From: Leptospiraceae bacterium
GTDB taxonomy: Bacteria > Spirochaetota > Leptospiria > Leptospirales > Leptonemataceae
Reading direction: 5' to 3'
DNA length: 64,000 nt
Assembly: GCA_040217195.1 (NCBI GenBank)
Contig: JAVJNR010000008.1
Span: forward strand, 416,001-480,000
Shown: piece by piece, positions 1-64,000 of the stretch
Position numbering within the stretch: the stretch's first letter is position 1
How the letters are laid out: every line of letters begins with the position of its first letter
Notes under the pieces: generated by a model
What the model saw: only the letters and a program-made list of their open reading frames with translations
The model's database searches: none
What the model was told of the DNA's origin: nothing
Translations under genes and position numbers: made by a program

Positions 1-363
1 ATGGTAGGCATGATTCTCTACAGAAGCATTGACATAGCTTTCACTAACAAGTAGCAATAGTAGTAAGGAGGCAATCCCGGCAAACAGAAAGGCAGAACCC
101 ACCAGTCGAAATCCTGTATGGATGACAGCAAGTACCGGCTGTCTCTCTCGAAATACAGGGTACAACACAGTTGCAATCAGAACATAGACTACAGCCATCG
201 TAGCCTGAAAAAACACTGCGATGTAGACCTGAACGGAAATGCCTACCAGAGTGCTGAGATAGTCTGGCTGCTCCAGAGCAAGCACGGAGGAGAATACCCC
301 GCAGACAATTCCCAGAATTAGTAAAACGCCAAATACAATACTAAGTTTTCTCAATGATTTCAA
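1..363 (-). CDS. DUF4386-like integral membrane protein (partial, runs off the left end)
   Basis: Not in the ORF track. Manual translation from TTG at 363 gives MKSLRKLSIVFGVLLILGIVCG...ATVLYPVFRERQPVLAVIHTGFRLVG..., open to base 1, with several TM helices and a GAGGAG Shine-Dalgarno just upstream. Confidence 0.65.
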   Translation of the reverse strand, partial: MKSLRKLSIVFGVLLILGIVCGVFSSVLALEQPDYLSTLVGISVQVYIAVFFQATMAVVYVLIATVLYPVFRERQPVLAVIHTGFRLVGSAFLFAGIASLLLLLLVSESYVNASVENHAYH

Positions 364-674
364 TCTCCAGACTCCTCAAATTCCTGAACTGAGAAACCAT
401 GTTTCCGGGTACCTTCTTTGAATCCACTCAATAATGCATCGTTAGCTTTTGCCAGAGATAAATTAGGATAGGTGCGCAACGGTAACCCGAACAACTGAAG
501 GCCTTGAAGTATCGGAGTTTGCAAAGTCGAAGGATCAATCAGTGGATTCAATCTCTTTTCTCGAGGAGCGTAACCTATAGCATGGACGTAAGCACAATTG
601 ATATATTAAGTAGATCCAATAGGTTCAATGAAATAGAAAGAGCAGGGAGCTTGGCCAGATTGTTGAAGCAGGGA

Positions 675-2480
675 TTATTGTTCTGTTTTTAGTAGAGCCA
701 GAAAAGCATCCTGCGGGATTTCCACAGAGCCAATCTGCTTCATTCGCTTCTTTCCCTCTTTTTGCTTTTCCAGAAGCTTTCGCTTTCGCGAAATGTCACC
801 ACCGTAGCACTTGGCAGTTACATTCTTCTTGAGTGCAGAAATATTCTCTCGTGCAATGACCTTTGCTCCGATGGCAGCCTGCAATGGAATCTGAAATTGA
901 TGCCTGGGAATCAATGCCTTTAATCGCTCCACGAATTGTCTGCCTCGAGCATCCGCCACACTTCTATGAACGATCATAGCAAGAGCATCCACAGGTTCAC
1001 CGTTTACCAGAATATCCACCTTGACCAGATCGGACTCCCGATAATCCGCCAGCTCATAATCTAAAGAAGCATAGCCCCGGGAAATAGATTTCAGACGGTC
1101 ATAGAATTCATAGATCACTTCTGCCAGAGGGATGTCATAGAGCAACTGCACCTTACCATCTTCCAGATAGAGAATGTTATTTTGAATTCCTCGTTTTTCC
1201 TGAAGCAGACCAATGAGATTGCCCATATAATCCTGAGGTGTGAGGATGGTGGCCTTTACATAGGGCTCCTCTTTTTTATCATACTTTGTAGGATCCGGCC
1301 AGTTACTCGGATTATCAATGTAGATTATTTTGCCTTTCGTATCCGTGATACGGTTCTTAACACTCGGTGCAGTATTGATTAGATCCAGCCCAAACTCTCT
1401 TTCCAGTCTCTCCTGCACGATTTCCATGTGAAGCAATCCAAGATAACCTACACGAAAACCAAAGCCCAGAGCCATGGAATTTTCCTGTTCGAAGATCAAA
1501 GCAGCATCGTTTAGTTTGAGTTTATGAAGCGCATCCTTCAATTGTTCAAAGTCATCTCCCATTACCGGGAACAGACCTGAAAATACCATGGGTTTTGCTT
1601 CCTGGTAACCTGGAAGCGCTTGCGTGGCTTTTCGGGATGCCATGGTAACTGTATCGCCTACACGAGTGTCCTCAACAGATTTGATTCCGGCGATAACGTA
1701 ACCCACTTCACCGGCCTGAAGCGTATCTCTCTTTACCGGAACAATTGTATTGATGCCCAGGTCCGTAACCATGAATTCTTTATCAGTGCCCATGATATAG
1801 ATCCGATCACCCTTCCTCATCTTTCCATCGAATACACGGACCTTCATCACCGCCCCGTTGTAGGAGTCGTATATGGAATCATGGATCAGGGCTCTTAGTG
1901 GTGCATCCAGATCCGCAACAGGAGCCGGGATGTATTTTACAATGGCTTCCAGAACATTCTGCACATTTTCGCCGGTCTTGGCGGACACTGGAATGGCCCG
2001 TTCCCGGTCCAGGCCCAGACTTTTTTCTATGAGTTCAAGACATCGATCCACATTGGCCGCTGGTAGATCTATTTTATTGATCACGGGAATGATTTCCAGA
2101 TCATGCTCCATGGCCAGATAAAGATTGGCCAGGGTTTGAGCCTCCACGCCCTGCGTGGCATCAACAACCAGAAGCACTCCTTCGCAGGCAGCAAGTGAAC
2201 GGGAAACCTCGTAGGAAAAGTCCACGTGGCCTGGAGTATCAATTAAGTTCAATGTGTAGGTGTTTCCGTCCAGGGCAATGAAATCAAAGGTGGCCGAATT
2301 GGACTTAATGGTAATCCCGCGCTCCCTTTCAATATCCATGGAGTCCAGGATTTGTTCTTTCCTGGTTCGGTCATTGGTTATATGACCAAGTTCAAGAAGG
2401 CGATCGGCCAGGGTGGATTTTCCATGATCAATATGAGCGATGATGGAGAAGTTCCGAATGTAGCGCGCGTCCACAGCCAT
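675..2480 (-). CDS. lepA: Translation elongation factor 4 (LepA)
   Basis: [38 protein letters not shown]-terminal [26 protein letters not shown]. Start set at MAVDARY (2480) rather than the ORF-track 2543. Confidence 0.97.
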
Positions 2481-2925
2481 TGCTGGCCAGAATCCGTGGA
2501 GGCCCGGAAAAAGCAAATTCTTGTTATGTGAGAAACCCGGCAATCCATGACTACTGGCCGGGGAAACTCTTTAGACTTATCTGTATGCCAGCCCAAAAAG
2601 CAGAATTCATAAACCTCCGGGCCCCCATTCTCAATAACGAGCCCATGAATGTTTACTGAGCGATTTCGACATTCTAACTCAACACTGAGCTGCCTCTTAA
2701 ATAGTTCTGGTTCGTTGCGTTTTTTTTGCTGCATAAAGCAATCGATTCTACTTTTTAGTCGTCGAATACTGGTAATTCAAGACTTACTGAATCAGCCGCT
2801 GGACCGAGTGCAATGGTCCGCCTGTAAACTGGTGCTGCCAATCCCGGTGGGCTGCATCGGACCTAAATAAAGAAATCGGGGATCCCTGAAAGGTTCCATT
2901 GGCTTAAGAAGGCAAGAGAACCGGA

Positions 2926-5532
2926 ATGAACATTTCAAAGTCGCCCCCTTTGATCCTGGTCGCCTATGCGGCCAGGAATACAACTGCCCTGCAGACTTTC
3001 TTGACAGGCATCCCCCGGGATCTCCAGGCAGGAATCGTATTGATTGCCGACGGAGAGAATTCTGTACCGCCCGGCCAGGAGTCCATCCAGCAGATTTCCG
3101 GAACCAGAACCTTCCAGGCTATTACCAATGGAGAGAAGATCAATCCGAATAGGATCTATACAACTCCGTCCAGAGAGACTTTCTCCATAGAAAACGATCG
3201 ATTCGCAGTCCGAAACTTTGATCAGCCAGGCGGAAACTACATCCTGGGCACTTACTTTCATAGCTTCGATCGGAACCTTGCCGTCGTTTTGTTACCTGAT
3301 CTTTCACACCCGATTGATCCAATCATTCGCGAACTCAAAGAAATGGGAATCGTTACTATTTCAGACCGATTTAGCCTGGGCGACAAAGACAATCCAGGCA
3401 TCAGCGCAGCAGATTATATTCTACCTCCAGAAATCATGGGATCGGCATTGCTTGGCTGGGCTCGAACCAGAGAAGACTTTACAAACGTAGACAGCACTGA
3501 TGCCTCGGATCATTCTTCGCAGCAGGACTCCTATCACAGAGATCTGGAACGATTAATTCAGGAACGATCATACGACCTGGAACGCTCCCGGCAATTGCTG
3601 GAGCAAACCGGACAGGTAGCACGTGTAGGCGGATGGGAACTGGATGTGCTTTCCGGCGAAATCGTCTGGACCCATGCAACGCATACAATCTTTGAAACCC
3701 AGGATTCCTTTGTACCTGACCTGCATTCGCAGCTGCAGTTCTTTCTTCCCGATGATCATGCAAGACTGGAACAATTGGTCACCGTAGCCACAGATCATGG
3801 CCAGCCATTCGATATTGAACTTAGAATGCGAACTGCTGCTTATTCGGATAAATGGGTGGTGGTATCCGGCCGGCCGGTAATGGAGGGTGATAAATGTGTT
3901 CGAATCTTTGGTTCCGTCCAGGATATAACCGAGAGAAAGGAATTCGAAGACAGACTGAAACGAACCACAAATATGCTACTTAGAGCAGAGCACATTGCCA
4001 GCCTGGGTAGCTGGGAATGGGAAGTGGAATCCGACCTGATTACCTGGTCTGATGAGCTATTCAATTTATTTGGAATCCTGCCAGAAGAGGGACCTCCTAC
4101 TTTTAAGGAACAACAGTCGCTTTATACTGCTGAGAGCTACCATCGACTGAGCGAAGCAATTGAAAGATGCATTCAAAGAAAGATTCCCTATTATATTGAG
4201 CTAGAGGCCATTCGGCGGGACGGAAAACATATTTTTGGAATTGCAACCGGTCTTCCCATTAAAGATTTCTCGGGTCAGGTAATCAGGATCTATGGATCCT
4301 TTCAGGACATCACCGCTCGGGCTCTAGCCCAACAGGAAGCCTTCCAGGCCCGCGAAGAAGCAGAAAAAGCAAACCGTGCAAAAACCCTTTTCCTGGGGAA
4401 CCTGAGCCATGAGCTTCGCACACCCATGAATGCAATTATCGGGATGACGGAACTGGCTCTGGAAGAAGAGCTGGGCTCCAATGTACGTTCCTATCTGGAG
4501 ACAGTGCGAGATGCATCCGGTCATTTAATGAACATCATCTCAGATTTGCTGGATTCCGCTGTAATAGAAAAAGGGGAGCTTGAACTCTCCGAAGAAGAAT
4601 TTTCCATTCGCGATACTGCATTAAGAACTACATCCCTGGTCGAACGGGAGATCCAGCAAAAGGGTCTTGGCTATAAAATGTCCATAGATGATCAAATTCC
4701 TGACTCAGTACTGGGAGACTCCAATCGATTCGCTCAAGTAATGCTCGGTCTTCTGGGAAATGCGGCCCGATACACAATCGAAGGCCAAATCAGTCTGTCG
4801 CTGAAACGAATCACTGATAGTGACGGGAATGGAAAATGCCAGGTGGAGCTTACAGTCAGCGATACAGGACCCGGAATATCGGAAGAGAACCTGGATCTAA
4901 TATTCGAAAAATTTTCGCAAGTGCAAATTGGTGAGAATCGGCTGATCAAGCATTCCAGCGGGACCGGACTGGGACTGTACATCACCAAAAATATAGTCAA
5001 TGCCATGGGAGGTGCAATTTCAGTATCCAGCACCCCCGGAAAAGGAAGCACTTTCAAAGCAAACATTCCATTTCGGTTATCACCGCAGAACCGTAGAGAC
5101 CGACCGTCCAGACAACGGGGAAAGAATTCGCCTCTAAACATCTTGATGGTAGAGGACAACAGTATCAATGCACTTGTCCAACGTACCGTACTGGAGCAGG
5201 AAGGCCATGCAGTGCATACCGTGTCCAATGGCTATGCAGCGCTGGACAGCTTGAATGAACGCAAATACGACCTGGTATTGATGGACCTTGAAATGCCAGG
5301 AATCGATGGATTCGAAACCACAAGAGCCATTCGCTCCGGCCAGGCGGGAAATAGCAACGAACGTTTGCCGATCATTGCTATTACAGCCCACGTTTTGTCT
5401 GAAGTAGAAGATCATTGTAAGGCCTGCGGTATGAATGGATTCATTACCAAACCAATCGATGTAGCTACTCTGGAACAGAGCATTCATGACTTAATCCAAT
5501 CCACAGAATCAAAAAATGGCGCTGGAGGATAA
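2926..5532 (+). CDS. Hybrid sensor histidine kinase (degenerate CheB-like N-terminus, 2 PAS, HisKA, HATPase, REC)
   Basis: Two GxWE(L/W)D/E...QDIT PAS repeats, H-box SHELRTPMNAI, DTGPGI and GTGLGL G-boxes, receiver LMVEDN...LMDLEMP...FITKP. Confidence 0.92.
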   Translation: MNISKSPPLILVAYAARNTTALQTFLTGIPRDLQAGIVLIADGENSVPPGQESIQQISGTRTFQAITNGEKINPNRIYTTPSRETFSIENDRFAVRNFDQPGGNYILGTYFHSFDRNLAVVLLPDLSHPIDPIIRELKEMGIVTISDRFSLGDKDNPGISAADYILPPEIMGSALLGWARTREDFTNVDSTDASDHSSQQDSYHRDLERLIQERSYDLERSRQLLEQTGQVARVGGWELDVLSGEIVWTHATHTIFETQDSFVPDLHSQLQFFLPDDHARLEQLVTVATDHGQPFDIELRMRTAAYSDKWVVVSGRPVMEGDKCVRIFGSVQDITERKEFEDRLKRTTNMLLRAEHIASLGSWEWEVESDLITWSDELFNLFGILPEEGPPTFKEQQSLYTAESYHRLSEAIERCIQRKIPYYIELEAIRRDGKHIFGIATGLPIKDFSGQVIRIYGSFQDITARALAQQEAFQAREEAEKANRAKTLFLGNLSHELRTPMNAIIGMTELALEEELGSNVRSYLETVRDASGHLMNIISDLLDSAVIEKGELELSEEEFSIRDTALRTTSLVEREIQQKGLGYKMSIDDQIPDSVLGDSNRFAQVMLGLLGNAARYTIEGQISLSLKRITDSDGNGKCQVELTVSDTGPGISEENLDLIFEKFSQVQIGENRLIKHSSGTGLGLYITKNIVNAMGGAISVSSTPGKGSTFKANIPFRLSPQNRRDRPSRQRGKNSPLNILMVEDNSINALVQRTVLEQEGHAVHTVSNGYAALDSLNERKYDLVLMDLEMPGIDGFETTRAIRSGQAGNSNERLPIIAITAHVLSEVEDHCKACGMNGFITKPIDVATLEQSIHDLIQSTESKNGAGG

Positions 5533-5706
5533 TCCCTGGTCGGCAAGATTTGCATCCAGGCCGGCTTAGTAATCTAATCGCCAACCGTATCTCGCAGCCT
5601 TCAATATGCATTATTCGCAATACGAAAGTGCTTTCATTTTTGGCTCGTCGCAAGAATCGATTTACTATTTATTGCAGTAAACTCAATCGAAAAGGATTCT
5701 TTAACT

Positions 5707-6324
5707 ATGCATAAGAGCTTGATTTTAATTCTCACTGGAACACTGATTTTCTCCTGCGCAGAGGCACCAGATGCTGAAATGGCAACAACCGGAGAGGCGA
5801 CGACCGAATCCGAAGCCACCGGAGAAAAAAGAAGTATAAATATTGAGCAAAGCAAGGTTTCGTGGATAGGAACTAAGATCACAGGCCAGCACAATGGCAC
5901 CATAAGAATAAAGAGCGGTCATATCTTCGTCGATGGCGAGGAAATAACAGGCGGCGAATTCGTAATGGATATGAGCACTATCACAGTGCTTGATCTTACT
6001 GGCGAAAAGAAACAGAAGCTGGAAAAGCATTTACGGACTACGGATTTTTTTGAGGTTCAGAAATATCCGGAGAGCAAATTTTCCATTACTTCTGTTGAAA
6101 AGCAGGGAGATTCATTACAGGTAACCGGAAACCTTACCATGCGTGATACCACTCATTCCATTCAGTTTAAGGCCAGCGTTGAGAAGGATGAATCTGGCAA
6201 TCCCAATCGCGTAACTGCAGATTTTAACATAGATCGACAGAAATGGGGCGTTGTATACAAAGGCAAACCGGACGATGCAATACGCGACGAAGTTAACCTG
6301 AAACCAGAAATCTTACTTCAATAA
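5707..6324 (+). CDS. YceI-family lipid/polyisoprenoid-binding lipoprotein
   Basis: Lipobox LIFSC; SKVSWIG..HNG, HLRTTDFFEVQKYP, VTGNLTMRD, IDRQKWG motifs. Confidence 0.88.
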   Translation: MHKSLILILTGTLIFSCAEAPDAEMATTGEATTESEATGEKRSINIEQSKVSWIGTKITGQHNGTIRIKSGHIFVDGEEITGGEFVMDMSTITVLDLTGEKKQKLEKHLRTTDFFEVQKYPESKFSITSVEKQGDSLQVTGNLTMRDTTHSIQFKASVEKDESGNPNRVTADFNIDRQKWGVVYKGKPDDAIRDEVNLKPEILLQ

Positions 6325-6355
6325 CCAGCAGCACAGCTCTGGAAATAAGGACAGG

Positions 6356-6394
6356 CCAGTGGTGCGAAATCTTCTGTTCGCATCACTGGGCTTT
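6356..6394 (+). terminator. Probable intrinsic terminator after the YceI gene
   Basis: CCAGTGGTGCGAA-8 nt-TTCGCATCACTGG stem followed by GCTTT. Confidence 0.5.
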
Positions 6395-6580
6395 ATCACC
6401 TGTTACAATCTAATGTCCTAAACACTCGACCGGCGATGTTTAGCATTCCTGGCAATTAAATACTGACAACATGTTACATCAGTCCCACGGTAACTTCAAG
6501 CAGGCACCCTAAATTCATGAAACTGTGCTGAAATAATAAAATCAGCTTTTCTGTACAGAGGCGGATTACGAATTGGAGAC

Positions 6581-6937
6581 ATGTGGGCCGAGGTAGAAAA
6601 GAAGGAGCAGGGCAATTGTGTCCTACTGCGCTTTCGCGGCCACTGGGAACTGGAAAGGCATTATGAGCTCAGGAGTTTGTTTCTGGAACTGCTGGATCTG
6701 GATCAGCCCAGGATAATCATGAACCTCAGCGAAGTTGACCATTTTAGTTCCAGCATCATGGGTGCCATCATCGGCTTCCAGCAGGATCTCACTCGAATCG
6801 GCGGCCGGATGATTCTCGTGGACCCATCAGAAACCGTTCAACTCACCATCCGATTACTCCGTCTTGAGAATTTCTTTGCCATTGGAGATTCAGAGTTGGC
6901 CGCTTCGGAAAAACTGGGATGCACCAGCGCTCCATAG
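6581..6937 (+). CDS. STAS-domain anti-sigma-factor antagonist
   Basis: 118 aa; IIMNLSEVDHFSSSIMG resembles the SpoIIAA/RsbV phospho-Ser motif; GGAG RBS. Confidence 0.85.
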   Translation: MWAEVEKKEQGNCVLLRFRGHWELERHYELRSLFLELLDLDQPRIIMNLSEVDHFSSSIMGAIIGFQQDLTRIGGRMILVDPSETVQLTIRLLRLENFFAIGDSELAASEKLGCTSAP

Positions 6938-7789
6938 CCATATAGAAGATTTAAGATCTTCGAATTCACCGGTCCGCTACTGTGGGCTATTTCAAGCGCT
7001 TGAATCCGGGCCAATTGAGCATGCAAGTTGAGCAGCCCTTTTGGCACTGGGCCCGCCACCGATAGATACTGTGTTTTATGATCCAGAGACTGGGAGTTTC
7101 TACTTCCGAATTTTCAGAAATTCGGGGTCTGACAGAGATCGCGACTTTTAATCAACAGGACAATTACCGTCCCGGAACCAGAATCACTCTCAGCCAGACT
7201 CTTCGGATCCTCAATTTCATGGGACTGTCAGGCCAATTTTTGTATGAAACTCGCAAATCAATGAATTTGAATCAAGAAAACTGTAGCCCCCGTGCGGACT
7301 ATGTAGTGTGGACGATGTGGTGTTTTGATTCATTCAGCCCGGACTGGCGTGTAAACCATCAGAGTGTTTATAGCCACCGAATGCAAGGAAATGAGACATA
7401 ATCCACATTATCGGAAGCTATCTGGATTTACTGCCAGTGGCTGGAATTGCCGTTCCGGGAAATGCAGAAATGCAGGATACATAGATAGAAATAGCTATGG
7501 GATAATCAATGGCTTTGCGGGTTTGTCCGGCAGACCGAAATCCAGAATCAGAAGATTGAGCGGTCTTACTTGTCCCGGTACTGCGTTGAAAGCGCCAAAA
7601 TGGAGCAATCCCTGAATGTGAATTCCTTCCACCCAGACGACGATTCCGCCCGGGAGGCATATGGGCAAAATCCTCAAAAAAAATGCGCTCCCGGTCACAA
7701 TCCATCCTGGAGCTCAGTCTAACTAACAAAGACTCAAACGATTCAATGTAAGTTCTCGCTGCATTGAATCTGAGATTTCAGGAGCAAAA

Positions 7790-8170
7790 ATGAAACTACT
7801 ATCTAAAATCCTCATCGCGCTGGTTGCGCTGGAGCATATCCTATTTCTGGTGCTGGAGATGTTTCTCTGGGAGCATCCGGACTATGGACTGAAGATATTC
7901 AATCTGCCCCCGGAAGCCGCAGCTTCCTCAGCGACGCTGGCCGTAAATCAGGGATTGTACAATGGATTTCTGGCAGCCGGACTGATCTGGTCCGCATTTC
8001 TCATAGCCGAGAAACGTCAGGCCTTTACAAATACAATATTCTTTCTGGTATGCGTTATTATCGCAGGCATAGTGGGCGGTTTCACAGCCAAGCTCACCAT
8101 ACTGTATACTCAGGGTCTGCCAGCACTTCTAGCACTGATTGCAACAGTACTTGCCAATCGTAGCTCTTGA
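7790..8170 (+). CDS. DUF1304-family membrane protein
   Basis: ALEHILFLVLEMFLW, LAVNQGLYNGFLAAGLIW; AGGAG RBS. Confidence 0.88.
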   Translation: MKLLSKILIALVALEHILFLVLEMFLWEHPDYGLKIFNLPPEAAASSATLAVNQGLYNGFLAAGLIWSAFLIAEKRQAFTNTIFFLVCVIIAGIVGGFTAKLTILYTQGLPALLALIATVLANRSS

Positions 8171-8200
8171 GATCCCTATTGCCTGGTAAGGGACTCAATC

Positions 8201-9055
8201 ATGAGCGATCTGGACTATAAGACTCTCATCCCCCTGGCTTTGCAGGGGGATGCTGATGCGCTGGAAGGCATTCTACTCAGTGTTCGAGATCAGATATACA
8301 ATCTGGCTTTGCGTTTCCTATGGCATCCACAGGAAGCCGAAGATGCGGCTCAGGAAATTCTGGTAAAGATAATGCTGCACCTCAATCAGTTTGAATTCAG
8401 AAGCGCTTTTTCTACCTGGACCTACAGAATCGCAACCAACTACCTAATCGATACGAAAAGAACGTTGCTTGAGCGTTCGAATCTCAGCTTTGAAGACATG
8501 TCCCGGGAGATTGCTGGCTCGGCATCCATGCCACTGGACAGGCCCTCGGATTGGAATTCCGTCACGGAAGATGCGGAGGATTCCCTGTCCTCTAAAGCCC
8601 GAGAGGTGCAAACGGCCTGCACACATGCCATGCTACAATGCCTGGACCGAAACTCCCGCATGGCCTTCATACTTGGGGAGGTATTCAACATGCACAGTGA
8701 CGATGCTGGTTATGTGCTCGGAACATCAAGCCAGGCCTACAGACAACGTCTCTCACGAGCCCGCAGCCGAATGACTGAATTCATGCAAGGCCATTGCGGC
8801 CTCATGGATGACCGAAATCACTGCCGATGCAGCACCAGAGCCTGTCAGCTGCAATCCAATCGTAAGCTTCAAAGATACCTTGGATATGCCCGAAGAATGA
8901 AAACTGCTGAGACAGACTCCCTTCCCGATCCAGGCAGCGTACAGCTGGGAAAGATGGCATTGATCTACAGAAGCAATCGTTCCTATGTTCCACGATTTCT
9001 AGTTCTGGATCGAATTAAGCGTACGCTTAACACTCCATCCCTGGAGCAGACCTGA
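8201..9055 (+). CDS. ECF RNA polymerase sigma factor with Cys-rich C-terminal extension
   Basis: Region 2 AEDAAQEILVK...FSTWTYRIATN; region 4 AYRQRLSRAR; extra CTHAMLQC and CGLMDDRNHCRC motifs. Confidence 0.88.
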   Translation: MSDLDYKTLIPLALQGDADALEGILLSVRDQIYNLALRFLWHPQEAEDAAQEILVKIMLHLNQFEFRSAFSTWTYRIATNYLIDTKRTLLERSNLSFEDMSREIAGSASMPLDRPSDWNSVTEDAEDSLSSKAREVQTACTHAMLQCLDRNSRMAFILGEVFNMHSDDAGYVLGTSSQAYRQRLSRARSRMTEFMQGHCGLMDDRNHCRCSTRACQLQSNRKLQRYLGYARRMKTAETDSLPDPGSVQLGKMALIYRSNRSYVPRFLVLDRIKRTLNTPSLEQT

Positions 9056-9186
9056 GATGCAAATCTGCTTCTGGTCCTGTGTTCCGCATCATCAGATCGG
9101 GAAGTAAGAGAACGACAAATAGGCTTTCAGTTAGCACTGCCCTTCTTCGGTAAGTAACGCAACCATCGTAAATAAACACCTCAGCT

Positions 9187-9202
9187 GGTTTCACGTGAAA
9201 CG
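9187..9202. promoter_or_regulatory. parS-like ParB-binding palindrome
   Basis: gGTTTCACGTGAAACg: perfect 14-bp palindrome, 14/16 identical to the consensus TGTTTCACGTGAAACA, intergenic. Confidence 0.7.
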
Positions 9203-9256
9203 ATATGTATTACATATAATAAGACAATAAGTATTGATTATGTCACTAAAACAAAT

Positions 9257-9440
9257 CCAGGCAGTCAGACGCGCCCACCCCGCGCTCTATGGAAATGCCG
9301 CGTTGTTATTTAAACGCCTTCCCTTGCAGTACCCAGGTTGAAGAGGGCCTGCGGCTTTATTTCCGTTCGCATTCGCCTCCAGATTTGATCCGGAGAATCT
9401 ACTAACACCGAAGACTCTGTTTTCAGCCCGACCAGCCAGG
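9257..9440 (-). ncRNA. Candidate structured non-coding RNA (~184 nt, family unassigned)
   Basis: Manual folding of the minus strand gives a terminal stem with G-U pairs plus two internal arms (9365-9406 and 9291-9364). Confidence 0.3.
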
Positions 9441-9449
9441 TAATTCTTA

Positions 9450-9941
9450 TTAGTCAGACTCTTCAGAATCCAACCAGGGACGACCCCATTTTTCATAGGC
9501 TTTCCGATCCATTAGCTTCAACGTAATGGAGCCCTTCTCAAAAACGGTAGCGTTGATCTGATAGTTGCCCTCTAGTTTCCAGACGTAGCCCCTCTTTGTC
9601 GGTTTCGTCGGAGTGCCGTAGACTGGAAGCAACTCAAGTAGAAGCTCTTCCTTTTCAAGAGGCATGGTTACATTCATTCCGGAAAGCTTTCCATTTGGAT
9701 GAAAATGCAGCGTAAGCTTTTGATACGTTGCATCCAGGTTCTTGTAGATGATCATGGTGGTCTTTTCATCTTCGAAAACGGCGGGATCTGGCGCCTCGGG
9801 AAACCTTTCTTCCAGGGTGGCCTGGGCTTTGTCTCGGGTTTCTCCCAGGGTGATACCAAGATAGGCAGGAGGCTCGGCCAGAGAGGCTCCAAACGACACT
9901 ATGGATAAGAATCCGGCCAGGATATAGCTTCTGATTCGCAT
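9450..9941 (-). CDS. Secreted hypothetical protein
   Basis: Signal peptide ending ASLA-E; 163 aa; YLGITLGET start of the mature region. Confidence 0.7.
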   Translation of the reverse strand: MRIRSYILAGFLSIVSFGASLAEPPAYLGITLGETRDKAQATLEERFPEAPDPAVFEDEKTTMIIYKNLDATYQKLTLHFHPNGKLSGMNVTMPLEKEELLLELLPVYGTPTKPTKRGYVWKLEGNYQINATVFEKGSITLKLMDRKAYEKWGRPWLDSEESD

Positions 9942-10028
9942 GCTTTAGCCGGCCTCATTCTCCAGGATGTGTCAAGAAAATCCTTCCGGGATCGCACGCT
10001 ATCCAGGTACCATAAATCGGTCTAATCG

Positions 10029-11075
10029 TTAGAAGCAATTGGCATACATTGCCTCTCCGGTGCTGGCTACGGCTGCAAATCGCCGACTCAGTGGGCTGTA
10101 GGATACTCCGCTCCAACTTACTGTAATTGGAGCGGGCTGCACTGACCATAACATGCCATCGGTGGAAGTTAGAACTTGATCCGCCCCACCAGTAGCCAGG
10201 GCCACAAATCGACCATCCCCATAGGTAATGCTGCTCCACGGATGCCCGGCCGGGGTGGGAGAGGCAACCCAGGTGCTGCCATCGGTGGAAGTCATTACCT
10301 GGTCCGTACCTGAATCCGCTACAGCCACGAACCTTCCGTTGCCAAAGGTGACTGCCCTCCAAACACCTGTGGTAGGCGCACCGGGTACCGAGGTCCACAC
10401 CGCTCCATCTGGAGACGTCATAACAGCTGTAGCGGAAGTACCCACGGCCACAAAAATCCCATTCCCAAAGGCAACATCAGTCCATTGAAGACCTCCGTTC
10501 GTTGTGGATGGCGACCAGGACAGTCCGTCACTGGAAACCATGGCACTGTTTGCGGAACCTGTATCTTGATCCACGGCTACAAAGAGTCCATTGCCGGTTG
10601 CCACCGATTTCCACAGACCTGCAGGGACTCCGCCAACCGAACTGAAGTTCACCCCGTCCGTGGATCTGGTAATGGCATTGTTCGTAATCGATGTTCCTAT
10701 TATTATTCCGTTCATTCCTGTGACATCCCTCCACTCTTCTGCAACCACTCCAACGGCCGCCGACCAGTTGATACCATCTAGAGACACCATGGATGTGGTG
10801 GGCGAGGCCCCTCCTGCCAGAGAAATAAACCGTCCAAAGCCCGGACTGTATCCCATTCCGGCCCATGAGCTTCCGGCATCTGCTGAAGGAGTTTGCTGAA
10901 ATACCAGTTCCTGGGAACTGCAACTCTTAAAAAGTTCACTGCTGAATATTGAGGCAAAAGCCAGGGCATTGCATGAGCCGTCCTCCGGTCTGCAATCCAG
11001 TGCTGGAGTGCCGCAATTCAAGGCCGGCAGGATTATGAGAAAAGCAAAGAAATAAATGCGCATTCTTGGTCCCAT
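10029..11075 (-). CDS. Lipoprotein with Asp-box/BNR-like repeats (probable beta-propeller)
   Basis: Lipobox-like PALNC; about 6 repeats of W-x-x-V-x-[FY]GNG-x-FVAV...[ST]SxDGxxW. Confidence 0.75.
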   Translation of the reverse strand: MGPRMRIYFFAFLIILPALNCGTPALDCRPEDGSCNALAFASIFSSELFKSCSSQELVFQQTPSADAGSSWAGMGYSPGFGRFISLAGGASPTTSMVSLDGINWSAAVGVVAEEWRDVTGMNGIIIGTSITNNAITRSTDGVNFSSVGGVPAGLWKSVATGNGLFVAVDQDTGSANSAMVSSDGLSWSPSTTNGGLQWTDVAFGNGIFVAVGTSATAVMTSPDGAVWTSVPGAPTTGVWRAVTFGNGRFVAVADSGTDQVMTSTDGSTWVASPTPAGHPWSSITYGDGRFVALATGGADQVLTSTDGMLWSVQPAPITVSWSGVSYSPLSRRFAAVASTGEAMYANCF

Positions 11076-11206
11076 ATACTTTAGAGGATTTCATAGCCTG
11101 CAGAGCAACAGTATTTCGCTGGAAAAAATCATTCGTTCTTTTTCGATTAGGATCGCCGTATTTGTCGTATCCTTCGCGCGGAGAATTAGCCTTCTTTCTC
11201 GCTGGG

Positions 11207-11725
11207 TTACTCCAGGTTCAATTTGAGTCTATCCAGGTTTTCATCCCATTGAGCGGCAATAGATTGCAGCATAGCGCTAGATCTGCGGAACCCATCCCTT
11301 CGAATTCCGTAGCGACGTTCCCTGCCCTCCGCTTTTTTTTGAATCAAACCTGCCTGCTCCAGCACGGTGAGATGAACGGTGATGGCCTGCCGGGTCATTC
11401 CAGACCTTTCGCTTAATTCGGAAATGGACGGATTGGTAGCTCCCTGGATTTTCTTAAGCAAACGAATCCTGGAAGGATTTCCAAGAGCAGCAAATACTTG
11501 AGCAGCTGATTCCAGGTCGCTGGAGGTATAATCGGAGGTACCTACGGAAGAATGATTCTCGGAGAAGTCGTCCGACCAGATTGCCACCTCCCCGGAACGA
11601 ATTCTGCTAAGTAGCCGTCCCTCCGTTTCGGTAGCTTTTTTCTCTTTTATGCCTTTGCTGGATTTGATCGAATGCCTGTTTGTGCCCTCCATCCGAGAGG
11701 TTGATTTCTTTCCCTTTGCATTCAT
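11207..11725 (-). CDS. ArsR/SmtB-family HTH regulator with N-terminal extension
   Basis: VFAALGNPSRIRLL, TRQAITVHLTVLEQAGLI, GRERRY; ATGA overlap with the upstream gene stop at 11722-11725. Confidence 0.85.
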   Translation of the reverse strand: MNAKGKKSTSRMEGTNRHSIKSSKGIKEKKATETEGRLLSRIRSGEVAIWSDDFSENHSSVGTSDYTSSDLESAAQVFAALGNPSRIRLLKKIQGATNPSISELSERSGMTRQAITVHLTVLEQAGLIQKKAEGRERRYGIRRDGFRRSSAMLQSIAAQWDENLDRLKLNLE

Positions 11726-12159
11726 TGTGTCCTCTGCTCCAGGTAATTTCGAACATTCTCCGTTTGAATCTTCCATCCTTTCTCATTGCTGCGAAGGATC
11801 CTCAATCGAGCATCTTCCGGCAATGCTTCGAAACCAGATTCCTTTACCGTCAGTAGCGTTCCATTGCCTTGAGGTTGCAGATGGAACTCCACTCGAGTGC
11901 TTCCTTCAACATCCTGGTCCTCATGACTCCAGGAAAATGCGAACAAAGACTCAGGTTGAATCTTCTCAATTATTGCCTTCCAGGGATACCCTTCATATCC
12001 GGGATAGGTCATTCGACCGGTGGATACATGCCCTTCTTCAAAAGGTTGGTCTAAATCCACATGAAACCATTTTCCGAATTCGCAGTAATCGGTGAGCGCC
12101 GTCCATACTCTTTGCAAAGGCGCCTTAATTTCCACACTTCTCTCAATTTGATAGTCCAT
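11722..12159 (-). CDS. SRPBCC/AHSA1-like protein
   Basis: IERSVEIKAPLQRVWTALTD, TRVEFHL..GNGTLLTVKESGF, GW motif; GGAGG RBS before MDYQ. Confidence 0.9.
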   Translation of the reverse strand: MDYQIERSVEIKAPLQRVWTALTDYCEFGKWFHVDLDQPFEEGHVSTGRMTYPGYEGYPWKAIIEKIQPESLFAFSWSHEDQDVEGSTRVEFHLQPQGNGTLLTVKESGFEALPEDARLRILRSNEKGWKIQTENVRNYLEQRTQ

Positions 12160-12361
12160 GATTCCTCCTTTCACTGCCCCATCCATATGCAACGATTCAC
12201 TTGCATATTATCGGGGTGCAATTTATGCAACTTTTTTTTTGCATTTCAGAAATTCTGGACCCTGTATCAAATTCCATTGGCCAGGCCTATAGGTAGGAAC
12301 TCTCGCGGACGCCCCCCTGAACCGCCCAGAGTGTGCGATATTTTGAAAGAGCTACTGGATA

Positions 12362-12396
12362 GTATAATTCGATGGTATAATTCGATGGTATAATCC
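12362..12396. repeat. Tandem 13-bp direct repeat (GTATAATTCGATG x2 plus a partial third copy)
   Basis: Read directly: gtataattcgatg gtataattcgatg gtataatcc. Confidence 0.8.
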
Positions 12397-12453
12397 GGGC
12401 GAAGGCTTCCCGGCGGGTGAGGAAGAAAGAAGCAACCGGCGATTGAACAGTAC

Positions 12454-12482
12454 AAAAAAAGCCCGACAGGACTGCCGGGCTT
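12454..12482 (-). terminator. Rho-independent terminator of sucCD
   Basis: Minus strand AAGCCCGGCAG-TC-CTGTCGGGCTTTTTTT. Confidence 0.8.
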
Positions 12483-12572
12483 CTTGCGGGATCCAGGGCT
12501 TGAATTGCCGGGTCCCTGAACTCTGGGTTCATTCTGTAGCGGACCTGAAACTCAGGCCCATCGATTCAAGAA

Positions 12573-13448
12573 TTACTTACCCAGTAGTTCCTTCATTTTT
12601 GAGCCAATGTCTGCGGGAGATTGAACCACGGCAATTCCAGCAGCTTTCATGGCTTCCATCTTACTCTGAGCCGTTCCTTTGCCTCCAGAGATGATGGCAC
12701 CCGCATGCCCCATTCTCTTTCCGGGAGGGGCGGTCTGACCTGCTATAAATCCTACCATGGGCTTCTTAACATTGTCTTTCACCCATTCAGCCGCATCCTC
12801 TTCATCGGTACCACCAATCTCGCCGATCATGATAATTCCTTCTGTGTCTGGATCATCGTTCAAGAGCTGGATGGCATCTTTATGCTTGGTACCGATTACC
12901 GGATCCCCTCCAATTCCAATACAGGTGCTCTGTCCCAGACCTACCAGAGAAAGCTGACCAACAGTTTCGTAGGTCAGAGTTCCACTCCTGGAAACGACTC
13001 CAATATTTCCAGGCTTATGAATGCTGGCCGGCATAATGCCGATTTTACCTTTGCCTGGAGAAATAACGCCTGGACAGTTGGGTCCCACCAGTCTGGTTTT
13101 TGAGTTTTGAAGTACAGTATACACTCGGGCCATGTCTCGCACCGGAATTCCTTCCGTAATACATACACATAATTCGATTTCTGCACCCACAGCTTCCAGA
13201 ATCGCATCGGCTGCGAACGGAGGCGGAACGAAAATCACAGCAGCATTCGCTCCTTCGATTTCCTTTGCTTCACGCAATGTGTTAAAGATGGGAACTCCGG
13301 GTCCAAATTGCTGGCCGCCGCGGCCAGGAGTCACTCCGGCCACTACTTGCGTTCCATACTCAATCATTTGCTCTGTATGAAAGGAACCCTCTTTTCCTGT
13401 GATTCCCTGAACTACCACTCTGGTATCATCTGTTACTAAAACTGCCAT
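12573..13448 (-). CDS. sucD: Succinyl-CoA synthetase alpha subunit
   Basis: [33 protein letters not shown] (phospho-His). Confidence 0.98.
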
Positions 13449-13544
13449 TACTATCTCCTATCATATTATAACTCTGTTTTGCTGCTTTAGAGTCCAGGAC
13501 CACATCCAGTATCTCATCCGAAACCGGAGTGGACCCGCGAAACT

Positions 13545-14753
13545 CTATTTTACAGCAGCCGCCACCTTTTCCGCTGAATCCGTTAATTCCTCGGCTACTG
13601 TAATGGGCAGACCGGATTTCTGCAGAATCTCTCTGGCCAGTTCAGCATTGGTTCCTTTCAGTCTTACAATTAGAGGAACTCCAATCTTTACTTCCTGAGC
13701 GGCCTGAACGATACCGTTGGCCACCCGGTCACATTGAACGATTCCGCCAAAGATATTGACGAAGATAGCTTTTACTTTTGGATCTTCCAGGATGATGCGA
13801 AACCCGTTGGCAACAGTGGTAGGATTGGCTCCACCGCCTACATCCAGAAAGTTTGCTGGTTCGGCGCCGGCCAGTTTTACCAGGTCCATGGTGGCCATGG
13901 CCAGCCCGGCTCCGTTAACCATACAGCCAACGTTTCCGTCCAGGTGCACATAGTTCAGATTGAATTCTCCGGCACGTACTTCCAGAGGATCCTCTTCGGT
14001 GATATCTCGCATCTCGGCCGCTTCTGGATGCCGAAACATTGCATTTTCATCGTAGCTAAATTTGCAGTCCAGAGCTACCAGTTCGCCGGATTTCTCAACT
14101 ACCAGAGGGTTGATCTCCAGCATGGAGGAATCCTCTTCATCGTAGGCCTTCCATAGACCAAGCAGGAAAGGTACTCCCTGTTTCAGGGATTCCTTGGGCA
14201 GACCAAAGGCAAACAGGATTTCCCGGGCCTGCCAGGGCTGTAGTCCAATAGCTGGTTCAACGGGTATTTTTATGATCTTTTCAGGGGTCTTTTCAGCCAC
14301 CTCTTCAATGTCCATTCCACCTTCCGTGGAGCACATTACAATGGGCTTGTTCAGGGCACGATCATGCAGAATACTGAGATACAGCTCCCGCTCGATTGCG
14401 GTCCCTTTTTCCAGGAATATCTTGTGGACTTGCTTTCCGGTGCCCCCGGTTTGATGTGTTACCAGATAGTTTCCCAGCATTTTAGAACCGAATTCTACGG
14501 CTTCCTCTCTGGACTTGGCTATCTTAACTCCACCTTCTTGAATCTTGGCATCCTTGTGGGGATCGGCTCCTTCATAGAGAACGCCTTTTCCTCGTCCTCC
14601 GGCATGGACCTGGGATTTGACTGCGATTACGCCGCCTCCCAGGGAATCATAGGCCGCCCCGATATCCTCTTTTTTGTCCACGACTTTACCGTCCTGAACC
14701 TTAACACCATGACGCTTTAGTAATTGCTTGGCTTGATACTCATGAAGCTTCAT
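13545..14753 (-). CDS. sucC: Succinyl-CoA synthetase beta subunit
   Basis: [48 protein letters not shown]. Confidence 0.98.
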
Positions 14754-14829
14754 CCACGCTTCTCCTGGATAATAAGAATTTCTGGACAGGATTTCCTTGA
14801 AGGGGGTCCTTGAAAACCGTTTTTAGACC

Positions 14830-16287
14830 ATGCTCCATCCGGATCTACTCCAACCATTAGAACCTACGCAAAGGAAGGCCGTTCAGGAAATTGCCCGAGT
14901 ATTGCAGGAATCCGGATACGAATGCTATCTGGTGGGAGGCTGTGTTCGAGACCTCTTACGGGGTATGCCAGCAAAGGACCTGGATCTGACCACGGATGCA
15001 TTGCCTCAAGAATCCAGAAAACTGTTCAAAAAGACGATTCCCACCGGCATCGAACATGGCACCATTACTGTTCGAATGCTGGGGCATTCCCTGGAATTGA
15101 CTACATACCGGACCGAGGGTAGCTATACGGATGGACGAAGGCCAGACCAGGTTCAGTTTGGAAAATCCCTGAGCGAAGATTTATGCAGACGAGATTTTAC
15201 TGTAAATGCCCTGGCCTATGATCCAATAAGCGAAGACCTGGTGGATGAACACGGTGGCCTGGATGATCTGAAAAATCGATTAATTCGAACCATCGGCGAA
15301 GCCCGGGACCGATTCTTTGAAGATGGTCTCAGACCCATTCGGGCCTGTCGATTTCTCTCTACTCTGGAATTCAGATTGGAGGAGACCACTCAAAAGGCCC
15401 TGAGTGAACCAGAAGTACAAAAGAGAACAGCCATGGTGGCCATCGAAAGATTCACCGACGAGCTTCGCAAAGGACTGAAAAGTGCAGACCCCATGCCTAT
15501 GCTTCTGGAGATCCAAAAGAGCGGATTATTATCTGTATTCTTGAATCGCGCTAACGTTGAATCTTCTGGAGAAGCATTAACTGACGATGAATTGATGTTC
15601 CAGGCTCTGGCCAATCAAAAGAGCAATAATTCCGGTGATACCAGACCACTGGAGCACGGCGAAAATCGATCCCTGCAAGCATTACCAATTGATGTTAAAA
15701 GAAAAAGATTCGCATGGTTTAAAGAAAGAGCCACAGATATTGAGAATAGCTCGGACTGGCTGGTGGATATACGAGTGTTCTTGTGGCTGCATAGCCTGTT
15801 TCCGTATTCCAATTCATCGGATCTTATGGCAATACTGAAACGCTGGAAGTTTCCCAACCATACAGTGCAGTGCCTGGAAGCAAGCTTTCTACTCCTGGAT
15901 GCTCTGGATGCAGTTGGAATGAAAAACTATACTGGCTGGCAACGGTCAAATGGACTTCCGGAAATTAGAAAATCCCTGTTTCAGCTCAGCAAGGTTCTGG
16001 ATCATCGCCTGGAATCCTTTCTCCTCACCTGGCAAGCGTACATCCAGTGTATTGCACCGGAAGCAGGCCAAATGAAAGGAACCCTGGATGCTTTGAATTC
16101 CAGCTATACTTCAGATCCATTTCGGATCAAGGACCTGGCTCTAAGCGGAAAAGATCTCATGGAAATGGGATTCCAGGGTAAGCAAATCGGTGACGTTCTT
16201 CAGAGTTGCCTGGAAGAAGTCTGGAAAGATCCAACGATAAACACCAGGGAACGATTAATAGAATTCCTGGAAAGTACCGGTTCCTGA
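14830..16287 (+). CDS. cca: Class II tRNA nucleotidyltransferase (probable CCA-adding enzyme)
   Basis: LVGGCVRDLL, DLDLTTD, E-x-x-Y-x-DGRRP flexible loop, RRDFTVNA, FFEDGLRPIR; C-terminal LSGKDLM..G..IG. Confidence 0.85.
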   Translation: MLHPDLLQPLEPTQRKAVQEIARVLQESGYECYLVGGCVRDLLRGMPAKDLDLTTDALPQESRKLFKKTIPTGIEHGTITVRMLGHSLELTTYRTEGSYTDGRRPDQVQFGKSLSEDLCRRDFTVNALAYDPISEDLVDEHGGLDDLKNRLIRTIGEARDRFFEDGLRPIRACRFLSTLEFRLEETTQKALSEPEVQKRTAMVAIERFTDELRKGLKSADPMPMLLEIQKSGLLSVFLNRANVESSGEALTDDELMFQALANQKSNNSGDTRPLEHGENRSLQALPIDVKRKRFAWFKERATDIENSSDWLVDIRVFLWLHSLFPYSNSSDLMAILKRWKFPNHTVQCLEASFLLLDALDAVGMKNYTGWQRSNGLPEIRKSLFQLSKVLDHRLESFLLTWQAYIQCIAPEAGQMKGTLDALNSSYTSDPFRIKDLALSGKDLMEMGFQGKQIGDVLQSCLEEVWKDPTINTRERLIEFLESTGS

Positions 16288-16293
16288 TTTTTC

Positions 16294-17373
16294 TCAGGAC
16301 TGCCTGGCCAGAAGAGTCCTGAAATCATAGGGCGGTCTATGGATACCCAGCTCAGTTACAATGCCGCTGATCAAATCTCCACCAGTGACATCAAAAGCCG
16401 GGTTAAACACATCCACTTCTGCGGGCGCACTGTATAGGCCCTGAAACTGTCGCACTTCATCGGCATTTCGTTCTTCGATTACGATTTCTTTTCCGGAATC
16501 CAATGAAGGATCCAGAGTAGTGGTGGGAGCCACAATGTACATCGGAATTCCAAAATGATGGGCCATTACTGCCAGCCCCAGGGTCCCTATTTTATTGGCC
16601 GTGTCTCCGTTGGAAGCGATTCGATCGGCACCTACCAGAATCAGATCGATTTTGCCATCGGCCATAACGGAAGCAGCCATACTGTCCGTGATCAGTTTTA
16701 CAGGTATTCCAGCTTCAAAAAGCTCCCAGGCAGTAATTCGGCCTCCCTGCAGTAATGGCCTGGTTTCATCTGCATAGACCTGGATTGTCTTTCCGGACAG
16801 ATGAGCCTTATAGATGGCAGCCAGTGCTGTGCCCAGTCCGCCGGTGGCCACAGCGCCAGCGTTGCAATGTGTTAGAATAGAATTTCCGTCCTGGATCAGG
16901 TCAGCTCCATGGCTGCCCATGCGATTGCAAAGGTCTTCATCTTCTCGATGGATGGCTACCGCCACTTCTTCCATACGAGACGCCGCTTCTGCAGGATTGA
17001 CCTGCGGATGAGACAGAGATTCCACATAGCTTCTAGCCGCTCGATCCATACGATCCATGCAATGAAACAGATTTACTGCGGTAGGGCGAGTCTGGCGCAG
17101 AATCTCAGTAATTTGCAATAGACGGTTTAGCCATTTATCCGCCTCTTTCTGCCGGAAATTTCTGATCTCCAGGACAACGCCGTAGGCAGCGGCCACGCCA
17201 ATTGCAGGAGCTCCCCTTACTCTTAGCATCTTGATGGCCTCAGCCACCTCGTCAAGATTCCTCAATGTAAGCCAGTGCTGCTCCAGAGGTAATCTGGTTT
17301 GATCAAGTAAATGCAGGTACTCACCTTTCCAGATAAAAGCTCGAGGTATCTCAGTGGCGGCTAAATGAGTCAT
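16294..17373 (-). CDS. mtnA: S-methyl-5-thioribose-1-phosphate isomerase
   Basis: LLDQTRLP, VRGAPAIG, TRPTAVNL, THCNAG, DETRPLLQGGR, GDTANKIGT, NPAFDVT. Confidence 0.96.
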   Translation of the reverse strand: MTHLAATEIPRAFIWKGEYLHLLDQTRLPLEQHWLTLRNLDEVAEAIKMLRVRGAPAIGVAAAYGVVLEIRNFRQKEADKWLNRLLQITEILRQTRPTAVNLFHCMDRMDRAARSYVESLSHPQVNPAEAASRMEEVAVAIHREDEDLCNRMGSHGADLIQDGNSILTHCNAGAVATGGLGTALAAIYKAHLSGKTIQVYADETRPLLQGGRITAWELFEAGIPVKLITDSMAASVMADGKIDLILVGADRIASNGDTANKIGTLGLAVMAHHFGIPMYIVAPTTTLDPSLDSGKEIVIEERNADEVRQFQGLYSAPAEVDVFNPAFDVTGGDLISGIVTELGIHRPPYDFRTLLARQS

Positions 17374-17944
17374 CCTGAAACTCCGGGAAATATTGGAAGA
17401 AAGACTTTCTGGGTACAATGCGAAAAGCCTGACCGTACAGACGTTCGAACTCCTCGGTAAAACCCATGTAAGGTGTCATATGCAACGGGATCTGATTTTC
17501 GTATTGATGAATCTGATCCAGCGTAAGTTCCATTCCGGGAACCACAATGGTTTTCATGAAGTTCCAGTCACCCTTAAAACGAAGGCTATTGGGTCGCAAT
17601 TCCTTCACTCTCTCCGAGAGTTGAATCAGGCGCGGAAGAGGACACCCAGCATCGGAGTAGGAAACCAGGTTAATCTTCAGCAATCGACCGGCCAGACCCA
17701 GTGGTTCCCAGACTCCATTGTACCGGGGCGGATGAAATCGTGCGATTCGAATATCCTCGGTTAGCTGATCCAGGGCACTGGGCGGAGCTTCACCACCGTA
17801 ACCAAATTCTCCCAGATAAAGCCAGTGGTAGAGATCAACGGCCTTCTGATTCGGGTACATGTCCAGAAACCATTCGCCTGTTTCTGTTTTATATTCAGGA
17901 GTAACGTCCTCGGTCTGTTCAACAAGATCGTAATAGGAATCCAT
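17351..17944 (-). CDS. Hypothetical protein
   Basis: 197-aa ORF; its start overlaps the der stop and its end overlaps the mtnA start; D-L-Y-x-W-L-Y-x-G-E-F-G motif. Confidence 0.75.
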   Translation of the reverse strand: MDSYYDLVEQTEDVTPEYKTETGEWFLDMYPNQKAVDLYHWLYLGEFGYGGEAPPSALDQLTEDIRIARFHPPRYNGVWEPLGLAGRLLKINLVSYSDAGCPLPRLIQLSERVKELRPNSLRFKGDWNFMKTIVVPGMELTLDQIHQYENQIPLHMTPYMGFTEEFERLYGQAFRIVPRKSFFQYFPEFQDDSFSRH

Positions 17945-19629
17945 TATCCGCTCCGCTCTCTGAAGAAAACTCGAATAGGAATTCCCTGCAATCCAAAATC
18001 CTGCCGAATTTTATTCTCAACAAAGCGAGGAAATCCCTTCTGCATCTTTTGCTTATCGTTTATAAAGAATAAAAATACAGGCGGATTGGCATCCGGCTGG
18101 GTGGCATACAGGATACGAAACCCTGCATTTTTTCCAGGCCAGTCCCGAAACCATATTTTGATTCTATTATTTAGCTCGGAGGTGCTCACGCGATAGGCGG
18201 ATTTCTCTTTCAATGCCAGAGCTTCTTCGATGATTTTAAGAGTGTTCTTTCCAGTTAGAGCGGAAATAAAGAGCACCGGAACAGTTTCCAGAAAGCGAAA
18301 GGCCGCTTTAAGATCCAGAAGAAAGTTTTTCTGAGTTTTATGATCTTTGTCTGGAACAGCATCCCATTTATTGACTACCATAATGCATGGTCGAGCGAAT
18401 CGGCCAATCATTGCCTGAATTTTTTTATCGTAATCGCTTATGCCTTTCAGTCCATCGATTAGGTGCACTACAACTTCGCTATCCTGCATGGCACGAAGGC
18501 TTCGCCGCATAGAATAGAAATCCGTGGCATTCTTAACAGCTCCTCTTTTCTTTAGCCCGGCTGTATCGATTATTCGAATTGCCTTTCCGCGAAAACGAAA
18601 CAGAGTGTCCAGAGTATCTCTAGTTGTACCCGCCACATCCGAAACCAGAGAAAGTTCCTCATTTACCAGCCTGTTAAATAGAGATGACTTACCGGCATTT
18701 TGCTTCCCCACCAGACTGATTCGTAAGTCGCTCGTTCTATCATCGCTAATAGTAGTTGAACGTATTTCTTTGCTTCTACGTCGATCCTGCCAGATGCTTT
18801 CAATCTCCTGCTCCGTCAGAGTGGGCTCTTGAAGATTTACTGAAACCGGCCCTGCGCCAGAACCTTCCATGGTCTGCTCAACCAATTCGTCCGAGTCAGC
18901 GGCATTATCCTCTTCGGTCACTACTGTAAGACTGTGCGGATCGCCATCTGGATTGTCTGGCATCTCAATGGAGGCATGGCCATCAGACTCATTTTCCATT
19001 TCCTCTTCTATGGCCACCCCACCCGGGTCCTCCTGCGATTCTGAGGCGGCCCTATTCTTTCTTCTCTTCCAGTGCGGCTCGGCCAGGCCTGAAGGACTGC
19101 GCTCCAGAGCGGGAGGCATGGCAATTCCCAGAGACTCCAGAGTGGACTTCACTGCTTCGCACATATCTTTCAGATGGTATTTGCTGGCCGCCGATACTGG
19201 CAGAGGATCCAGACCATCCTCATAGAAACCGTAAATGTCAGATTCTTTTTCCGGAGCATCTATCTTGTTTACAACTAGAAGCAGCGGTCGATTCTCTTTT
19301 CGCAGCCACTGAATAAAATCAATGTCGAAAGCATCTGCGGCCGGAGGCTCCATCAAATAGATGAGCAAATCCACAGATTTTAAAATTTCACGGGCCCGGG
19401 CCACGATGGCATCGTCCAGACCATTGTCCGGTTCCAGGTCCAGGCCCGGTAGATCCAGAATGTAAAATCGCATTCCGTAGCGGTTTACTTCGCCTTTTAG
19501 TACGTCTCTTGTCAATCCGGGGGTTTCATGGGTCAAAGCGCGGTTCTTTCCCAACAGTGCATTGAATAGAGAGGATTTGCCTGCATTCCTGCGGCCAGCC
19601 AGGCCCACTACTGGGATGTGTTTTGCCAT
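17944..19629 (-). CDS. der: Ribosome biogenesis double GTPase Der/EngA with long acidic linker
   Basis: Two G domains (GRRNAGKS/GLTRD/NKID; GKQNAGKS/GTTRD/DTAG/NKWD) and a KH-like C-terminus (YATQ..NPPVF, GIPIRVFFR). Confidence 0.93.
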   Translation of the reverse strand: MAKHIPVVGLAGRRNAGKSSLFNALLGKNRALTHETPGLTRDVLKGEVNRYGMRFYILDLPGLDLEPDNGLDDAIVARAREILKSVDLLIYLMEPPAADAFDIDFIQWLRKENRPLLLVVNKIDAPEKESDIYGFYEDGLDPLPVSAASKYHLKDMCEAVKSTLESLGIAMPPALERSPSGLAEPHWKRRKNRAASESQEDPGGVAIEEEMENESDGHASIEMPDNPDGDPHSLTVVTEEDNAADSDELVEQTMEGSGAGPVSVNLQEPTLTEQEIESIWQDRRRSKEIRSTTISDDRTSDLRISLVGKQNAGKSSLFNRLVNEELSLVSDVAGTTRDTLDTLFRFRGKAIRIIDTAGLKKRGAVKNATDFYSMRRSLRAMQDSEVVVHLIDGLKGISDYDKKIQAMIGRFARPCIMVVNKWDAVPDKDHKTQKNFLLDLKAAFRFLETVPVLFISALTGKNTLKIIEEALALKEKSAYRVSTSELNNRIKIWFRDWPGKNAGFRILYATQPDANPPVFLFFINDKQKMQKGFPRFVENKIRQDFGLQGIPIRVFFRERSG

Positions 19630-19646
19630 TTTATATAATCCGGAAT

Positions 19647-20108
19647 CTATCGATTCGCATCTCGAAGAGCACGAGCCATTTCCCGGTCGGCTTCTTTCTT
19701 CTTTTCGTCCTGACGCTTATCTGCCTTCTGCTTTCCACGGCAAATCCCAAGCAGGATCTTTACCTTGCCACGGTCATTGAAATAAAGCTTCAAAGGTACA
19801 GCCGTTAGTTTCTTTTCGCGAATCTTACTGGTTAATTTATCGATTTCTTTTCGATGAAGCAGAAGCTTGCGAGTCCTGGTTTCCTCATGGTTAAAATGAG
19901 TTGCATTTCTATAGGGCTGGATTCGCAGATTGAGCAAATATAGCTCATCGCCCTGAATGGTAGCAAAAGAATCCAGAAGATCGCCGCCCCCGGCACGCAG
20001 GCTTTTTACTTCTGTTCCCTGCAGTGCAATTCCCACTTCCAGGGTTTCAAGAACCTCGTAATTTCTACGGGCTCTCTTGTTCTCCAGTGTCAGGGGTACC
20101 TTCTTCAT
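19647..20108 (-). CDS. smpB: SsrA-binding protein
   Basis: ENKRARRNY, GIALQGTEVKSLR, RTRKLLLHRKEI, GKQKADKR. Confidence 0.97.
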   Translation of the reverse strand: MKKVPLTLENKRARRNYEVLETLEVGIALQGTEVKSLRAGGGDLLDSFATIQGDELYLLNLRIQPYRNATHFNHEETRTRKLLLHRKEIDKLTSKIREKKLTAVPLKLYFNDRGKVKILLGICRGKQKADKRQDEKKKEADREMARALRDANR

Positions 20109-21066
20109 CTTCGTTCTCTACGGCCTCAGGTTCTGCATCCGGTTTGGGCGCTTCGGTGCCGGTATCCAGAGGACTGGATTCAGGCAGGAACCTTGGATTG
20201 GAGAGATTTCCCTCCAGCTTGAAACAGAGTTCTCCACCGCCGGCGCCACCAAAGGCTGTATAGAAGTCATAAATGGCACGGTTCTCCTGCTGTAAATCCG
20301 ATACCGGCCTCAGGCAAATTCGCCCATTTAGCTGCATGCTGGCCAGAGGACCCCGAATTGTGCCTCTTCCGGTTAAACGAATATCAAACAGATTGGTCTG
20401 AAGCTTGCTGCCTTCAAAATTGACTCCACCTCCATCAAAGCCCATTCGTATGCGTCCCTGGCTAACAACCAGATCGGAAGGAGAGATGGGCAGCGGAATT
20501 CCGGAAGGAAGTGCTGTAAAATTCACGGACTGTAGCTCTAGCTCTAGATCGCCCACCCAGGTGGATGCAGGCTGTGCTAGAGATTCTGGCAAATTCAGCT
20601 TCAGCATAGCTTTTTCGCCGGTAACGGCCACATCCCCTGCCTGTAAACTGAACTTGCCGTTTAGAATAATGTTACCCTGGAGATCATCCTTCAGTAATCC
20701 AATCCAGGAAATTCCGGATTCTACCAGAGGACTTGAAATAGTAAAGTTCCCCACCCGAAATTGAAATCCTTCTATTTCATCGCTACCAAATGCATTTAGA
20801 TTGATGGATGTGAAGTCTGCCTGCATTCCTGATTGTGGATCCTGCAGAACGCTTCGAATAATAATCTCCAGCGGAAAGAGTGCTACAAAGAATACAACAA
20901 AGGAAAGAAGAACTGAAACTCCAATCCATATCTTCTGTCGACCGGTCAAAGTGGTCTCTTCAAAGTCATCGTCGATATCAGTGCCCGGCTCTTCAAGCAA
21001 GACCGGATCCGGTTCCACCGGTGGGGCGGAATCGTATTGCTCTTCCAGCAACTCTTCGTCAGCCAT
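20065..21066 (-). CDS. gspN: Type II secretion protein GspN-like
   Basis: Single TM ending ALFP followed by a beta-rich periplasmic domain; last gene of the K-L-M-N run; acidic termini. Confidence 0.6.
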   Translation of the reverse strand: MADEELLEEQYDSAPPVEPDPVLLEEPGTDIDDDFEETTLTGRQKIWIGVSVLLSFVVFFVALFPLEIIIRSVLQDPQSGMQADFTSINLNAFGSDEIEGFQFRVGNFTISSPLVESGISWIGLLKDDLQGNIILNGKFSLQAGDVAVTGEKAMLKLNLPESLAQPASTWVGDLELELQSVNFTALPSGIPLPISPSDLVVSQGRIRMGFDGGGVNFEGSKLQTNLFDIRLTGRGTIRGPLASMQLNGRICLRPVSDLQQENRAIYDFYTAFGGAGGGELCFKLEGNLSNPRFLPESSPLDTGTEAPKPDAEPEAVENEDEEGTPDTGEQESP

Positions 21067-21581
21067 TACCGCTCTCCTCCACCCTGGGCCGGTCTTTGAA
21101 CAGATATCTTAATTCGAACGTCGTATACTTCCTTTTCCGAGTAAGGCCTGGTGATCTGTAGATCCTCCACTCGAGCAGATACCGCTCCGCCTACCTCCAC
21201 CTGATATAAAAACTGAAATACATCCACCAGCTTCTCTGAATTAAAACTAATATCTACTACAATCTTTTCCTGACCCTTGCTTACCTGAGTCACATTGGAA
21301 TTCATGCTGGATCGTTGCAATCCCTGGCTTTCAATCATCTGACGAAGCTGATTCTTTAATTGCTCTTCGGACGGGGCCTGGCTACCAGAAGGAAGTCTTT
21401 GAATTAACTGACCCATCTGTCGAATCTTCTGCAGATCCTGTCTGGCAGTTTCCACTCTAGTTCTCAGTTCTGCCCTGTGTCCCAGGATTGTAATAATACC
21501 CAGAATAAGCAGAAAAGCTGCGATAATTAGCCCACCACCAAAGACAAACATCCTCTCTCTGTCGTTTAACTTATCCAGCAT
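21066..21581 (-). CDS. gspM: Type II secretion protein GspM-like
   Basis: KLNDRERM + TM + coiled coil + ferredoxin-like domain (VFQFLYQVE). Confidence 0.75.
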   Translation of the reverse strand: MLDKLNDRERMFVFGGGLIIAAFLLILGIITILGHRAELRTRVETARQDLQKIRQMGQLIQRLPSGSQAPSEEQLKNQLRQMIESQGLQRSSMNSNVTQVSKGQEKIVVDISFNSEKLVDVFQFLYQVEVGGAVSARVEDLQITRPYSEKEVYDVRIKISVQRPAQGGGER

Positions 21582-23239
21582 CAGTCGCAGCTCACTCCCG
21601 AGGTTCCGCCATCGTTGGCCAGATTAATGGTAAATCGAACCCTTACTTTCTGGCCCGGCAATTCATCGGACCGACTTTCAGTAACTGCAGAAAACATTTT
21701 GCTTTCTCGCAAGGCCTGCTGCACCTGAGCGATTTGTGTGGATCTTCCCAGTTCCAGTCCAAGATCTACCTGGTTTTCCCTGTAATGCAGTACCTTGACT
21801 TTTAATTCGCCTACTTCGGCTCGGGCCGGCGTCTTTTCAGAGATTTCCCGAAGAATATCCAGGCTGCGAAAACCGCCGTACCTGGTCTGAGCCATGGCCA
21901 ATCTTTCATTGCAGACCGTCCTTACTGCATCCACGGGGACCTGGGCTCCGGGCCGGTAACCCGGAACAATTCGCTGGGCTTCCTTGTCTGCAATGGCGCG
22001 ATATTCGGCCAGGCGACTTCGATCCATGGCAATCCCAACTATAAAACCAATGAGTAAAACTACAAGCCCCACAGATGCAATGTAAAGCGGAGTGGAAAAA
22101 GCACTGAGTCGAATTTCGCCTCTTCGCAGAGTACTGCCGAACGGTGTGGAAAGAAAATCGATTCTTTCCTTTTGTTTCCGCGCGAAATGTTCCATCATGC
22201 CCAGGGCCATGACCCAGGGGGCAATGTTCTCCGTTTCCAGCTGAAGCGGGTACGGATTCACCGGAATTCCCAGGCTAGTCTCAAGAAAATCATCGCATCC
22301 AGGCAGGGTTGCTCCACCGCCAGAGATATACACAGCATCTGGTGAGGGCACCGGAGCGGAAATTAGAGTTCGTTCAATCTCTGCAGCTACTTCGCGGTAG
22401 AAATCCTTTGTTTTACGGATTATCTTCTTCGCATCTTCTTTGTTCAGCCGGTACATGGCCAGAACGGCTTCATTGTATCCACCGGACTTACTTTCGCTTA
22501 CATCCAGTTCAAGGTCCTTAATTAGAGACTCAGCACGTTCCAGTTCATAACCGGTAATCTCCTGAATCTCCTGGATTAAATCCTGAAAACCGAAAGGAAT
22601 ACTTCTGGTAAAGCACACAGCACCGGAATCCAGAAGATTGATCAAAGTATCCTGATAGCCAATATCCGCCTGGCCCAGAATCTTTCCCAGAAATAGATGC
22701 TCGGGAAGCATCTGGATGGCGCTGGCCAGAGCAGCCGTAGGCACAGTCAGCATTCGAACGTTTCCACCACTGCGAATCAAGGGATCCACTGCGGCTTCAA
22801 TAGAATTCAAGGGTGCCGTATAGGAAATAAAATGACTGGCTTCTTCGTCCGATTTCCAGTATTCACCTATCACCTCTGCATCTTCCAGCGAGATAGGAAC
22901 CTTGTTCTCGACCTCGTTTGGAAGTATCTCCAGGGCCTGCACCGGGTGGACCACTGGAATGTCGATATCTCGAACATAGGTCTCGCTTAATGGAAGTGTT
23001 AGAATGTAGCTGGTCTCTTCCGGGAAAAAGGACTGGATAAATCGTACCAGGTTATATTCGTAATCGTCCCGGGCTGCATCTTCTTCGCTTTCTGCTTCCG
23101 GACGATCTGCTCTGCTCACAGCGGGCAGCATCTCTGCTCTTAGAATCTTTCGGGCTCCCAGGCCTTCCTGGACCAGGAGTCCTTTAATGTACCGATTTCC
23201 ACAGTCAATGATTAGGTATCTGTTCTGAAATAATGCCAT
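21581..23239 (-). CDS. gspL: Type II secretion protein GspL (PilM-like actin fold fused to TM/PilN-like domain)
   Basis: IIDCGNRYIK, DIGYQDT, TRSIPFG, YISGGGA actin-like motifs; TM near residue 390. Confidence 0.8.
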   Translation of the reverse strand: MALFQNRYLIIDCGNRYIKGLLVQEGLGARKILRAEMLPAVSRADRPEAESEEDAARDDYEYNLVRFIQSFFPEETSYILTLPLSETYVRDIDIPVVHPVQALEILPNEVENKVPISLEDAEVIGEYWKSDEEASHFISYTAPLNSIEAAVDPLIRSGGNVRMLTVPTAALASAIQMLPEHLFLGKILGQADIGYQDTLINLLDSGAVCFTRSIPFGFQDLIQEIQEITGYELERAESLIKDLELDVSESKSGGYNEAVLAMYRLNKEDAKKIIRKTKDFYREVAAEIERTLISAPVPSPDAVYISGGGATLPGCDDFLETSLGIPVNPYPLQLETENIAPWVMALGMMEHFARKQKERIDFLSTPFGSTLRRGEIRLSAFSTPLYIASVGLVVLLIGFIVGIAMDRSRLAEYRAIADKEAQRIVPGYRPGAQVPVDAVRTVCNERLAMAQTRYGGFRSLDILREISEKTPARAEVGELKVKVLHYRENQVDLGLELGRSTQIAQVQQALRESKMFSAVTESRSDELPGQKVRVRFTINLANDGGTSGVSCD

Positions 23240-23271
23240 GTTCCGGTCTGCCTGTTTCCCGACTCTTTCTC

Positions 23272-24417
23272 CTAGTCCTCTCTATAGTAGAGAAGCCTTG
23301 CATTCTTCCGATCATAGAGACCCACCACTCTGCGAACAACAAGGGCCTCCTCTCCTTTATCGGAACCCAGGTCCACTGTACCGATTCCTACAATGCGGTA
23401 AATGTCACCTTCCGTCTTAATTAATGAGGTATTCTCCCCTCCTCCACCGGTGATTTCCTCATACAGAGTGACGCCAAGCTCCGTTTGCACCTGAAAGGAA
23501 GGCAATTCCCGTAGTTTCGCTATGTCATCAATGTATCCATTGTTTTGCCTTCTTAGCTTGAATAGTTCCAGAACCGCCTTCTGGCTCATGGAATTGCTCA
23601 ACGCCAGCACTGTATGATATCGGGCTGCATTGATATTAATTCTGCCATTGTCCCCTGGTGGAGGAAGATAGGCTGTGATGTTATTGGCCAGGACATAATC
23701 GTCCACAGTTTTGAGGTTCTTTTCATCGATGGTTTGAAATGCCAGTTCTTCCTGATCTTCGGCCCATCCCTCGGGTTCCCTGGATTCATAGATCATTTCC
23801 TGGCTGAATCCTTTGACCATGGCCAGTTCGGACAGACTAAATAAACGGAAGTTCTTGATCTTCCTGGAAGGTTGAAGCGATTCATAATAAGAGCGTTCCG
23901 CACCTCGGCCTTCAACCGTATCGTTTTCATCGATCCAGTCTATGAGTGCATCAATGTTCTCCACCGGAATATCCAGGGCCAGTGGTTGAAATAATCGCCG
24001 CAGAATAGCTCGGTAGGTTTCATTGGGACGGTCCTCAAATGTAAGAACCAGATTGTTCACGTTTACCTTTCCATCTTCGGGCAGGATTCGGTAGCTAATG
24101 TAGCAACCTTTGCAATCCTTGCTGATGGCAATGTTGGGCGGATTGAGTATTAATCCGCTGCTATAGAGATACTCTTCAGGAACGTTGCGAATGGCGGCCA
24201 GTCCAGCCTGAAAGCCTGCATGGGCCAGCAAACGGGCCTTAAATCCCTCTGCCAGTACCTGAGCTGCTTTGAATTGCCCAAAACTCTTTTTCTGAAAAGG
24301 CAGGGCTATAAATTCGGTGGCGGTTAATCCCATCACCACACATAGCAGGATAACAATTCCCCCTCTTCTTCCCTTTCTGGAAAAGGGCCTTCGGCGCCTT
24401 GTTCCCGGTGCATTCAT
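23272..24417 (-). CDS. gspK: Type II secretion minor pseudopilin GspK
   Basis: Basic leader RRGG|IVILL; GKVNVN, ALIDWIDEND, GAE..YY, SLSELAMVKG, ININAA motifs. Confidence 0.9.
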   Translation of the reverse strand: MNAPGTRRRRPFSRKGRRGGIVILLCVVMGLTATEFIALPFQKKSFGQFKAAQVLAEGFKARLLAHAGFQAGLAAIRNVPEEYLYSSGLILNPPNIAISKDCKGCYISYRILPEDGKVNVNNLVLTFEDRPNETYRAILRRLFQPLALDIPVENIDALIDWIDENDTVEGRGAERSYYESLQPSRKIKNFRLFSLSELAMVKGFSQEMIYESREPEGWAEDQEELAFQTIDEKNLKTVDDYVLANNITAYLPPPGDNGRININAARYHTVLALSNSMSQKAVLELFKLRRQNNGYIDDIAKLRELPSFQVQTELGVTLYEEITGGGGENTSLIKTEGDIYRIVGIGTVDLGSDKGEEALVVRRVVGLYDRKNARLLYYRED

Positions 24418-24425
24418 ACTTCGAT

Positions 24426-24461
24426 AAAAAAGAAAGGCTTTCGTGTCCGAAAGCCTTTTTT
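24426..24461. terminator. Bidirectional terminator-like hairpin immediately upstream of gspK
   Basis: A6-G-AAAGGCTTTCG-TGTC-CGAAAGCCTTT-TTT. Confidence 0.65.
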
Positions 24462-24522
24462 GATCATTTGGGAGAAGAGCTCTCCCTTTCTGAGCGAAGA
24501 AAAAGAATTAGAATCAGATCCT

Positions 24523-24553
24523 GCTGCCATCTGTCTATCTGACAGATGGCAGC
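24523..24553. terminator. Perfect 13-bp stem-loop downstream of flgE
   Basis: GCTGCCATCTGTC-TATCT-GACAGATGGCAGC; no adjacent U-run, so it may be a stabilising or processing hairpin. Confidence 0.5.
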
Positions 24554-24636
24554 GGCGGCTCGAAGAATTTTGAAATCCAGCTTTCAAAGCCTGAATCTCA
24601 GATTACTCCTGACCGCTTGCTGAGCCAGTTATCGGC

Positions 24637-26028
24637 CTATCGTTTCAGTCCCAGCACTTCCTGGATCATCTGATCTGTGGTAGTGATGGTTCGCGAGTTA
24701 GCCTGAAAGCCTCTCTGAGTTACAATCATATCAGTAAACTGATCGGCCAGATCCACATTGGACATCTCAAGAAGACCGGCATTGATCTTACCTTTTCCTG
24801 CCAGACCGGCTTCTCCAATATTCGCCTCTCCGGAGTTCATGGAATAAGCAAATTTGGTTTCCCCTGCTTTATCCAGACCGGCCGGATTGGTAAACGTGGC
24901 AAGTGCAATTCGGGCCAGAGGCTCTTTCACACCATTAGAATAGGTTCCGGTAATGGTCCCGGTATTATCGATGGAGAAAGCTTCCAGATATCCCATGGGA
25001 TATCCATCCTGCTCTACAGCCTTGGTAGTGAAATCCGAGGCATACTGAGTTACACCTTTCACTTCTCCGGCCTGACCCATATCCATGGTAAATGTCTGAG
25101 TTTCTGGATTTCCAGGAATGCGAAAAGAGACCTGAATCTCAAGCTTTCCGTCGTTTAGAGTGTCCACGCCATCGCTAACATTCATCAAACGACCGTCGCT
25201 GGAAAATCCCAGTTCGAAGTTATTGCTTCCAGGAACAGCTGTATCCTGACCGGCCGGACCGGTCACATTAACAGAGACGTTGGTGGCGCCATCTAGATTG
25301 ACTCGTCCAGTCCAGCGGTTCTCATCGGTCTTCCACATTTCCAGTCGGAGCTCTCGCTTATTTCCTTCTGGATCATAGACGTTGATTGTAGTGGCATGGC
25401 CTCTTCTTTGATCCGGTGGTCCACTGATGAATTGGTTGATCTGTTCTTCCGTTGCATCCGCAGGCACTATATCCACAGCCTGATTCAGGTTGGACTGAAA
25501 TACTACTTCCTGAGTTGCCTTGGCTGGCTTCTTGGAATACAGAGGAATCTTAATATCTTCGATGGATGCAGATGTGTTTACATATGCATTTTCGTTTTCA
25601 TCCATGCGAGCATTCCAGCCCTGCACATGCAGACCTGTGCCTGGATGAACGTAATTACCATCTTTATCAATGTTGAAGAATCCTGCTCTGGTATAGAACT
25701 GCTTGTCTCCATCGCGGATAACAAAGAAGCCTTCGCCGGAGATAGCCACATCGGTATTTTTACCCGTGGTCTGCAGCGAACCCTGAGTCATGATTTTATC
25801 TATTGAAGAGATCATGGAACCCAGACCAACCTGCATCGGGTTAATACCTCCAATGTTCTCTTTAGGTTCTGAGGCACCGCTCAATTCCTGGCTGATCATA
25901 TCCATGAAATTCACTCTTTCGGATTTATATCCATGAGTATTCACGTTGGCCACATTGTGACCGATCACATCCATTCGAACCTGGTGGTTCTTTAACCCGG
26001 AAACGCCGGAATACAGTGAACGCATCAT
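24637..26028 (-). CDS. flgE: Flagellar hook protein
   Basis: [27 protein letters not shown]-terminal [31 protein letters not shown]. Confidence 0.97.
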
Positions 26029-26043
26029 AAGCTTCTTTGCTCC

Positions 26044-27027
26044 TTACACAGCCAGAGACATGGCTCTGGACTCCTCTTTATTTTCTTGATACAGATGATT
26101 GAAATAGGACTGACTGGATTTTCGATCTTCCTCGGATTGTTTCTCCAATTCGCTTTCCGGTTTATTTGTTTCCGGAAGCACCGGCCCGGGACGAAGCTCT
26201 GGACTTACCTTTTGAGGCTCCTCGCCAGACTTTATCTCCGGAATATGCTTTAAGAGTTCTTCAGTAGTGGCCGCCGGTTCAGAGGCTTTGTTGTCCAGGC
26301 CTGTTTCAGCCCCGGGGCGAACATCCTCATTGGCCGGAGTTACAGGATTGGTCTGGGCAGGCTTAACGCCGGGTTCCAGAGCCGGATTTCTGCCAGGTGC
26401 TGGCTGTTGCGGATTGGATTGCGAGATTCCCATCTCATCCGGTGCAGTTCTTTCCGGTCTGGAAGGATTTGCAGGATTGGCGGGATTGGCAGGCTCCTTT
26501 CTGGTAGCGGGCCCTTCATCTGGACCATACCCGCCATATTCCTTTTTGAACTGGTGCGGATCTCCAATCAATGAAACGTCGTTTAGATTAATAGTGCGGC
26601 CGCGCACTTTTACGAATCCTTCGCCGGATCCATCATAGAATATTGCGGCAGCGACTCCGGTCACTTCCTGCCCGGTTACAAAGTCTTTTCCAACTACGAA
26701 TTTTCCAACAATATTTGCAGACTGTCTTTCGCTGAGTTTGCTCAGGTTCTTGGACACATTTTGCATCTGCTCCAGAGAGGAAAATTGCGCCATTTGAGCG
26801 ATGAAATCCTGGTCTGTCTGAGGCTTGGTCGGATCCTGATGAGTTAATTGAGTCACCAGTAGCTTGAGAAAATCATCCTTACCCAGAGACTTGATTGTCT
26901 CGCGTACTTCTACACCGTTTAGACCGCTATCCTTGAGCTTTTGCTGCTTTTCCAGCTCATTCTTAATGCTGACGCTTCTGTCCTGTTGCAGGTACTGATC
27001 TTTCGCTTTTAAATCCACTGGTTCCAT
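26044..27027 (-). CDS. flgD: Flagellar hook capping protein with long Pro/Glu-rich C-terminal tail
   Basis: LGKDDFLKLLVTQLTHQDPTKP..DFIAQMAQFSSLEQM; lies between fliK and flgE. Confidence 0.93.
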   Translation of the reverse strand: MEPVDLKAKDQYLQQDRSVSIKNELEKQQKLKDSGLNGVEVRETIKSLGKDDFLKLLVTQLTHQDPTKPQTDQDFIAQMAQFSSLEQMQNVSKNLSKLSERQSANIVGKFVVGKDFVTGQEVTGVAAAIFYDGSGEGFVKVRGRTINLNDVSLIGDPHQFKKEYGGYGPDEGPATRKEPANPANPANPSRPERTAPDEMGISQSNPQQPAPGRNPALEPGVKPAQTNPVTPANEDVRPGAETGLDNKASEPAATTEELLKHIPEIKSGEEPQKVSPELRPGPVLPETNKPESELEKQSEEDRKSSQSYFNHLYQENKEESRAMSLAV

Positions 27028-27107
27028 TTTCTTTTTGCCTTCAGATACGAATCAACTCTAGCATAATCCCGTTGATATCAATAACTCTATAATTCTGCGC
27101 CGCTGCC

Positions 27108-28967
27108 TCAAACACTCAGGTCGATGCGGCCGGCACCGCTTCCCACCAGAAGACCTTCACTGACATCTGCGATGGATCGTTCTTCCAGCGTAGGTCCGGT
27201 GCTATCGTACTTCTCGGTATTTTCAGGATTTTCTGAAGGCGAGTTTCCCTCTCTTTCCTTGCTATTTCCGTTCTGCAGATCCTGCTGATCAAACTGCATG
27301 GACTGTCGGTTCTCCTGCTGTAGTTGACTCTGCAGAGATTCCCGGGTTTTAATATTTAGCGTATCCAGTTGGATGCCATGCTTTGCAAGTTCCTGACGCA
27401 GATTGTCTATGTCTTCCTGGATCATCTTGAATGCTTGCTGGTTTTCTACCAGGACGCGGCCGCTGATTACATTGTCCTTCATCACAAGATCCAGATGCAT
27501 TCTACCCAGATGCTCCGGATTCATGCGAATCTGTGCAGTGGAGCGACCATCGGATCCCAGGCGTACTCTGGCCTGTTCTACCATTTTTTCGAATTGCTTG
27601 CGATCGTATGGTAGTGCTTCTTTATTCTCAGCGGTGGCTTTGCTGCGAGCATCCGCTGCAGCCACAGAATCCATTCTGAAGTTCAGGGTTTGTCCATCGG
27701 ATCTGGATTGATTCTGACTCTGTCCGTCTCCGCCCTTTCCGCTGGTAGATGCTTTTTCATCGGTGCGAACTCGCATCTCGGATGAAAGGCCCGGACCTTC
27801 CACGTTCCATTTGCTTTCAGGAACCTGGCGACCTCCCACAACATTGCCGCTTACAACTTCTGTGTTAGTGCGAAAGGCACTCTGGGCCAGATCCTTAAGG
27901 TTTTTTAGATCCTTTCGGTCCAGTTCCTCTACAATCCGCTGGATGAAGGTATTCAGATCCTTTCCTTCTCGCATTGCTTTCAGCGCTTTGTCGAATTCCG
28001 GATGAGCCTGGATTTTATCTTTGATTTCTTTTAGTTCGTTGCGATCCAGAGACGTTAATCGATCCCACAGGCCCTCTTTGCCTTTGCTGGAAACAGTCTC
28101 TTCAGATTTCTCTCCAGACTTTTCGTTCTGGATCAGTGCCTGCTTAAGGATTGCTTCTGTAAGAGCCCCTTTTTCTGATTCACTGGAGACCTGAAATTTC
28201 TGTCCCTGTTGTCCGCTTATTCCGGCGATGGAGCCAGCATCCGAAGCTCTGGTATGGGAACCGGTTTCTTTCGTAGTTTCCGAATCCTTCCTGGAACTGC
28301 TTAGCTTTCCTTCAGTTTCTTTTTCTGTACTCGAGCGCTCTGCCTGTTTTTCTTTCTTTGCGGCCAGGCTGGCTTCCTTTTCGGCAGCCTGTTTTTCCTG
28401 TCGTTCAGCCTCAATCCTTGCTTCTTTGCGGTCCTGTTGCTCTTGAATACGATCGCGGCCTTTTAGATCTGCCTCTTTTTGACGAGCGTCCAGTTCTGCT
28501 TTCTGCTGCTTTTGCTTTTCCAGGTCCCGCAACTCGGCGGCCTTTTCCCGGGAGGCATTCAGTTGCTCTTGCTGGTTGGAGCGATAGTCCGAATCTAAAT
28601 CGGAGTTTTGGTTAATTGCATTCTGCTCTTTTGCCGGAGCTGAGTTGTCCTCCATTCCCGCTGCATAAAAATAGCTCTGGGAATCCCGCACCTTTTCTGT
28701 CTGAGGGGGAATGCTGAATTCATACTGAGCTGCCGGGCTTAGAGGTTCTTGGGCAACGGGAGCCAGGTCTATGGGACTCTGAGTCGCAATGGGTCGGAAC
28801 TCCCCGGGAAAATTTCGTGCACCTGGAGTTCCCCGGCTTTCAGAATCGGAAGCGCCCAGTAGATGAATGAAGCTAAGACCCTGGGGGGCTTCCGAGTTGC
28901 CCCGGTTCGCAAGAGTTGCTTCCGGTGACTTATGACCGGATACAATTGGAAGCATTGCACTTTGCAT
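27108..28967 (-). CDS. fliK: Flagellar hook-length control protein
   Basis: Long low-complexity N-terminus; C-terminal AQIRMNPEHLGRMHLDL...LRQEL..HGI domain; upstream of flgD. Confidence 0.88.
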   Translation of the reverse strand: MQSAMLPIVSGHKSPEATLANRGNSEAPQGLSFIHLLGASDSESRGTPGARNFPGEFRPIATQSPIDLAPVAQEPLSPAAQYEFSIPPQTEKVRDSQSYFYAAGMEDNSAPAKEQNAINQNSDLDSDYRSNQQEQLNASREKAAELRDLEKQKQQKAELDARQKEADLKGRDRIQEQQDRKEARIEAERQEKQAAEKEASLAAKKEKQAERSSTEKETEGKLSSSRKDSETTKETGSHTRASDAGSIAGISGQQGQKFQVSSESEKGALTEAILKQALIQNEKSGEKSEETVSSKGKEGLWDRLTSLDRNELKEIKDKIQAHPEFDKALKAMREGKDLNTFIQRIVEELDRKDLKNLKDLAQSAFRTNTEVVSGNVVGGRQVPESKWNVEGPGLSSEMRVRTDEKASTSGKGGDGQSQNQSRSDGQTLNFRMDSVAAADARSKATAENKEALPYDRKQFEKMVEQARVRLGSDGRSTAQIRMNPEHLGRMHLDLVMKDNVISGRVLVENQQAFKMIQEDIDNLRQELAKHGIQLDTLNIKTRESLQSQLQQENRQSMQFDQQDLQNGNSKEREGNSPSENPENTEKYDSTGPTLEERSIADVSEGLLVGSGAGRIDLSV

Positions 28968-29203
28968 CGTACACTGATTCGTAAAAATCGCAGGCTTCCA
29001 TAAGCGAATTTGCTCCAGTATGAAGGTTTACAGCCGCCAATACTGCATTTTTTTTCAGAAGACATTCAAGACGACATAATAGCCAGAATCAAAGTGACAT
29101 AAGGATTCTAATCCGGCATCCAGAGCTGATCGGGGCTGGATGCCTGGAGATCATAGAATACCCCACACTTGACAGGGAAAGAACGGCCGGCGCCCCTGGA
29201 TCA

Positions 29204-29695
29204 ATGCATGAAGCAAAGACCAGACAGGAACGAGTGGAGCAGACACTGGAAAATGGAACCTTTGACTTCAAGTGTACCGCCTGCGGGAACTGCTGCAAAG
29301 GACCGGGGGATGTTTATTTTACCGAAGAAGATTTGCAGGCTATTAAAGACTACTTACAACTTTCCGCTTTCGCATTCTCCCGATTAAAGCGGAAGTTGAT
29401 TCAGGAAAAGATTCCTGGATACTATGTGCATCGTTCTGGAGATGCCTGCATTCTGCTGGAGAACAATCAATGCTCCATCTATCCTGTACGTCCCATGCAA
29501 TGCAGCACCTTTCCATTCTGGCCTTCCAATTTCCAGAGCAAAGCCAATTTCCGGCAGCTCAAGAAGGAATGCCCCGGAACCATGTCCGGACAGGGAAAAC
29601 CTTTGAGTGCAGAAACGGTAACTCGCAGGGTACGAAAAACCGAGAAAGAATTCCTGGAACCCCAGCAAAATACAGATCGCCCGATTATGCTTTGA
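29204..29695 (+). CDS. YkgJ/CxxCxxCC-family Cys-cluster protein
   Basis: FKCTACGNCC, CILL...CSIYPVRPMQCSTFPFW, CPG. Confidence 0.9.
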   Translation: MHEAKTRQERVEQTLENGTFDFKCTACGNCCKGPGDVYFTEEDLQAIKDYLQLSAFAFSRLKRKLIQEKIPGYYVHRSGDACILLENNQCSIYPVRPMQCSTFPFWPSNFQSKANFRQLKKECPGTMSGQGKPLSAETVTRRVRKTEKEFLEPQQNTDRPIML

Positions 29696-29809
29696 TTGGA
29701 GCCCGGGTCCTTAAAATCCCAGAGCATCAAATATAATCGCTGAACTTCAATCTGACGGCCAGGGGAATCAAAAGAATTGATCCCAGATGCCTGAGCCCTG
29801 CAATGGCGT

Positions 29810-30691
29810 ATGCAGCCCACATACCGGGGAAAAGTAAGAGATCTTTATGACCTGGACGATCAGATTCTACTGGTTTCCAGCGATCGGCTTTCCGCTTTCG
29901 ATGTAGTTTTTCCGGATTCCATTCCCGGCAAAGGTAAAATCCTGAACCAGGTATCCACAAAATGGTTTCGATGGCTCCGCCAAACCGGGCTGCAACAGAA
30001 GCTGAATTTCAAAGATCACTGGATCTCATCCAATCCATCCGATTTTCCAGAGCCTTTCTGCGACGATACGAAACTGGAAGGCCGTAGCTGCCTGGTGCTT
30101 AAAACTCAAAGAGTGGACTTTGAATGTGTGGTCCGCGGATACATTGCAGGTTCAGGATGGAAGGACTATCAAAAGAATGGCTCTATTTGCGGCATTGAAT
30201 TACCCCCTGGATTGCGGCTGGGAGATCAGCTTCCAGAGCCAATATTCACACCAGCCACCAAGGCGGCTGTGGGCGATCACGATGAAAACATTGGATTTGA
30301 AGTCATGGAAAAGTCCCTGGGAGAGCTGGCCCACCGACTGAAAGACATTTCCATAGCAATATTCAAAGAGGCTTCCGCTCTGATGGCAGACCAGGGAATT
30401 CTTCTATGTGATACTAAGTTTGAATTTGGTCTCTTGAGTGATGAAATCTATATAATCGATGAAATGCTCACTCCAGATTCCAGCCGTTACTGGGAGGCCT
30501 CTCAGTATGAACCTGGTAAAAACCAGGCCGGATTCGATAAGCAGTACATTCGGGATTATGTGGAGCAGCTTGGCTGGAATAAGACTCCGCCGGCTCCGAA
30601 ATTACCCGACAACGTGATTCAAAGAACTGTGGAACTCTATGAGGAGATAAGAAAAAGGATTGATGCAGCTCTGGAGGCAGGACAAGAGTAG
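29810..30691 (+). CDS. purC: SAICAR synthetase
   Basis: YRGKVRDLY, SDRLSAFD, ECVVRGY, DTKFEFG, DEMLTPDSSRYW, DKQYIRD. Confidence 0.97.
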   Translation: MQPTYRGKVRDLYDLDDQILLVSSDRLSAFDVVFPDSIPGKGKILNQVSTKWFRWLRQTGLQQKLNFKDHWISSNPSDFPEPFCDDTKLEGRSCLVLKTQRVDFECVVRGYIAGSGWKDYQKNGSICGIELPPGLRLGDQLPEPIFTPATKAAVGDHDENIGFEVMEKSLGELAHRLKDISIAIFKEASALMADQGILLCDTKFEFGLLSDEIYIIDEMLTPDSSRYWEASQYEPGKNQAGFDKQYIRDYVEQLGWNKTPPAPKLPDNVIQRTVELYEEIRKRIDAALEAGQE

Positions 30692-30699
30692 CCTGTTGC

Positions 30700-32154
30700 A
30701 TGCTCTTTAATACAGCTATATTTCTAATTTTCTTTGTATTTATTTATCTTGTTTACTGGAGCGTTCGCGGGCAGGCCAGGCTCTATGTAGTTGTACTTTC
30801 CTCCATTTTTTTCTACGCGTTCTGGTCGCCTCCCTTTGCAATCCACTTTCTATCTATAGTACTTCTGAACTTCCTGTTCATCCTGCGAATTAGAAATTCG
30901 CAGGCCAAAAAGGGATGGCTCATTGCGCTGGTTCTGCTTGATGCGACCAACCTATTTTTCTTTAAGTACTTCTACTTCTTTTTGCGGATCCTGCTGGATG
31001 TAACCGGATTAAATCTATTTGAACGACAGGAATTCAATCAGCTTCTGATAGATGAATTCTCAGTAAAAGGCATTGTACTTCCTCTTGCTATTAGCTTTTA
31101 CACATTTCAGTTAATCGCCTATGCAGTGGACACTTACCGGGGAGAAATCGAAAAAAGGCACAGCCTGATCCAATATTTAACATTCATATTGTTTTTTCCA
31201 CAACTGGTGGCAGGACCTATCGTCCGCCACAGCGAATTCTTCTATCAAATTGAGGATCCTCATTCCATAAAACCGGACCATCAAAAATTGATATCCGGAA
31301 TCTATCTTCTTATCCAGGGAGTGGTAAAAAAGATTCTGATCGCAGATAATCTGGTGCCGCACACTACATTGATTTTTGGGCAACCGGAACGATTTGACTG
31401 GTTTACACTTGTGGCCGGTTGCTTCGCATTCGGAGCACAGCTGTACTGCGATTTCTCCGGGTATACCGATCTTGCTCGTGGTCAGGGCAAGCTACTTGGC
31501 ATTGAACTACCGGAAAATTTCTTTGCTCCCTATTTCAGCCGCTCGGTTCGGGCTCTGTGGAATAACTGGCATCGAACTCTTACCTCCTGGCTTAGAGACT
31601 ATGTTTACATAGCCATGGGCGGCCAGTCCGTATCCTTTATTCGAACTCAGTTCAATGTAATTCTTACCTGGGCCATGGTAGGGCTATGGCATGGGGCCTC
31701 TTACAATTATCTACTTCTGGGCGTCTATCACGGTTGCTTTATCGCGATGGAAATTCAATACAGAAGGCTTCAAAAACAGGAAATACTTCCGGTTCTATCC
31801 CAGAGATTTCCCTGGCTGCAAAAACTTCAGGCCTTCACAGGACCTATTTATACACTAACAATTCTTGGCGCTGGATTCGTATTGTTTATCACGCCGGACA
31901 TGGAAACAGCAGCCACGATGTATGATCGTATGTTTACCGGTGCCACAGGCGAGCGATCCGTCTACACTGGCTGGTTCTTCAGTGCATTTCTGGCTGCCAT
32001 GATTTTCAATGCTTTTCAGCTAAAGCAGTACAGTCCAGGAAAGCAAAGAGCCTGGTTGTATTATCTGGCTCTTTTTGTTCTGGGCTTTCTGGTTGCAGCA
32101 TTGCTGGGTGCTTTCGCTCCGGGTTCAGAAGACTTCTTTTACTTTAAATTTTAG
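30700..32154 (+). CDS. MBOAT-family O-acyltransferase (AlgI/DltB-like)
   Basis: LPLAISFYTFQ, FFPQLVAGPIVR, YCDFSGYTD, WHRTL..WLRDYVYI, GLWHGA. Confidence 0.93.
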   Translation: MLFNTAIFLIFFVFIYLVYWSVRGQARLYVVVLSSIFFYAFWSPPFAIHFLSIVLLNFLFILRIRNSQAKKGWLIALVLLDATNLFFFKYFYFFLRILLDVTGLNLFERQEFNQLLIDEFSVKGIVLPLAISFYTFQLIAYAVDTYRGEIEKRHSLIQYLTFILFFPQLVAGPIVRHSEFFYQIEDPHSIKPDHQKLISGIYLLIQGVVKKILIADNLVPHTTLIFGQPERFDWFTLVAGCFAFGAQLYCDFSGYTDLARGQGKLLGIELPENFFAPYFSRSVRALWNNWHRTLTSWLRDYVYIAMGGQSVSFIRTQFNVILTWAMVGLWHGASYNYLLLGVYHGCFIAMEIQYRRLQKQEILPVLSQRFPWLQKLQAFTGPIYTLTILGAGFVLFITPDMETAATMYDRMFTGATGERSVYTGWFFSAFLAAMIFNAFQLKQYSPGKQRAWLYYLALFVLGFLVAALLGAFAPGSEDFFYFKF

Positions 32155-32171
32155 GCAGAGGCAAATGCGAT

Positions 32172-33323
32172 ATGGATTTTATTCGTTATAAAATACTTTT
32201 CATTCCATTACTGATGATTCTGGGACTTCTGGCTGCGGATCGACTATTCAACAATCCAGACATTGTAAAATACACAGTGCGATGGACAAACTTCGAAAGA
32301 GAGAATTACCAGTTCAAAGAAATGCTCTTTCGGCAACTTCTGGGTGAGGCATCGGATCGAGAAAAAGAAGGCCTCAAGCTGGGACTGTTGTTTGGCACTT
32401 CCAGGATCATGGAATTTGACAATACAGAAATAGACCGATTGACCGGGCAGCATTATACCTACAATTTTTCAGCACCGGCCGCCACCCCATCCTATTACTT
32501 TTACTGGCTGGAACGGATTCAGGAAGCAGGACTGCTGGACCAGGTGGACTTCGTTTTTTTGGAATTCGACCCCACTATACTGAATCGCACAAATACTAAA
32601 GTATCTCTGGCCTATTCCTATGATCCTGATTTTGTACTGGAGAATCTTGAACTGGACGAATCCAGACCACTAAACATTTGGGATGCGGAAGGAGCCGGCT
32701 TTAACGTGGATGAGGCGGAAACTTTCTTTGTGAAGCAGTATATCTCATTGAGTAAATATCCGATCAACCCGGCTAACATCCTGGAAAATCAAAAGACTAC
32801 CCTGGTTCCCACCGGCTCGGGGGATCTCAAAGCACTGCACAAGTGGGAAATCAAACAGGAGCTAATCCGAGAATCCAGAGAAACGTTGAGAAAGCATCGG
32901 GGCGGACGCCCTACTTACGCTCAGCCCGATCCGGATCCACAAGACCTGGCATCCCATGAGAGGATTACCAGTAGAATGCATATTCAGTATCTGGTTCTGG
33001 CACCATCGCAGATGATATTTTTTAAACGGACTTTGAGGTTGCTTGCAAGCCAAAGAAAAGAGGTAATTCTATACTGGCCTCCTTCCACTCCGGGTCTTCG
33101 CCAGGCAATGCAGGAATACGATTTATTCGATCGTCACAGAGCTGAACTAATTTCTCTGACGCAATCTCTGGAAGAAGAGTATCCCGGTGCTAGATTTACA
33201 ATTTTAGACCCAATGGAAATCGAAGGATTTCCCTGTCTGGACCTGGTGGACTCATTCCATCTAAAGAGCATGTGCTTTCCCGCTGTGGCCCGTCAGGTAG
33301 TGCAAATCCTGGAAAAAAGGTAA
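32172..33323 (+). CDS. DUF1574-like / SGNH-like partner of the MBOAT
   Basis: N-terminal TM, FGTSR, YNFSAPAATP, C-terminal DSFH (DxxH); directly follows the MBOAT gene. Confidence 0.7.
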   Translation: MDFIRYKILFIPLLMILGLLAADRLFNNPDIVKYTVRWTNFERENYQFKEMLFRQLLGEASDREKEGLKLGLLFGTSRIMEFDNTEIDRLTGQHYTYNFSAPAATPSYYFYWLERIQEAGLLDQVDFVFLEFDPTILNRTNTKVSLAYSYDPDFVLENLELDESRPLNIWDAEGAGFNVDEAETFFVKQYISLSKYPINPANILENQKTTLVPTGSGDLKALHKWEIKQELIRESRETLRKHRGGRPTYAQPDPDPQDLASHERITSRMHIQYLVLAPSQMIFFKRTLRLLASQRKEVILYWPPSTPGLRQAMQEYDLFDRHRAELISLTQSLEEEYPGARFTILDPMEIEGFPCLDLVDSFHLKSMCFPAVARQVVQILEKR

Positions 33324-33349
33324 GTCAGCACCGGCTGATTGAGAAGCGG

Positions 33350-34900
33350 TCAATGAATGGATCGATTTTGACCTTTCCAGAAAGGGTCTCTCAATTGCCT
33401 GCGGAGTACTTTGCCGGAGGGATTTCTGGGAAGAGCTTCAATCATTTCCACACGACGGGGCCGTTTGTACTGGGCCAGAGCTTCCGGTTTCCAGGACCGT
33501 AGCTCCGCTGCATCCATGCTACGATCTGAAACAATAAATGCGCAGACTGCCTCTCCAAATTCATCATCCGGTATGCCCACAACCGAAACGTCCCGTATGT
33601 CCGGATGCTCTGCCAGAAAGCGTTCCACCTCGATGGGATAGATTTTTTCTCCTTTGGATATGATCAGATCGTTCTTACGATCCAGTAGATACAGATAACC
33701 ATCCGAATCCAGATATCCAATGTCTCCCGAAGCGAACCAGCCGTCCTGAAAACATTCTTTGTTTTCCTCCGGTCGATTCCAGTAGCTATCCACAACGGTT
33801 GCTCCTCGCAGAAATACTTCTCCGGATTCTCCTGGTTTGCAGATTTCATCTCCTGAGCGAATCTGAATTTCAATTCCTGCAGCAGCCTTTCCAGCCGAGG
33901 CACTTCGATCCGGCGTTCCGGTCCTTGCTGCAGCCCTGGTGGATGAGGAATGCACCTGAAGTATGTCCAGATGATCCTGTACAGAAAGTATCGTTGCCAC
34001 TCCGGTGGTTTCTGTTAGACCATAGGCCTGGGTATAATCGCATTTCAACCTGGCATGGGATGCTTCCAGCAAAGGACGGGAAATGGGAGAGGCTCCGTAG
34101 ATCAAATGCTTCAGAGATGAGAAATCGGCGGTGGCTGCGTCCGGATGATTGATTACAGCCTGCTGCATGGCCGGAACCATCAATCCATGACTGATCTGAT
34201 GCGTCTCGATGGCCTGGATAACGGCCCCTGGATCAAAGCGAGGAAGCAAAACATTGGTCGCCCCTCCCAGAAAACCCATAAATAGAATACCTACGCCGGC
34301 GATATGGAAAAAAGGGGCACAGACCAGGTTGACGGATCCAAACCCAAAGGAAGGTGTTTCCAATCTGAGCTGTTCCAGCAAGGCCAGGATATTGGCATGA
34401 TTCATGGGCACGCCTTTAGGATGACTGGTTGTGCCCGATGTGTAGAGCTGAAGAAACGTCTGTCCGGCCTCCGGTAGAACCGGATTGTCCATTGCTGACT
34501 CGCTGCGTCCGGACTCCCAGAAATCGCCGGGAAGATTAACAACCTGGCGAGAAGACTCTTCCACCAGAGGTAGAAAATCCTTTCCTGCGAAAACGATCTG
34601 ACAATCCGCATCATCCAGAATGAAATCTGTTTCTTCTCGTGATAAACGCCAGTTCAGAATTACCGGAATTACACCTGCGAAAGCGCAGCCCAGAATTAGC
34701 TGCACAGCAGAGGCACTGTTGTATTCCAGAAGACCCACTCGATCGCCGGATTTTAGATCCATGCTCCTAAGTCGATGAGCCATGTAATGGGCCTTGTTTC
34801 TGAGCTCCCCGTAGGTGGCACTGGCCTGTCCGACCATGGCCGTTCTATCCGGACTGAGACGGGCCCGATATTCCAGAACCTCGATCAATGTACTATGCAT
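33350..34900 (-). CDS. Long-chain acyl-CoA synthetase / ANL adenylating enzyme
   Basis: YTSGTTSHPKG, AYGLTET, SGDIGY, IYPIEVE, LPRNPSGKV. Confidence 0.92.
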   Translation of the reverse strand: MHSTLIEVLEYRARLSPDRTAMVGQASATYGELRNKAHYMAHRLRSMDLKSGDRVGLLEYNSASAVQLILGCAFAGVIPVILNWRLSREETDFILDDADCQIVFAGKDFLPLVEESSRQVVNLPGDFWESGRSESAMDNPVLPEAGQTFLQLYTSGTTSHPKGVPMNHANILALLEQLRLETPSFGFGSVNLVCAPFFHIAGVGILFMGFLGGATNVLLPRFDPGAVIQAIETHQISHGLMVPAMQQAVINHPDAATADFSSLKHLIYGASPISRPLLEASHARLKCDYTQAYGLTETTGVATILSVQDHLDILQVHSSSTRAAARTGTPDRSASAGKAAAGIEIQIRSGDEICKPGESGEVFLRGATVVDSYWNRPEENKECFQDGWFASGDIGYLDSDGYLYLLDRKNDLIISKGEKIYPIEVERFLAEHPDIRDVSVVGIPDDEFGEAVCAFIVSDRSMDAAELRSWKPEALAQYKRPRRVEMIEALPRNPSGKVLRRQLRDPFWKGQNRSIH

Positions 34901-34942
34901 AACTAATCCCTATTCGATTTTCTCCGGTCTAATTCTTCGGGA

Positions 34943-35977
34943 CTACGGTCTATTGATTTCCTGATACAGGGCGGCTCCGCCCGAATAGCCGGCCCCGGCT
35001 GCAGTAAGCAGAACTCTTGCCCCCGGAAATAACTTTCCCTCTCTGCGAGCCACATCCAGGGCAAAAGGAAGGGTAGCAGACGTTGTATTTCCGGTATAAT
35101 CGATGGTGATTACAGTCTTATCCATGGAAATGCCCAGTTTCTGTCCCACCGTTTTCATGATTTTTAGATTTGCCTGATGTGGAATGAAGCAATCGATTTG
35201 ATCCAACGATATATCTGCCTGCTCGCAAACCAGAATACATAACTCGGACATGGCCTCCACTGCATCTGCGAATATCTGATGACCATCCACAGTCATTTTC
35301 ACCGAATGCAGGCCCTTCTTAACAGTCTCCTCCGAAGCAGGCATGGCACTGCCTCCTGCAGGCGTATAGAGATTCAGGGCTCTGGATCCATCGGACCAGA
35401 GTTCGCAGCCAAGCATACCGCCTGAGGCCTCCGTCCTGGAAAGTATGATGGCGCCCGCCCCATCGGCAAAAATGGGGCCCAGCCGCCTGTCCCGGGCCTG
35501 GATAAATCGAGACTTGATGTCTGCTCCAATGACCATTACATGATTCAATCCGCCAGCCACCAGACGCACTCCATGGTCCAGACCAAACAGAAAACTGGCG
35601 CAGGCCGATTGCTTATCTTCTGCCGGGCAGTCCGCTCCAATGAGATTCTGTATGCGATTTGCCGCTGCAGGAGAGGTCCAGTCCCCGGTAGTTGTACAAA
35701 GGATGATATGATCCAGATCCGTAGCCTTCAGCCCGGCATTCTCCAGAGCCAGAAGGGCAGCAGATGCACCCAGGTCGCTGGTTGCCAGATTCGAATCCGC
35801 AAAATGTCTCTGCCGCACACCCACATGACTTTCAATCCATTCAGGTGTTGTATCCAGGGAACGATCCCTGATTAGAATCTCATTGTCCACGGGACTTGAA
35901 GGCAAAAAGCCACCGGAACCGGAAATGAATATTCCGGACGGATAACCCGGTCTAATTCTGGTGTATCTTTGTGCCAT
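34943..35977 (-). CDS. 3-oxoacyl synthase III (FabH-like) #1
   Basis: Cys-His-Asn triad: SACASF, IPHQAN, TGNT; IFADGAGA. Confidence 0.9.
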   Translation of the reverse strand: MAQRYTRIRPGYPSGIFISGSGGFLPSSPVDNEILIRDRSLDTTPEWIESHVGVRQRHFADSNLATSDLGASAALLALENAGLKATDLDHIILCTTTGDWTSPAAANRIQNLIGADCPAEDKQSACASFLFGLDHGVRLVAGGLNHVMVIGADIKSRFIQARDRRLGPIFADGAGAIILSRTEASGGMLGCELWSDGSRALNLYTPAGGSAMPASEETVKKGLHSVKMTVDGHQIFADAVEAMSELCILVCEQADISLDQIDCFIPHQANLKIMKTVGQKLGISMDKTVITIDYTGNTTSATLPFALDVARREGKLFPGARVLLTAAGAGYSGGAALYQEINRP

Positions 35978-35986
35978 GGCGTTTAA

Positions 35987-37249
35987 CTAATCTGCAATAA
36001 TGAAAGCTGTATTTCCAGGAGGATGCTCATTTAGTCTCATTCGACCATGAATAGTTCCAATCTCTTCAAAGGAATGAATGGCTCCCAGATAGGGAGCCAA
36101 TTTTCCATCCTGGATCAATTGATGTAAGTAATCGATGTCGGGCCGACCGGCAAAATGGGAGCCCTGAAGGCGCTGACTACTTGAGCAGAAAAGCCCTCCT
36201 TCCATTTGAGCCATATAGCCGGTGGTGCCTGCACAAATCACAACCATTCCGCCGGAAGAACAACAATACTGAGATATTGGAAGAGTATTCTGCCCTGGAT
36301 GCTCCAATACAATTTCAGGACTGACACCACCTGTTAATCGTAATACTTCTTCTCGAAAAGCATCTGCCTGTTTGAACCAGGAGCGGTCCCGAGCTCCAAC
36401 GGGCAGACCCGGCACTATGAATTCCGAGCGATTGATGGCCACCGCACCCAGAGATTCTACCACCGACTTTTTTTCCTGCGAATTCACCACTGCCACAGGT
36501 AGGCCTCCGCAGCTTCGCACAATCTGAATGGCCATGGAGCCAACTCCACCGGCACCGCCCCATATAAGTACAGGCATACCCCGAGAAACGGTATTGGGAG
36601 ACCAGTGAAGTAGCATTCGAACGGCTGTGGCCCCGCAAAGCAGATATACGGCACTTTGATTCCAATCCAGGGCCTTTGGCCTGGGATAGAGTTGCCAGGA
36701 TTTCACAAGACAGAACTGAGCAAAGGAGCCCCAGTTAGTCTCATAGCCCCAGGCTAGCAGGCTGGGAGCCATGGAAGGATCGCCTCCGGACTGAATGTAT
36801 GGATCGGATGAATCCCAGCTGGCAGGAGACACAACCACTTCATCACCTTCATGAAAATTCTGAACGCTGGAACCGGTGGCATAAACTATCCCTGCAGCAT
36901 CAGATCCTCCTATGTGAAAATCCTCACCGGCTCCCTGCTTCATGCGCATGGAAATCACATCCACTGGATGACCCAGGGAAGCCCAGACATTGTTGTAGTT
37001 CAGACCGGCCCTCTTCACAGCTACCAGAACTTCATCCGGTCCAGGCAAAGGTACATCCACAATTTCCATTTGAAAGGCACTGGAAGGATCTCCATACCTC
37101 TCTCGCCGAATCACCTGGGCATGCATCTTTTCCGGAATGGGTCCGGGCCCTGGCAATTCTCCCAGGGGCAACGGTGTAGCTACTGATTCCATTTGATGGT
37201 GGGGCTCCCGGTTGCTGGTATGAGGCGGATTGAAAAGTATATCAATCAT
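35987..37249 (-). CDS. ccr: Crotonyl-CoA carboxylase/reductase-family enoyl-CoA carboxylase
   Basis: AGLNYNNVW, HIGGSDAAG, WGYETNWGSFAQF, VLIWGGAGG, EHPG, CAGTTGY, LQGSHFA. Alternative start MESV at 37192. Confidence 0.88.
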   Translation of the reverse strand: MIDILFNPPHTSNREPHHQMESVATPLPLGELPGPGPIPEKMHAQVIRRERYGDPSSAFQMEIVDVPLPGPDEVLVAVKRAGLNYNNVWASLGHPVDVISMRMKQGAGEDFHIGGSDAAGIVYATGSSVQNFHEGDEVVVSPASWDSSDPYIQSGGDPSMAPSLLAWGYETNWGSFAQFCLVKSWQLYPRPKALDWNQSAVYLLCGATAVRMLLHWSPNTVSRGMPVLIWGGAGGVGSMAIQIVRSCGGLPVAVVNSQEKKSVVESLGAVAINRSEFIVPGLPVGARDRSWFKQADAFREEVLRLTGGVSPEIVLEHPGQNTLPISQYCCSSGGMVVICAGTTGYMAQMEGGLFCSSSQRLQGSHFAGRPDIDYLHQLIQDGKLAPYLGAIHSFEEIGTIHGRMRLNEHPPGNTAFIIAD

Positions 37250-37376
37250 AATTCAATATTAGGATTCAGATAGAAAACACCGTCCGGTCCCTCAAATCCA
37301 GATCCCCGGAAAGAAGCCGAGCTGTAACAGAGAAAAAAATTCTATCTTTGCAGATATAGAACGGAACAAACGAGTC

Positions 37377-38423
37377 ATGGGCGGATTAAAACTTACACCG
37401 GTTCCGGGAGTAGCACTCATGGGAGCCTCCAGCGCCTTCTCTGCCTCAGGTACCTGGGTAAGTAACGAAGATATTCATGCCCTGGTTTATGGTCCTGACT
37501 GGAGGGAGGCCATGGCAATAAAAGGCCTGGACCCGGATCATCCGGCGAAGAAAGGGTTTAGCCGCAGACACTGGACCCTGCCTCCGGAGTCGCCCAGGAC
37601 TGGACAGGAAGAGAATTCGGCGGATCTAATGCAACAGGCTGCAGAAAAAGTGCTCAGTGAAACCGGAATGTCGATTCGAGAAATAGATCTATTCATCGCC
37701 GTTTCTACCACGTCGCCCAGGTATACATCGTCCCTGGGTACTCTGGTAGGCGGCCGCCTGGGATTTCAGGGCCCTGCTTTCGAAATGAAATCTGGCTGTT
37801 CCAGCACAATCTATGCTCTGAGCATTGCCTATCAATTCCTGGCCGGGGCAGCCCGTTCAGTATTGATCGCATCTGCTGAAACTCTCAGTCGTGTAATCTC
37901 AATAAACGGTCCATTTATCTATGCGGCCGGAGATGGAGCAGGAGCTATTCTATTGCAGAAAGTGGATGATCCAGGCAGGGGACTTGTAACTGGATTTCTG
38001 AATTCTGATGGAAGCTATGCGGATTCCATGGGAGTTCCGGGCATCCTGCCACCTACCAGGCAGGCCCTGGATCAGCAGGAATATTACATGGGCCAATCGG
38101 ATTCCCTCTCCTCCGATGTGAAACCGTTCTGGATGCAATCCCAGCAATCCTTAATTGAATCTGAAAATCGCAGCTTTCAGGACATCGACCTTTACATACC
38201 TCATCAGACAAGTAATTCCATTCTTGATCTGCTGGCTCAATCCATGGGATCCCACTCGAATAAACTTTTCCGATGCCTGGACCGTTACGGCAATTGCGGA
38301 TCGGCCACTTTACCCATTGCTCTGGCTGAAGCTCTGGAAGGGCAACAGGCATCCGGCCGGCGAATTCTATTAAATGCAGTGGGTGGTGGATTGGCCTGGG
38401 GCAGCCTTCTAATCAATACTTAG
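37377..38423 (+). CDS. 3-oxoacyl synthase III (FabH-like) #2
   Basis: Triad SGCSS, IPHQ, YGNCGSAT; GDGAGA; VGGGLAWG. Confidence 0.88.
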   Translation: MGGLKLTPVPGVALMGASSAFSASGTWVSNEDIHALVYGPDWREAMAIKGLDPDHPAKKGFSRRHWTLPPESPRTGQEENSADLMQQAAEKVLSETGMSIREIDLFIAVSTTSPRYTSSLGTLVGGRLGFQGPAFEMKSGCSSTIYALSIAYQFLAGAARSVLIASAETLSRVISINGPFIYAAGDGAGAILLQKVDDPGRGLVTGFLNSDGSYADSMGVPGILPPTRQALDQQEYYMGQSDSLSSDVKPFWMQSQQSLIESENRSFQDIDLYIPHQTSNSILDLLAQSMGSHSNKLFRCLDRYGNCGSATLPIALAEALEGQQASGRRILLNAVGGGLAWGSLLINT

Positions 38424-38462
38424 TGACTATTCGGGAAATCATAACAGGACTGAAAACATTCC

Positions 38463-39221
38463 ATGCATGGAAAAACTGTAATCATTCTGGGCGCCAGCCG
38501 CGGCATTGGCGCTGAAACAGCAGAACTGCTGGCGGCCAGGCAGGCCCGGATATTGCTGATCGCAAGAAACGGCGGCGAGCTGAAAAAACTTCTGGATTCA
38601 TTACCCGGCACGGATCATTCGCATCTGGTACTGGACCTGGCCGAATCAGAGAGTGCCCACTCCATCATGGAACACTGTAAACAGTGGGGCATCCCGGACA
38701 TAGTTGTGTGGAATTATTTCGCCAGATCGGATTTGGGGCGACTGAGCCAATTACAGGCTAATTCTCTAAGCGGTGCAATTAGCAGAAATTGCGAAGTTCC
38801 TCTGGCTCTGTATCGCGGTTTTCTGCCCGAACAGAAGAATCAAAAATTCGGTCGATGGATCCTGGTGAGCTCGGCCATTGCAGGTCTGTCAGGCCCGGGA
38901 CAGGGAGTTTACGGCGCAGTTAAATCAGTTCAGGAATCCTTGATCCGTACCATAGCAGTAGAACAGGGACACAATGAAATAACCGGAAATATCGTCCGAC
39001 CCGGATTCATAGATACTCCAGGCGTTCAGCAAAACTATGATTCGCAGACCAGGCAAAAGCTGGCTTCCATGAATTTACCAGCCAGAGCGGGCAGTCCGAA
39101 AGAAGTGGCTGCAGCCATTGGCTATCTGGCCTCAGACCAGGCAGGTTTCGTAAATGGAACAGTGCTTCCAGTGGACGGAGGAATGAATCTGGGCTGGTTT
39201 CTGCGAAGGGAAAGCAAGTAA
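38463..39221 (+). CDS. SDR oxidoreductase (FabG-like ketoreductase)
   Basis: GASRGIG, VSS, YGAVK (YxxxK), PGFIDT, VDGG. Confidence 0.9.
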   Translation: MHGKTVIILGASRGIGAETAELLAARQARILLIARNGGELKKLLDSLPGTDHSHLVLDLAESESAHSIMEHCKQWGIPDIVVWNYFARSDLGRLSQLQANSLSGAISRNCEVPLALYRGFLPEQKNQKFGRWILVSSAIAGLSGPGQGVYGAVKSVQESLIRTIAVEQGHNEITGNIVRPGFIDTPGVQQNYDSQTRQKLASMNLPARAGSPKEVAAAIGYLASDQAGFVNGTVLPVDGGMNLGWFLRRESK

Positions 39222-39543
39222 TTCGAATTCTAAGATTAAACCTCAATTTAAAACGGCGCCAGAATCAGAAGTACCAGACATCCTATGGGTCCGACACGCG
39301 ATTAATACAAATCCTGGAATTGAATCCGACAGGAACCGAATACAACTGATAGAACGGAATCCATCCCGCGCCAAATAAAGGTCTTTAATTTAAATTCGGC
39401 CCGCATCAAATGTCGTTTTTAAACTTCTATCCGCCCGGCACCAAATGCCGGGGCCAATTTTGAATCGGAATCTCAGTCAATCCAGTCTGGAAATCCAGTA
39501 CGGCTTCACTCAGTACCGGTCCTGAAATTGAGTCCTGACCGAA

Positions 39544-40635
39544 CTAATTCTCGTAAACAACCAGTGTGGATGGATTTCCCAGGTTTCCAAAGGTATTGAG
39601 TGCAAGCACGATGTCTCCGGTTTTTGGATTCACAGCAACTTGATTGATGGAAGAGATTTTTTCACTTACAGTGGCCACCCGGTTTCCGGTGCGTATATCC
39701 CAGATAATGAACGGACCTGTGGGATCTCTTTTGTAACTTACACTTACCGCATGATGCTCATCGATTCTGGCCACTGAAGTAACATGTCCTTTATGTCCGC
39801 TCATGGTTCGCAAAACACGACCTGTATTTAGATCTATTACAACGACCTGACTCTTGAATGTAGCCCCCACAGCAATGGATTCGTTTTGGTGCAGACTCAT
39901 TGAAATGATGTCATCGCTATAAGGAATGGTCTTAAGTTTCTGACCATTCACGGACCAGATATGGATACCGTGTAATCGATTCTGAACAGAAACAAAGATT
40001 TTCTGCGAGTCACTACTAAACAGGATCTTACCCGGCACAAAATCATTTACAGCAAAAGAACCCAGAGTGGACACCTTAGATCCGGTTTGCATGTTCCACA
40101 ATTCCAGATAGGTTCTACCTGCCCGGGCACCTGAAATCACAAGGAATTTGTTATCGGAAGAGAAGGCCAGTCCAAAGGTTTCATCGAATTGAGAAAGTGA
40201 GTATTTCAGCTCACCGCTTCTCGAATTCCAGACCTTTACCTGATCTTTACCCAGCGTACCGGTTGCGATTAGTTCTCCGTTTAGCTGAGCATCCAGCTGA
40301 TACACTCGACCTTTATGAGCCTTAAAGCTTCTTTGCACATCGCCATCGTCCGCATCCCGAATGGCAACTGTTCCATCTGCATGACCGGTAATCAGGGCAT
40401 CGCCTTCATCGGTGAAAGCCAGGGTTACTACCTGAGCCTCATCGAAACGTATTTCGTATGCGATACTCGTGGGCCAGGCCCATAATGCAGAAACCATGAA
40501 AAAGCAAAACGCAGCCAGGACCGCCAGGATTTTTACACGGAAAGCCTGGACTCCTGGTTTAATTCTGGAAATCGGTTGTGAGATAGGCTGATCCTTCTTG
40601 ATAGAACGGAAAAATAGGTCAGTGAGGCGATGCAT
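39544..40635 (-). CDS. Exported WD40-repeat protein
   Basis: AHKGRV, VKVWN, ELWN, GHKGHVTSV, IIWD repeats after a signal/TM segment; start uncertain. Confidence 0.8.
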   Translation of the reverse strand: MHRLTDLFFRSIKKDQPISQPISRIKPGVQAFRVKILAVLAAFCFFMVSALWAWPTSIAYEIRFDEAQVVTLAFTDEGDALITGHADGTVAIRDADDGDVQRSFKAHKGRVYQLDAQLNGELIATGTLGKDQVKVWNSRSGELKYSLSQFDETFGLAFSSDNKFLVISGARAGRTYLELWNMQTGSKVSTLGSFAVNDFVPGKILFSSDSQKIFVSVQNRLHGIHIWSVNGQKLKTIPYSDDIISMSLHQNESIAVGATFKSQVVVIDLNTGRVLRTMSGHKGHVTSVARIDEHHAVSVSYKRDPTGPFIIWDIRTGNRVATVSEKISSINQVAVNPKTGDIVLALNTFGNLGNPSTLVVYEN

Positions 40636-40720
40636 GGTTCTTTAGACGAATGGGCCGGCCATCTTACCTGGAAAATAGTTCTCCCGAACTCAATCCGAAA
40701 AAAACCATCCTCGTGAACAT

Positions 40721-41731
40721 TCAGCCCTTCTTGATCGCACGCCTTGCAGCAAAAACGATTCCAGCCGCATTCAAGGCAGCATCCATATTCAGTCTCTCGT
40801 TCAATGCAACGGAGTCCTGTAGCCCATTCTGATTCAGTCGCTCTATCCAGTGATCCAGGATCTGCCTCTGTACATTCTCCTCTGCGGATTTAGAATCCTG
40901 GTCCGAATCAGAATTCTCTTTCTTTCCTGAAGCCAGAGTTGTACTGGCATCGGTTAGCAATTTCTCCAGGAATTCAAGACTCTCATGCAATTGACTTTCC
41001 GCTGCATCCAGATTATCCAATCGGCCAAAGTGCGTCAGAAAGACCTTATCTGCTCCGGTGGATCGAATCTTTTTCAGGCTACCATGCGCCGCTTCCGGGT
41101 CGAAATCCGTAGGCGTGCTGGATGCGAATAGAAAATCACCTCCGGACTGAAGATCCGGATAGGCAATTCCAAAACTATCGCCGGTAAACACTCCATTGCA
41201 GCTTTTCTCAAAAATGCAAAAATGATGATTCGCATGCCCTCTGGTATGCAAGAATTCCAGGGTTCGATCTTCCCAGTAGAGCAATTCACCATCGGCCATG
41301 ATTCGCACACGAGTCTCTTCGCAGGGAATGATCTCACCATAGAGTTTTTGAAATGTTTCCTCTCCATAGACCTGAATGGAGCTCTGAATCAAACGACCGG
41401 GATCTATAAGATGACGGGCTGCCCTGGGATGGGCAAGCACTGTTGCATCTTTGCACTCATTCAGCAATGCGCCGGCTCCGCCAGCATGATCCAGATGAAC
41501 ATGGGTGGGTATGATCCAATCCACATTCTCCGCTGGAATTTCCAGGATTTGTAAGGCCTCCAGGAATCGAGGTACGGCCAGGCTGGTATTCGTTTCCAGA
41601 AAGGCAGCCCGGCCCTTTTCGTTTAGCATTATGTAGGCGCAGGCGAGCTCCGGCTGAACATAGTCGCAATCCACGCAATAAATTCCGGAATCCACCTCTT
41701 TCATCCAATGCGGTAGTGTCGAAGGTGCCAT
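40721..41731 (-). CDS. MBL-fold metallo-hydrolase
   Basis: THVHLDHAGG, HPRAARHL.DP, TRGHANHH, FTGDSFG, THFG. Confidence 0.92.
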   Translation of the reverse strand: MAPSTLPHWMKEVDSGIYCVDCDYVQPELACAYIMLNEKGRAAFLETNTSLAVPRFLEALQILEIPAENVDWIIPTHVHLDHAGGAGALLNECKDATVLAHPRAARHLIDPGRLIQSSIQVYGEETFQKLYGEIIPCEETRVRIMADGELLYWEDRTLEFLHTRGHANHHFCIFEKSCNGVFTGDSFGIAYPDLQSGGDFLFASSTPTDFDPEAAHGSLKKIRSTGADKVFLTHFGRLDNLDAAESQLHESLEFLEKLLTDASTTLASGKKENSDSDQDSKSAEENVQRQILDHWIERLNQNGLQDSVALNERLNMDAALNAAGIVFAARRAIKKG

Positions 41732-41811
41732 GCTTGCAGCATAGTCCTGCCCGGTCCTGTGGGGAATCAAAAAAGAGTTTCTCCTGAGCGAGCGCAATTT
41801 ACACCGTCCCT

Positions 41812-42081
41812 GTGATCAATGCAAGGGTTTACGTTACGTTGAAGGAATCTGTACTGGATCCCCAGGGTCAGGCGGTGAACACCGCCCTGCATCATATGGG
41901 CTATGAATCGGTGCAGGATGTGCGGATTGGAAAATACATTGAACTAAAGTTGGACGCACCGTCGGTGGATCAAGCCCGGGCCCAGGTGGATGAGATGAGC
42001 CAGAAACTACTGTCCAATCCAGTAATCGAGTCCTTTCGCTTCGAATTGCTGGATTCCAGTGGATCGGTGCTGGCAAGTTAA
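41812..42081 (+). CDS. purS: FGAM synthase subunit PurS
   Basis: LKESVLDPQG, VRIGKYIEL, LLSNPVIE. Confidence 0.96.
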   Translation: MINARVYVTLKESVLDPQGQAVNTALHHMGYESVQDVRIGKYIELKLDAPSVDQARAQVDEMSQKLLSNPVIESFRFELLDSSGSVLAS

Positions 42082-42102
42082 CACCAGGAAGGCAGATCAG
42101 AC

Positions 42103-42762
42103 ATGAAAGCAGGTGTAATTACATTTCCAGGATCCAACTGCGATCGAGATATTCAGACCATTCTTCAGGACTTTTTCAGCGTACCCACCGATATGCTCTG
42201 GCATGCAAATCCCATTTCCCGACCCTATGATCTTCTGGTTGTTCCTGGCGGATTCTCCTATGGGGACTATCTAAGAGCCGGGGCCATTGCCCGTTTCGCG
42301 CCGGCCATGCAGGATTTGATTCAGCATGCGAAAAAGGGAGGCTACGTTCTGGGTATCTGTAATGGTTTTCAAATCTTATGCGAATCCCATTTGTTGCCGG
42401 GCGCACTCATACGAAACCAGAACCTGAAACATATCTGCAAAGATGTGTCACTTTTGCCCGAGACCTCAAATTCTGTTTTTGGCAAACTGCTGGGCCCCAT
42501 GTCCATTCCGGTTTCCCATGGCGAAGGCAATTACAGAGCCAGCGAAGATACCCTTAAAGCTCTCAATGACAATGGGCAGATCGCATTTCGGTATCAGGAC
42601 AACCCCAATGGTTCCATTGAGAACATTGCAGGAATCACAAATGAGGATGGACGGATAATGGGTATGATGCCCCATCCAGAACGCGCCACTGATCCGGCCA
42701 ACGGAAAAACAGAAGGAAAGCCCATTCTAGAAGCCATCATGAAATCCCTGCAGGCTGCATAG
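42103..42762 (+). CDS. purQ: FGAM synthase glutaminase subunit PurQ
   Basis: FPGSNCD, PGGFSYGDYLRAG, GICNGFQ, MMPHPER. Confidence 0.97.
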   Translation: MKAGVITFPGSNCDRDIQTILQDFFSVPTDMLWHANPISRPYDLLVVPGGFSYGDYLRAGAIARFAPAMQDLIQHAKKGGYVLGICNGFQILCESHLLPGALIRNQNLKHICKDVSLLPETSNSVFGKLLGPMSIPVSHGEGNYRASEDTLKALNDNGQIAFRYQDNPNGSIENIAGITNEDGRIMGMMPHPERATDPANGKTEGKPILEAIMKSLQAA

Positions 42763-45096
42763 ATGCGGATTCGCATTTCAACAGCATCCGTAAACCAGAC
42801 TCCCCTGGATTGGTCCGGCAACCGAAAGCGAATCCTGCAGGCAGCGGAAGAAGCAATGAAGTCCGGGCCGGAAGTGATCCTCTTTCCGGAGCTCTGCATT
42901 TCCGGATACGGATGCGAAGATGCATTTCATATGCCAGAGATGTGGCAGAGTAGCCTGGATAGCCTGGACTTGCTTTGCGAAAAGCTGGGAGGAATTGCCG
43001 GCTCTGTACCTGTAATCGTTGGCCTGCCCTATATGCATCAGGGACTATTGTATAACGTAGCGGCCGTAATTCATTCAGGCTCTGTGGCAGCCATTGTGCC
43101 CAAACAGCACCTGGCCGGCGATGGAATTCATTATGAACCTCGCTGGTTTCATCCGCATAAGAGTGGCCCGGATCAAACTGGACCAAATGGTATCCCTTTC
43201 GGGCCTACTATTTTTGACACCGGCCGGCTTCGATTCCTGATTGAGATCTGTGAAGACTCCTGGGTGGACAATCGCCCGGCCAGTCAGCATGCTGGTTCTT
43301 CGTTTGATCTAATACTCAGCCCTACGGCCTCCCATTTCGCCATTGGCAAACAAAGAATTCGTCGACAAATCGCCCTGGAATCATCCCGAGCCTTTCATTG
43401 CACCTATGTATCTGTAAACCTTCTGGGAAATGAAGCGGGCCGCGCCATATACGATGGACAGACCCTTGCCTGTCATTCAGGCGAATTGTTACTGGAAAGT
43501 ACGGCATTTTCGTTTAAGCCGTACACGGTTCACAATATTGAATTCAATCCAATAATGAATCGATCTAAAAGGGTTCAAACACATAGCTTCAGGGAGTCTA
43601 TCAGCATTCCTCCCGGCAGTATGCTGGAATCTGCCACCGTTCGCCTGGAGACTCATTTCAAAAAGGAATTCGGATTTCGCTTACCCGGCGAGGAAAAGGG
43701 ACCGGCCAGGGCTGGTTTTTCCCACAACGACTCCCGGAATGAAGATAATCCGGATGGATCCGCAAGAAGCTCCAGCGGCGATTCCGGCACTTCTGTTCGC
43801 CAGGGAGCAGAACCCCTTACAGATTCCCAAGATACAGTCGGAGCCTCCAATTCTTCGCAGTATCTGGGCCGGCGCCATGGAAATCCCTATCTGGAATTTC
43901 TTTATGCAACCACTCTGGCATTATTCGATTATTTACGAAAGAGCCATTCTCGAGGATTTGCACTTTCCCTTTCTGGAGGAGCTGACAGCGGGGCCTGCGC
44001 AGTCCTCGTGGAACGGATGGTCCGAACCGGCATAACCGACCTGGGCTTAAAAGGATTTCTACAGGCCATCGACAGAGAAGACCTGCTCGAAGAACCGGAC
44101 ATTCGCGGCGAAACCAGTTCCGGTACGATTGAACCTCTGCTAAAGCATCTGCTATTCACAGTATACCAGGGAACGGATCAAAGCTCCACCACTACCAGCC
44201 AGGCAGCTCGACTGCTTGCAGAGGCTCTGGGAAGCAATCATCAACAGGTACAGATTCAAAGCATTGTAGATAACTATATAGGTATCTATGAGCAGGCCTA
44301 TGAAAGAAAATTGGAATGGCAAAGCGATGATATAGTGCTTCAGAATATTCAGGCCAGGGCAAGGAGTCCATTTGTATGGATGCTTGCCAACTCTACTGGA
44401 AGTCTGCTCATAGCTACTGGAAATCGTAGCGAAGGGGCTGTGGGATATTGCACCATGGATGGGGACACATCTGGTGGCATCGCTCCCATAGCCGGTATTG
44501 ATAAGAATTTTCTTCGCGCCTGGCTTCTATTCATGGAACATACCGGGGATTCCTATGGACCCATCCCGGCCCTGCGGGCCATCAATGAGCAGCAACCCAC
44601 AGCGGAGCTACGACCGGGGCAGCAGCATCAAACCGATGAAGATGATCTCATGGCCTATGATCTGCTTAATAGAATTCAAAAGCTGGCCGTGAGAGACCGT
44701 CAGGGACCGGCTCAGATACTGGAAGAGCTTCTGAAAGATCAAAGGCTACCTGTGATGGAGAAAACAATTTCAAACAGCCAATCGAAATCTTCAGCGCTTC
44801 AGCAAGAAAATGATCCTGCCTTGAATTCGCTTAAAGTACCTGTTTCGCCCATCTCCGGTTCCAACCCTCAGCTGCCAGGAGAAACCAGATTTCGGCCTTT
44901 TTCGGGCGATTATAGCCGCTCCGAACTCATACAGGCCATTCGTAAATATTTTACGCTTTGGTCTCGCAATCAGTGGAAAAGGGAACGAATCGCTGTTTCA
45001 TTTCATCTAGACGATGAAAACATAGATCCACGCACCTATTTTCGCTTCCCCATATTGTCTTCCGGATTTCTAGAAGAGCTGGCTGCCCTGGAATAG
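42763..45096 (+). CDS. nadE: Glutamine-dependent NAD+ synthetase with two insertions
   Basis: Nitrilase domain (PELCISGYGCED, PK, EICED) plus SLSGGADS, QNIQARAR, TGNRSE, PTAEL, QWKRER. Confidence 0.95.
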   Translation: MRIRISTASVNQTPLDWSGNRKRILQAAEEAMKSGPEVILFPELCISGYGCEDAFHMPEMWQSSLDSLDLLCEKLGGIAGSVPVIVGLPYMHQGLLYNVAAVIHSGSVAAIVPKQHLAGDGIHYEPRWFHPHKSGPDQTGPNGIPFGPTIFDTGRLRFLIEICEDSWVDNRPASQHAGSSFDLILSPTASHFAIGKQRIRRQIALESSRAFHCTYVSVNLLGNEAGRAIYDGQTLACHSGELLLESTAFSFKPYTVHNIEFNPIMNRSKRVQTHSFRESISIPPGSMLESATVRLETHFKKEFGFRLPGEEKGPARAGFSHNDSRNEDNPDGSARSSSGDSGTSVRQGAEPLTDSQDTVGASNSSQYLGRRHGNPYLEFLYATTLALFDYLRKSHSRGFALSLSGGADSGACAVLVERMVRTGITDLGLKGFLQAIDREDLLEEPDIRGETSSGTIEPLLKHLLFTVYQGTDQSSTTTSQAARLLAEALGSNHQQVQIQSIVDNYIGIYEQAYERKLEWQSDDIVLQNIQARARSPFVWMLANSTGSLLIATGNRSEGAVGYCTMDGDTSGGIAPIAGIDKNFLRAWLLFMEHTGDSYGPIPALRAINEQQPTAELRPGQQHQTDEDDLMAYDLLNRIQKLAVRDRQGPAQILEELLKDQRLPVMEKTISNSQSKSSALQQENDPALNSLKVPVSPISGSNPQLPGETRFRPFSGDYSRSELIQAIRKYFTLWSRNQWKRERIAVSFHLDDENIDPRTYFRFPILSSGFLEELAALE

Positions 45097-45306
45097 ATTC
45101 TGACAGTGCACCGGCAGGGTCTTAGAAACTGCCAGGAGTTCTACATCTATTCGAATAGAGTCCATCACTGGAAGTCGCCCATCACTGAAATGCCTCGGAA
45201 CCTCAACGCCTGTTTGCATTATTGATAGCCTTCTTCACGGCCGGTTTTTATTTCCGATTCAACAGAAAGTCAGACCACAAATCTGCCAGGCTCGTCTATA
45301 TAGATC

Positions 45307-46302
45307 ATGAAATTAGATTCCCATGGATGGAAACAAGCCTCGCCCGCTGGCAAGAATAGGTCAAAGTCCAGGGTCCGGGAAAAAGGAAAGATAGTCATTG
45401 CAGGTGGGAGCGGTTACCTGGGTCTCAGTCTGGCCCGTTATCTTGCAGACCAGAACTATCAGATTGTTCTGATTTCCAGAAGCAAACCTGAACAGATACC
45501 GGCCTCGGCAAAGCATATTACCTGGGATGGACGACATCCGGGCAATTGGGCCGGGCATCTGGAAGGAGCTTTCGCTCTGGTCAACCTGGCCGGGCGAACA
45601 GTGGATTGTATCAAAACTCCTGAAACCATGGATGAAATACTGCGCTCGAGAGTCGAGAGTACTACCGTTCTTGGCCAGGCGCTAAAAACGGTGCGCAAAA
45701 AACCATCAGTCTGGGTTCAGATGTCAACGGCCCATATCTACGGCGACTCTCTGGAAACTTGCAATGAGGAATCGGCCATTGGTTATGGCCTGGCACCCGA
45801 CGTTGGAGTAGCCTGGGAAGCAGCTTTTGCAAACGCGCTTCCCCGAACCATGCGAGGAGTAATACTACGCACAAGTTTTGTAATCGGAGCGAATGGTGGA
45901 GCATTGAAACGCCTGGCATTGCTTGTTCGTCTGGGTCTGGGCGGTCGAGTGGGCCACGGAAACCAGGGGATGAGCTGGATTCATGAACTGGATATGAATC
46001 GGATCTTTCTGCGTGGAATTGAAGACCCTAAAATGAAAGGGGCTTACATCGCCAGTGCACCAGAACCGGTAAGTCAAAAGGATTTCATGCGCTCATTGCG
46101 TAGATCAATGAAGATGCCCATTGGCCTTCCGGCCACTGCCTGGATGGTAAAACTGGGAGCTCCTCTGCTTATGAATACTGATCCAGATCTAGCGCTATAC
46201 GGAAGATATGTAATCCCCAATCGATTGCTAAAGGAAGGATTCCACTTTCAGTTCCCGGAATTGAAAATGGCTCTGTCTGACATCCGAAAAAAACGGAGCT
46301 GA
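45307..46302 (+). CDS. TIGR01777/YfcH-like NAD-dependent epimerase-family protein
   Basis: [39 protein letters not shown]. Start uncertain. Confidence 0.85.
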
Positions 46303-46462
46303 GAATTCACAGAAAAATCCTTTTTTGAGATCCTTCATACTCTCAGTGACCAGGAAAATTGATGGATATTGACTATACGCCCGGCATTCTGACCTGCATT
46401 AACGGATGGATTGATGATGACCGGGATCCATAGATTAATCCATTACTGAAGGGAAACTCGAT

Positions 46463-47917
46463 TTGCTAAAGTGGTCTAAAATTCGAGAACAGGGACAGCA
46501 GTGGAGTATTCTCTGGGACATAGTGATGATCATCATTGCTGTGACCAACCTGGCTCTAATCTCTTTTGATCTAATGTATCTTAGAATGCGGCCCTATCTG
46601 TATCACTACGCTCCTGAAGTTGTACAGCAATACGATAGGCTTAAAGGCATTGAAGAAAATCGTTTCACTACAGATTACCTGAATCGAGTTAAAGATCTAA
46701 GGCAATCCATTGAGGTTGACCTGGCCACAGGAGGAGTTTTTTCCCGGGCCACAAAAGCGAAAAGCAATGAGCTGGCAGCTCTATCCGTTGAAATGCTAGA
46801 AGAGAATCCCTTTCAAACAGCCGGTCTGAGCAAGAACCTGGAAAAAATAAAGGGCCGCATTCGCCAGTTCGTAAGAGAGGAAACAAATCAAGAAATTGAA
46901 TCCTACGACGATGCATTTATTCATTACTGGACTCTCGATCCCACGAACTACGAAGACCGTTTCGACCACTTTAACTCCACAATTGCTCCCTTAATGGAGG
47001 TTAACTATTTTCGCCACAGAGACATCGACGGCGATTTTGTGAATTTGTACTGGAGCACCATCGACCTTCCTTTCCTGATTTTCTTCTTCTTTGATTTTGT
47101 CATTCGATTCCTGTTATTCTTTCGCAAGGCTCCGTCCCGCTGGTTTCTATTCCCGGTCTACAACTGGTACGATTTTCTAAGCCTTTTTCCATCAAGCTGG
47201 CTTCGATTACTTCGACTGTTCCGGGTGATGGCTATCTGGGCCCGTCTGCGACAATCCGAATTGCTGGCCGCAGGCGATGGTTTGATTGTGCGAACCATAA
47301 AGAGCTACTCGGATCTGCTCTCCCGGGAGATATCCGGCATGGTGGCCATTCAGATCATTTCCCAGCTTCAATCCGAGGTGCAGAAAACAAGAGAAGGCCA
47401 ATTCCTGGCGGACTCTCTGGAACCTCACAGGGAGGAAATCAAGGAGGTGGTACTGGAGCAAACAGAGAAGCTTACCCGGGAAAGAATCCTTCCTTTTCGT
47501 CCCAGGGTGGCTGAGCTTGTTCGAATCAGCCTGGAAAAATCCCTGGAATCCACGGCTTTTCGCTTTGTTCCCAACGCCATTCTAAGACCGGTTTTGCAAA
47601 AGGGAGGCGCCGATGTTGTGGAATCCCTCTTTGAAACCATTGCAGCCACTGTGGAAAGCCAGGAGGGCAAAGAAGCCATTGGAGGTATAGTGGATCAAGT
47701 CCTGGATTCCTTGCGAGGCCCTGATGGAGAAAAAACGGCCGGACTGATCCAGAAGCTTACCTACAACAGCCTGGAGGAGCTAAAAGGGCAGTTTGTGAAT
47801 CGTGAGTTAATGGAGGAAGGAAGCAAAACGTTGCAGGAGCAAATAAGTGAAATCACCTCCCCTCTATTCCGTTCCAGAAACACAGACGGTGATCAAATCT
47901 CCGGCACCGAGAAGTAA
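46463..47917 (+). CDS. Membrane protein with ion-transport S1-S4 voltage-sensor-like helices and a helical C-terminal domain
   Basis: TTG start; TM WDIVMIIIAV, IDLPFLIFFFFDFVIRF, WYDFLSLFP, LRLLRLFRV. Confidence 0.7.
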   Translation: MLKWSKIREQGQQWSILWDIVMIIIAVTNLALISFDLMYLRMRPYLYHYAPEVVQQYDRLKGIEENRFTTDYLNRVKDLRQSIEVDLATGGVFSRATKAKSNELAALSVEMLEENPFQTAGLSKNLEKIKGRIRQFVREETNQEIESYDDAFIHYWTLDPTNYEDRFDHFNSTIAPLMEVNYFRHRDIDGDFVNLYWSTIDLPFLIFFFFDFVIRFLLFFRKAPSRWFLFPVYNWYDFLSLFPSSWLRLLRLFRVMAIWARLRQSELLAAGDGLIVRTIKSYSDLLSREISGMVAIQIISQLQSEVQKTREGQFLADSLEPHREEIKEVVLEQTEKLTRERILPFRPRVAELVRISLEKSLESTAFRFVPNAILRPVLQKGGADVVESLFETIAATVESQEGKEAIGGIVDQVLDSLRGPDGEKTAGLIQKLTYNSLEELKGQFVNRELMEEGSKTLQEQISEITSPLFRSRNTDGDQISGTEK

Positions 47918-47970
47918 AGATACTGTCTCGAAAGCATTGACCGTCTCAGGCCTCCGTCCAACCTGGAGCC

Positions 47971-49674
47971 ATGCCATCTGCGAACAAAGACCTGAACTGG
48001 AATAGTCAGAACATAACAAAGGGAGATCGTCGTGCTCCCAACCGGGCCATGATGCGGGCTGTGGGATTCAGCGACGAAGATTTTCGCAAACCAGTCATTG
48101 CAGTCGCCAGTGGCCATTCAACCATAACTCCCTGCAATGCCGGAATCCGTCCTCTGGAACAATCTGCCGAGAAGGGAATCTTTGGAGCCGGAGGAATGGC
48201 CCAGGTTTTTGGTACCATCACCATTTCAGACGGTATCTCCATGGGCTCGGAAGGAATGAAGTTTTCCCTGGTAAGCCGGGAGGTGATTGCAGATTCCATA
48301 GAAACCGTATGCCGGGGACAACACATGGATGGCCTGGTGGCCATCGGTGGTTGCGACAAGAACATGCCAGGCGCAATGATGGCCATTGCTCGATTGAACA
48401 TTCCATCCGTTTTTGTTTACGGAGGCACAATCTATCCGGGTCATTATAAAGATAAGGATCTAAACATCGTATCCGTTTTCGAATCTGTCGGGCAATTCCA
48501 GGGAGGAAGAATCGATAAGGAGGAATTCGAGCAGATTGAAAAGCATGCCTGTCCAGGTACCGGCAGTTGCGGAGGGATGTACACAGCCAATACAATGTCC
48601 AGCGCCATTGAAGCTCTGGGCATGAGCCTTCCAGGTTCCTCCACAATGGGAAGCCCGGACCAGGAAAAGGCGGATTCGGCTGGAGAGAGCGGAAAGGCAG
48701 TCTACGAACTAATTAAAAAAAATATCAGGCCTGCAGATATCATGACTCGAAAAGCCTTCGAAAACGCCATTTCCGTCGTTATGGCCATGGGCGGATCCAC
48801 CAATGCCGTGCTGCATTTGCTGGCTATCGCTCATGATATGAATGTAGATTTGAGCATCGATGACTTTGAGCGAATCGCGCAAAAGGTACCGCACATCCTG
48901 GATATGAAACCGTCAGGCAAATACCTGGCTGTGGATTTGCATCGCCTGGGAGGAGTTCCTCGCATCATGAAGATGCTTCTGGAGGCAGGTCTGATTCATG
49001 GCGATTGCCTAACCTGCACGGGAAAGATAGTGGCAGAAAATCTGGCCGAGTTACCGTCTGGAATTCCAGAGAACCAGGATTTGATCTATCCTCTGGATAG
49101 CCCCATCTACAAAAGAGGACACCTGGTCATCCTTCGAGGAAACCTGGCTCCAGGGGGAGCCGTTGCCAAGATTTCCGGTGTGGCCAAGCCGGCCATTAGC
49201 GGACCGGCCCGTATTTTTGATTCGGAAGAGGAATGTATGGATGCCATCCTCTCCGATGTAATCGAGCCAGGCGATATCATTGTTATTAGATATGAAGGTC
49301 CTCGAGGAGGACCAGGAATGCGAGAGATGCTTTCTCCCACTTCAGCTCTGATTGGCAAAGGACTGGGAGATAGCGTAGGCCTGATTACCGATGGTCGTTT
49401 TTCTGGCGGTACCTATGGAATGGTTGTAGGGCATGTGGCTCCTGAAGCGGCTCTTGGCGGACCCATCGCTCTGGTGCGAGAGGGAGAAATCATAACCATC
49501 GATGCAGAGGATAACCTCCTTCAGATTCATATTACGGAAGCAGAACTGGAAGTGCGGCGCAAAGAATGGAAAGAGCGGCCCCCCATGTATCGCAGAGGTG
49601 TGATTGCAAAATATGCAAGCACAGTGGGCTCGGCAGAATTCGGCGCCGTAACGGACAATGTATTTCCTGAATAA
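47971..49674 (+). CDS. ilvD: Dihydroxy-acid dehydratase
   Basis: [59 protein letters not shown]. Confidence 0.97.
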
Positions 49675-49748
49675 GATTAACCTGGTTTTTGCTTTACATA
49701 GTAGGATTTTCCAGGAGTTTCCGGGGATCCAAAACCCTGGGGGACAAT

Positions 49749-50090
49749 TTGAAGAATTCCATCTATCTGATTTGTGCATCCATTCTATTTTTTAGCATCA
49801 CTGCCTGCCAGAGTGAATCTGAAAAATCCTGTTTTGAACAGGGAAATCTACGCGACTGTACGTATCTTTGTCATCAGGGAAACAGCGGGGCCTGCGCCCT
49901 GGAGGAACCTCTGGGACAGGAAAAATGCCTGGAACAGGGCAGCATGGAAGATTGTATTGAACTCTGCTACACTTCAGAACTGAACGGAAGTCATCCTCCG
50001 GCAGAGCCTTATTGTAACAAAATCGAATCACTGTGCCTGCAGGAGCAGTACAGGGACCATGAGCAATGCCAGCTCAACGCTGAACCCTGA
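49749..50090 (+). CDS. Cys-rich small lipoprotein A
   Basis: TTG start after GGGGGA; lipobox ITAC; 10 further Cys; paralog at 50435. Confidence 0.75.
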   Translation: MKNSIYLICASILFFSITACQSESEKSCFEQGNLRDCTYLCHQGNSGACALEEPLGQEKCLEQGSMEDCIELCYTSELNGSHPPAEPYCNKIESLCLQEQYRDHEQCQLNAEP

Positions 50091-50434
50091 GTTCAAAAAG
50101 CAAGGTGCTGGCACGATGCTAATCCATCGATTACTGTTGCGGGCATTCCCTCCAAAGCTCCTCTGCCGTCGCTGGCAGTTCAATCGCTTGCGCAATCGCA
50201 GGTCCAACCATGCAGGTACCCGAGTATAGGCGGAGTTTTGGGCGGAGACGAGAAAACCGATTGAGTGGTCAGATCCAGTATCAGTTAAATTCGATAATAT
50301 TTAGAACTCGAAATGTATATCGAAGTTTCTTTCAATAAAGTCCTGCATGCTCAATTATTCTTTACAATAGATTTTCTGACTTTAACCTACCCTTAGATCC
50401 AGGCCATTCCTGGTCTTTACAGGAGGGAGAGTGT

Positions 50435-50773
50435 ATGCGTAGATTAATGATAATTACCGTTCTGGTTGCAGGACTGCCAGTTCTGGCGGCCTGCGGAAGC
50501 GAAGAAGAAGTACCCTGCTTCGAAGAAAATCAAATCGGATCCTGCAAGTATCTCTGCACTCAGGGAAACGAAGCGGCCTGCAAAAAAGAGGCCGAGCTCG
50601 GTAAATCTGGATGTTTACTTGAGGGTGATATCCGTACCTGTGACCTGGTCTGTAGCGCGGAACATTCGCAGGGAAACCATCCCGCCTCTGCACCTTATTG
50701 CGAAAAATTAAAGGAGCTCTGTGCAAATCCTGAAAATGCCGGCAAGGAAGTTTGCGGCCTGTACATAGAGTAG
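50435..50773 (+). CDS. Cys-rich small lipoprotein B
   Basis: AGGAGG RBS; lipobox LAAC; identical 10-Cys spacing to lipoprotein A. Confidence 0.85.
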   Translation: MRRLMIITVLVAGLPVLAACGSEEEVPCFEENQIGSCKYLCTQGNEAACKKEAELGKSGCLLEGDIRTCDLVCSAEHSQGNHPASAPYCEKLKELCANPENAGKEVCGLYIE

Positions 50774-50830
50774 CCGCTCACTGAGTAGCCACTCAATTGC
50801 CCGATCATTAAGAATCCGAAAGCAATAGGT

Positions 50831-51364
50831 TCACTCTGTTTCTTTTGCCAGCTGTAGCCAGGCGATGATTTCAGGCGCTGTTTTCAATGATTTCGCATCA
50901 CTGATTGGTTCCAGAACTGTGTCCTGAATCACGGTCCACTTTCTGGGATCACCATTACATCCCTGACTTTCTGTTTCTGGATTGGGCTCGAAGGCAATCC
51001 AGCGTGCAATTGAGGTAACGGAGAAATGCTCGATCAACCATTCATGTCGATCGTACTGTCCTACGTTGACTTTCACATCCACCCAGTTCTGCAATTCCTG
51101 CTGCAATTCATCATCCGACTTCAAAGCTTCGACTCGCCTACAATCCGTGCACCAGTCTGCGCCCAGCTGTAAAAGGATGGGCCGATTCGATGCATTGGAT
51201 TGAATGCAAGCCTGGAGTAATACTTCCTGGAGTTCATCGTCGGTTCTCTGAGCACCGTAGCTAGTTGCCAGGGTGGAGTTCCGCTCATTGCAGGCGCCGG
51301 AAAAAACCAGCATAGTAAGAATCGTTATCCAGGCTAGAGTTAGATGCGGAGGGTATAGCTTCAT
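50831..51364 (-). CDS. Thioredoxin-family lipoprotein
   Basis: Lipobox SGAC; ILLQLGADWCTDCR. Confidence 0.82.
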   Translation of the reverse strand: MKLYPPHLTLAWITILTMLVFSGACNERNSTLATSYGAQRTDDELQEVLLQACIQSNASNRPILLQLGADWCTDCRRVEALKSDDELQQELQNWVDVKVNVGQYDRHEWLIEHFSVTSIARWIAFEPNPETESQGCNGDPRKWTVIQDTVLEPISDAKSLKTAPEIIAWLQLAKETE

Positions 51365-51584
51365 TGGTCTGCAAAGATTCTAACAATTATTGCGTTGATT
51401 GACTCCCTGAAAAAGAGCATCCATCAACCTTACATCAATTTTTTTCTGAGATGAGCCAACGGCAGCGCCGGAATCCGAAAAAATTGCCACGCCAGGCAGG
51501 AAAAAACCATTTTCATTGGGGCTGGACTCAGAACATTGGAACCAGTAATCTATTTGATATAACAGGCTGTGGCCGGAGGTTCTT

Positions 51585-53606
51585 ATGTCCAAAAAAGACC
51601 ATGTGATCTATGATAAAGAAGGCAATCCCAGCCGGGATCGGCCATGGATCTTTAGAACGTACGGTGGCCATACCAATGTCTGGGAAACCAACAAACTCTA
51701 CCGCGAAGGTCTGAGTCGAGGTCAGACCGGACTGTCCATAGCATTTGATCTTCCCACCCAGTGCGGTTACAGCTCCAGCCATACCCTGGCCAAACCGGAA
51801 GTAGGCAAGGTTGGAGTTCCCATCAACTCCCTGGACGATTTTCATGTACTCTTCGATCAAATTCCAATCGAAGAAATGAACACTTCCATGACCATTAACG
51901 GCACAGCCATGTGGCTGCTTGCACTGTACGTGGCCCTGGCCAGAGAAAAAGGCGTGGAACTCAGCCAGCTTCAGGGAACTACCCAGAACGATCTGGTAAA
52001 AGAGTATTTAGCTCGAGGAACTTACATATTCCCCCCGGAAGCGAGCTTTCGACTGATTTCCGAGATGTATGAATATTGCATCAAAGAAATCCCAAAATGG
52101 AATCCATCCAACATCTGTTCCTATCACCTTCAGGAGGCTGGAGCTACTCCGGCCCAGGAACTGGCCTTTGCACTGGCCAATGCAATTGGTCTACTGGATA
52201 TAATCAAAGAACGAGGAAATCTTGAAAAAGAGCAGTTCGAGGAAGTAGTGGGTCGCATTAGTTTCTTCGTCAACGCAGGCATTCGCTTTGTGGAAGAAAT
52301 GTGTAAGATGCGAGCCTTCACCGAACTCTGGGAAGAGATAACCCGGGATCGGTATGGCGTAGATAATCCGAAGTTTCGCAGATTTCGCTACGGAGTTCAG
52401 GTTAACTCTCTGGGCCTTACCGAGAATCAGCCGGAGAATAATGCCTGGAGAATCCTTATGGAGACCCTGGGTGTGACTCTTAGCAAGAATGCACGATGTA
52501 GAGCTCTGCAACTGCCTGCCTGGAATGAGGCCCTATCCCTGCCCCGTCCCTGGGACCAGCAATGGTCCCTGCGGTTGCAACAAATCATGGCCTATGAAAC
52601 AGACCTTCTGGAATATCCAGACCTGTTCGATGGAAGCAAAGTTGTAGAATCCAAAGTTTCTGAGCTCAAGGATGCCACAAGAAGCGAAATCGACCGAATT
52701 CTGAAAATGGGTGGAATACGCTCCGCTGTAGAATCCGGTTATATGAAATCTGCACTGGTCAAATCCATGTCCGAGCGAATGAGCCGTATAAATACCGGCG
52801 AGCAGATCGTAGTAGGCGTGAACAAGTGGACCGAAGCAATCGATAGTCCTCTGCTTGGTGGCGAAGATGGTGGTGTATTCAAAGTGGATGCAGAAAGTGC
52901 AGATCGCACCGTACAATCCATGGAAGAGACCAGGTCCAAACGCGATCCGCAACGAGTTAAAAAGGCCCTGGAGGATTTAAAGAAAGCAGCCAATGAAGGA
53001 ACCAATTTGATGGAGCCTTCTGTGGAATGTGCTCTGGCGCGTGTGACCACCGGCGAATGGGCCGATGCACTTCGCCAGGTATTTGGAGAGTACAGACCAC
53101 CCACAGGGATTGATGGACAGAAGCTTTCCCTGGAAAACGATAGAGTAAATGCTCTTCGCAAGCGAGTGGAAGATTTTACAACAAAAGCCGGCCACAGACC
53201 TCGTATCGTGGTGGGTAAACCTGGTCTGGACGGGCATAGCAATGGGGCTGAAATGATTGCAGTGTCTGCAAGACATACAGGTTTCGATGTTATCTATTCT
53301 GGAATCCGTCTGACTCCTGAGGAAATAGTCCAAAGTGCTGTAGAAGAAAATGCAGATATAATTGGCATTTCCGTTCTGTCAGGATCGCATATGGAGCTGG
53401 CAGATCAGATCATAGAGGAATTGAAGAAAGCCGGAGCCTCGGATCATATTCCCGTGGTCTTTGGAGGAATCATTCCAAAAGCAGATTTCGAGGCACTGAC
53501 CGGCCGAGGAATTCGCAAGATCTTCACTCCTTCCGATTTCGAACTAATCGATATCATGGAAAAGATTTTCGATATAGTTGAAAAGAATCAGGCCGCCCTG
53601 GTTTGA
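51585..53606 (+). CDS. ecm: Ethylmalonyl-CoA mutase (MeaA), B12-dependent
   Basis: RPWIFRTYGGH, GQTGLSIAFDLPTQ, YGVQVNSLGLTE.QPENN, LQLPAWNEAL.LPRPWDQQWSLR; B12-binding GKPGLDGHSNGAE. Confidence 0.93.
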   Translation: MSKKDHVIYDKEGNPSRDRPWIFRTYGGHTNVWETNKLYREGLSRGQTGLSIAFDLPTQCGYSSSHTLAKPEVGKVGVPINSLDDFHVLFDQIPIEEMNTSMTINGTAMWLLALYVALAREKGVELSQLQGTTQNDLVKEYLARGTYIFPPEASFRLISEMYEYCIKEIPKWNPSNICSYHLQEAGATPAQELAFALANAIGLLDIIKERGNLEKEQFEEVVGRISFFVNAGIRFVEEMCKMRAFTELWEEITRDRYGVDNPKFRRFRYGVQVNSLGLTENQPENNAWRILMETLGVTLSKNARCRALQLPAWNEALSLPRPWDQQWSLRLQQIMAYETDLLEYPDLFDGSKVVESKVSELKDATRSEIDRILKMGGIRSAVESGYMKSALVKSMSERMSRINTGEQIVVGVNKWTEAIDSPLLGGEDGGVFKVDAESADRTVQSMEETRSKRDPQRVKKALEDLKKAANEGTNLMEPSVECALARVTTGEWADALRQVFGEYRPPTGIDGQKLSLENDRVNALRKRVEDFTTKAGHRPRIVVGKPGLDGHSNGAEMIAVSARHTGFDVIYSGIRLTPEEIVQSAVEENADIIGISVLSGSHMELADQIIEELKKAGASDHIPVVFGGIIPKADFEALTGRGIRKIFTPSDFELIDIMEKIFDIVEKNQAALV

Positions 53607-53622
53607 TCCATCAGGGAATACA

Positions 53623-53657
53623 AAGGCGATGCTTCCATTATCCGAAGCATCGTCCTT
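53623..53657. other. Intergenic stem-loop between ecm and meaB
   Basis: AAGGCGATGCTTC...GAAGCATCGTCCTT; no U-tract, possibly an mRNA-stabilising hairpin. Confidence 0.45.
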
Positions 53658-53689
53658 GAGCATCTTTAGCTCAGAAGGAAACTCTGTAA

Positions 53690-54700
53690 ATGCCCGACCC
53701 CATAGAATTGATTCCCGCAGCCTTTAATCGGCAGAAATTCGCCATTGCACGGCTGGTCTCTCTGTTCGAAGACCCAAGACCGGAAGCAGCCCTGAAGCGA
53801 AAGGAAGTTCTAGAAACAATGCAATCCTCCCGAAAGTCCCGTAGAGGAATGTTTCTGGGTTTTACAGGTACCCCCGGCGCTGGAAAATCCACTCTTGTAG
53901 GCGAACTGGCCAACAGGTTCATCCAGCAGAATCCGAATAAGAGCCTGGCAGTACTGGCAGTTGATCCATCTTCCCACGTTTCTGGTGGTTCCATTCTGGG
54001 TGATCGCACCAGGGTTCGATTTTCCCTGGGCGATGATCGATTGTATTTTCGCAGCCAGGCCTCAGATCAGGAGCTGGGCGGAATCAGCCGAACGACGTTT
54101 TCCGTGCTGCGGCTGCTCTATCATATCTTTGATGTAATCATCATTGAAACCGTTGGAATAGGCCAGAGCGAAATTGAAATTCAGCAAACCGCCGATCGAG
54201 TGTTCCTATTGCTGCAGCCACTGGCCGGAGATCAGATCCAATTTATGAAAGCCGGTATCATGGAGATCCCGGATACATTTATCATTAACAAATCGGATGA
54301 AAAGGAAGCAGCAGAACGCACATTCCATGCCCTCAGAGCCAGTCTGCAATTGATTCGCCCGGGGGAAGCCCGGGTTCCCATCTTTCGCACCAGCGCCCTG
54401 ACCGGTATGGGGCTCAACGAGGTTCTGGATTACTGGAATTCTCTATTCAAAGAACGCACTGACCCGGCCGCGCTGGATGCATCTTTGTACCGACGAGAGG
54501 TTTACTATTTTGAGAAATGGGTGAAGGATGAACTGGGTCGCCAGGGACTGCGAATGCTGGCAGACCTGGGCGGGCCCAGGCATCTGATGGACAGTGCAAA
54601 TGGATTCGACGGAGCTCAAAAAGCCATTCTGGAAGTGGTAAATCGCTCTTTGAGCCAGCTGGAATCAGAAGTGACAGAGTCAATTACAGAGAAATCCTGA
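53690..54700 (+). CDS. meaB: MeaB/ArgK-family GTPase chaperone of B12 mutase
   Basis: GFTGTPGAGKST, LAVDPSS..SGGSILGDRTR, ETVGIGQSE, Q.MKAGIMEI, INKSD. Confidence 0.93.
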   Translation: MPDPIELIPAAFNRQKFAIARLVSLFEDPRPEAALKRKEVLETMQSSRKSRRGMFLGFTGTPGAGKSTLVGELANRFIQQNPNKSLAVLAVDPSSHVSGGSILGDRTRVRFSLGDDRLYFRSQASDQELGGISRTTFSVLRLLYHIFDVIIIETVGIGQSEIEIQQTADRVFLLLQPLAGDQIQFMKAGIMEIPDTFIINKSDEKEAAERTFHALRASLQLIRPGEARVPIFRTSALTGMGLNEVLDYWNSLFKERTDPAALDASLYRREVYYFEKWVKDELGRQGLRMLADLGGPRHLMDSANGFDGAQKAILEVVNRSLSQLESEVTESITEKS

Positions 54701-54840
54701 GCAGGAATTCTAAGATGACCAGAAAGTCAAATCGCTGATCAGGTTTCGAAGAATTCGTCAAATGCGAGGTTCTGAGCTACTTAATCGAGCAATCATTGGA
54801 GCTGCATTGGCAACGGCCAACTAGATTAGAAGGAAATAAT

Positions 54841-55962
54841 ATGCAAAACGTAGGACTGGTATTCGGAGGGAAATCGGCGGAGCATGAAATATCCATCCTC
54901 TCGGCTCGAAACATAGATAGAATCCTCAAGGAAATATCGCTGGAAGTTGTCTGGATCTATTTGAATAGACGGGGAGCTTTCTTTCTTGTTGATTGCGGGC
55001 AATTCCCTTCTGAAAAAGATCTGGAGACCCTAAACGAACTGAGTGAAAGCTCCGAAGCCACCACTGCGATTAAGGCTGGCTCTTCGAAAGGGCATCCCCT
55101 GGGACTACATCCCGGTAGTTTTAATCCTCTACGAAAAACTGAAAATGGCGAAGCGGTGGACGTTGACATTTTCTTTCCGATTGTACACGGTACCGGAGGC
55201 GAAGATGGAATCCTCCAGGGACTCTTCCATACCCTGGATCGACCTTTTGTGGGCTGCGATGTATTCGCATCCGCCCTGGGAATGGATAAGAGTGCCATGA
55301 AAGTTCACTTGAAGGAGACAGGCATTCCGTCCGCCAGATACAAGGTACTTCGTAGTAATGAACGAAATCAGATTAACTATGAAAACATTACGTCCGAACT
55401 TGGTTCGCCGGTATTTATCAAGCCTTCCCGACAGGGCTCTTCGGTGGGAGTGAGCCGGGCTACCGATCAAATCAGCTTTCAGAAAGCATGTGATATGGCC
55501 TTTCGCTTCGATGATTGCATCCTGGTGGAAGAACAAATCGCCGGAAAGGAAATTGAATGTGCGGTTCTGGGAAACGAAGACCCCAGAGCCAGCATTATTG
55601 GACAGATACTTCCAAAGGACGGATTCTATTCCTATGAATCCAAGTATATCGATGCAGAGGGCGCGAAGCTTTTGATTCCGGCAGATATTACCGAAAATCA
55701 GTCGTACAGGGTTCAACAACTGGCCCTGGAAACCTACCGGACCCTGTATTGCGAAGGACTGGCACGGGTGGATTGCTTCTTAACCGACGATGATCGAATC
55801 TATGTAAACGAAATCAATACTCTACCTGGTTTTACAGATATCAGTATGTATCCCACACTCTGGGAAAAATCTGGCCTTACGCGACCAGATCTATTACGAA
55901 GTCTACTGGACCTGGCACTTCAGCGAAAGAAAAAAAAGGACTCTCTGGAGACCAGGCATTAG
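54841..55962 (+). CDS. ddl: D-alanine--D-alanine ligase
   Basis: FGGKSAEHEIS, HGTGGEDG, MDK, KPSRQGSSVG, YSYESKY, NEINTLPGFT..SMYP. Confidence 0.96.
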   Translation: MQNVGLVFGGKSAEHEISILSARNIDRILKEISLEVVWIYLNRRGAFFLVDCGQFPSEKDLETLNELSESSEATTAIKAGSSKGHPLGLHPGSFNPLRKTENGEAVDVDIFFPIVHGTGGEDGILQGLFHTLDRPFVGCDVFASALGMDKSAMKVHLKETGIPSARYKVLRSNERNQINYENITSELGSPVFIKPSRQGSSVGVSRATDQISFQKACDMAFRFDDCILVEEQIAGKEIECAVLGNEDPRASIIGQILPKDGFYSYESKYIDAEGAKLLIPADITENQSYRVQQLALETYRTLYCEGLARVDCFLTDDDRIYVNEINTLPGFTDISMYPTLWEKSGLTRPDLLRSLLDLALQRKKKKDSLETRH

Positions 55963-56043
55963 CCTCCAGCAAGAATGGTTGTAATTGGATTCAGGCTCTT
56001 TAAGTTCAGGGCCCGGCTATGTGTCAGAGAAATCCAGCCGCGC

Positions 56044-56409
56044 CTATTTTACTCCAGCTTCCTTTAGATGCTTTCCGATTCGAAAGAATAGAATGTTAAA
56101 GAACATTCTGAAATCCGAGAACAGCGATTTAAATGGGGCTTTAAAAGTGGCCGGACGGTTCTTTTCTACGAAAAAGTGACCGAACCAGGCAAATCCATAA
56201 CCGCATACCGGCATAGCCAGAAGTAGCCACCAGTTCTGTAGCGCGATGGCAAGTCCCAGAATAATAAATACGCCCGCAGTACCCACAAAGTGAATGGCCC
56301 GATTCCACGGATCCGCATGTTCGCCCAGATAGAAATGCCAGAATTCTTTGTAGGTGGCCCAGGTCTGTTCTGGAGCTTCCTTCTCTACTGTTGCTGTTTG
56401 AGTCGTCAT
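56044..56409 (-). CDS. DUF962/Mpo1-like membrane protein
   Basis: FWHFYLGEH...NRAIHFVGT, GYGFAWFGHFFVEKNRPATF; AGGGGG RBS. Confidence 0.9.
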   Translation of the reverse strand: MTTQTATVEKEAPEQTWATYKEFWHFYLGEHADPWNRAIHFVGTAGVFIILGLAIALQNWWLLLAMPVCGYGFAWFGHFFVEKNRPATFKAPFKSLFSDFRMFFNILFFRIGKHLKEAGVK

Positions 56410-56662
56410 GATTTCCCCCTGAGAAGTTCGCACCTCTCTGTAACAAGTATAACAATGCCCCATACTCTCTTTCAAGCTGAATTTGCCCGTCGCTGACTAC
56501 ACCGGGATGGAACATGTATCCTTACGATGAGACTCCCACTGAAGGGCTACCCGCTCCCGCAAATCAGAGCAGATAGTGCAACTGAAGGGCTAATGGCACA
56601 ACTGATACAGAGACCCGCAGAAAAGGATTTACGCTGTGCTCTCGGAATTGAACATCCGAACT

Positions 56663-57460
56663 ATGAGCGGAAAAAGCATAGGTTTTCTGGGATTCGGAAA
56701 AATGGCACAATCCATTGCCGCCGGAATCACGGATCAAAGCTTTCGACTGAATTATTTCGATGCGGCGCCTGGCTCGGCGGATCTTCATGATCGGGCCAGA
56801 GAGATGAAGGTAGATCGAAGTCCTACGGCCCGGGAACTGGAAACTGGCTGCGATGTTCTTCTCATTTGTGTAAAGCCTCAGGATCTATCCACAGCTCTAA
56901 ACTCACTGGAAGGCAATCGGGATTATATTTCCATCGCCGCTGGAGTGTCTGTGGCTGAAATTATAAGCTATCTGCCCAATGCCAGCGCCCGGGTCGCCCG
57001 GGTCATGCCAAACCTTGGGGCTACCATCGGACAGAGTGTGAGCGGCATTTATTGTCCTTCAGAGGAGCTGAAAGAGCTAACCATGGAGCTATTTTCGGGC
57101 ATGGGCATGGCATTTGCTGTGCAGAAGGAAGAACAGATGCATGCTGTTACAGCTCTCAGCGGCTCCGGGCCAGCCTATGCATTTCTATTCCTGCAGAGCA
57201 TGGGAGAAGCTGGCATAAAGCAGGGAATTCCTGCCGGGCAATCCTTTGAAATGGCAGCAAGGACCATCCGGGCTGCCATGGATTTATTTCTGGAATCCGG
57301 CGATCATCCAGCAGAGTGGATTACCAGGGTGAGTTCTCCGGCCGGAACCACCATTGAGGGCCTGGCAGCTCTGGAAGATCATGGGGTGCGCGGAGCCATC
57401 ATCCGAGCCGTGGAAGCAGCAGCGGACCGTAGCCGGGAACTGGGAAGAAAAGGCAGCTAA
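56663..57460 (+). CDS. proC: Pyrroline-5-carboxylate reductase
   Basis: IGFLGFGKM, VKPQ, SIAAG, RVMPN, ALSGSGPAY, VSSPAGTTI.GL..LE. Confidence 0.95.
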   Translation: MSGKSIGFLGFGKMAQSIAAGITDQSFRLNYFDAAPGSADLHDRAREMKVDRSPTARELETGCDVLLICVKPQDLSTALNSLEGNRDYISIAAGVSVAEIISYLPNASARVARVMPNLGATIGQSVSGIYCPSEELKELTMELFSGMGMAFAVQKEEQMHAVTALSGSGPAYAFLFLQSMGEAGIKQGIPAGQSFEMAARTIRAAMDLFLESGDHPAEWITRVSSPAGTTIEGLAALEDHGVRGAIIRAVEAAADRSRELGRKGS

Positions 57461-57500
57461 TGCTCGGGGTTTTTTCCTTGAGCCGCCATGGGGGATATCG

Positions 57501-58121
57501 ATGCTGCTCCAGATGAACGCTGCAGCCGCTTTCAAAATCTTTGAACAGACCATTCTGGATTATCATAAGACGGACCATGTGGATGCACCCATGAAGAATC
57601 CGCATCCGGACGGAACGCTTGAGGCGTTGCTGTATCGAAAAAACTGGATCGATACAGTACAATGGCATCTGGAAGATATTGTTCGAGAACCGGAAATCAA
57701 TCCCCAAGAAGGACTGGCGCTTAAGAGACGTATCGACAGTTCCAATCAGGACAGAACCAATGTTGTGGAACTTGTAGATGATATGTACATTGAGATGCTG
57801 AAAGAAGCAAAACCTCAGCCGGATGCACGTTTGAACACCGAAAGTCCGGGCTGGGCTATGGATCGGCTGAGTATCCTTGCATTGAAGATTTATCATATGA
57901 AAGAACAGGTGGAGCGCACAGATGCATCACCGGATCATATTCAAAAGTGCCAGTCCAAACTTGATGTTCTTATGGAACAGAAATCTGATTTGATCCGTGC
58001 ATTTGATGAATTGATCGAAGACATTCAAGCAGGTAAGAGATTTGCCAAAGTCTACAGGCAGATGAAAATGTACAACGATGAATCCCTGAACCCTGTTCTG
58101 TACGCCAAGTCCAAAAACTGA
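57501..58121 (+). CDS. DUF4254-family protein
   Basis: KNWIDTVQWHLED, LKRRIDSSNQDRT, NTESPGWAMDRLSILALKIYHM, YRQMKMYND. Start 57501 or 57513. Confidence 0.88.
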   Translation: MLLQMNAAAAFKIFEQTILDYHKTDHVDAPMKNPHPDGTLEALLYRKNWIDTVQWHLEDIVREPEINPQEGLALKRRIDSSNQDRTNVVELVDDMYIEMLKEAKPQPDARLNTESPGWAMDRLSILALKIYHMKEQVERTDASPDHIQKCQSKLDVLMEQKSDLIRAFDELIEDIQAGKRFAKVYRQMKMYNDESLNPVLYAKSKN

Positions 58122-58123
58122 GC

Positions 58124-59197
58124 ATGCATCTTCTGATACTCAGATTCTCGGCCATGGGCGATGTTGCCCTGCTTGTGCCTGTGCTCAGCGCAATGGCTGG
58201 CAAATATAGTAATATTCGCATGACTCTGGTGACACGCAGAGCCTTTGAACCCTTCTTTTTCAACATACCTGGAGTAGAAGTAATTGGAGTAGATCTGAAG
58301 CAACCTCAGTATAGAGGCTTGAAAGGGATCTACCGTTTGTATAGAGAGCTTCGAGTTCTGGGTCCCTACGATCATGGTATCGATGTACATGGCTCCACGC
58401 GATCCAGGATCCTTCGCTTTCTTTTTAAGTTTCAGGGACTGAAATTCTCCAGCATTGTAAAAGGCAGGCGCGAAAAGCTAAAACAGACTCGAAGGAAGCG
58501 AAAGAAACTATTCCCATTGCCTCATGTAGTCGAGAGATATCTACATGTTTTCGAACGAGCGGGCTTACATGCGAAGCCTGATCGAGGGCCCTGGATAAGT
58601 CCAGATACACGTAGCCGTGCCCTGGCCACCGACTTTCTGAAGAAAAATGACATTGGTAGAAAGGAAGGTTACTGGATTGGAATTGCACCTTTCGCGGGTC
58701 ATCGTCCTAAAACCTGGCCTTTTGTTCATGTACATGAGCTGGTCAGTCTGCTGAATCGTAACATGAAATGCAGGATATTTCTGTTCGGTGGTGGAAAGCA
58801 GGAAATAGAACAGCTGAAGATTCTGGAAGAAAGCTTTCCCGGAGTAACAACCATGGTGGCCGGCAATCTGAGTATTGAAGGTGAAATGGCACTTATCATG
58901 CGGCTGGATCTGATGCTGGCAATGGACTCCTTTAACATGCATATCGCAGCGCTTCTGGGAACCAGGGTTCTGTCCATCTGGGGAGCCACACATCATTATT
59001 CCGGTTTTGGTCCTTACGGTCAGGATGAAAGAGCGATCATGGAAGTTCCGGTGGAAAAACTACCCTGTCGTCCCTGCTCCATCTTCGGAAATAAGAAATG
59101 CTATCGCCGGGACCTGGCCTGCATGAACTGGATCGCCCCTCTGGACGTGTTTCGCAGGATTGAAAGCCGACTGCTGGAAAGAAACAGTCCTGTCTAA
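58124..59197 (+). CDS. GT9 glycosyltransferase (heptosyltransferase-like)
   Basis: LRFSAMGDV, DVH, GIAPFA..K.WP, MDS.NMHIAA, WGATH, LPCRPCSIFG..CYR.D.AC. Confidence 0.9.
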   Translation: MHLLILRFSAMGDVALLVPVLSAMAGKYSNIRMTLVTRRAFEPFFFNIPGVEVIGVDLKQPQYRGLKGIYRLYRELRVLGPYDHGIDVHGSTRSRILRFLFKFQGLKFSSIVKGRREKLKQTRRKRKKLFPLPHVVERYLHVFERAGLHAKPDRGPWISPDTRSRALATDFLKKNDIGRKEGYWIGIAPFAGHRPKTWPFVHVHELVSLLNRNMKCRIFLFGGGKQEIEQLKILEESFPGVTTMVAGNLSIEGEMALIMRLDLMLAMDSFNMHIAALLGTRVLSIWGATHHYSGFGPYGQDERAIMEVPVEKLPCRPCSIFGNKKCYRRDLACMNWIAPLDVFRRIESRLLERNSPV

Positions 59198-59326
59198 ACA
59201 CAAAGCAAAAATGCCTGGCTGAACCACCGGCGCCTAGTTAGCGGACCAGAAGACCAGCATTAGACTGGCCTGCCAGGCGTTGTGAATAACTTTTACAACC
59301 AGGCAAATAGCCGCTGTCCCGGAGGC

Positions 59327-60412
59327 CTACCGACCCCGTTTCCAGATAAGCCAGAATCCAATGAATGCAAATATGGCTGTGGGTCCCCACCCTGCAATTA
59401 CCGGAGGCACAACTCCCGCCATACCCAGGTTTTCACCCACTTCAAAAGTTAGCTGGTAAAAGAATATTGTGGCCGTGGATAGAAGAAGGCTCCGAATGAG
59501 CGGACCTCCGGACCGCAGGGATCCCATACTTCCAGCAACCGAACCAACCACAGCTACAATCAAAACCATGAAAGGAAATGAAAGGGAGCGATGAAAATGA
59601 ACCAGATACTGCACCGTGGAAAACCCATATTGTTCTCTAAACTCAATTTCTTCCAGTAGCTCCGTAAGGCTCAGCTCCGCAGGATTGACCTTTGGATTGG
59701 AAAAGAATTCCAGCTCCTCTGGAAAATCCATAACAAGAGACTCTTTGAATTCGGTTTTCGTAACGTTTAGTTTCTGATCCAGATGCACATCTTTCACAAC
59801 CTGCAATGTCCAGGTACCATCTTCGTTGTACTGTGCGGATAGAGCCTGCACCATTCGCACAGGCTTATCCTCCTCATTCACTTTCATGTAATGAAAGCCG
59901 CCAATGATACGATTTCTATCCCGATCAAAAAAATAGATAAAATAGTAACCTTCTTTTCCTCGAAGATTTCGCTGCCAGACTACATCCCTGGCCTGCCTGG
60001 TGTTTTTCTTGTATTGAGCAATGTATTCCTGAGCTTTTCGGTTGGAAGGAGTCACCACCTGGTCCTGGAAAACAATGGTACCGACACTTACAATGGCAGC
60101 TACAATATAAATGGATACAATGGCGCGATAAAAGGAAGTACCTGCAGAGTAGATCGCCACCAGCTCTCGTGCCATGGCGAACTGCGCCACCACAAAGCAA
60201 ACAGAGAACATCATGGCTGCCGGAGTCACAAATACAGCTATCTGAGGTAGGCTATAAACATAATGCCATCGAAGTAGCTCTTTGGGTTCTGTGCTATCTA
60301 TCTTTTGAGTATCAAGCACCTGAAGGGCAAGAAAGACGATGGTCAGTCCCACAAGAGCCAGGGCAAACGCTTTGAGAAATTCAAAGCCAATGTATCGGTC
60401 CAGGATTTTCAT
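59327..60412 (-). CDS. LptF/LptG-family LPS export permease
   Basis: ILDRYI, ELVAIYSAGTS, 3 TM + periplasmic beta domain + 3 TM, PPVIAGWGP. Confidence 0.9.
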   Translation of the reverse strand: MKILDRYIGFEFLKAFALALVGLTIVFLALQVLDTQKIDSTEPKELLRWHYVYSLPQIAVFVTPAAMMFSVCFVVAQFAMARELVAIYSAGTSFYRAIVSIYIVAAIVSVGTIVFQDQVVTPSNRKAQEYIAQYKKNTRQARDVVWQRNLRGKEGYYFIYFFDRDRNRIIGGFHYMKVNEEDKPVRMVQALSAQYNEDGTWTLQVVKDVHLDQKLNVTKTEFKESLVMDFPEELEFFSNPKVNPAELSLTELLEEIEFREQYGFSTVQYLVHFHRSLSFPFMVLIVAVVGSVAGSMGSLRSGGPLIRSLLLSTATIFFYQLTFEVGENLGMAGVVPPVIAGWGPTAIFAFIGFWLIWKRGR

Positions 60413-60422
60413 AAATACCAGG

Positions 60423-61181
60423 CTAGAAAGTCAGAAGCCTGCCTGGATCAAAGAGCACATCCGACCATGGAAGGCCCGCCGCATGACCCAGCAGGGCCAG
60501 ACTGAGACATCCGGCCAGAGGGACAATAAGGTTATCATCAATCAATCCTCGAAAGCCAGTTACAGAAAAAAACTCTGCGATACCTGCACCCACAGAGCTG
60601 AGAAGTAAAATCGCAAGCCACCAGTAACCGGGTCCAATCTCAGATCCGTATAACCAGAAAATACTCGAATGGGCTTCCAGATACGTGTGCAGGCTCAGAA
60701 ATCCAGCGCAGGCCAAAAATCCTGCAAAGATAAATCCCAGAGCTCCCTCCAGGGATTTACCGTTGAAGAATCGAAGTCTGCCAAAGCGCATACCAAAATA
60801 GGCCGCAGCTGGATCGCCAATCATGAGAAACAAGCAGGACAGTACAACAATTTCATCGGAAAAGAAAAGATACAGTAGAAGATTGGCAAACAGGTAAGGC
60901 ACCGTACCATTATATCTGTCTCTCTCCTCTTCTTTCATAAGAGGACCTACCAGATTAATGAAGAATCGGTTAAAGGATGAATTGTTTAGTCGTACGCTAT
61001 CTACCACAATGAGCAAAACTGTGGCTGAAGCCAGCAAACCAATGCCCACCCAGCGAGACCCATGCTTGAATTCAGGCCAGATCATGTGAATTGGATCCAC
61101 ATAAACAAAAAGCGGCACAATGAGTCCAAGTAGGTGCCATGCTTTCCGATAAAAGTTAAAGGAACTGCCGGACTGGCCCAT
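60423..61181 (-). CDS. CTP-dependent diacylglycerol/polyprenol kinase family membrane protein
   Basis: RKAWH, GDPAAA..G, KSLEG, DDNL motifs. Confidence 0.85.
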   Translation of the reverse strand: MGQSGSSFNFYRKAWHLLGLIVPLFVYVDPIHMIWPEFKHGSRWVGIGLLASATVLLIVVDSVRLNNSSFNRFFINLVGPLMKEEERDRYNGTVPYLFANLLLYLFFSDEIVVLSCLFLMIGDPAAAYFGMRFGRLRFFNGKSLEGALGFIFAGFLACAGFLSLHTYLEAHSSIFWLYGSEIGPGYWWLAILLLSSVGAGIAEFFSVTGFRGLIDDNLIVPLAGCLSLALLGHAAGLPWSDVLFDPGRLLTF

Positions 61182-61281
61182 AAACGAGGCAATGGTCTCT
61201 GGCCTTGCTCATTTTTCCACCATTTACCGGATTATTTGGCGCTTGACAGCAGAAAACAAATGCATCAGTAAGAAGGCACCC

Positions 61282-61677
61282 TTGAAGTTAAAAGTTATTC
61301 ATCTACTCAGGCGACTGGAAAGGATCGAACGCGACCTGGAGGAGCTGGACGGAATGCTTTCCGGCCTGCCCATGGACAGGGAGTATTCTATTCGCCTTCG
61401 GGATTCTCTGATCGAGGAGTCCTCCCGATTGAAGGATTTCAAACAGAAAATCCTCACCCAGAGAGTGATTTCCGAAGGTTCGGCCACACTGGCTGAAACA
61501 GCCGCAACGGAAGAAAGCTCAGAGGTAAGCATACAGCTTCCTTCCAAAGAGGCTGTAAGTAATGGTCGTTCCAAACCCAGGCCAGCCAGAAAAACCCAGG
61601 CTCCGGCCGCCAGACCGGCGACCACTGATACAAAGCAGGAAACAGAAAAACCAGCCTTCGAATTTCGCTTCGAGTAG
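61282..61677 (+). CDS. Hypothetical coiled-coil protein
   Basis: Probable TTG start after AGAAGG; coiled-coil N-half and low-complexity C-half ending FEFRFE. Confidence 0.6.
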   Translation: MKLKVIHLLRRLERIERDLEELDGMLSGLPMDREYSIRLRDSLIEESSRLKDFKQKILTQRVISEGSATLAETAATEESSEVSIQLPSKEAVSNGRSKPRPARKTQAPAARPATTDTKQETEKPAFEFRFE

Positions 61678-61848
61678 CTTCCATACTGGCCCTGCAAAAC
61701 CAAACTGAGTTTCCTGACCAGGGGCATTCTACCAAAATTGACTGCAGGCCCCTTTCCCATTTCTGAGTTTAAGTCACCGAAGGAAATGAGCATGACCGAG
61801 CCTTTCTTTAGTCTTTGACTCCCAGCAGAACGGGCCGAACCTGGGCTT

Positions 61849-63243
61849 ATGAATGCATTTCTTTATAATTCAAAAAAGACCGGACTCTTTATAGCAATCT
61901 CAGCCATTGCCTTCTGCAGTACTGCATTCTGCGGAGGCGATGGGGAAGTACTGGCCACCTACGATGGGGGAGAAATCACACGCGGCGACATGCGACGATT
62001 GGTTCAGGCCAGTGGTCAGTCCGATGATAAAATCACAACCGCCCAGCAAAATGAAATCCTGAAAATGATTGGAACCTACAGGCTGGCTGCCAATGAACTG
62101 AAGGACGATCAGGAAGCCCAGGCCTGGCTGGACGGGAACTCCAACCTGCTGGAGAGAAAGGCATTGCTTCGTTCTTTTCAGGGCTATCTTAGAACCGATG
62201 ATCCATTTGAGCTAATTAGCATCCAGATTGCCATCCTGAGAAAGGATAAGCAACGGGACCGAAGACCAGAGGCTGAGGCCCTGGCTACGAAGCTAAACGA
62301 TATGAGCTCAGAGGAGGAAATTGCCAATCTGGTAATTGAAGCCAGCGAAAGCCAGGAAACTAAAATGAATGCTGGCAAGATTGTACCTCATTGCGTCTCC
62401 TGTAAACCGGATCTACTGGAATTCATAACAAAACCTCTGAAGGATGCAGAGAAAGGTAAATTCATTGTTATCGATGCTGATAATATGTTCTACGTGGCTC
62501 GAAGAATCTCCACCGATGAACTGGAAGCCGATGAGCTGGCAGAATTCTATCAGTCCTACTTTAATGAGCTGGCCGAGCGAGCGAAGAAAGCTGGTCTCAA
62601 ACAAGAAATCAGCCCCACAATGATTGAAACTCAGGCGAATCAGTATTCCGAACGACTGGTTCGATCCAGAAGTCAGAACAATGAGAAGCTCTGGACCCAT
62701 ATTGATGAACTTGAAAAAAAGTATGAATTCAAACTGAATCGAGAAGAACTGAAGCCTGAATCCTTCGCAAAGGAAAGTGCCGATACCTGGATCATCGAAC
62801 TGGATGGCAAAAAGCGCACCGTTGCAGATTTTAAGAAAATCGTAAATACGAAAGATTTGAACGATTCGACGCTTCTTCAAATCCTTCAGAATATCTATAT
62901 TCCTACAGAGATTCTGCAGCTATCTCCGGAATATGAGGATGTAAAAGATAGCGAGCTCTACGAATTTTTGCAAAAATTCTACAAGAATGAAGCACTGGCC
63001 GGTCGCTACATACAGAAAAGCATTGAGGGTATGGAAGTCACCGATGAGCAAATCCAGGAATACTATAACCTGCGAAAGCACAATCAATTCAATGGAAAAC
63101 CTCTGGCTGTTGTAAAAGAAACCATCCGACAGCAACTGCGCCAGGCTCAGAGCCAGACTGCTGTGCAGAAAATTCAGGATGATTTATTCAACAAATACAA
63201 TTTCAAAATCGAACGAGAGAAACTTAAGGCAGACGAAATATAA
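61849..63243 (+). CDS. PrsA/SurA-like foldase lipoprotein
   Basis: Lipobox-like TAFC, VLATYDGGEIT, EVTDEQIQEYY, KPLAVVKETIRQQL. Confidence 0.65.
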   Translation: MNAFLYNSKKTGLFIAISAIAFCSTAFCGGDGEVLATYDGGEITRGDMRRLVQASGQSDDKITTAQQNEILKMIGTYRLAANELKDDQEAQAWLDGNSNLLERKALLRSFQGYLRTDDPFELISIQIAILRKDKQRDRRPEAEALATKLNDMSSEEEIANLVIEASESQETKMNAGKIVPHCVSCKPDLLEFITKPLKDAEKGKFIVIDADNMFYVARRISTDELEADELAEFYQSYFNELAERAKKAGLKQEISPTMIETQANQYSERLVRSRSQNNEKLWTHIDELEKKYEFKLNREELKPESFAKESADTWIIELDGKKRTVADFKKIVNTKDLNDSTLLQILQNIYIPTEILQLSPEYEDVKDSELYEFLQKFYKNEALAGRYIQKSIEGMEVTDEQIQEYYNLRKHNQFNGKPLAVVKETIRQQLRQAQSQTAVQKIQDDLFNKYNFKIEREKLKADEI

Positions 63244-63263
63244 CGTCGCTTAAGGGCGATGAC

Positions 63264-63307
63264 CGATGGGAGTGATGAATTCTCTCCCACTGGATTCGCT
63301 CCCATCG
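63264..63307. terminator. Stem-loop between convergent genes
   Basis: CGATGGGAGTGA...TCGCTCCCATCG. Confidence 0.45.
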
Positions 63308-63476
63308 TCTAGATCCCGCGGATTTTGCTCTCTTCTAAACTTTCGCCTGAAATCCTCGTTGAAAGTGTGAGCAGATCGCTGCTTCCAGAAACAATTGACC
63401 TTCCCCGGCCCGGGGCAGGCCCCCTAAAGCCCATCTTTTTGCACTTCTGACCAATACAGACGGTTACGGAGGCTCG

Positions 63477-64000
63477 TTAATGAGGAATCTTGCCATCAAA
63501 GCCCTTCCAGAACATGGTATACATGGGATGGGCCAGTGAACCGGAAAAAAGCTTTTTCTGAGATGTAGAAATGTCCAGCCTCTGTAATTGCTGCATCAGC
63601 ATATCTCTACCGCGATTCAAACATCGATTCGAATATTGCTCCACTGCATCTGCAGGCTGATCTCTATCCGGTAGTCTGGAAATAAATTCGTACTCCAGTG
63701 CATCTCGCCTGGCCTGAATATCCGGAGCATACTTCATGAAATCTGTAAGTACCCCTCGGTGCAGCCTTTCATGCATCCACCACAAACTTTCATCCGGCCT
63801 GGCCCCCGGAAGTATCCAGTCAGTACCTTGTAGATTGCTATGACCAAAGAAGAATGGTTTGAATATTGAGAGGCAGGGAGCCGAAGTACCGGTAAACCAA
63901 ACAACAGGCCTTTCATCCAATTGAACAACCATGGATCCGGTGGTCTGGGAAGGCGCTGTAAGTCCAGAAGCATGCAGGCACAGACTTTTCATTCCTGTCT
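63477..64000 (-). CDS. Secernin/peptidase C69-like protein (C-terminal part, runs off the right end)
   Basis: CLHA..., QTTGSMV, WFTGTSAPCLSIFKP, SLWW.HE.LH; frame stays open to the window edge. Confidence 0.8.
   Translation of the reverse strand, partial: TGMKSLCLHASGLTAPSQTTGSMVVQLDERPVVWFTGTSAPCLSIFKPFFFGHSNLQGTDWILPGARPDESLWWMHERLHRGVLTDFMKYAPDIQARRDALEYEFISRLPDRDQPADAVEQYSNRCLNRGRDMLMQQLQRLDISTSQKKLFSGSLAHPMYTMFWKGFDGKIPH

Follow-up and report, generated by a model that had tools for sequence, protein, structure and literature searches.

A seven-gene spirochaete island that may join ACP-free synthesis of a branched acyl-CoA to acylation of the cell envelope

We describe a seven-gene island at positions 30700..39221 of the 64,000-nucleotide stretch of spirochaete DNA that was analysed (hereafter, the window). 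It encodes, in order, an MBOAT membrane acyltransferase, a DUF1574 protein, an ANL ligase, a first KAS III (KS1), a crotonyl-CoA carboxylase/reductase (CCR), a second KAS III (KS2) and an SDR. We propose, with a probability of roughly 0.45, that the island makes an alpha-alkyl-branched beta-hydroxy acyl-CoA without an ACP and then moves the acyl group across the inner membrane onto an envelope acceptor. We infer the steps of this pathway from the genes, their linkage, an empty site and conserved catalytic residues, all of which are directly observed. Branched fatty acid synthesis and envelope acylation are each known chemistries, and we have not found their pairing described in the literature.

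A first-pass annotation had recognised a five-gene cluster beginning at 33350. All five open reading frames are intact, at the places and on the strands it gave, and they belong to a discrete unit, but that unit starts at 30700 and has seven members, the upstream MBOAT and DUF1574 genes having been overlooked. The MBOAT gene (30700..32154, plus strand, 484 aa; Pfam MBOAT) is followed by the gene for a membrane-anchored, DltD-like SGNH protein (32172..33323, plus strand, 383 aa; Pfam DUF1574). The minus strand carries the ANL adenylating enzyme (33350..34900, 516 aa; AMP-binding), KS1 (34943..35977, 344 aa; ACP_syn_III) and a cluster-specific CCR paralogue (35987..37249). Across a divergent gap lie, on the plus strand, KS2, a member of a divergent subfamily (37377..38423, 348 aa; ACP_syn_III), and a FabG-like SDR ketoreductase that closes the island (38463..39221, 252 aa; adh_short). 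Counted from the first CCR ATG, the gap is 127 bp (37250..37376), and no sigma-70-like consensus site was found within it. Because the CCRs of two congeners begin at the equivalent of Met20, the window CCR probably starts there as well (position 37192), in which case the gap may be about 184 bp. The MBOAT-DUF1574 pair lies tail to tail with the ligase gene, 8 bp after purC, so in the window it is expected to be transcribed apart from the core. Independent marine metagenome contigs span this region and run through the junction between DUF1574 and the ANL gene, which rules out an assembly artefact. The host of the island is a marine relative of Leptospira.

Across 156 genomes of the order, a four-gene core (two KAS III, SDR and ligase) is present in 16 and absent from 140, and it occurs in at least six gene orders; the island is patchily distributed. 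A dedicated CCR paralogue is linked to the core in 15 of the 16, and in 11 the cluster contains or adjoins both MBOAT and DUF1574, often within the operon. A twelfth genome has DUF1574 alone, at a contig end. The remaining four have no directly linked pair: in G020, G024 and G059 the core and CCR stand without a linked MBOAT or DUF1574, and G041 lacks a cluster CCR as well as the linked pair. In two congeners (G035 and G038), purC is followed directly by a WD40 gene, about 140 and 120 bp away, and all seven island genes are missing from this empty site; the best DUF1574 match in G035 is 28%. The MBOAT and DUF1574 genes therefore come and go with the other five. Linkage, distribution and empty site together bear out the expectation that the genes recur in relatives as a discrete unit. 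The core is also found in Chitinophagales-like sequences. Cys-rich lipoproteins are encoded within four of the clusters, and in 4 of the 16 the CCR gene and a desaturase gene overlap.

The two overlooked genes suggest transfer to the envelope and not a free lactone. The MBOAT has a catalytic His331 that aligns with the DltB His. Its C terminus bears an acyl-shuttle motif, FxYxxF, which includes Tyr481 and is invariant in 13/13 rows. All 10 other MBOATs of the window's genome also end in FxYxxF, so the motif is uninformative about the donor. In DUF1574, Ser77, Asp360 and His363 are invariant across a 13-row alignment, and the best 10 Foldseek matches of its model (pLDDT 90.5) are all DltD. The family has several copies in these genomes and is listed without known activity in PMC9487903. 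With the MBOAT His and FxYxxF motif and the SGNH Ser, Asp and His all intact, the pair matches the PatAB mechanism described in PMC12148441, which uses an acyl-CoA donor. The characterised MBOAT-SGNH pairs covered there and in PMC9487903 carry acetyl or D-alanyl rather than large acyl groups.

The core could instead make a branched acyl-CoA or free hydroxy acid for other lipid enzymes, with MBOAT-DUF1574 as a passenger that O-acetylates the envelope. The four core-bearing genomes without a directly linked pair fit this reading, as do the Bacteroidota-like contigs, which carry the four-gene core alone as far as they extend, and the expansion of the MBOAT family to 11 copies in the window's genome. 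Moreover, cluster MBOATs do not form one clade (p-AU 9.8e-6), and the linked copies come from two lineages. In favour of a tie to the core, the MBOAT group of the window is sister to the MBOAT of a differently ordered cluster in G001 (support 100/99; 89 in a second tree). Against a passenger stand the joint absence of all seven genes at the empty site and the two ways in which DUF1574 is built into the core operon: in three genomes it lies between ligase and CCR, separated from its neighbours by 10 bp or less, and in four it overlaps the KS2 frame. Recruitment of the same gene pair twice would be hard to attribute to chance, and we consider this alternative unlikely.

The window CCR scores 419.5 bits against the TIGR01751 crotonyl-CoA carboxylase/reductase model (cut-off 378.55) and keeps Asn86, Tyr169, Glu170 and His365, corresponding to the Asn, Phe/Tyr, Glu and His that bind CO2 in CCR enzymes (PMC6628652). 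Of the relatives listed, leptospiral housekeeping CCRs are the closest. It has Pro142/Ala166 where housekeeping copies carry Cys/Ile, the Caulobacter pocket positions being mapped by motif. In all 15 cluster CCRs the Ile is replaced by Ala and the Cys by Pro, Ala or Gly, and all 32 housekeeping CCRs have Cys/Ile; C146P and I169A are reported to widen a Ccr pocket (PMC8360864). These residues bear out a specialised, widened-pocket paralogue. Compared with the long-chain CinF/AntE type, two of three positions are small (Pro, Ala) and the third remains Phe. In KsCcr the CoA phosphates are bound by an Arg/Tyr pair (R352/Y353). Mapped by counting back from His, this pair is kept in 32/32 housekeeping copies and replaced by Gly/Leu in the window CCR; the Arg is lost in 8 of 14 cluster CCRs.

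As first noted, no ACP, PKS or fabD lies in or near the cluster. The single ACP of the window's genome sits on another contig, and the only PF00698 domain there is inside a type I FAS. A search for FabD-sized PF00698 frames came back empty in the window's genome and in 11 of the 14 other cluster genomes, 12 of 15 in all, and covered all but 13-17 kb of three genomes; the ACP-free route suggested at first is therefore likely. Given that the window's genome has a stand-alone FAS-type starter transacylase as well as its one ACP, an ACP may still be used.

These data also bear on a second alternative, in which one KAS III and the SDR, together with a housekeeping dehydratase, first build the enoyl-CoA precursor, or in which the CCR also serves as enoyl reductase in CoA-based elongation; the product would then be no head-to-head condensate but a modified fatty acyl-CoA. 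FabH-CCR extender cassettes are known from ossamycin and divergolide (PMC6490886), KS1 and KS2 are the only FabH-type enzymes above the Pfam cut-off in the window's genome, both keep the active Cys and could thus run two separate condensations, and the desaturase overlapping some CCR genes would suit such a role. However, none of the clusters examined showed a dehydratase gene, their open reading frames beyond the query set being partly annotated; the window's genome lacks a PKS that could use the extender, and its FAS-I already provides chains; and the core is missing from most of the order. We regard this alternative as quite unlikely.

Both KAS III had been credited with a Cys-His-Asn triad. 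This is true of the window copies (Cys126-His267-Asn297 in KS1; Cys141, His276 and Asn306 in KS2), but the KS2 His is not conserved: across 73 orthologue rows, Cys is present in 73, Asn in 72 and His in 60. Judging from this alignment, His276 is dispensable in orthologues. KS1, with its full triad, is likely the decarboxylating subunit. Both enzymes fall in dedicated clades rather than with housekeeping FabH, KS1 forming its own clade (SH-aLRT 100) within FabH-class rows. Both miss the TIGR00747 (FabH) cut-off of 292.1 (KS1 252, KS2 142); on the broader PRK09352 model (cut-off 249) KS1 passes with 282 and KS2 fails with 160. The KS2 model has a FabH fold. A heterodimer is predicted: the KS1-KS2 complex model scores 0.92 against 0.00 for the best control, with an ordinary FabH dimer interface and homodimers outside the comparison. 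The mark for this score is reached by 116/157 solved complexes and 2/215 mismatched pairs, and runs share at least 93% of contacts with partner pLDDT of at least 90. The high score may stem from likeness to FabH dimers. A glutamate base lies 24-26 residues before the catalytic Cys in OleA (E117/C143), PpyS (E105/C129) and NocG (E100/C125), as listed in Table 1 of PMC9486936. It was found in 0/18 KS1 rows and 0/73 KS2 rows (rows partly redundant), which suggests that a carboxylated extender is needed.

The ligase scores 450 bits on PRK06187 (long-chain acyl-CoA ligase; cut-off 476) and 140 on PRK09274 (cut-off 478), which we take to be the OleC model. Its best solved relatives are acyl-CoA synthetases, and by sequence it looks like a fatty acyl-CoA ligase, not a beta-lactone synthetase. 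The A8 glycine, which in ANL enzymes plays a role in the CoA tunnel, is replaced by Ser or Ala in 6 of 14 orthologues. In the SDR, Ser137, Tyr150, Lys154 and Arg35 are invariant in 12/12 rows, and a glycine-rich motif and a basic residue for NADPH are present; its nearest structures are FabG, and it scores under the TIGR01830 cut-off.

The A8 substitutions, a plausible modelled heterodimer and the sharing of all four enzyme classes with nltABCD (10.1101/856955) would suit a beta-lactone product. Such a product is nonetheless improbable: the ligase lies far below the PRK09274 cut-off, the glutamate base is absent from both KAS III, and KS2 has Cys in every row, unlike NltB/LstB. Further, a decarboxylative route would end in a thioester with no linked thioesterase, and a lactone leaves MBOAT-DUF1574 unexplained. 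The lipstatin, nocardiolactone and Ole analogy of the first-pass annotation thus finds no support in its defining parts (glutamate base, Cys-less second subunit, beta-lactone-synthetase-like ligase), and that interpretation stands only in part, for co-occurrence, dedicated KAS III, a specialised CCR and a likely ACP-free route. Highly improbable is an alkyl-alpha-pyrone or resorcinol-type free metabolite: KAS III-type enzymes and alkylmalonyl extenders can yield pyrones, as with germicidin (PMC6490886), but the ever-present FabG-like reductase would remove the ketone needed to close the ring, neither KAS III has the PpyS glutamate, the two enzymes score 22 and 35 against 550 bits on the DarB model, and matches to CorB and MxnB are far weaker than to FabH.

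In the envelope-acylation pathway that we favour, the ligase would turn a fatty acid into an acyl-CoA, and the CCR paralogue would carboxylate an enoyl-CoA longer than crotonyl to an alkylmalonyl-CoA; since the third pocket residue stays Phe, this enoyl-CoA is probably of medium chain. A KS1-KS2 heterodimer, with KS1 giving the full triad, would condense the two decarboxylatively, and the SDR with NADPH would reduce the 3-oxo product to a small, mycolate-type 2-alkyl-3-hydroxyacyl-CoA. The acyl group would then be loaded onto the C-terminal MBOAT tyrosine and passed to DUF1574 Ser77, and DUF1574 would acylate a periplasmic acceptor; candidates are a glycan, LPS or a lipoprotein. Several observations count against this pathway: the four core-bearing genomes without a linked pair, the split origin of the cluster MBOATs, the separate transcription expected for the pair in the window, the small groups carried by characterised MBOAT-SGNH pairs, the loss of the CoA-phosphate Arg/Tyr pair from the window CCR and the A8 replacements in the ligase. 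More doubtful is the fuller picture of an MBOAT-SGNH system with its own donor factory, in which the CCR and a two-Cys KAS III heterodimer build a mini mycolic-acid-like lipid on CoA for the spirochaete surface, possibly for Cys-rich lipoproteins.

That fuller picture would provide DUF1574 with its first function and mean that mycolate-type chemistry has been reinvented in diderm bacteria. If the favoured pathway is correct, DUF1574, an SGNH family listed in PMC9487903 without activity, gains a testable function, and MBOAT-SGNH systems widen from acetyl and alanyl groups to a purpose-built branched lipid. Relatives of Leptospira, and perhaps Chitinophagales, would then be expected to carry a surface lipid that varies between strains and has yet to be described. 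For biocatalysis, the island would offer a compact ACP-free way to alpha-branched beta-hydroxy acids, by means of a CCR whose pocket is naturally widened and a new pair of KAS III enzymes.

The island shares features with several known systems. Like PatA/PatB, AlgI/AlgJ and DltB/DltX/DltD, as described in PMC12148441 and PMC9487903, it has an MBOAT with His and FxYxxF adjoining an SGNH Ser/Asp/His protein; in those systems the donor is acetyl-CoA or a D-alanyl carrier protein, whereas here the partner is DUF1574 and the pair is linked to putative donor-building enzymes. Like the AntE, CinF, OssC/OssD and DivR/DivS cassettes (PMC6490886), it sets an additional CCR with a widened pocket next to a FabH-type gene, but without a PKS or ACP, and the extender would serve a stand-alone KAS III pair. 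With LstABCD, NltABCD and OleACD (10.1101/856955, PMC12141560, PMC7064751) it shares two KAS III-like genes, an SDR, an ANL enzyme and the lack of an ACP, and would probably also share a heterodimer and a 2-alkyl-3-oxo, then 3-hydroxy, intermediate. NltB, as described, is a second heterodimer subunit without the Cys-His-Asn triad; KS2 keeps its Cys. The island further differs from these systems in having no glutamate base, Cys in both subunits, an acyl-CoA-ligase-like ligase and MBOAT-SGNH linkage, and its dedicated CCR implies a decarboxylative condensation.

Mycolic acid condensation (FadD32, AccD4, Pks13, CmrA and Ag85) activates one chain, carboxylates another, condenses the two, reduces the product and transfers it outside the membrane. 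By analogy only, the island would follow the same logic to the same kind of 2-alkyl-3-hydroxy acyl product, with chains that are probably much shorter. No enzyme is homologous in role: the island would use a CCR for the carboxylase, KAS III for the PKS, and an MBOAT-SGNH pair for MmpL3/Ag85.

The five-gene cluster proposed in the first-pass annotation is real, discrete and conserved, but it forms part of a wider unit. All five ORFs were found in the window as described and their family assignments hold; the full island comprises seven genes (window 30700-39221), encoding an MBOAT protein, a DUF1574 protein, an ANL ligase, a KAS III enzyme (KS1), a crotonyl-CoA carboxylase/reductase (CCR) paralogue, a second KAS III (KS2) and an SDR. 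These genes occupy the same site beside purC in the window and in two congeners (G036 and G037). In two others, G035 and G038, this site is empty and purC is followed by a WD40 gene after a gap of about 140 and 120 bp, respectively, while in G039 purC is followed by a metallo-beta-lactamase gene. Both downstream genes were rejected as island members: G035 and G038 carry the WD40 gene at their empty site, and all three of these congeners have the metallo-beta-lactamase gene. The best-covering sequencing runs are marine metagenomes, whose contigs span the DUF1574-ligase junction; none of the runs listed for the stretch was an RNA holder. Scanning for promoters and terminators turned up fewer sites than in shuffled sequence (7 versus 11.9 and 8 versus 9.5), a boundary-repeat scan gave no prominent repeats at the island boundaries, and a plasmid search at 1e-30 gave no match. 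GC content (0.51-0.52 in the core, 0.44-0.46 in MBOAT/DUF1574 and 0.46-0.50 in the flanks) is not decisive.

Within the order, KS2 matched 15 of 156 genomes at 1e-45, and a sixteenth carries a diverged copy; KS1 matched 17 genomes at 1e-40, one match being an ordinary FabH. The ligase and SDR profiles matched an identical set of 17 genomes, namely the 16 genomes bearing the core (both KAS III genes, SDR and ligase) and G154, where ligase and SDR lie at a contig end; because 10 and 12 of these loci had gone into the profiles, those members match by construction. CCR is linked in 15 of the 16 core-bearing genomes (the exception, G041, is 78% complete, and the G001 copy is cut by a contig end); 11 have linked copies of MBOAT and of DUF1574, and in G040 DUF1574 stands at the end of a contig. 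The clusters show at least six gene orders, related genomes not being independent. A phylum sample yielded 4 positives among 401 genomes, all from the same order. Relatives of KS2 and SDR also carry the names Parafilimonas, Panacibacter and Chitinophagales, and one 3.8-kb metagenome contig, its taxon inferred, holds KS2-KS1-SDR-ligase; no Bacteroidota-named CCR appeared among the best 120 of 7668 matches, which is weak evidence. In genome G153 (contamination 7%), KS2-KS1-SDR occurs again as a near-copy on a short contig (C582, L077), reflecting either duplication or mixed strains.

We infer every chemical step of the reading that we favor, at a probability of roughly 45%: the core would operate a CoA-based route to a 2-alkyl-3-hydroxyacyl-CoA, which would then be transferred onto the envelope. 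KS1 and KS2 each form one clade (support 100), that of KS1 falling within the FabH-class rows and that of KS2 lying apart from them. A housekeeping FabH identity for the pair was rejected, given their patchy distribution, their own clades and the lack of FabD. KS1 retains the Cys, the His and both Asn. In KS2, the Cys is invariant (73/73 rows, partly redundant) while the His is found in only 60/73, which suggests that KS2 may load or hold acyl groups without decarboxylating. The Glu described 24-26 residues before the Cys in non-decarboxylative condensases (PMC9486936; PMC7064751) was found in 0/18 KS1 and 0/73 KS2 rows. A KS1-KS2 heterodimer model scored 0.92, against 0.00 for the best control, with contact agreement of at least 93% across runs and partner pLDDT of at least 90; of 157 solved complexes 116 attain the mark for this score, as do 2 of 215 mismatched pairs. 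Because FabH dimers have already been solved, this score may reflect likeness only. The KS2 model matches the general FabH fold (TM about 0.8) and favors no one subfamily. A further unclassified KAS III-like group (P0083-P0128) branches between KS2 and FabH, and no NCBIfam model matched it at 1e-70.

The envelope step would fall to MBOAT and DUF1574. The window MBOAT has the catalytic His and C-terminal FxYxxF motif also found in PatA, where the motif is described as acylated from acyl-CoA (PMC12148441). DUF1574, an SGNH family for which PMC9487903 gives no known activity, has invariant Ser77, Asp360 and His363, and the ten best structure matches to its model are all DltD (TM 0.34-0.41). A single origin of the linked MBOATs was rejected in favor of two lineages (p-AU 9.8e-6), and all ten other MBOAT genes of G000, the genome of the window, end in the tyrosine shuttle motif, one of them fused into a 1041-aa frame (C2:284012-287137). 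What ties MBOAT/DUF1574 to the core is therefore their gene order and the empty site rather than their sequences. It is conceivable, though improbable, that the core product is consumed elsewhere and that MBOAT-DUF1574 is a passenger acetyltransferase. Just upstream of MBOAT in four clusters lie ORFs for Cys-rich, lipoprotein-like proteins (L070:11214-12440, L071:11429-15140, L075:10939-13287 and L076:11071-13484), which are candidate acyl acceptors. They number 1-3 paralogues per cluster, at about 350-420 aa and 31-68% mutual identity, with no Pfam match, no usable Atlas match and no G000 homologue.

The window copy of the cluster CCR scores above the TIGR01751 cut-off and retains the four CO2-pocket residues defined in KsCcr (PMC6628652). 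A branch with SH-aLRT 100 separates the cluster CCRs from 25 housekeeping copies, in an unrooted tree with long branches from which ten near-redundant housekeeping rows were omitted. In the substrate pocket, 15/15 cluster CCRs have Ala plus Pro/Ala/Gly where 32/32 housekeeping copies have Ile and Cys; with positions mapped by motif, both changes belong to the set of three reported to let a Caulobacter Ccr take large substrates (PMC8360864). The third position is still aromatic, so a medium-chain substrate is our best guess from the residues. Counting against this simple picture, the window CCR lacks the Arg/Tyr pair described as binding the CoA phosphates in KsCcr (10.1101/607101). In four clusters, a fatty acid desaturase gene overlaps the CCR gene end (L070:13886-14902 and equivalents in L071, L075 and L076), making it linked in 4/16 core-bearing genomes; in G000 a 48% homologue lies unlinked to the cluster, at C10:710893-711999.

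A role for the cluster CCR in the ethylmalonyl-CoA pathway was rejected because G000 and most of the family (matches in 37/42 genomes) have a separate, short-branched CCR with the Cys/Ile pocket. The G000 housekeeping copy (C1:157681-158937) falls together with proteins bearing the names Leptospira, Leptospiraceae and Leptospirales, so the host probably belongs to the order Leptospirales; a possible ethylmalonyl-CoA pathway in Leptospira is mentioned in PMC5798300. Consistent with this copy, a B12-dependent mutase followed by a MeaB-like GTPase (window 51585-54700), the mutase scoring below the methylmalonyl-CoA mutase cut-off, is probably an ethylmalonyl-CoA mutase.

That the island is instead a precursor cassette or an elongation cycle is somewhat less probable still than a passenger MBOAT-DUF1574. 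As to the need for an ACP, G000 has one, adjoining fabG; no FabD was found there and, apart from KS1 and KS2, no FabH above cut-off. Its sole PF00698 domain sits inside a fungal/corynebacterial-type fatty acid synthase I of 3313 aa, encoded in a single run with an AcpS-type transferase and a single-chain biotin carboxylase of 1941 aa (C4:516791-532952, L108). G035, G036 and G147 likewise have frames of ~3300 aa that include an acyltransferase domain, and 3 of 14 other cluster genomes have FabD-sized frames. The core may still use acyl-ACP, because the FAS-I N-terminal (starter) transacylase has a stand-alone homologue in G000 (386 aa, 27% identity; C2:187512-188672, L112).

A beta-lactone, one of the products suggested in the first-pass annotation, is unlikely. 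The ligase is nearest to fatty acyl-CoA ligases and falls far under the cut-off of PRK09274, which we take to be the OleC model. The A8 glycine, presumably a position with a role in the CoA tunnel, is replaced by Ser or Ala in 6/14 orthologues, which speaks for adenylate-only chemistry in these six. The SDR resembles FabG, and its triad is intact. A pyrone product is very improbable.

A literature search that took in few subscription journals and no supplements, among which genome-mining supplements could list the cluster, found no description of it; related work includes 10.1101/856955, PMC12141560, PMC6490886 and 10.1101/2022.11.22.517467. Taken together, the island is a unit that joins known chemistries. 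Mycolic acid synthesis offers an analogy to its proposed chemistry.

Follow-up and report, generated by a model that had tools for sequence, protein, structure and literature searches.

Why would a spirochaete carry, beside a pair of KAS III genes, a carboxylating ECR whose substrate pocket departs from that of primary metabolism? The question is raised by a 64,000-nucleotide stretch of a Leptospiraceae bacterium genome (contig JAVJNR010000008.1, positions 416,001 to 480,000), hereafter the window. The original prediction for this locus, made from the sequence alone, held that the ECR is not the housekeeping ethylmalonyl-CoA enzyme. It described a natural variant with Pro, Ala and Phe at three pocket sites (P/A/F, against C/I/F in primary-metabolism enzymes) that makes butyl- or hexyl-type malonyl-CoA for the adjacent KAS III enzymes.

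The ECR gene lies in a seven-gene block

The block spans positions 30700-39221 of the window and codes for an MBOAT, a DUF1574 protein, an acyl-CoA ligase, KAS III-A, the ECR, KAS III-B and an SDR (Table 1). The ligase, KAS-A and ECR genes run leftward and the KAS-B and SDR genes rightward from a shared spacer, while the MBOAT and DUF1574 genes converge on the ligase gene. In the same-genus genomes G035 and G038 a WD40 gene directly follows purC and the block is absent, and in G039 purC is directly followed by the next gene, indicating that all seven genes were gained or lost together. A window-type MBOAT (81-87%) was found in the same three of six same-genus genomes that hold the P/A/F ECR. 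The empty site makes it unlikely that the MBOAT is a chance neighbour, and the membership of MBOAT and DUF1574 in the block, which the original prediction overlooked, is the best clue to its product.

Table 1. Features of the window discussed in the text.
Feature	Position	Strand	Remarks
MBOAT acyltransferase	30700..32154	plus	ends FFYFKF (FxYxxF acyl shuttle); WHG motif
DUF1574 SGNH-clan protein	32172..33323	plus	predicted DltD-like; S77/D360/H363
Acyl-CoA ligase, long-chain fatty acid-CoA ligase type	33350..34900	minus	PRK06187 450 bits, cutoff 476; atlas features
KAS III-A	34943..35977	minus	PRK09352 281.9 bits, cutoff 249; triad C126/H267/N297
ECR gene	35987..37192, longest ORF to 37249	minus	TIGR01751 profile, structure model, dN/dS
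Phe366	36152-36154 (TTT)	minus	kept; Gly362 in CinF
H365	36155-36157	minus	CO2-binding His of ECR
GLFCSSSQ, residues 352-359	36173..36196	minus	stands where RYxWMxQK is usual; Arg/Tyr pair lost
E170	36740-36742	minus	CO2-binding Glu of ECR
Ala166	36752-36754 (GCC)	minus	Ile in primary Ccr, Ala163 in CinF
Pro142	36824-36826 (CCT)	minus	Cys in primary Ccr, Pro141 in CinF
N86	36992-36994	minus	CO2-binding Asn of ECR
Divergent intergenic region	37193..37376		conserved AT-rich element about 37234-37254
KAS III-B	37377..38423	plus	rare family; triad C141/H276/N306
FabG-like SDR ketoreductase	38463..39221	plus	S137 and Y150 in 39/39
meaA-named mutase	51585-53606		cluster members named 'protein meaA'

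Scanning of genome contigs yielded 55 loci, of which 37 (L042-L078) were analysed and 18, at 24-30% identity, were left out; 29 of 38 loci from a metagenome scan were also analysed. The five core genes (ligase, KAS-A, ECR, KAS-B and SDR) are all present in 28 of the 37 genome loci and are joined by an MBOAT gene in 24 of these 28, the loci being mutually related and the counts not independent. This co-occurrence supports the predicted link between the ECR and the KAS III pair. DUF1574 was found in 6/37 loci, lying between the ligase and ECR genes in L054 and L068, and an ACP-like ORF with a WDS motif, giving no Pfam match at 1e-4, in 10/37. Six of the nine incomplete loci are cut by contig ends, L076 consists of KAS-B alone, and L065 and L078 have no nearby ECR. 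The named hosts belong to Leptospirales (among them Leptospira ainazelensis and L. ainlahdjerensis), Chitinophagales and Flavobacteriales, with a single Acidimicrobiia. The cassette is uncommon: a sample of 300 other Spirochaetota genomes turned it up in one. Pairwise distances of cassette genes correlate (Spearman 0.71-0.89, a value inflated by kinship). A literature search, with most subscription journals outside its coverage, returned no paper on the combination of ECR, KAS III and MBOAT.

Additional genes accompany some loci. A fatty acid desaturase gene lies between the ECR and MBOAT genes in one Leptospirales lineage (L066:1000-2016, L075 and L120), which also carries several copies of a 400-aa protein without a Pfam family. 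A PAL-like aromatic amino acid lyase gene and a second CoA ligase gene follow the ECR gene in 5/37 loci (L053:13768-16961, L056, L061, L063 and L064). These loci form one Chitinophagales clade and so represent one event; the pocket of their ECRs is G/A/Y and position 204 is Val, and the added genes point to cinnamoyl-CoA and to either a benzyl branch or an aryl starter.

The ECR is almost certainly an accessory copy

In a profile search the ECR scored 419.5 bits against TIGR01751, above the cutoff of the crotonyl-CoA carboxylase/reductase family (378.55). The best fold matches of its structure model (mean pLDDT 90) were AntE, 9kva, 4gi2 and CinF; sequence identity was 46-47% with AntE and 9kva, about 53% with Leptospirales Ccr and 32% with CinF. 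The best sequence match among solved structures, 9kva, is itself P/I/G, with Asn replacing the catalytic Glu (WGYN). Translation probably starts at the ATG at 37192 and not at 37249, giving 401 aa, because residues 1-19 of the longest ORF have pLDDT <50 and the DNA there holds an AT-rich element that is conserved in relatives, most of which have ORFs starting downstream of it; orthologue P0002 is also 401 aa long. This element (37234-37254) is conserved in the divergent spacer across four genomes and is likely a promoter or operator, and a scan of the spacer for the sigma-70 consensus returned 0 sites. Comparison with locus L042 gave a dN of 0.145 and a dS of about 2.1 (dN/dS about 0.07), similar to purC, indicating that the ECR gene is maintained and arguing against its decay; several other dS values were saturated.

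A second, canonical ccr, which the original prediction had proposed looking for, was found in the source genome at G000:C1:157681-158937. It codes for a C/I/F enzyme with RYLWMRQK, 53% identical to the ECR. The window also contains the meaA-named mutase gene, of the ethylmalonyl-CoA mutase type, followed by meaB (51585-54700); we take MeaA to be ethylmalonyl-CoA mutase. No match to isocitrate lyase was found in the source genome (93.7% complete). The meaA and meaB genes, the canonical ccr and the lack of an isocitrate lyase match point to an ethylmalonyl-CoA pathway in this spirochaete, a pathway that PMC5798300 mentions as possible in Leptospira.

A ccr match was detected in 36 of 41 other genomes of the family, and a P/A/F copy in only 4 of these 36, each adjoining cassette genes. 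Since the best ccr matches of 29 family genomes comprise 25 C/I/F enzymes with RY[L/H]WM[R/H]QK and 4 P/A/F enzymes without this motif, the P/A/F pattern is not due to chance. In a quick tree of 66 rows, with 29 of the 31 cassette ECRs (two short ones omitted) and 35 of 119 homologues (SH-aLRT support, no bootstrap), the C/I/F enzymes form a clade (96% SH-aLRT) that contains no cassette ECR, and the window ECR falls in a seven-row P/A/F clade with 100% support. Its pocket and its place outside the vertically inherited C/I/F clade thus set it apart from the housekeeping Ccr, as had been predicted. Given the canonical paralogue, the meaA-named mutase and the missing isocitrate lyase match, we regard the ECR as an accessory copy with near certainty. 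The cassette ECR is the only ccr in 5/5 Bacteroidota genomes tested, in which mutase matches reach at most 41% identity to the window MeaA.

The ECR pocket very probably admits substrates longer than crotonyl-CoA

By HMMER alignment, ECR residues P142, A166 and F366 correspond to C130, I153 and F358 of the primary-type enzyme 4gi2 and, through a cassette relative, to P141, A163 and G362 of CinF (4a0s); AntE has A/V/V at these sites. The Pro and Ala codons and the Phe of GSHFA were therefore read correctly in the original prediction and stayed on the same sites under formal alignment. Pocket spacing in 4gi2 (23, 205) is consistent with that of C146/I169/F373 in Caulobacter Ccr (23, 204), an enzyme compared by its residue numbers. 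The available part of PMC8360864 cites the Caulobacter substitutions C146P/I169A/F373G as opening the site for large substrates, in agreement with the prediction.

The ECR also retains N86, Y169, E170 and H365, which match the four CO2-binding residues N81/F170/E171/H365 given for KsCcr in the available text of PMC10966969; Tyr replaces the KsCcr Phe, as it does in 4gi2 and AntE. These positions (with Y or F at 169) are retained in every cassette ECR that covers them. The predicted conservation of the CO2-binding and catalytic motifs thus holds, with the correction that it is the second N of NYNNVW that orients CO2.

Ala occupies the Ile site in all 31 distinct cassette ECRs, across two phyla; the Cys site holds Ala (13), Pro (11) or Gly (7), and the Phe site Phe (21), Tyr (8) or Gly (1), with one missing. 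Cys occupies the first site in 109 of 119 ECR homologues, 108 of which also have Ile at the second, a group chosen by its Cys, so that the ECR tree is the fairer control. Judging from these alignments, Ala is the signature of cassette ECRs and Pro one of three small options. The substrate range of the window ECR very probably extends past crotonyl-CoA. The CinF G362F variant reportedly loses activity on octenoyl-CoA, and Phe366 likely limits chain length in the ECR. Since CinF has Gly where cassette ECRs keep an aromatic residue, C5-C7 enoyl substrates are expected over C8, and propyl to pentyl branches would be favoured over hexyl. A natural P/A/F variant linked to KAS III enzymes therefore stands, by alignment and co-occurrence, but its hexyl-type product is doubtful.

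The segment GLFCSSSQ takes the place of RYxWMxQK, as the original prediction had it. In KsCcr, according to the available part of one preprint, the CoA phosphates are bound by R352 and Y353, the adenine being held by K296, R303 and Y328, and changes at CoA-binding residues increase Km and lower kcat two- to three-fold (bioRxiv 10.1101/607101). Mapped via 3hzz, the ECR has D296, L303, Y328, G352 and L353 at these positions and thus lacks K296, R303, R352 and Y353, which may weaken or alter its CoA binding and is a caveat on its activity. The RY pair is broken, with variable replacements, in the seven-row P/A/F clade and in the L054/L068/L111 clade, both of which are long-branched, and its Arg is retained in 23 of the 24 other cassette ECRs. 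Loss of the pair is most simply read as a relaxed demand for fast, coupled turnover. An ACP-bound substrate was rejected as its cause, since Bacteroidota cassettes with an ACP keep RY, and the two Leptospirales clades that have lost it lack a cassette ACP.

The KAS III pair, SDR and ligase

KAS-B belongs to a rare family; of 7996 candidates, 38 were relatives at E<=1e-40. The Cys-His-Asn triad is conserved in 42/42 KAS-A sequences at each site and nearly so in KAS-B (Cys in 48, His in 46 and Asn in 49 of 49). Both enzymes have a small polar residue (N/S and T/S) and no Glu at the site of FabH Phe87, where a small residue opens the channel for long acyl starters and which is presumably the position of the catalytic Glu of LstB and NltB. 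The KAS pair consequently fits long acyl starters and decarboxylative chemistry. LstB and NltB are described, in the available parts of PMC12141560 and bioRxiv 10.1101/856955, as lacking the triad, needing the Glu and condensing without decarboxylation. With their triads intact and no Glu, KAS-A and KAS-B are expected to use a malonyl-type extender, which would explain the presence of the ECR.

KAS-A and KAS-B are the only FabH-like genes of the source genome. A housekeeping FabH role for KAS-A was rejected because no match (E<=1e-20) was found in three of six same-genus genomes (93%, 78% and 77% complete) and because the source genome has a type I FAS. The latter (G000:C4:523011-532952, L147) is 3313 aa long and is adjoined by two larger ORFs. 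It gave the sole long-alignment Pfam ketosynthase match in the source genome (93.7% complete), in which neither a modular PKS able to use the extender nor a stand-alone FabF- or FabD-like gene was found. The ligase scored 450 bits against PRK06187 (cutoff 476) and 140.2 bits against PRK09274 (cutoff 478), which we take to be the OleC family. Its A4 His, replaced by Ser, Ala or Asn in 22/34 family members and reportedly missing from OleC as well, is kept in the window ligase. The FabG-like SDR has invariant Ser and Tyr residues (39/39).

The MBOAT and its predicted DUF1574 partner

All 33 cassette MBOATs have WHG and a C-terminal FxYxxF, a motif in which the Tyr hands acyl groups on to an SGNH protein according to the available part of PMC12148441. 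That part describes only small donors for such MBOATs, acetyl or D-alanyl; a branched C10-C20 chain as donor is without precedent in this literature, which counts against the route proposed below. The motif is not specific to the cassette, since all 10 other MBOATs of the source genome share it. The 11 MBOATs of this genome, all ending in FxYxxF (e.g. C8:2798-4261 and C4:608205-609629) and one of them 1041 aa long, are a large unexplored acylation repertoire. Cassette MBOATs derive from at least three lineages (FastTree, long branches), suggesting from their sequences that they were recruited to the cassette repeatedly.

DUF1574 is listed as an SGNH-clan family without known function in the available part of PMC9487903. 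In 13/13 sequences G75, S77, D360 and H363 (Ser and DxxH) are invariant, and the ten best folds for the structure model were all DltD, distant at a TM of about 0.4. DUF1574 genes adjoin several of the many Leptospirales MBOAT genes, and in the window block the MBOAT His, FxYxxF and the Ser and DxxH of the partner are all present. In the Bacteroidota cassette loci, no SGNH partner could be recognised next to the MBOAT. An esterase bearing a C-terminal domain for type IX secretion is found repeatedly near Bacteroidota cassettes L049, L052, L053, L055, L056 and L061-L063, and could replace the missing partner.

A proposed route and its alternatives

We propose, with confidence that approaches but does not reach an even chance, a PKS-free route in which alkylmalonyl-CoA is built into a 2-alkyl-3-hydroxyacyl group and transferred onto an envelope polymer in the manner of Dlt. 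The ligase would make an acyl-CoA, which host beta-oxidation would convert into a 2-enoyl-CoA. The ECR, with its catalytic residues in place, would add CO2 and hydride to give propyl- to pentyl-malonyl-CoA, and the KAS III pair, with both triads in place, would condense this extender with an acyl-CoA, with loss of CO2, into a 2-alkyl-3-oxoacyl thioester whose ketone the SDR would reduce. The acyl group would then be loaded on the C-terminal Tyr of the MBOAT and passed by the DltD-like DUF1574 protein to an acceptor in the envelope, in keeping with the motifs and the predicted fold. A bolder version is more tentative: a mobile pathway that crossed between Spirochaetota and Bacteroidota, fixes CO2 into alkylmalonyl units, uses the KAS III pair to make a mycolate-like alpha-branched beta-hydroxy acyl chain and places it on a Gram-negative envelope polymer via a Dlt-like MBOAT/DltD shuttle, its branch tuned by the ECR pocket and including benzyl, from phenylalanine, in one Chitinophagales lineage.

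Four alternatives were weighed against this route. KAS III and SDR could instead build the enoyl-CoA, as RevR does, with the ECR acting last and the MBOAT transferring an alkylmalonyl half-ester, a charged hydrophobic group. RevR (a FabH homologue), RevS (a ligase) and RevT (a CCR) indeed supply alkylmalonyl-CoA, according to the available part of PMC5187497, the smaller donor would suit an FxYxxF MBOAT better, and the ECR and MBOAT genes adjoin in many loci. However, no dehydratase accompanies the cassette, two conserved KAS III with intact triads exceed the need of one elongation, and the two KAS, the SDR and the ligase persist in L065 and L078, where no ECR lies within 8 kb; we find this version unlikely, even though these two loci also count against our own route. 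The core genes might alternatively make a diffusible small molecule, either a pyrone or a dialkyl beta-lactone of the nocardiolactone or lipstatin kind, with the ligase closing the ring and the MBOAT decorating the product or being incidental. Two KAS III-like enzymes, an SDR and an adenylate-forming enzyme do parallel nltABCD and lstABCD, the A4 His is replaced in most ligases of the family, and L045 and L074, though complete for the five core genes, show no MBOAT within 8 kb of KAS-B, which again counts against our route. Yet the ligase scores far below the PRK09274 cutoff and nearer to that of PRK06187, and the window copy keeps its A4 His; both KAS are triad-intact without the Glu of triad-less LstB and NltB, and MBOAT and DUF1574 were gained or lost with the block. 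A beta-lactone or pyrone thus seems rather unlikely.

Some of the ECR evidence can be turned another way: the enzyme may be short-chain, giving an ethyl or propyl branch, or mainly an enoyl reductase, or may use another carrier, its Pro and Ala and its lost CoA-binding residues reflecting relaxed demand. Retention of Phe366 and Leu204 and the loss of the RY pair in two long-branched clades would fit, as would L065, which has no ECR within 8 kb of KAS-B, together with genome G041, in which the only ccr found is C/I/F and would allow an ethyl branch. Ala166 is nevertheless fixed in 31/31 cassette ECRs over two phyla, the CO2-binding tetrad is intact, dN/dS is low, and a host with a C/I/F ccr would need no second crotonyl-specific copy, all of which makes this improbable. 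The canonical paralogue and the empty site already go most of the way to refuting the least credible alternative, in which the ECR would be a redundant housekeeping Ccr serving the ethylmalonyl-CoA pathway. In its favour are a TIGR01751 score above the cutoff and the presence of meaA 14 kb away, but the P/A/F copy was found in only 4 of 36 ccr-matching family genomes, each time beside cassette genes, and G035 has the flank on the meaA side but no cassette.

A natural Pro/Ala ECR is by itself modest news, CinF having both residues already. As a P/A/F enzyme with a C/I/F control in the same genome, the window ECR is a natural test of the three-residue specificity rule, and the predicted cytoplasmic location of all five core enzymes allows a one-pot test of the chemistry. 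If the Dlt-style route is true, it predicts a KAS III that accepts alkylmalonyl-CoA, a substrate and first function for the uncharacterised DUF1574 family and, in environmental spirochaetes, two named Leptospira species and many Bacteroidota, a branched modification of the envelope not described before.

Comparison with known systems

In the papers covered, the products of long-chain ECRs go to polyketide synthases, and the groups transferred by FxYxxF MBOATs are acetyl or D-alanyl; the block joins the two. With CinF, a 2-octenoyl-CoA carboxylase/reductase, and the Caulobacter triple variant, the window ECR shares Pro and Ala at two of the three sites and the CO2-binding residues, and with CinF also the fold (TM 0.83). 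It differs from CinF in having Phe instead of Gly at the third site, in lacking the RY pair, in a sequence nearer to AntE, 9kva and Leptospirales Ccr, and in the absence of any modular PKS found in the source genome to take its product. The reveromycin genes revR, revS and revT likewise bring together a FabH homologue and a fatty acyl-CoA ligase as well as a CCR (PMC5187497, available part), whereas the window block has two KAS III and an SDR, hosts among Leptospirales and Bacteroidota and, as likely consumer, a KAS III or the MBOAT and not a PKS module.

LstABCD, NltABCD and OleACD resemble the block in their two KAS III-like genes, SDR and adenylate-forming enzyme, and in the alpha-branched beta-hydroxy intermediate that would be expected. 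Those systems condense without decarboxylation, through the Glu of a subunit that has no triad, and their last enzyme is a beta-lactone synthetase; the block differs in its two intact triads, its ECR and a ligase outside PRK09274. Dlt (DltA/B/C/D/X), PatA/PatB and AlgI/AlgJ share with it the catalytic His and FxYxxF of the MBOAT, an SGNH partner predicted to be closest to DltD, and a ligase, the ACP of 10/37 cassette loci being a further likeness to Dlt-type systems. Unlike them, the block has its own acyl-building enzymes and a predicted branched fatty acyl donor in place of acetyl or D-alanyl. By analogy, the block would work like RevRST joined to a Dlt-type shuttle while being a member of neither.
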